Assembly (NCBI GenBank): GCA_046292385.1
Contig: JBKBRF010000079.1
Span: forward strand, 1 to 18,149
Reading direction: 5' to 3'
DNA from: Armatimonadota bacterium
GTDB lineage: Bacteria; Armatimonadota; SYMT01
Length of the DNA: 18,149 bases
Every line of letters starts with the position of its first letter. Within the stretch, counting starts at the first letter, position 1. The notes under the pieces are model-generated. The model saw nothing but the letters and a program-made list of their open reading frames with translations. It did not search any database and was not told where the DNA came from. Both the position numbers and the translations under genes were made by a program. This document shows, in pieces, positions 1-18,149 of the stretch.

Positions 1-121
1 GCGCGGTAATCTCTTTCATGGCGGTGTTTCCTTCCTTTGCCGAGTTGGCCCTCGGCTGCTTCTAGTCTCTAGAAGGAAGGTTCACCGCCTTCACCGTTTA
101 CACACCTTCTGATGGTAGCTC
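1..121 (-). mobile_element. Left end of an insertion sequence (probably IS110/IS1111 family), reading out of the window; copy 1
   Basis: Exact reverse complement of 18029-18149. It contains SD AAGGAAGG and an ATG (19..17) opening MKEITA, which resembles IS110 DEDD transposase N-termini (MxxITxIG[IL]D). It interrupts the ORF at 98-652. Confidence 0.7.
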
Positions 122-652
122 TACCCGCATACCCGGACGTGCAAGCCGCCAGTAGAGGTTCTTCTGATCCTGGGCGGCGATGAAGATCGACAGCCTCGGA
201 TCGAACGGCTGAAGTTCCGGGCGCGCCTTTCTGGTGACGGCTCTTACCATGAACTTCTGACTCGGTGCCGCCTCGAAGCGTCCCAGCGTGAAGCCGACGG
301 TCTTTCCAAAGAACTTGTGTGAACCGGGCTGACCAACGCTCTTGCCTCCCGTCTCCACGGACCAGTCCAATTGCACTGGATTACGTGCCGCGTGGTCTTC
401 GAACGGACTGCCCCGTGCGTACTCCACGGCTAACTCGTAGCTCGTGTCGTACTTGGCTGTGAAATCCGTGCTTGTGGTCGCTCCAGGCTGGAGCGCCAAC
501 GGGACACTCAGCGGGCGTAGCTCCGGCTCCGGAGTGACCGCCGCCGGGCTGTGGAAGAGGTAGGCGGCATACGCCAGTAGTGAGATGCCCAGCGCCAGCA
601 GTCCCCACCGGAGCGCCGAGAGTCCCTTTGCCCTGGAACGCGAGCTACCCAT
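98..652 (-). pseudogene. Membrane-anchored hypothetical protein, C-terminus truncated by IS insertion
   Basis: N-terminal TM segment (WGLLALGISLLAYAAYLF) followed by a beta-rich soluble region. The last residues ELPSEGV* are encoded inside the 121-bp repeat. Confidence 0.65.
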
Positions 653-917
653 GCTGCCCCTCAGCGTGTTCGGCGCAAGCGCCCCACCACGTCACATACT
701 CCGTCCCAGGCAAGGGTTGCGGCCACTACTCCGTCCACACCACGCTCTGAAGTGAAGTTCTTCCCGCTAGCCTGCAGAGCCGCCGACGCGGGCCACTGCC
801 TGGCCGACATCCTCGTCGACCTCAGCGGGATCAACGGGCACCGGCAGCAATCTCCAGCCCGCCAGTTCCTTCGCAAGCACAAATCTGCCGAGACACCCCT
901 GAGCGACTGCGATCCCA

Positions 918-1304
918 TCACAGTTGCGGTGCGCGATCTGGTAGGCCGGCGACGTAGTCAAGCCACATGTCAGCGTAGTCCAGGTACTCCTCGCGGATGT
1001 CTTCTTCTGGCAGTGAGTCGACTTCGCCATCAGCACGTCTTTTAGACGGCTTCGCGACGATCCGGTATCCCAGGACTCCCTCTGGAAGCCCGCAGCCTAC
1101 GTTGTCGAACTGGCCGAGCAGGAACCAACCGAAACCTTCGAGATGCTCGCTTACTAGTCTTCTCAACTCGAGACGCTGCTCCGGCGATAACTTCTCCCCG
1201 CCCAGGAACTTCTCGACGTCGGAGACTAGCGAGTCGGAAAGAGACGCAGGGCCATAGATTCCGTCAGCGATCGCAGAGAAGAGAGCCTGCGCAGATTCGT
1301 TCAT
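918..1304 (-). CDS. Hypothetical acidic helical protein (128 aa), possibly immunity-like island cargo
   Basis: Globular-looking composition from MNESAQALF onward; the upstream ORF extension looks non-coding. No family recognised with certainty. Confidence 0.6.
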   Translation of the reverse strand: MNESAQALFSAIADGIYGPASLSDSLVSDVEKFLGGEKLSPEQRLELRRLVSEHLEGFGWFLLGQFDNVGCGLPEGVLGYRIVAKPSKRRADGEVDSLPEEDIREEYLDYADMWLDYVAGLPDRAPQL

Positions 1305-1754
1305 GATTAACCGAGAGGAAGTTAGATTAGTGCCGAGCGAGTGGCGAGCCATGGGCTTGTCCGAGTCTTCCTTCCTGCGTCGCACATCTCCTACCAGAAC
1401 CGCGTAACTCCTGATTGGCGCAGAACGCCTGGCGGTGGGACGTGCTGTGAGGCGACTCTTGAACTCCCGGACCGAAGTTCGAGGTCGGCCACCCCGGGAC
1501 AGTAGGTGGACACTTCCGGAAACTGCCCCACCGAAAAACAGGGCCTAATCCCGCGAATATCCGGGGAGCCGGAGAGCCACTCCCAGAGCGCTGGAGCGTT
1601 CTCCCAGGCACGAATCAGCCGTGGAGACCCGCCTGGTGGGCTCTATCCTGGTTGAGTGCGTTAATGTTAAGAGAGCAAGCGGCAAGTGGAGAAAAATCCG
1701 CCCCCGCAGGCGGCTCGATGGCCCGGACCGAAGCTGGGTGAAGGAGCAGAGGGA

Positions 1755-2072
1755 ATGTCTACGGTGACGTTGGTCGTAACCCAGGCGGTCGTGAACCACG
1801 CCCAGGCGGGAAACCTGAACCAGCGGCAGATCGCGATACGGAACCCTTCGCCGGAGGTGCGCGCGGCACTCTCCCATGCCAGCGCCGGGAACCGCCTGCA
1901 GTTGAGCCTCGGCGGCTACGTCGATCTGGTGGTGGGCGACCCTGGGGCAATCTGGCTCTCACACCAGCGCGAGAAGGAAGACTTCGAGCTGCTCTACGAG
2001 CTCCTGGCCCGAAGGCCCAACACCGGGATGGAGTTCACCTGCGAGATCGTGAGTAGACCGCAGGCAGGCTAA
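1755..2072 (+). CDS. Hypothetical protein (105 aa)
   Basis: SD-like AAGGAG...GAGGGA before ATG 1755; GC-rich third codon positions. Confidence 0.65.
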   Translation: MSTVTLVVTQAVVNHAQAGNLNQRQIAIRNPSPEVRAALSHASAGNRLQLSLGGYVDLVVGDPGAIWLSHQREKEDFELLYELLARRPNTGMEFTCEIVSRPQAG

Positions 2073-2145
2073 CCCGGTCGGGATCGTGCTCCCGACCGGA
2101 CGCCGGCGACAGCGGCAGGCGTCACCCTGGGGAGAGGACACCGCC

Positions 2146-2385
2146 GTGCACCGCAAACCCGCTGGAGAGCCGTTCCCCGCGTATCTGATCCGCTGGGACG
2201 ATAACGTCGACGAGCAGCTACACTACGTCTACCTGGCAGAGGCGAGGGAACTGCTGCAGGTGCTCCGGGCATCCGGGAAGTTCCGGAAGGTGGAGATCTT
2301 CGGGGTCATCTCCGAGGAGCAGGCGGGGGTTCCGGACGAGCTGGTGCCGCTCGACCGGTGGGAGCGGGACCCCGGAAGTTGCTAA
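2146..2385 (+). CDS. Hypothetical protein (79 aa)
   Basis: GGAGAGG SD before GTG 2146; codon bias typical of coding sequence; stop falls in the first TGCTAAC repeat. Confidence 0.6.
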   Translation: MHRKPAGEPFPAYLIRWDDNVDEQLHYVYLAEARELLQVLRASGKFRKVEIFGVISEEQAGVPDELVPLDRWERDPGSC

Positions 2386-2408
2386 CGAGTTGCTAACCAA
2401 ATGCTAAC
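2378..2408. repeat. Three TGCTAAC direct repeats at 11-bp period (candidate integrase arm-type sites)
   Basis: TGCTAAC at 2380, 2391 and 2402, about 120-150 bp from the att core. Confidence 0.6.
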
Positions 2409-2476
2409 GCGCGAGCAGCTACCCACCCGCACCAACTGCCATTCACCCGGGCTCCGAAGGCTGGGTTCAGGCACAA

Positions 2477-2507
2477 ATCCGCGCGAAACGAGGCCGATCC
2501 GCGCGAA
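2477..2507. repeat. Two ATCCGCGCGAA direct repeats, 20 bp apart, next to the att core
   Basis: Exact 11-mers at 2477-2487 and 2497-2507. Confidence 0.55.
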
Positions 2508-2526
2508 CTGTAGCGCCAAAAGCCCC

Positions 2527-2580
2527 TCTTGAAAACAGGTGAGGCGCAAGTCTCCGTGGGTTCGAATCCCACTCCCTCCG
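2527..2580 (+). pseudogene. 3' half of tRNA-Ser(TGA); att site (attR) of an integrated element
   Basis: Anticodon loop CTTGAAA, 3' anticodon stem ACAGG, long variable arm GAGGC-GCAA-GTCTC, T arm GTGGG-TTCGAAT-CCCAC and 3' acceptor strand TCCCTCC-G. No D arm or 5' acceptor strand upstream. Confidence 0.88.
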
Positions 2581-2590
2581 TGCCGGCGCT

Positions 2591-2623
2591 GGCCGCCTTC
2601 GCTCTTTGCGAGGCGGCCGTTTT
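2591..2623 (+). terminator. Intrinsic terminator downstream of the tRNA fragment
   Basis: GGCCGCC(T)TCGC / GCGAGGCGGCC stem followed by GTTTT. Confidence 0.7.
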
Positions 2624-2757
2624 GCCGTCTCCCTTACCCCAAGCTTTAAGCTCAGGTCGAGGCATCCAGGTCTGCGCCGTCGAGAGCTGGAAGGCGTAAC
2701 GCGACCAGGTGGTGCAATAGGGAATGACTTCCCTGCCACGACCAGTGAGGCGAAGCG

Positions 2758-3081
2758 ATGGGGCTCTCGTTCGGGCCGGGCGCGTGCGCGTTCTACGCGA
2801 TCATGATCGCATTCGTGCTGGTGTTTCGCCTGGAGCTGCGCAGGAGGCGGTGGGCGGCCCTCCCCTATCTAGGCGCCTACTGGATCGCCTCCACCTTCTA
2901 TGGGGTGTTCTTCCTCATCTGGCTCGACGGAGAGCGCACGATCAGGAATTGGAACGGTGTCGCCGGATACCTGATCTTCACCACGGCCGTCCTGCTGCTC
3001 GGGCTCTTGCTGCACTGGCGAGCCTGCGCCCGGCGCCCGTCAGCAGCCGGAATGAGACGTCCCCTGCAGCCCGAAAAATGA
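2758..3081 (+). CDS. Small membrane protein with three predicted TM helices (107 aa)
   Basis: Three hydrophobic segments, GAGG SD, ends at a terminator hairpin. Confidence 0.7.
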   Translation: MGLSFGPGACAFYAIMIAFVLVFRLELRRRRWAALPYLGAYWIASTFYGVFFLIWLDGERTIRNWNGVAGYLIFTTAVLLLGLLLHWRACARRPSAAGMRRPLQPEK

Positions 3082-3119
3082 GAAGAGGCCGCTGCGAACG
3101 GATCGCAGCGGCCTCTTCT
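3081..3119. terminator. Hairpin terminator between convergent genes
   Basis: Perfect 17-bp stem AGAAGAGGCCGCTGCGA / TCGCAGCGGCCTCTTCT with a 5-nt loop; the A-run at 3074-3078 gives a U-tract on the minus strand. Confidence 0.8.
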
Positions 3120-3145
3120 GTTACGCTAGACGCTGGGCGCCGTGC

Positions 3146-3484
3146 TTACCAGCGGTTGCCGCCGCTGCGGCCGCCGCCACCGTAGCCGCCGCCACCGCCG
3201 CGGTTGCCACCGCCGTAGCCGCCGCCACCGCCACCGGTGCGCTCGGGGCGCGGGCGCGCCTCGTTGACGGTGAGGGTGCGGCCGCCCAGGTCCTTGCCGT
3301 TCATCGCCGAGATGGCGTTGTTCATCTGCTCGGCGTCCACTTCCACGAAGCCGAAGCCCTTGGCGCGGCCGTCGTAGTCGGTGGGGATCACCGCCGACTG
3401 GCACCCGAACTGCTCGAACGCAGCCTGGAGATCAGACTCGGTCGTGTTGTAGGAGAGGTTGCCGACGAAAAGTCGCTTGCTCAC
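3146..3484 (-). CDS. RRM (RNP-1) RNA-binding protein with glycine-rich tail (112 aa)
   Basis: RNP2 LFVGNL, RNP1 KGFGFVEV, NGKDLGGRTLTVNEARPR, Gly/Arg/Tyr tail; GTG start after GAAAGG. Confidence 0.95.
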   Translation of the reverse strand: MSKRLFVGNLSYNTTESDLQAAFEQFGCQSAVIPTDYDGRAKGFGFVEVDAEQMNNAISAMNGKDLGGRTLTVNEARPRPERTGGGGGGYGGGNRGGGGGYGGGGRSGGNRW

Positions 3485-3691
3485 GGTTGTTGCCTTTCCG
3501 GTCCGTATCGGTACCTGGATAAGAGGCGGCTCTAAGACCCGAGCCGCATGGGAACAGGACAGACGGGACGCGGGCAGTCGGCTACCAGAAGCAACAGAAA
3601 AGCCCTCGCGGCGCCGCGGAGGCACTATCGAGAGGGCTTGGGTCTTCCGAAACGGTAATGCGCTACGAACTCGGTCTGAACTTGTAGCGGT

Positions 3692-3720
3692 ATACTACTC
3701 GAATCGGGCGATCTTGGCAA
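3692..3720 (-). promoter_or_regulatory. Sigma70-type promoter for the RRM gene
   Basis: TTGCCA-17 nt-TAGTAT on the minus strand, implying a ~200-nt 5' UTR. Confidence 0.6.
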
Positions 3721-3757
3721 CTAGATCCGACCCTCGCGGTTTCCGACGTGCAACCGT

Positions 3758-4045
3758 CTATTCGGAGGCTTCGTCGTCCACCACGGCCGGCTCTTCCGCG
3801 GTGTCGGAGAGCGGCTGCCGCTGCTCACGGCGGGCCACGTCTACGTCGTGCGGGGTGGAGGTCCACACGCCCATCTCGGTGGCCAGGGCCAGCACGTGCT
3901 GCGAGGGGCAGCCGGTGGCGTTGGAGATCTCTTTGAGCCAGATACCCCCATCCAGCGGCGGGATTCTGCCGTCCGGATAGTGGGACCCCGCGAACTCCAG
4001 CCAGGCGGCTGCTTCCGCAAGGGCGAGAGTTGGATCGACTGCCAA
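3758..4045 (-). CDS. Hypothetical protein (~95 aa)
   Basis: GAAAGG SD-like motif before TTG 4045 and GC-rich third positions; start uncertain. Confidence 0.5.
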   Translation of the reverse strand: MAVDPTLALAEAAAWLEFAGSHYPDGRIPPLDGGIWLKEISNATGCPSQHVLALATEMGVWTSTPHDVDVARREQRQPLSDTAEEPAVVDDEASE

Positions 4046-4179
4046 GGACGAGTTTGCCTTTCTCCGCGCCCGCTCGTCTTGGAAACCCGGGCCGCGGAAA
4101 GGGTGCTTCCCGGCTAACAGTTGGCGCTGGCGGCCCGGAACTCCTCTGCCGAGGCCGCGAACAGGGCCGGAATGCAAGC

Positions 4180-4206
4180 GCGGGCGCCCCCGGAGGAGGC
4201 GCCCGC
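4180..4206 (-). terminator. Hairpin after the ECF operon
   Basis: GCGGGCGCC / GGCGCCCGC 9-bp stem 27 bp past the stop; weak U-tract. Confidence 0.45.
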
Positions 4207-4233
4207 ACGTGGTTTCCGGATTCGGGATCGCCG

Positions 4234-5511
4234 TTAGTGCTCGAACGAGGGGTCGCGGAGCAGGAACGGCCGCTCCGGATCGACCTGGACCAGCGGCTGG
4301 CGCGGGTCGCCCTCGATCTGGAAGACGACCTCATCCTCTTCCTTGACGTCGGACACCACCGGCGCGCTGGGGCCGCCCTGGCTGCTGCCCCGCTCCATCT
4401 CCACCCGCTTGCCGCAGAGGGGGCAGAACTTCACGTCCGGCTGGGGCGAAGGCCGCTTGGTGCCGTCGGCGGGGCAGAACTTCCAGTCTCGCTGGAACCG
4501 CTGTCCGCACTTGCCGCAGTCCGGATCGGTAGAGCGGCGGATCATGCTCACGCGGCCGGTGCAGTGTGGGCAGGTAAAGGAGAAGCGGGCGATGGTAGAG
4601 GGCGACACGTGCACCGTCCCCTGCCCCTGTGGGAGCTGCTGCAGCGGCACGAAGAACGGCTCGCTGGCCCGCGCGTCGCCGCGGTACACGAACGCGGAGG
4701 CAGCGGGGGTACCGCTCGCGCTGGCGCGGTAGAACGGGAACCCGGCGTCCTTGCCGATGCGAAGGGTCGTCTTGCCGTCCTTCCGCTCCACGCCCCAGCG
4801 GACTCCGGCGGCATCTGCCACCACGTCGAGCGCGGTCGACGCCCGGATCCCTTTCACCTGGAGCGTCAGCTTCGCGGGCATGGAGGGCTCATCCAGCTTG
4901 AGCTCGGCTTCCAGACCGGAGAGCTTCAGGATCTGCTGGGCCGCCTCCTGGACGCTCGCCTCCTTCAGGTCCAGGTCGATCCGCTGCTGGAACTGTCCCA
5001 CGCCCAGGCTCTCGAGCAGCGTAGCGGAGGCGGAGCCGGCCAGCGGCGTGCGGACGAATTCCCGGAGCTGGAAGGCGTTCTTTCGCTGTGCCAGCAGCTC
5101 TTCCAACCGCGCTCTCTGCTCCGCGGTCGGGTTCTTCTCCCGCTGCAGCGCGCTCAGCTCCTCGGCGAGCTTACGGCTCCGCGCCACCAGCTCCTCAATG
5201 CGGGTGCGCTCCTCGGGGGTGAGCTCGGACTTCCCCTGGAGCTTCTGCAGCTCCACCACCTCGGCGCCTTCCACGAAATAGACATGCGCGAGGAGCGGCG
5301 CGAGCGCGGCGACGGCGTAGGTGCTGCGGGCCCCAGCCACTGCCTCGGGCCCGGAGACCACCCGCGGCGCTGCCGCGCGAGGACCGGCCATCCGCGGTGA
5401 CGGACCGGCCTTCGGCCCCGGCACGGGGCCCGGACTCGGCGCCACCTTGGGGGCGGCCACGGCGACTCCGGCAAAGAGCAGGGTCGCGGTTAAGGAGGGA
5501 GTCCACTTCAC
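4234..5511 (-). CDS. Exported protein: signal peptide, Pro/Ala linker, coiled coil, STN/secretin-N0-like domain and CxxC (double zinc-ribbon-like) region
   Basis: Signal peptide MKWTPSLTATLLFAGVAVAA; RIDLDLKEASVQEA...LTLQVKGIRASTALDVVADAAGVRW is STN-like; CPHC, CGKC, WKFCPADG and VKFCPLCG motifs; start overlaps the upstream stop (GTGA). Confidence 0.8.
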   Translation of the reverse strand: MKWTPSLTATLLFAGVAVAAPKVAPSPGPVPGPKAGPSPRMAGPRAAAPRVVSGPEAVAGARSTYAVAALAPLLAHVYFVEGAEVVELQKLQGKSELTPEERTRIEELVARSRKLAEELSALQREKNPTAEQRARLEELLAQRKNAFQLREFVRTPLAGSASATLLESLGVGQFQQRIDLDLKEASVQEAAQQILKLSGLEAELKLDEPSMPAKLTLQVKGIRASTALDVVADAAGVRWGVERKDGKTTLRIGKDAGFPFYRASASGTPAASAFVYRGDARASEPFFVPLQQLPQGQGTVHVSPSTIARFSFTCPHCTGRVSMIRRSTDPDCGKCGQRFQRDWKFCPADGTKRPSPQPDVKFCPLCGKRVEMERGSSQGGPSAPVVSDVKEEDEVVFQIEGDPRQPLVQVDPERPFLLRDPSFEH

Positions 5512-6254
5512 TTTTCACTCTCCTGAATCGGTTCGTCCGAGGGGTCTTGCCAGTCCTCGTCCGCAGGGTCCTGCCAGCCGCAGGCCGAGTCCGGAAGCGG
5601 CACCGTCGCTTCCACCCGCCCCGGCTGCGCGATGAGCAGGCCGGATTCGGGGTCGGTCTCCACGACCCAGCCGGGGGTCGTGATACGCGCTTCTTCCTGC
5701 CGCACCGTCTCCACTTCCCAGCGCGCCTTCAGCACCGGCGCGGGAGCGGCGCGGTGGATGATCCGGCCTGCCGAGCGCTCCCGGGACGTACTGGTGAACA
5801 CCGGCGCGTGCCGCTGGGGAGAGGCGACTCTCCGCTCCGCCTGCTGGCTCTCCCGCTCCGCGTCCCCCTCCCCTCGCGGGGAGTAAGCGGTCAGCAGCAC
5901 CGGAGGCCAGCTATCGGCCGACGGCCGCGGGCGCAGAGCCTCACGCTCCAGCAGCGACGGCCGGAAGTAGGGATCGGACGGCAGGTAGGGGGACGGCCAG
6001 GTTTCGCCGCCGCCCTGCACCATCGCCACGGCCAGCGCGGCAGGCACCGCACACGAGCCGGCGAGCATCCAGACCATCAGCGAAGGCCGCCTCCGCCGCT
6101 TCCGCTCGCGAAACTGCTGCGCGGACGGCTCCAGCGCCTTCCAGACGAAGTCGGCAGGCACCGGCTCGTCCGCCTCGAAATCGGCCGCGGCGCGTAGAAG
6201 GTCTTCTACTCGCCGGGCGCTCTCTTCTTCCTGGCCCTTCTGTAGTTGACTCAC
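5508..6254 (-). CDS. Putative single-TM anti-sigma factor
   Basis: Directly downstream of and coupled (GTGA) to the ECF sigma; short N-terminal cytoplasmic part, basic cluster RERKRRRR, one TM helix, largely low-complexity C-terminus. Confidence 0.65.
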   Translation of the reverse strand: MSQLQKGQEEESARRVEDLLRAAADFEADEPVPADFVWKALEPSAQQFRERKRRRRPSLMVWMLAGSCAVPAALAVAMVQGGGETWPSPYLPSDPYFRPSLLEREALRPRPSADSWPPVLLTAYSPRGEGDAERESQQAERRVASPQRHAPVFTSTSRERSAGRIIHRAAPAPVLKARWEVETVRQEEARITTPGWVVETDPESGLLIAQPGRVEATVPLPDSACGWQDPADEDWQDPSDEPIQESEK

Positions 6255-6859
6255 GCTTCGCAGCCTTTCGGTTTGCGCTCGATGGGAAGCATCTCATCGA
6301 CGCCGTAGGGGCCCAGGTCCTTCAGCAGCCCGGAGAGGCGGCGGAAGCCCGCCCGCATCCGGCTGCGCAGGGTCGCTTCCGGAATCCTCTCCATCCGCGC
6401 CACCTCTGCCAGGGTGAACCCTTCAAAGTAGTGGAGCCAGATCGGCACTCGCTGCGGCTCCGGCAGCGATGCTACTTCTTGCCGCACGCGCCGCTGCACC
6501 TCGCGGAGCTGCGCCTCGTCCGCCGGCTGGTCCGGCCCCGCCTCCTCCGGGCCTCCCGAGGGAGAATCGAAGAGCGTGACGCGGCGCTTCCAGGCCGACC
6601 GCAGGTGATCGTGCCCCACGTTCAGCGCGATGCGGCAGAGCCACGCGTCGAACGGCGCGCCGCGCTGGTAGCTGCGGAGGCCGCGGTAGGCGCGAAGCAC
6701 CGCTTCCTGCGCCAGGTCCTCGGCGTCGGCGCCGCGCGCGAACGAGTTGGCAATTCGCCAGACCCGCTTCCGATAGCGGTCACACAGCGCAGCAAACGCA
6801 CTCGGGTCCCCCTGGAGGGCCCTGTCTACTAATTCTGCATCCGGGAGATGCTCGTTCAA
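6251..6859 (-). CDS. ECF (sigma-70 group 4) RNA polymerase sigma factor
   Basis: Region 2 DAEDLAQEAVLRAY...FDAWLCRIALN and region 4 LPEPQR...GFTLAEVA...EATLRSRM; GGAGG SD, TTG start. Confidence 0.95.
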   Translation of the reverse strand: MNEHLPDAELVDRALQGDPSAFAALCDRYRKRVWRIANSFARGADAEDLAQEAVLRAYRGLRSYQRGAPFDAWLCRIALNVGHDHLRSAWKRRVTLFDSPSGGPEEAGPDQPADEAQLREVQRRVRQEVASLPEPQRVPIWLHYFEGFTLAEVARMERIPEATLRSRMRAGFRRLSGLLKDLGPYGVDEMLPIERKPKGCEA

Positions 6860-6960
6860 TCTTCCGCCTCCATAAAGGAGGGACGGAGCAGCGGAGCGGT
6901 TCCGTGACTCTTTTTCACCCGTTTTTTTGCCTGGGGAGCGGGCGAGCCGGGAGCTCTCAA

Positions 6961-6988
6961 AGGATGAGGGATGAAGGATGAGGGATGA
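6961..6988. repeat. Heptamer tandem repeat (RGGATGA)x4
   Basis: AGGATGA GGGATGA AGGATGA GGGATGA; a (TCYTGC)x3 hexamer tract follows at 7014-7033. Confidence 0.8.
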
Positions 6989-7201
6989 ATTCGAACCCGC
7001 CGTGAACGATGGGTCCTGCTCCTGCTCTTGCTCGCTGGCGACCTGGAGTTCGGGCGCGTCCTCGGGAGCTCGAGCCAGGCTCGTTCCGGATGCCGGCGAT
7101 CCGCATCGATCACCACAGTGTTCTCCGTGCGGGAACGGGTGCCCTGCGGGGAGTGGCGTAGGAAGTGCCTTGTGGAGCTGGTAGGGCGCTGAGAAACGAA
7201 A

Positions 7202-7270
7202 ACCCAGGCTCGAACCCGGGGCGCCGCGCTTACCACTAAGGGCAGCGGGGCCGGGATCGAGAGCCTGGGT
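7202..7270 (-). terminator. Long irregular hairpin plus U-rich tract downstream of rpsT
   Basis: ACCCAGGCTC / GAGCCTGGGT closing stem, inner CCCGG/CCGGG pairing, TTTCGTTTC following on the minus strand. Confidence 0.55.
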
Positions 7271-7307
7271 GAATTCGGTTGGGTTGGCGACCGTCGCCCG
7301 GCGGGGC

Positions 7308-7592
7308 TTAGGCGGTCTGCGCTTCGGCCGTAGCGGCCTGCTGCTTCTGCAGCTTCGCCAGGCGCGCTTTGCGGCGGTTGGCGGCGTTCGGATGGATGAT
7401 GCCGCGCTTCGCGGCCTTGTCCAGGATCGAGCTGGTCTGGCTCACCACCTGACCGGTCTCTTCCGCGCCGCTCTCGATAGCGGTGCGGCTCTTCTTCATG
7501 TACGTCTTGATGGCGCTGCGGACCGACTGGTTCCGCTCGGCACGCCGTCGCGATTTTCTGATATCCCTGATTGCAGACCGAAGGTTGGCCAC
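7308..7592 (-). CDS. rpsT: 30S ribosomal protein S20
   Basis: MANLRSAIRDIRKS...RN...RSAIKT...LDKAAKRGIIHPNAANRRKARL signature; AGGAG SD; divergent from murJ. Confidence 0.98.
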   Translation of the reverse strand: MANLRSAIRDIRKSRRRAERNQSVRSAIKTYMKKSRTAIESGAEETGQVVSQTSSILDKAAKRGIIHPNAANRRKARLAKLQKQQAATAEAQTA

Positions 7593-7624
7593 GTTTCTAC
7601 TCTCCTCGCGCGGAAAACCTCACG

Positions 7625-7654
7625 AATATATCAGAACGATGAGTGCGAGTGCAA
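7625..7654 (-). promoter_or_regulatory. Sigma70 promoter for rpsT (extended -10)
   Basis: TTGCAC-18 nt-TATATT with TG-n before the -10 box; overlaps the murJ start codon. Confidence 0.55.
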
Positions 7655-9357
7655 CCCCTGGGCCGGAGGACGCCGGCGACGCCTCTCCCCGCGCCGGCAC
7701 CGGTACCCGGATTGCCTCCGCCGCCGGCATCATGGTGGCGGCCATCCTGCTCAGCCGGGTGCTGGGCCTCGTCCGTGACATCGTCGTCGCCTACTATTTT
7801 GGCGCGAGCGACGTCACCGACGCCTACATCGCGGCATTCCGACTACCTGACCTCCTCTACTTCCTCATCGCCGGCGGCGCGCTCAGCAGCGCGTTCATTC
7901 CGGTCTTCACGGAATACCTCACCAAGGGCGATGAGGAGAGCGCGTGGCACGTCTTCAGTGTCTTCGGGACGGCGCTCACCTTCCTGCTTACCTTCATCAT
8001 CGTCGCCGGGTGGATCTTTACGCCGTGGCTGCTGGTGCCGCTGGCGCCCGGCTACCTGGACGATCCGAGCAAGTTCCAGCTCACCGTGCACCTGACCCGG
8101 ATCGTGCTGCCGGCCCAGCTCTGCTTCTTCATCGGCGGCCTGATGATGAGCACGCTCTACGCGCGGCAGCACTTCCTCTTTCCAGCACTCGGACCGGTGG
8201 TCTACAACATCGCCATCATCATCGGCGGCGCGATCGGCGGGCAGTTCTGGGGGCCGGTCCGGGGAATCGACGGCCTGGCCTGGGGCGTGGTGGTGGGCGC
8301 CTTCCTCGGGAACGTGGTGATGCAGCTCTGGATGCTGCGCCGCCTGGGAGTCCGCTACCACTTCTCGCTCAACGTGCGCCACGAGGGCGTGGTCCGCGTG
8401 GCGAAGCTGATGCTCCCGGTGCTGCTGGGCCTCTCCCTCCCCTATCTCTGCGTCATCCTGAGCACGCCGTTCGCCAGCGACCTGGGCGACCGGCCGGTAA
8501 CCTGGCTCGACCGCGCGAACAAGCTGATGCAGATGCCGCTCGGCATCTTCGCCCAGGCGCTGAGCGTGGCGATCTTCCCCACCCTTTCCGCCCTGGCGGC
8601 GCAGCAGGATTGGGACGGGTTCCGCAAGCAGTTCAGCCTGGGAATCCGCTCGGTGCTCTTCCTGACCATTCCCTCCGCGGTGTTGATCATCATCCTGGCG
8701 GTGCCGCTCTCCGCCATCCTGTTCCAGCACGGCAAGGGAACCTGGGAAGACACGGTGGCGACCGCTTCCGCCGCCGGCGTCTACGCGCTGGCAATCTTCG
8801 CCGTCTCCGCGCAGCAGGTAGTGAACCGGGGCTTCTACTCCCGGCAGAATACCGTAACGCCGATGCTGGTCGGCTCCGGCGCCACCTTCGTCTTCCTGGC
8901 GCTGAACGTGCTGCTGCTCGGAATCCCAGGACAGAAGTCGGTCGTCAGCTTCGCGCAGCAGGTGCACGGGTCGAAGCTGCTCGCGCTGGCGTATGTGCTG
9001 GCGATGGCGATCTACCTCACCGTGCTGCTGGTCCTCTTCCAGCGGGCGATGGGCGGTATCCGCGGTCGGGAGATCGCCGCTTCCGTGGTGCGGGTGATCG
9101 TCGCCTCCGTGCTGATGGGCGCGGCGGCCTGGGGCGCGCAGGGGCTCTTCCACCAGTGGCTCGTGCCGTACGGCCCTGGCGGCGTGCGGACTCTCGGAAC
9201 GCTGGCGGAGATCCTGCTCTGCAGCGGGGTCGGCGGCGTGGTCTACCTCGCGGCAGTAAAGCTGATGCGTGTGCCGGAAGCGGAGTTTGTCTTCGACGCC
9301 GTCTCGCGCCGCTTCGCCCGCTTCGGACGCCGCGGCCAGACCCCCGCCGCCAAGTGA
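7639..9357 (+). CDS. murJ: Lipid II flippase MurJ (MviN)
   Basis: LSRVLGLVRD...YFGAS...DAYIAAFRLPDL...GGALSSAFIPVF and QMPLGIFAQALSVAIFPTLS motifs, many TM helices, classic rpsT-murJ divergent synteny; start reassigned to 7639. Confidence 0.96.
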   Translation: MSASATPGPEDAGDASPRAGTGTRIASAAGIMVAAILLSRVLGLVRDIVVAYYFGASDVTDAYIAAFRLPDLLYFLIAGGALSSAFIPVFTEYLTKGDEESAWHVFSVFGTALTFLLTFIIVAGWIFTPWLLVPLAPGYLDDPSKFQLTVHLTRIVLPAQLCFFIGGLMMSTLYARQHFLFPALGPVVYNIAIIIGGAIGGQFWGPVRGIDGLAWGVVVGAFLGNVVMQLWMLRRLGVRYHFSLNVRHEGVVRVAKLMLPVLLGLSLPYLCVILSTPFASDLGDRPVTWLDRANKLMQMPLGIFAQALSVAIFPTLSALAAQQDWDGFRKQFSLGIRSVLFLTIPSAVLIIILAVPLSAILFQHGKGTWEDTVATASAAGVYALAIFAVSAQQVVNRGFYSRQNTVTPMLVGSGATFVFLALNVLLLGIPGQKSVVSFAQQVHGSKLLALAYVLAMAIYLTVLLVLFQRAMGGIRGREIAASVVRVIVASVLMGAAAWGAQGLFHQWLVPYGPGGVRTLGTLAEILLCSGVGGVVYLAAVKLMRVPEAEFVFDAVSRRFARFGRRGQTPAAK

Positions 9358-9374
9358 GCGGCCCGGAACTGCTG

Positions 9375-9461
9375 GAGTGGGCGCCAGGGAAAGTGGGCGA
9401 GCTTGAGAGCCCACTCACGAGAGCAGGGGTTCCCTTCCCCCACTCTCCCTTGCTCCCACTC
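9375..9461. repeat. REP-like inverted pair of 23-bp units between convergent murJ and CE15 genes
   Basis: GAGTGGGCGCCAGGGAAAGTGGG (9375-9397) and the reverse complement of GAGTGGGAGCAAGGGAGAGTGGG (9439-9461). Confidence 0.7.
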
Positions 9462-9506
9462 ACCCTTTCCTGGCACGACGGTAAGCCACACCTGCCGAGC
9501 CATCAG

Positions 9507-10787
9507 CTACGGCGCGCGATCCACCTTCCACTGGGAATCTGCGAAGTCCATGAAGCGCTCCCAGTCGTAAGCGGTCAGGTCGTGGCCGCCGCGCCGGATG
9601 TGGTAGCCCATGCGACCGCGCCGGACCGGCGTGTCGAGCGGCGGCATCTGGTTCGCGCCGAGTGCGGGCTGGCCGTAGAGCGCGTAGACCGGAGCGGCGT
9701 GCGCCAGGGAGAGGAACTCGCCGCGCTGGTCCGCCCAGAAGTCGGCGTCCGCGCTGGCGACGTAGACCGGCCGCGGCGCCATCAGCGCGAGGAGCTGGTG
9801 CTGGTCGACCGGCAGCTCGTCCTCGCGTCCGTTGAACTGCCGGAACGCCGGCGCGAACCAGTATGGGAAGCCGGTGTTGATCCGCTCCACCGTCTCGCCG
9901 AAGCGGCGGCGGCTCAAGGCGGCGCCGCCGCAGCCGGAGTCGTTGGAGACCACCAGCGCGAACCGGCGGTCCTGCGCTCCCGCCCAGAGCGCGGTCTTGC
10001 CGCCCCGGGAGTGGCCGACCACCGCCACGCGGCGCGAGTCGACCTCGGGTAGCTGCTGCAGGTAGTCGAGCACGCGGCTGGCACCCCAGGCCCACGCCGC
10101 CAGAGTGCCCCAGGCGTTCCGGCCCGGAACCCCGCTGCCGGCGGGCCATACGCCGCGCACCCCGCCTTCCCGAGCAGCGGCCCCGTCGCGGTCCGGGTCG
10201 ACGTCGTTCGTGCGGAAGACCGCGGCAGCGTAACCGCGCGCGAGGATCTCCTCCGCTGGCCAGAACCCCGTCCGCTCCCGCCGGGTGGGGTCGGCGCTCG
10301 CTTCCGGACGGTTGTTGATCAGCAGGAACGCCGGCGCGGGGCCGCTCCGGCGGTTGGGCACCAGGACCGACGCCGGAAAGGTGAACGATGCCTCTCCGAT
10401 CTCGGCGGTGATCTCTACCTGCCGCAGCGTGGCGCGGCCCCCCATTACCGCCGGATCGGTCCGCACCTCCCGGAACCGCACCCGCGGCTGCTCCTCCGGA
10501 CTGCGGCCGTAGACGAGGTCGCGGAAGAGCGCCAGCGTAGCCGGGCGCGCCACTCGCTCCCACTCCACCCGCGACCGAACCGGCGTGCCGGGGACCACCG
10601 CCAGCGGATCCGGCAGCGTGTACTTCGGAACGTCGCTCTCGCGGAAGATCCAGGCGGTCCCCTTCTGCGCCAGCTCCGCCAGCAGCTTCGGGTCGGCCTG
10701 CCAGCCTTTCGCCGCCTCGCCGGCCGAGACAGCTGCCGCGCCGCCGAGGCACGCTGCGAAGATGAGAGTCCTGATTCGTGAGCGCAC
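9507..10787 (-). CDS. Secreted CE15-family carbohydrate esterase (glucuronoyl esterase-like alpha/beta hydrolase)
   Basis: WAWGASRVLDYL, nucleophile motif GHSRGGK, SGCGGAALSRR, LPVDQHQLLALMAPRP, DFWAD..GEF, GGHD; signal peptide; GGAGG SD before GTG 10787. Confidence 0.92.
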   Translation of the reverse strand: MRSRIRTLIFAACLGGAAAVSAGEAAKGWQADPKLLAELAQKGTAWIFRESDVPKYTLPDPLAVVPGTPVRSRVEWERVARPATLALFRDLVYGRSPEEQPRVRFREVRTDPAVMGGRATLRQVEITAEIGEASFTFPASVLVPNRRSGPAPAFLLINNRPEASADPTRRERTGFWPAEEILARGYAAAVFRTNDVDPDRDGAAAREGGVRGVWPAGSGVPGRNAWGTLAAWAWGASRVLDYLQQLPEVDSRRVAVVGHSRGGKTALWAGAQDRRFALVVSNDSGCGGAALSRRRFGETVERINTGFPYWFAPAFRQFNGREDELPVDQHQLLALMAPRPVYVASADADFWADQRGEFLSLAHAAPVYALYGQPALGANQMPPLDTPVRRGRMGYHIRRGGHDLTAYDWERFMDFADSQWKVDRAP

Positions 10788-10890
10788 GCCTCTACCTCCC
10801 CTACCGGCAGCCCTTGGACGCCGAATGCCGGCGCCGGTACCGCAAGGGCGTTCGGCCACCGGCGCCCGGCTCCCCTTCCCGTCAAACAAG

Positions 10891-10923
10891 AGAGTGGGAG
10901 AGTGGGCGCAAGGGAGAGTGGGA
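10891..10923. repeat. Third copy of the GAGTGGG...AGGGAGAGTGGG REP-like unit
   Basis: 10900-10922 matches the 9439-9461 copy at 22/23 (inverted) and the 9375 copy at 21/23 (direct). Confidence 0.7.
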
Positions 10924-10937
10924 GACCCTGGTTGCAG

Positions 10938-11014
10938 GTTGACAGGTTAGCAGGTTGCAGGTTAGCTCCCCCGGACGCCAGGGTTCGGAACCTGCAACCT
11001 GCTAACCTGTCAAC
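10938..11014. repeat. Perfect 26-bp inverted repeat built from CAGGTT-based 7/8-mers
   Basis: GTTGACAGGTTAGCAGGTTGCAGGTT ... AACCTGCAACCTGCTAACCTGTCAAC with a 25-nt spacer; contains the DinB-family stop codon. Confidence 0.85.
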
Positions 11015-11510
11015 AAGAGGTCTGCGGCTGAGGGGCCGCACCCGGACCGAAGTAGGCGTGCATCGCCTCCATGTCCCCGTGGAACTCGTGGTCGCCGAGC
11101 AGCGACTGGATGTAGGTGATCTGGCCGTGGTGGTGCAGCAGCTCGATTGCCGGGAAGAGCACGGCGCGCGGCCCCCAGAGCGGCCCCACCGGAGTCTCCA
11201 GCATCCGCTCCAGCTCCGGCCCGGCCGCCTCCAGCGCAGCGGCGTACTTCTCGGTCGCTTCCCGAAGCGCGGTGACCGCCTCCTCCCGGCTGCGGAACAG
11301 GGGGAACTCCCCTCCCACGCAGGCGCCACCCTCGAAGGCGGGCTGCATCATCCGCAGCACCATCACGATCTCCCCTACGATCTTGAGCGCGCTCTTGATC
11401 TCCTCGGCCGGGCTCCAGTCGAGCCGGTCGTCCGAGATGAACTGGAGCTGGTGGATCGTGTCGTCCGCCGCCCAGCGCGCCAGCACCGCTACCGTCTTCA
11501 GGTCTTCCAT
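11010..11510 (-). CDS. DinB/YfiT-family protein
   Basis: DDRLDWSP...KSALKIVGEI and C-terminal ELLHHHGQITYIQSLLG motif. Confidence 0.85.
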   Translation of the reverse strand: MEDLKTVAVLARWAADDTIHQLQFISDDRLDWSPAEEIKSALKIVGEIVMVLRMMQPAFEGGACVGGEFPLFRSREEAVTALREATEKYAAALEAAGPELERMLETPVGPLWGPRAVLFPAIELLHHHGQITYIQSLLGDHEFHGDMEAMHAYFGPGAAPQPQTSC

Positions 11511-11526
11511 TCCGCTCTACCCCCTC

Positions 11527-11580
11527 GCGAATACAACATAAGTTCGCTTAAGTGTAGAGCAGGGAGGCACGCGGCGGCAA
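11527..11580 (-). promoter_or_regulatory. Sigma70 promoter plus palindromic operator upstream of the DinB-family gene
   Basis: TTGCCG-18 nt-TACACT followed by GCGAAC-TTAT-GTTGTATTCGC. Confidence 0.5.
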
Positions 11581-11644
11581 GGGTGATTTTGACCGGACTG
11601 CCCGGAGCTCCCGCTGTGCGGGGCGAGAGCTCCGGGTCGGACCA

Positions 11645-13210
11645 TTACGCGAGCGGCCGGAGCCGTTTCTCCCGCACCGCTCTCAGCCGTCGCCGGAGGC
11701 GGCTGAACTCCGCGCGGATCGACTTCGAGCGCCGCCCTATGTTGTGCGCCAGGTTCCTGGTCTCCAGCGGGTCCTTCTTGAGGTCGTACATCTCCCACTG
11801 GCTGGGGACCTGACCGTCTGCGTCGTAGTACTCGGCGATCTTATAACGGCCCTCGCGGATGGCGACGATCCGGTTGGGGGGCGTGGGGTACGGACCGGTT
11901 TTCTGCCCGGACTGGTAGTCGTCGTAGGTGAACACCACGTAGTCCTGCACCTTCCCGCCGGAGGTGGGGTTCAGGACGAGCCGAGAGTAGTCCGCGCCCT
12001 GCCAGTTCGCCTTCTCCGCTTTCGGCAGGCCGAACAGGCCGGCGAGCGTGGGCAGAAAGTCGACGTGCGAGACGAGCGCGTTCGAGCGATACGCCTTGCG
12101 ATAGAGCTTCGGGTTGGAGAAGACCAGCGGCACCCGCATCGCCTCCTCGTAGCAGTTGAAGTTCTTCTGGCGCTGGCCCCCGTGCGTCAGGCCCATCTCA
12201 CCGTGGTCGGCGGTGCGGATCACCAGCGTGTCGTTGCGCAGGCCCAGCTCTTCCAGCGTGTCGAGCACCTGCACCAGGTAGTTGTCCGACGCCTTGAGCA
12301 GGTTGCCGTAGAAGTTCAGGTACTTGCGCTTCATCTCCGGCGTGGGGAGCGGCCCCAGGGCCTGGCTGAGCAGCAGGAACTGGCGCTGGACGCTCGGCTT
12401 GTTGTCGAGCTCCTCCCCAACCGTTGCCGGGAGGTCGATCTCGCCCTCGAGCCAGGAATCATCGTAGCCCGCTTCCTGGTACACCGTCGGGTAGAAGAGG
12501 ACGTCGTGCGGGTTGACCAGCGAGATGATGAGGAAGAACGGCTGCTGCGCCAGTGCCTGGCTCCGGAGGTAAGCGAGCACGCCTTCGTGGCCCGTCTCCA
12601 GGTCTCCGTCATCGTTGATACACCGCCCGTCGTGGTCGGTCACCCCGCCGCCCGCCTGCTCGATGTCCTGGTTGGCGCCGGAGTCCGGCGGGTTCCACCG
12701 GTGGAATCCGTACCTCTCGAGATCGGACGGCCCCCACTCGGCGCCCTCCGGCTTGCTGAGGTGCCACTTGCCCTTGTACACCACCTGGTAGCCGGCGGCG
12801 GCGGCCACCGTAGCGATGTTCTTCAGCTCCGTCGGCGTCTCCACTTGCGGGTACTCGCCGGCTGGCATGTCTTCTTCCAGGGTGTACCGCACGCCGTGCT
12901 GGGCCGGGAGATACCCGGTTAGCCAGGTAGCCCGCGCGGGAGAGCACATGCACGCGTTCGTGAAGGCGTTCTCGAAGCTCAATCCGTGCCGCTTGAGCCG
13001 GGTCAGCCCGGGGAGATTCCGTTCTTCCCAGCCTCGCGGGAAGTGCAGGGTCTTTCGCTCCTGGTCGGTCAGGAAGACGACCACGTTCATACCGAGCGGC
13101 GCCTTCTTCCGGGCCGCGAGCATCCCCGCAGCCCCGATGCCGAGCAGCGGTGCGGAGACCGCCGCCGACTTCAGCAAGGTTCTGCGAGTGAGCCGATGAT
13201 CAACTTGCAC
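11645..13210 (-). CDS. Tat-exported formylglycine-dependent sulfatase (S1)
   Basis: Tat motif TRRTLLK, NVVVFLTDQ, CSPARATWLTG, GKWHL, NPHD, TADHGEM, RVPL, YDLKKDPLET; AAAGGA SD. Confidence 0.95.
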   Translation of the reverse strand: MQVDHRLTRRTLLKSAAVSAPLLGIGAAGMLAARKKAPLGMNVVVFLTDQERKTLHFPRGWEERNLPGLTRLKRHGLSFENAFTNACMCSPARATWLTGYLPAQHGVRYTLEEDMPAGEYPQVETPTELKNIATVAAAAGYQVVYKGKWHLSKPEGAEWGPSDLERYGFHRWNPPDSGANQDIEQAGGGVTDHDGRCINDDGDLETGHEGVLAYLRSQALAQQPFFLIISLVNPHDVLFYPTVYQEAGYDDSWLEGEIDLPATVGEELDNKPSVQRQFLLLSQALGPLPTPEMKRKYLNFYGNLLKASDNYLVQVLDTLEELGLRNDTLVIRTADHGEMGLTHGGQRQKNFNCYEEAMRVPLVFSNPKLYRKAYRSNALVSHVDFLPTLAGLFGLPKAEKANWQGADYSRLVLNPTSGGKVQDYVVFTYDDYQSGQKTGPYPTPPNRIVAIREGRYKIAEYYDADGQVPSQWEMYDLKKDPLETRNLAHNIGRRSKSIRAEFSRLRRRLRAVREKRLRPLA

Positions 13211-13428
13211 AATCCATTCCTTTGAATTCGCACGCGGTCCAAGCCAGCAGACCGCAATGGGTTCAAAGCCAGGTCGGCCAGGTTGCTTGGCCCGACCTTC
13301 GTCAATCTCACGGCTGGGGTGTCAAGCCGTGTCACTCCACCCCGCGCAAACCGGCGGCAGGAGCTCCCCGGGCTCGCGCGCAACGCATGTTCAGCGGCGG
13401 GTGAGCGGCACCCGGGGAGGCCCTTGAG

Positions 13429-14475
13429 ATGCGAGGCGCAGCAGCGTTCCTGGCCGGTTTTATAACTGCGACGGCCGCGGCCGTCGCCTTCGCGCAGGCA
13501 GTTCCGCCGGCGGGGCAGGCGCAGCCGCCTCGGCCGACCCGCGCCCCGACGCCGCCGGGGCCGAGCCCGGATTCGCAGTACCGCCTGGGGCCCGACTCCC
13601 TGCCGCAGGAAGGCGTGCCGAAGGGGGAGATCCGCGGCCCGTTCACGCTGCCGAGCGAGGTCTATCCGGGCACCCAGCATACCTACTGGGTCTACGTCCC
13701 CGCGCAGTACGATCCGAAGGTGCCGGCGGCGCTGATGGTGTTCCAGGACGGCCAGGCGTTCAAGCACGAGACGGGAGACATGCGCGCCCAGAACGTGATG
13801 GACAACCTGATCTACCGCCGCGAGATCCCGGTGATGATCGGCGTCTTCATCAACCCCGGCCGCCGCCCGGACCAGCCGGAGCCGACACCCAGCGACTGGG
13901 GCGACCGCAACACGAACCGCCCCACGGAGTACAACTCGCTGGACGACCGCTACGCACGCGTGATCACCGAAGAGCTGATGCCGGTGCTCTATCGGGAGTA
14001 CAACCTCTCCCGCGATCCGGAGATGCACGGCATCGGCGGCAGCAGCTCCGGTGCCATCGCGGCGTTCACGGTTGCCTGGGAGCGCCCCAACGCCTTCCGG
14101 AAGGTGCTGAGCAACGTCGGCAGCTTCGTCAACCTGCGGGGCGGGCACGTCTACCCGGACCTGGTGCTGAAGAGCGAGAAGAAGCCGCTCCGCGTGTTTC
14201 TCTGCGACGGCCGGAACGATAACCGGGGCGTCCGCCGCGGCGTCTACGACGAGAAGATGGACTGGTTCCACCAGAACGTCCGGCTGATGAAGGCGCTCAC
14301 CGAGAAGGGCTACGACGTCAACTACTCCTGGAGCATGAACCTGCACGGGCAGAAGTACGGCGGGATGATCATGCCGGAGATGATGCGCTGGCTCTGGCGC
14401 GACGGACCGGTCTCCACCGATCCGAGCGACATGGTCGAGCGATCCTTCCGCCAGCCCGCCGAGCGCAGCGAGTAG
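13429..14475 (+). CDS. Secreted alpha/beta-hydrolase esterase (Fes/enterochelin-esterase-like family)
   Basis: Signal peptide, [43 protein letters not shown]...H; GGGAGG SD. Confidence 0.9.
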
Positions 14476-14547
14476 CGCGGAGCCGTGCGGTCCCGGAACC
14501 CTTGCCCCAGCCGCGCGGGTAAGGGTTCCGAGTGCGCCCTGCCGACA

Positions 14548-15066
14548 ATGGTGAGCGTGCGACGGCGACCGCTGCGATGGCTGCTCTTCGGTGCGGGACT
14601 GCTGGGAACGCTGCTGCTGGTCGTGCCGACCGTCCGCGGCTGTCTCGACGAGGCTTCAGATGGCATCCTCGAGACCGACTACTCCCGCCGAGCCCCTTCC
14701 CGCGCCTTTCAGGACATCTTCAAGCGGCCCGCTCCGGCCGGGGTGACCGACCTTCGCGCCATCGGAATGAAGTGGATCGGTGGTGCGAACGTGTGGCTTC
14801 GCTACCGGGCAAAGCGCGGCACTCTCGCCGAAATCCTGCAGGGCTTCTCCAGCACCGGCACCGTAGGGGGTCCGGACCTCAGCAAGAGCGATATCTGGCA
14901 CCCCACGCGGCTAGGCTTCGACCCGGCAGAACGCCTCGAGTGGGATCAGCTTTACCGCGCGAAGAGGATCGAGACCTATTCTCGCGGCGAGCCGGGGATG
15001 AATTCGGTCGAGGTGTACGTCGACCGGTCGAGCGACACCGTCTACCTGTTCGAATTCGGTATCTAG
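14548..15066 (+). CDS. Hypothetical membrane-anchored protein
   Basis: Basic N-terminus plus TM segment (WLLFGAGLLGTLLLVV) followed by a soluble domain; start uncertain. Confidence 0.65.
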   Translation: MVSVRRRPLRWLLFGAGLLGTLLLVVPTVRGCLDEASDGILETDYSRRAPSRAFQDIFKRPAPAGVTDLRAIGMKWIGGANVWLRYRAKRGTLAEILQGFSSTGTVGGPDLSKSDIWHPTRLGFDPAERLEWDQLYRAKRIETYSRGEPGMNSVEVYVDRSSDTVYLFEFGI

Positions 15067-15141
15067 CCTCGCCTGGCTCTCCTCGCGTTACAATCTTCAG
15101 TTGCCGCCGCAGGAGCGGTTCCGCACTCTCGGAGCTCTCGT

Positions 15142-16872
15142 ATGGGTCTGGTCGTCGACGGATCGATCATCATCCTCTACTTCGTGGGGATCATCGCCAT
15201 CGGCCTCTACATGGGGCGGCGCGAGGATAACCTGAAGGACTTCGCCCTCGGCGGCCGGCAGGTGCCGTGGTGGGCGGTGATGGCCTCGATCATCGCGGCG
15301 GAGACGAGCGCGGCGACCTTCCTCGGCGCCCCGGGGGAGGGGTTCCAGAAGCGCAGCCTGGCCTACGTGCAGCTGGTGCTGGGCCTCATCATCGGCCGCT
15401 ACATCGTGGGCTACGTCTTCCTGAAGCCGTACTACCTCTACAAGGTCTACACCGTCTACGACTACCTCGGCATCCGCTTCGGGCCGATGAGCAAGAGCTA
15501 CATCTCCGCGCTCTTCCTGGTGATGCGGACGCTCGCCTCCGGCACGCGCCTCTTCGTGCCCTCGCTGGTGATGGTGCTGGCGTGGCGGATGTTCTCCGGC
15601 GGCACGGAGGGGGTGCAGTTCAGCCAGAACGCCGTGACGGAGGTCCAGCCCTACCTGGTGGCGATCGTCTTCCTGACCCTCGCCACCTGCCTCTACACGG
15701 CGCTCGGCGGGATCAAGGCGGTGATCTGGACCGACGTGATCCAGGCGACGCTGATGTTCGGGAGCGCGCTGGTCGCCATCGGCACGCTGCTCTACCAGGT
15801 CGGCGGCTTCGACGCCGTGGCGCAGGCGGTGCCGCAGATGACGCGGATCGAGGGCTACTTCCTGACCGGCTTCGAAGCGAGCCGGATCGCGGAGTGGAAG
15901 GCGCAGCAGGGGGTCCAGGAGATGGACCTCTGGCAGTACGTGAAGCTGATCCTGGCGAGCGACTACACCCTCTTCTCCGCGCTGATCGGCACCACCGTGA
16001 TGAACATGGGCATGTTCGGGACCGACCAGGACATGGTCCAGCGCATGCTCACCGCGGAGACCTACCAGAAGGCGCGCCGCAGCCTGATCACCGCGGCCTT
16101 CGTGGATATCCCGATCGCCGCGGCGTTCACCTTCATCGGGATCCTGCTCTACGTCTACTACCAGCAGGACCCCACCCACCAACCGGCGGCCAACGCGGAC
16201 GTCTTCGGCTCCTACATCCTCAACGTGATGCCGGTCGGCATCCGCGGCCTGGTGCTGGCGGGCGTCTTCGCCACCGCCATGGGGTCGCTTTCCGCCGCGC
16301 TGAACGCCCTCGCGACCAGCGCGACCAACGACTGGTTCCTGCCGAAGGTGCGGGGCAAGGAAGAGCACTACTACATCAACGCCGCGCGGGTCTTCACGGG
16401 GATCTTCGCGATCCTGATGATCCTCATCGCCGCTGCCTTCGCCTACGCCAAGGTGACCAACCCGGACGTGCGCATCATCCCGGTGGTGCTCGGGATCGCC
16501 GGCTTCATCATCGGGCCGATGCTTGGCGTCTTCCTGATCGGGATGCTCACGCCGAACCGGGGGTCGGACACCGGCAACATCATCGCGGTGACCTGCGGCC
16601 TCGCGGCGACGATCGTCACCGGCGAGCTGCACATTTACTTCGCCAACCTGGCCGCCCCCCTCTTCGGGATGGAGCCGACGACCTTCGCAGCGCCGGCCTG
16701 GCTGCCGAAGGTCTCCTTCACCTGGTACGCGCTGATCGGCGCGCTGGTGGTCTTCCTGGTCGGCATCCTCTTCCGCACCCCGGAGAAGGTGCTGGAGCGC
16801 GCCCGCCGCCAGGCCGAAGAAGCGCAGTCCGGCGACGACCGCCCCATGGCGCTGCGGGAGACCTCCGGGTAG
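15142..16872 (+). CDS. Sodium:solute symporter (SSS/SLC5 family)
   Basis: DFALGGRQVPWWAV, SIIAAETSAATFLGAPG, YTALGGIKAVIWTDVIQ, GTDQDMVQRMLTA, ATAMGSLSAALNALA. Confidence 0.96.
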   Translation: MGLVVDGSIIILYFVGIIAIGLYMGRREDNLKDFALGGRQVPWWAVMASIIAAETSAATFLGAPGEGFQKRSLAYVQLVLGLIIGRYIVGYVFLKPYYLYKVYTVYDYLGIRFGPMSKSYISALFLVMRTLASGTRLFVPSLVMVLAWRMFSGGTEGVQFSQNAVTEVQPYLVAIVFLTLATCLYTALGGIKAVIWTDVIQATLMFGSALVAIGTLLYQVGGFDAVAQAVPQMTRIEGYFLTGFEASRIAEWKAQQGVQEMDLWQYVKLILASDYTLFSALIGTTVMNMGMFGTDQDMVQRMLTAETYQKARRSLITAAFVDIPIAAAFTFIGILLYVYYQQDPTHQPAANADVFGSYILNVMPVGIRGLVLAGVFATAMGSLSAALNALATSATNDWFLPKVRGKEEHYYINAARVFTGIFAILMILIAAAFAYAKVTNPDVRIIPVVLGIAGFIIGPMLGVFLIGMLTPNRGSDTGNIIAVTCGLAATIVTGELHIYFANLAAPLFGMEPTTFAAPAWLPKVSFTWYALIGALVVFLVGILFRTPEKVLERARRQAEEAQSGDDRPMALRETSG

Positions 16873-17342
16873 TGGCCGCACCGCCAGCAACCCTCTACTC
16901 TCGACTGGCGGAGGCGCGGCGGCTGGTCGAGCGCGGCGACTATCAACGCGCCCGCGAGGAGCTGCTCGCGATCCTCAGCGCGGAGCCGAGCTGTGTGGAG
17001 GCGCTCGGGCTGCTGGACGATGCTGAAGCCCGGCTGCGGGTGGAAGCGGACCGCGAGAGCGACGTGGATAGGGACGTCGAGCTGCCGGGGCTGGAGAGCC
17101 GCTGGCAGCGAGCAGCCGCGGCCGCCGCAGGTGCAGTGTTTCTTGTTGGGGGGGCCTGTCTCACGCTCTGGGGGATCGCCGAGTACCAGCAGCGCGGCGC
17201 CCACGGCCTGATCCCCACCGTGCGAAACGGGACCGCCTTCCACACGTCCGTGTTCTGGCTAACGTGCTTCAATCTCTTCGTCACCGCCGCCGGCGCCGGG
17301 ATGCTCTGGCACGCCTACCGTGCCTGGCGCCGGACCTACTAG
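16872..17342 (+). CDS. Membrane protein with N-terminal TPR-like helical hairpin and two TM helices (156 aa)
   Basis: GTG overlaps the symporter TAG; LAEARRLVERGDYQRAREELLAILSAEP is TPR-like; two hydrophobic segments. Confidence 0.7.
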   Translation: MAAPPATLYSRLAEARRLVERGDYQRAREELLAILSAEPSCVEALGLLDDAEARLRVEADRESDVDRDVELPGLESRWQRAAAAAAGAVFLVGGACLTLWGIAEYQQRGAHGLIPTVRNGTAFHTSVFWLTCFNLFVTAAGAGMLWHAYRAWRRTY

Positions 17343-17351
17343 CTCACCAAG

Positions 17352-17552
17352 ATGGCTGCTGAACCTGACCCATCCTGGGCGGGCCGCCTCGACCGCCTCG
17401 CCGGGCGCATCGTCGATGCCGGCTTCACCACGCCGAGCAGTGCCGGGTGCGTGGGAGACCTGCTCACGCTCGTATTGGCACTACTGCTGGCGCTGCCGCT
17501 GCGACTGCTGGCGTGGTGCCTCCGCCGCTTGTGGAGCGGCCGCGGTAGCTAA
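17352..17552 (+). CDS. Small membrane protein (66 aa)
   Basis: Starts 9 bp after the preceding stop; Leu-rich TM segment; stop converges on the next gene. Confidence 0.55.
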   Translation: MAAEPDPSWAGRLDRLAGRIVDAGFTTPSSAGCVGDLLTLVLALLLALPLRLLAWCLRRLWSGRGS

Positions 17553-17564
17553 TGGCACGCAACT

Positions 17565-18005
17565 TCAGACGCGACTCAGGAGCTCTCGGTAGTTCTCGTA
17601 CTCGTTCTTCCAGTCCCCGTAGCATCCGACCAGGCGGCACTTCGGGCAGCGCAAGCCGAGATAAAGCCACTTCACGTCCTCGGATTCGCGGTAGAGCGCG
17701 ACCCCGACCGTGATCTCGAACTCCTCTGTGCCGCAAAGACATTCGGCTTCTTCGAGGTCCGCCTCTTCGAGGTAATCCTCGCTGTCCCCGATCGGGTGTT
17801 CGTGACGGCACACGGCGCAGATCCGGACCGCCGCACCTACGTTCTCGTCCACCAGCAAACGAAATCGCCCGCCGCTACAGTTGCATTTCGCATCAGCGAA
17901 GTGCTCGGCGACGTAGGCATTCGCGTCGCTGTACTCAAGTAGATAGGTTCGGATGTCCGCCTGAGCATCGCCGTACGAATACTCTCCGCGTTGTCTCAAT
18001 GCCAT
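17565..18005 (-). CDS. Cys-rich hypothetical protein with duplicated CxC...CxxC module (146 aa)
   Basis: GGAGGA SD before ATG 18005 (MALRQRGEY); CNC/CAVC and CLC/CPKC motifs. Confidence 0.8.
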   Translation of the reverse strand: MALRQRGEYSYGDAQADIRTYLLEYSDANAYVAEHFADAKCNCSGGRFRLLVDENVGAAVRICAVCRHEHPIGDSEDYLEEADLEEAECLCGTEEFEITVGVALYRESEDVKWLYLGLRCPKCRLVGCYGDWKNEYENYRELLSRV

Positions 18006-18028
18006 CTCGTCCTCCGCCGGCGACGACT

Positions 18029-18149
18029 GAGCTACCATCAGAAGGTGTGTAAACGGTGAAGGCGGTGAACCTTCCTTCTAGAGACTAGAAGCAGCCGAGG
18101 GCCAACTCGGCAAAGGAAGGAAACACCGCCATGAAAGAGATTACCGCGC
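18029..18149 (+). mobile_element. Left end of an insertion sequence (probably IS110/IS1111 family), reading out of the window; copy 2
   Basis: Exact reverse complement of 1-121; SD AAGGAAGG at 18113-18120 and ATG at 18131 (MKEITA, truncated by the window end). Confidence 0.7.

Follow-up and report, generated by a model that had tools for sequence, protein, structure and literature searches.

A conserved leader RNA with covarying helices in the left end of an IS256-family insertion sequence, a candidate brake on transposase translation

The left end of an IS256-family insertion sequence (IS) carries a leader that folds into a compact, multi-helix structure, and this fold is conserved and covaries among relatives of the element. 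The window, that is, the whole stretch of DNA that was analysed (18,149 nt), is the entire contig C79 of an Armatimonadota genome assembled in 91 contigs and 7.04 Mb. Positions 18029-18149 are the left end of the element, and 18061-18130 are the 5' leader of the transposase mRNA, which probably occludes the ribosome binding site in cis and keeps translation low. The features of this end, of the flanking duplication and of the second copy at the opposite end of the window are as follows (MFE marks pairings of the minimum free energy fold).

18021..18028, + strand: target-site duplication CGACGACT, 8 bp; its other copy lies where contig C89 starts, behind the right end of the IS
18029..18068, + strand: left terminal inverted repeat (IRL), its boundary set by 8 contig ends that are identical from 18029 on
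18033-38, + strand: -10-like TACCAT, behind the IRL tip GAGC
18044-53, + strand: family core GGTGTGTAAA of the IRL
18060-65, + strand: second conserved IRL block AGGCGG, overlapping the P1 5' arm
18061..18067, + strand: P1 5' arm GGCGGTG, pairing with 18124-30 (MFE)
18070..18076, + strand: P2 5' arm, anti-Shine-Dalgarno sequence (anti-SD) CCTTCCT, forming 7 pairs with 18114-20 (MFE)
18077..18089, + strand: P3 hairpin TCTAG-AGA-CTAGA, 18077-81 with 18085-89 (MFE)
18094..18111, + strand: P4 hairpin GCCGAG-GGCCAA-CTCGGC, 18094-99 with 18106-11 (MFE)
18114..18120, + strand: P2 3' arm, the Shine-Dalgarno (SD) AGGAAGG (MFE)
18124..18130, + strand: P1 3' arm CACCGCC, directly abutting the start codon (MFE)
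18131..18149, + strand: ATG (18131-18133) and the first 6 transposase codons (MKEITA...), ending with the contig
1..121, - strand: second IS left end with leader, inverted, 100% identical over 121 nt; the leader model matches 17-121

The insertion sequence and its neighbourhood

The 121 nt from 18029 to 18149 recur at 100% identity on 8 contig ends, the window's own opposite end (inverted) included, and it follows from this match that the assembly is broken within a multi-copy repeat starting exactly at 18029. The opposite end of the IS is found on 7 contig ends, again at 100% identity. The IRL reads GAGCTACCATCAGAAGGTGTGTAAA and the right repeat (IRR), in reverse complement, GAGCTCTTGTCAATAGGTGTGTAAA; the two are imperfect terminal inverted repeats of 25 nt or more, both with a subterminal TGTAAA motif. 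The target duplications measure 8-10 bp. Five pairs of left and right ends were joined by script (four with 8 bp, one with 9 bp), and two further flank pairs, one of 10 bp and one of 9 bp with a single mismatch, were read from the same output, which leaves all 7 right ends matched to a left end by flank repeat and 1 left end partnerless. The copy at 1-121 shows a separate duplication with contig C69 (ATGCGGGTA versus TTGCGGGTA). Because each of the two copies in the window has its own target duplication, they represent independent insertions, not a composite transposon. An IS-free (empty) site, in which 17900-18028 is fused directly to the C89 flank, is present on contigs X2 and X3 of two soil metagenomes from other studies, and the insertion is therefore recent or polymorphic.

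The body of the IS is absent from the assembly, and tblastn queries made of short peptides from the N- and C-terminus located neither a paralogue nor a complete copy in this genome. When 41 related genomes were searched at the DNA level, a single weak match turned up, 72% over 92 nt, in a genome of the same phylum (locus L002). This match is the left end of an element with a like inverted repeat, a like leader layout and an ORF of 443 residues, the product of which (P0001) has PF00872, the Mutator-family transposase, as its sole Pfam match (E 3e-58). The 28-residue C-terminus of the window's IS (FEDG...AA*), read from the right end, fits the tail that is common to the relatives. IS256-family elements are described as having a subterminal TGTAAA motif and 8-bp duplications, and, for the family and its member ISCth4, a -35 element in the right end and a -10 element in the left end that make up a promoter across the 5-6-bp circle junction (PMC7780238, in excerpt). 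The TGTAAA ends, the duplications of the 8-bp type, the Mutator-type relatives and the split promoter motifs therefore place the element in the IS256 family and not with the IS110-type elements. Judged from its sequence, the element is a recently active, multi-copy IS256-family IS, an assignment that draws on its ends, its leader, its duplications and 34 residues, the body of the transposase being unassembled.

The rest of the window consists of ordinary chromosomal genes, among them the following.

3146-3625, - strand: RRM-domain protein
6251-6859, - strand: ECF-type sigma factor
7483-9357: MurJ
9507-10889, - strand: glucuronyl-esterase-like protein
11645-13210, - strand: sulfatase
15142-16872: sodium:solute symporter

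The IS lies 23 nt upstream of the likely start (ATG 18005, with GGAGG upstream) of a Cys-rich ORF at 17565-18005 on the minus strand. This ORF encodes ~146 residues and has no Pfam match; the 157-residue version in the list of open reading frames borrows its ATG from the IS end. Many other G000 contig ends form shared-sequence groups of 2-6 members, and several further repeat families fragment the assembly.

Fold, conservation and covariation of the leader

The modelled fold of the window's leader is far beyond chance. Folded without constraint, 18040-18149 (110 nt) has an MFE of -42.6 kcal/mol, whereas shuffled sequences average -26.0 (z = -5.37) and none of 200 matches its stability. The complementary segments on which the original prediction was built are all present in the sequence: GGCGGTG (18061-67) with CACCGCC (18124-30), the anti-SD CCTTCCTT (18070-77) with the SD AAGGAAGG (18113-20), and the hairpin arms GCCGAG (18094-99) and CTCGGC (18106-11). 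The same is true of the competing complements that it listed, GAAGG (18058-62) with CCTTC (18070-74) and CTTCTAG (18075-81) with CTAGAAG (18085-91), and of the two copies of CGGTGAA (18054-60 and 18063-69). In the alignment, this tandem CGGTGAA (18054-18069) is not seen in the leaders of relatives. Eight loci searched against Rfam gave 0 family matches at E up to 1, and the sole output, an unrelated ALIL match below threshold, came from another part of L002.

A protein-guided scan of one genome contig collection confirmed 552 relatives, and leaders were drawn from the best 80 of these 552 loci. The inverted-repeat core is followed by the same leader in 76 of the best 80; two of the remaining four loci are truncated and two are without a leader in the region read. 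Together with the window and L002, this set comprises 29 distinct leaders. They derive from Acidobacteriota, Latescibacterota, Longimicrobiales, Chloroflexi/Dehalococcoidia, Nitrospirae, Methylomirabilota, Gamma- and Alphaproteobacteria, and the window's own phylum.

When each leader is folded singly and without constraint, all 29 form P1 and P2 around one or two inner hairpins. In 29/29 leaders the 5' arm of P1 lies right behind the inverted repeat, P1 ends with a gap of 0 to -2 nt to the start codon, and the SD core is at least half paired. A hairpin at the P3 site is likewise universal; its sequence is highly variable (GGGU/ACCC, CGCUG/CAGCG and GAUUG/CAAUC are examples) and differs in nearly all groups. 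The GC-rich P4 is present in 26 leaders and missing from L049, L052 and L058, so that P3 and P4 occur together in 26/29. Stability relative to shuffled sequence averages z = -4.8 and is at z <= -2.6 in 28 of the 29, the outlier being L067 (z = +0.7), which looks decayed. The same fold is found in five additional leaders (L091 and L096-L099).

The helices change sequence and retain pairing. Among relatives the arms of P1 read GGCGGUG/CACCGCC, GGCGACGU/ACGUCGCC, GGCGGCGU/ACGCCGCC, GGUGGUAU/AUACCACC or GGCGAU/AUCGCC, and in P2 the anti-SD variant tracks the SD variant (CCUUCC/GGAAGG, CCUUUCU/AGAAAGG, CCUCUCU/AGAGAGG, CUUCCC/GGGAAG). From a plain MAFFT alignment, RNAalifold detects P1, with compensatory changes in 5 of its 8 pairs, and 90-92% of P1 cells are paired among the relatives. 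In model-fitted alignments the covariation score is 0.305 versus 0.172 for shuffled controls (0/500 shuffles reach it), and 0.312 versus 0.169 once P3 is added; because such alignments lean to the structure and are made of related sequences, the shuffle controls make these differences look more significant than they are. With P3 included, 81.5% of cells are paired versus 44-55% when the partners are slid, P2 and P3 being registered imperfectly (75-78% and 57% of cells paired, respectively). Conservation and covariation among relatives had been set beforehand as the check on the proposal that the leader of an IS transposase gene sequesters its SD in a multi-stem fold, and the proposal is supported: P1 and P2 are kept in 29/29 leaders, and 17 of the 22 pairs examined with P3 have changed on both sides.

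Conserved unpaired nucleotides of the kind that mark riboswitches were not found, as the lengths and sequences of junctions and loops vary freely on inspection. All three reading frames are closed ahead of the ATG in 23/29 leaders, and 49 of 87 frames are closed ahead of P1, which is not distinctive. In L002 the longest ORF (172-1557, minus strand) takes its start from within the leader (MSRKRKPG...), 18 codons upstream of the conserved one; gene calls made automatically for this clade may thus overrun the structured leader.

The distribution of the leader was followed with a model of it, which picks out all 8 left ends when run on the window's own genome. Matches occur in 7 of 151 genomes of the phylum, the window's own counted, and in 0/6 genomes of the same family, a sporadic occurrence that is the pattern of a mobile element. 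The cultured Allomeiothermus silvanus DSM 9946 harbors a 77.8-bit copy (L091 332-434) on plasmid pMESIL01; the end of this copy coincides with the start annotated for an IS256-family transposase CDS. The model does not match three more distant IS256 members (Tsukamurella, ISRer3 and Antarctobacter; ~47% identical); the leader motif therefore marks a sub-clade. Leaders of three distant IS256 members, folded as well, are unrelated in sequence and support no claim. Scans of genome and metagenome contig collections for exact leader patterns returned nothing. Two contigs from RNA libraries (X18 and X19) contain variant leader copies with different upstream flanks and are uninformative on transcription, start or strand. 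A search of open-access papers and bioRxiv turned up no account of such a fold in the leaders of IS256-family elements.

Derivatives of the leader are also present. L010 (G000 contig C67:3780-3851) is a 5'-truncated relic, 93% identical, that keeps P3, P4, the SD and the ATG. It is without the 5' arms of P1 and the anti-SD and without a transposase-like ORF behind it, and it also occurs on the soil-metagenome contig X3. At L099 (G063:C16:35746-35850 onward), only a few bases separate the left end and leader from the right-end sequence TTTACACACCTATTGACAAG; the locus is without a transposase gene and is a miniature, MITE-like derivative.

Translational control and alternative readings

In the proposed brake, the sense RNA would fold into a closed four-helix leader. 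P1 would link its 5' arm, part of the extended left repeat, to a 3' arm reaching up to the start codon, P2 would pair the anti-SD with the SD, and the P3 and P4 hairpins would keep these arms in place. Not only the SD but also the spacer and the stretch leading to the AUG would become double-stranded, and for that reason 30S binding would be rare and transposase translation low. This should hold whichever promoter is in use, be it host read-through from the left or the element's own promoter formed by abutted ends. We infer that translation is lowered by the fold, that the sense strand is the one on which it acts and that transcription starts upstream of P1. The logic of the sense strand is seen in the 3' arms, which always include the SD and stop 0 to 2 nt away from the start codon. 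The predicted energy needed to open the ribosome binding site is 15.5 kcal/mol in the window and averages 16.7 kcal/mol over the 29 leaders (range 6-22). So stable a fold would nearly abolish translation at equilibrium, and some route of opening is therefore needed.

The position of the promoter bears on whether the fold is transcribed. A crude consensus scan, applied to elements of diverse hosts, detected no sigma-70-like site in 17850-18149, nor any in the L054 and L068 left ends, and the only such site in L017 lies ~110 nt within the coding region. In the window's IS, TTGACA is located 8-13 nt from the tip of the IRR, and TACCAT occupies nt 5-10 of the IRL; among relatives, TTGAC is present in 24/26 right ends and TAnnnT in 27/29 left ends. 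With a 6-bp junction the two halves would be spaced by 7+6+4 = 17 bp, which matches the description of ISCth4/IS256 (PMC7780238, in excerpt). With such split halves, transcription would begin upstream of P1, at about nt 17 of the left end, and the fold should then be in every transcript. Thermodynamics picks no strand, given the near-equal stability of the two (sense better in 17/29 leaders, mean difference 0.36 kcal/mol) and the few G-U pairs (23/693).

Several other explanations of the structure can be weighed against this evidence. The regulatory reading in the original prediction had two parts, of which sequestration of the SD in the IS leader is borne out and a two-state switch through competing hairpins is not. 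In such a switch, GAAGG/CCTTC and CTTCTAG/CTAGAAG would form first on the nascent RNA, leaving the SD briefly free before the closed fold is reached. The window's leader is indeed predicted to form exactly those two hairpins when the ribosome binding site is forced open or when the RNA is folded before the SD has emerged, and in the prefix that precedes the SD at least 3 anti-SD nucleotides are paired upstream in 27/29 leaders. Such upstream pairing of the anti-SD is, however, below that of shuffled upstream sequence (3.9 versus 5.5 nt; -4.2 versus -6.3 kcal/mol), the 7 nt paired in the window are equalled by 17% of shuffles, and the base ahead of AGG, which would lengthen the hairpin, is A, G, C or U among relatives. 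A two-state switch is thus very improbable. Slightly less so, and still improbable, is that the structure belongs to an antisense RNA over the SD and ATG, of the type of IS10 RNA-OUT, IS200 art200 or the 5' antisense RNA of IS256, with P4 and the following U-run as its terminator. Sense and antisense strands fold equally well, P4 with its T-run scores as an intrinsic terminator on the minus strand of L017 (650-669) and L054 (632-647), and a 5' antisense RNA of IS256 has been reported in E. faecalis (PMC10266640, in excerpt). Yet no minus-strand terminator-like site was found in the window or L068 and no antisense promoter in L017, L054 or L068, and the fixed position of the 3' arm relative to the SD and AUG is left unexplained. 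Moreover, an antisense RNA that ends at P4 would be without the partners of P1 and P2 and therefore cannot explain the covarying helices. In some members of the clade (L017 and L054), the minus-strand sites might nonetheless end an antisense transcript. The third option, that the leader is the non-coding guide (bridge) RNA of an IS110-type recombinase, was also raised in the original prediction and has next to no likelihood left. A structured RNA adjoining the end of a mobile element is all that recommends it. It is refuted by the terminal inverted repeats with TGTAAA, by the 8-10-bp duplications and by relatives whose sole Pfam family is PF00872; in addition, the fold includes the SD and abuts the ATG, and there are zero Rfam matches at E up to 1.

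A further possibility retains the sequestering fold and supplies it with a route of opening, though on present folding models it is unlikely. The leader would sense a transposition intermediate: in transcripts that run across an abutted IRR-IRL, as in an excised circle or a tandem dimer, an RNA mimic from the right end would unlock the SD. This mimic is the inner part of the IRR, GRAAGG..GCCGCC-UGA (the last transposase codons, ..AA*), which copies the 3' half of the leader. It would take the 5' arm of P1 and the anti-SD into a long hairpin and free the SD, and host read-through transcripts would stay off. The likeness of IRL and IRR does run past the 25-bp core, through AGGCGG (P1 5' arm) and then a pyrimidine block (anti-SD), and over nt 26-62 cognate ends have a likeness score of 5.3, compared with 3.3 when the ends are non-cognate and 2.2 (sd 1.5) with shuffled sequence. 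In silico, the SD region has a mean unpaired probability of 0.24, which climbs to 0.46 once the cognate IRR and a 6-nt spacer are placed ahead of the leader and is still 0.24 with a shuffled IRR. In the window's IS the probability rises from 0.26 to 0.71, and the unpaired nucleotides in the MFE fold rise from 3 to 11 of 12. The rise is at least 0.25 in 12/23 elements; against this, it is below 0.25 in 11/23 and nil in L043 and three Longimicrobiales-type elements (L068, L073 and L086), and the cognate end ranks first of all ends in only 5/23. The inferred junction promoter also fires downstream of the IRR, which would lie upstream of the leader only in round-the-circle or tandem-copy transcripts, and the extended repeat may be merely transposase-binding DNA. 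The support for release of the SD comes from equilibrium folding only. If such sensing did occur, the transposase would be made only once an excised circle exists, and a resting chromosomal copy would be silent under host read-through.

The right end has a further regularity. Transposases end in Ala-Ala-stop, encoded by GCCGCC and a stop codon, in 18/18 relatives read and in the window's right end (C89); the stop is TGA, or TAA in L061 and L068. As GCCGCC is the inverted-repeat partner of the left-end AGGCGG, the protein tail may be shaped by the repeat.

Relation to known systems

A leader that probably occludes its ribosome binding site in cis can be set beside several known systems in which an RNA structure adjoins an IS end. 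The bridge or guide RNA of IS110 elements is a structured RNA at the IS end that acts in trans through target- and donor-binding loops and serves a DEDD recombinase, and IS110 elements are without inverted ends. These traits are unmatched here, where inverted repeats, target duplications and PF00872 relatives are found. Closer in arrangement are the fold-back structures of IS10 and IS50, in which sequence beside the left inverted repeat pairs with the translation start so that transcripts from outside are untranslated. The resident promoter of IS10 and IS50 lies downstream of the 5' arm, and native transcripts therefore escape. The present element is unlike them in that no internal promoter was found, and the conserved promoter halves would place the start upstream of the 5' arm.

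The likeness to IS256 and ISCth4 (PMC7780238, in excerpt) consists of TGTAAA at either end, 8-bp duplications, promoter halves that span the junction and, in the relatives of the present element, a Mutator-type DDE transposase. IS256-family elements reshape genomes, those of clinical staphylococci and enterococci among them, and little is known of how translation of their transposases is controlled. In the excerpted text of PMC10266640, the controls known so far for IS256 and its family are a weak promoter and antisense RNAs only, and a leader fold is not described. With the present findings, a large sub-clade gains a conserved, covarying leader RNA that is a testable candidate cis-regulator and a candidate new RNA family.

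The closest functional precedent is the stem-loop in the 5'UTR of IS200 tnpA in Salmonella and E. coli, which sequesters a near-consensus SD and inhibits 30S binding (PMC4513863, in excerpt). IS200 differs in belonging to the HUH family, in having no inverted ends and in relying on a single long stem-loop, whereas the leader described here has a P1/P2 clamp around two hairpins. IS200 also has a mapped antisense RNA and Hfq control, and is without sequence or Rfam relation to this leader. The two are alike in that a cis-encoded inverted repeat at the left end of the IS lies in the 5'UTR of the transposase and pairs the SD with an upstream anti-SD, here in 29/29 leaders. By this analogy, the leader RNA is best read as an uncatalogued form of a known type of control, the SD-sequestering transposase leader.
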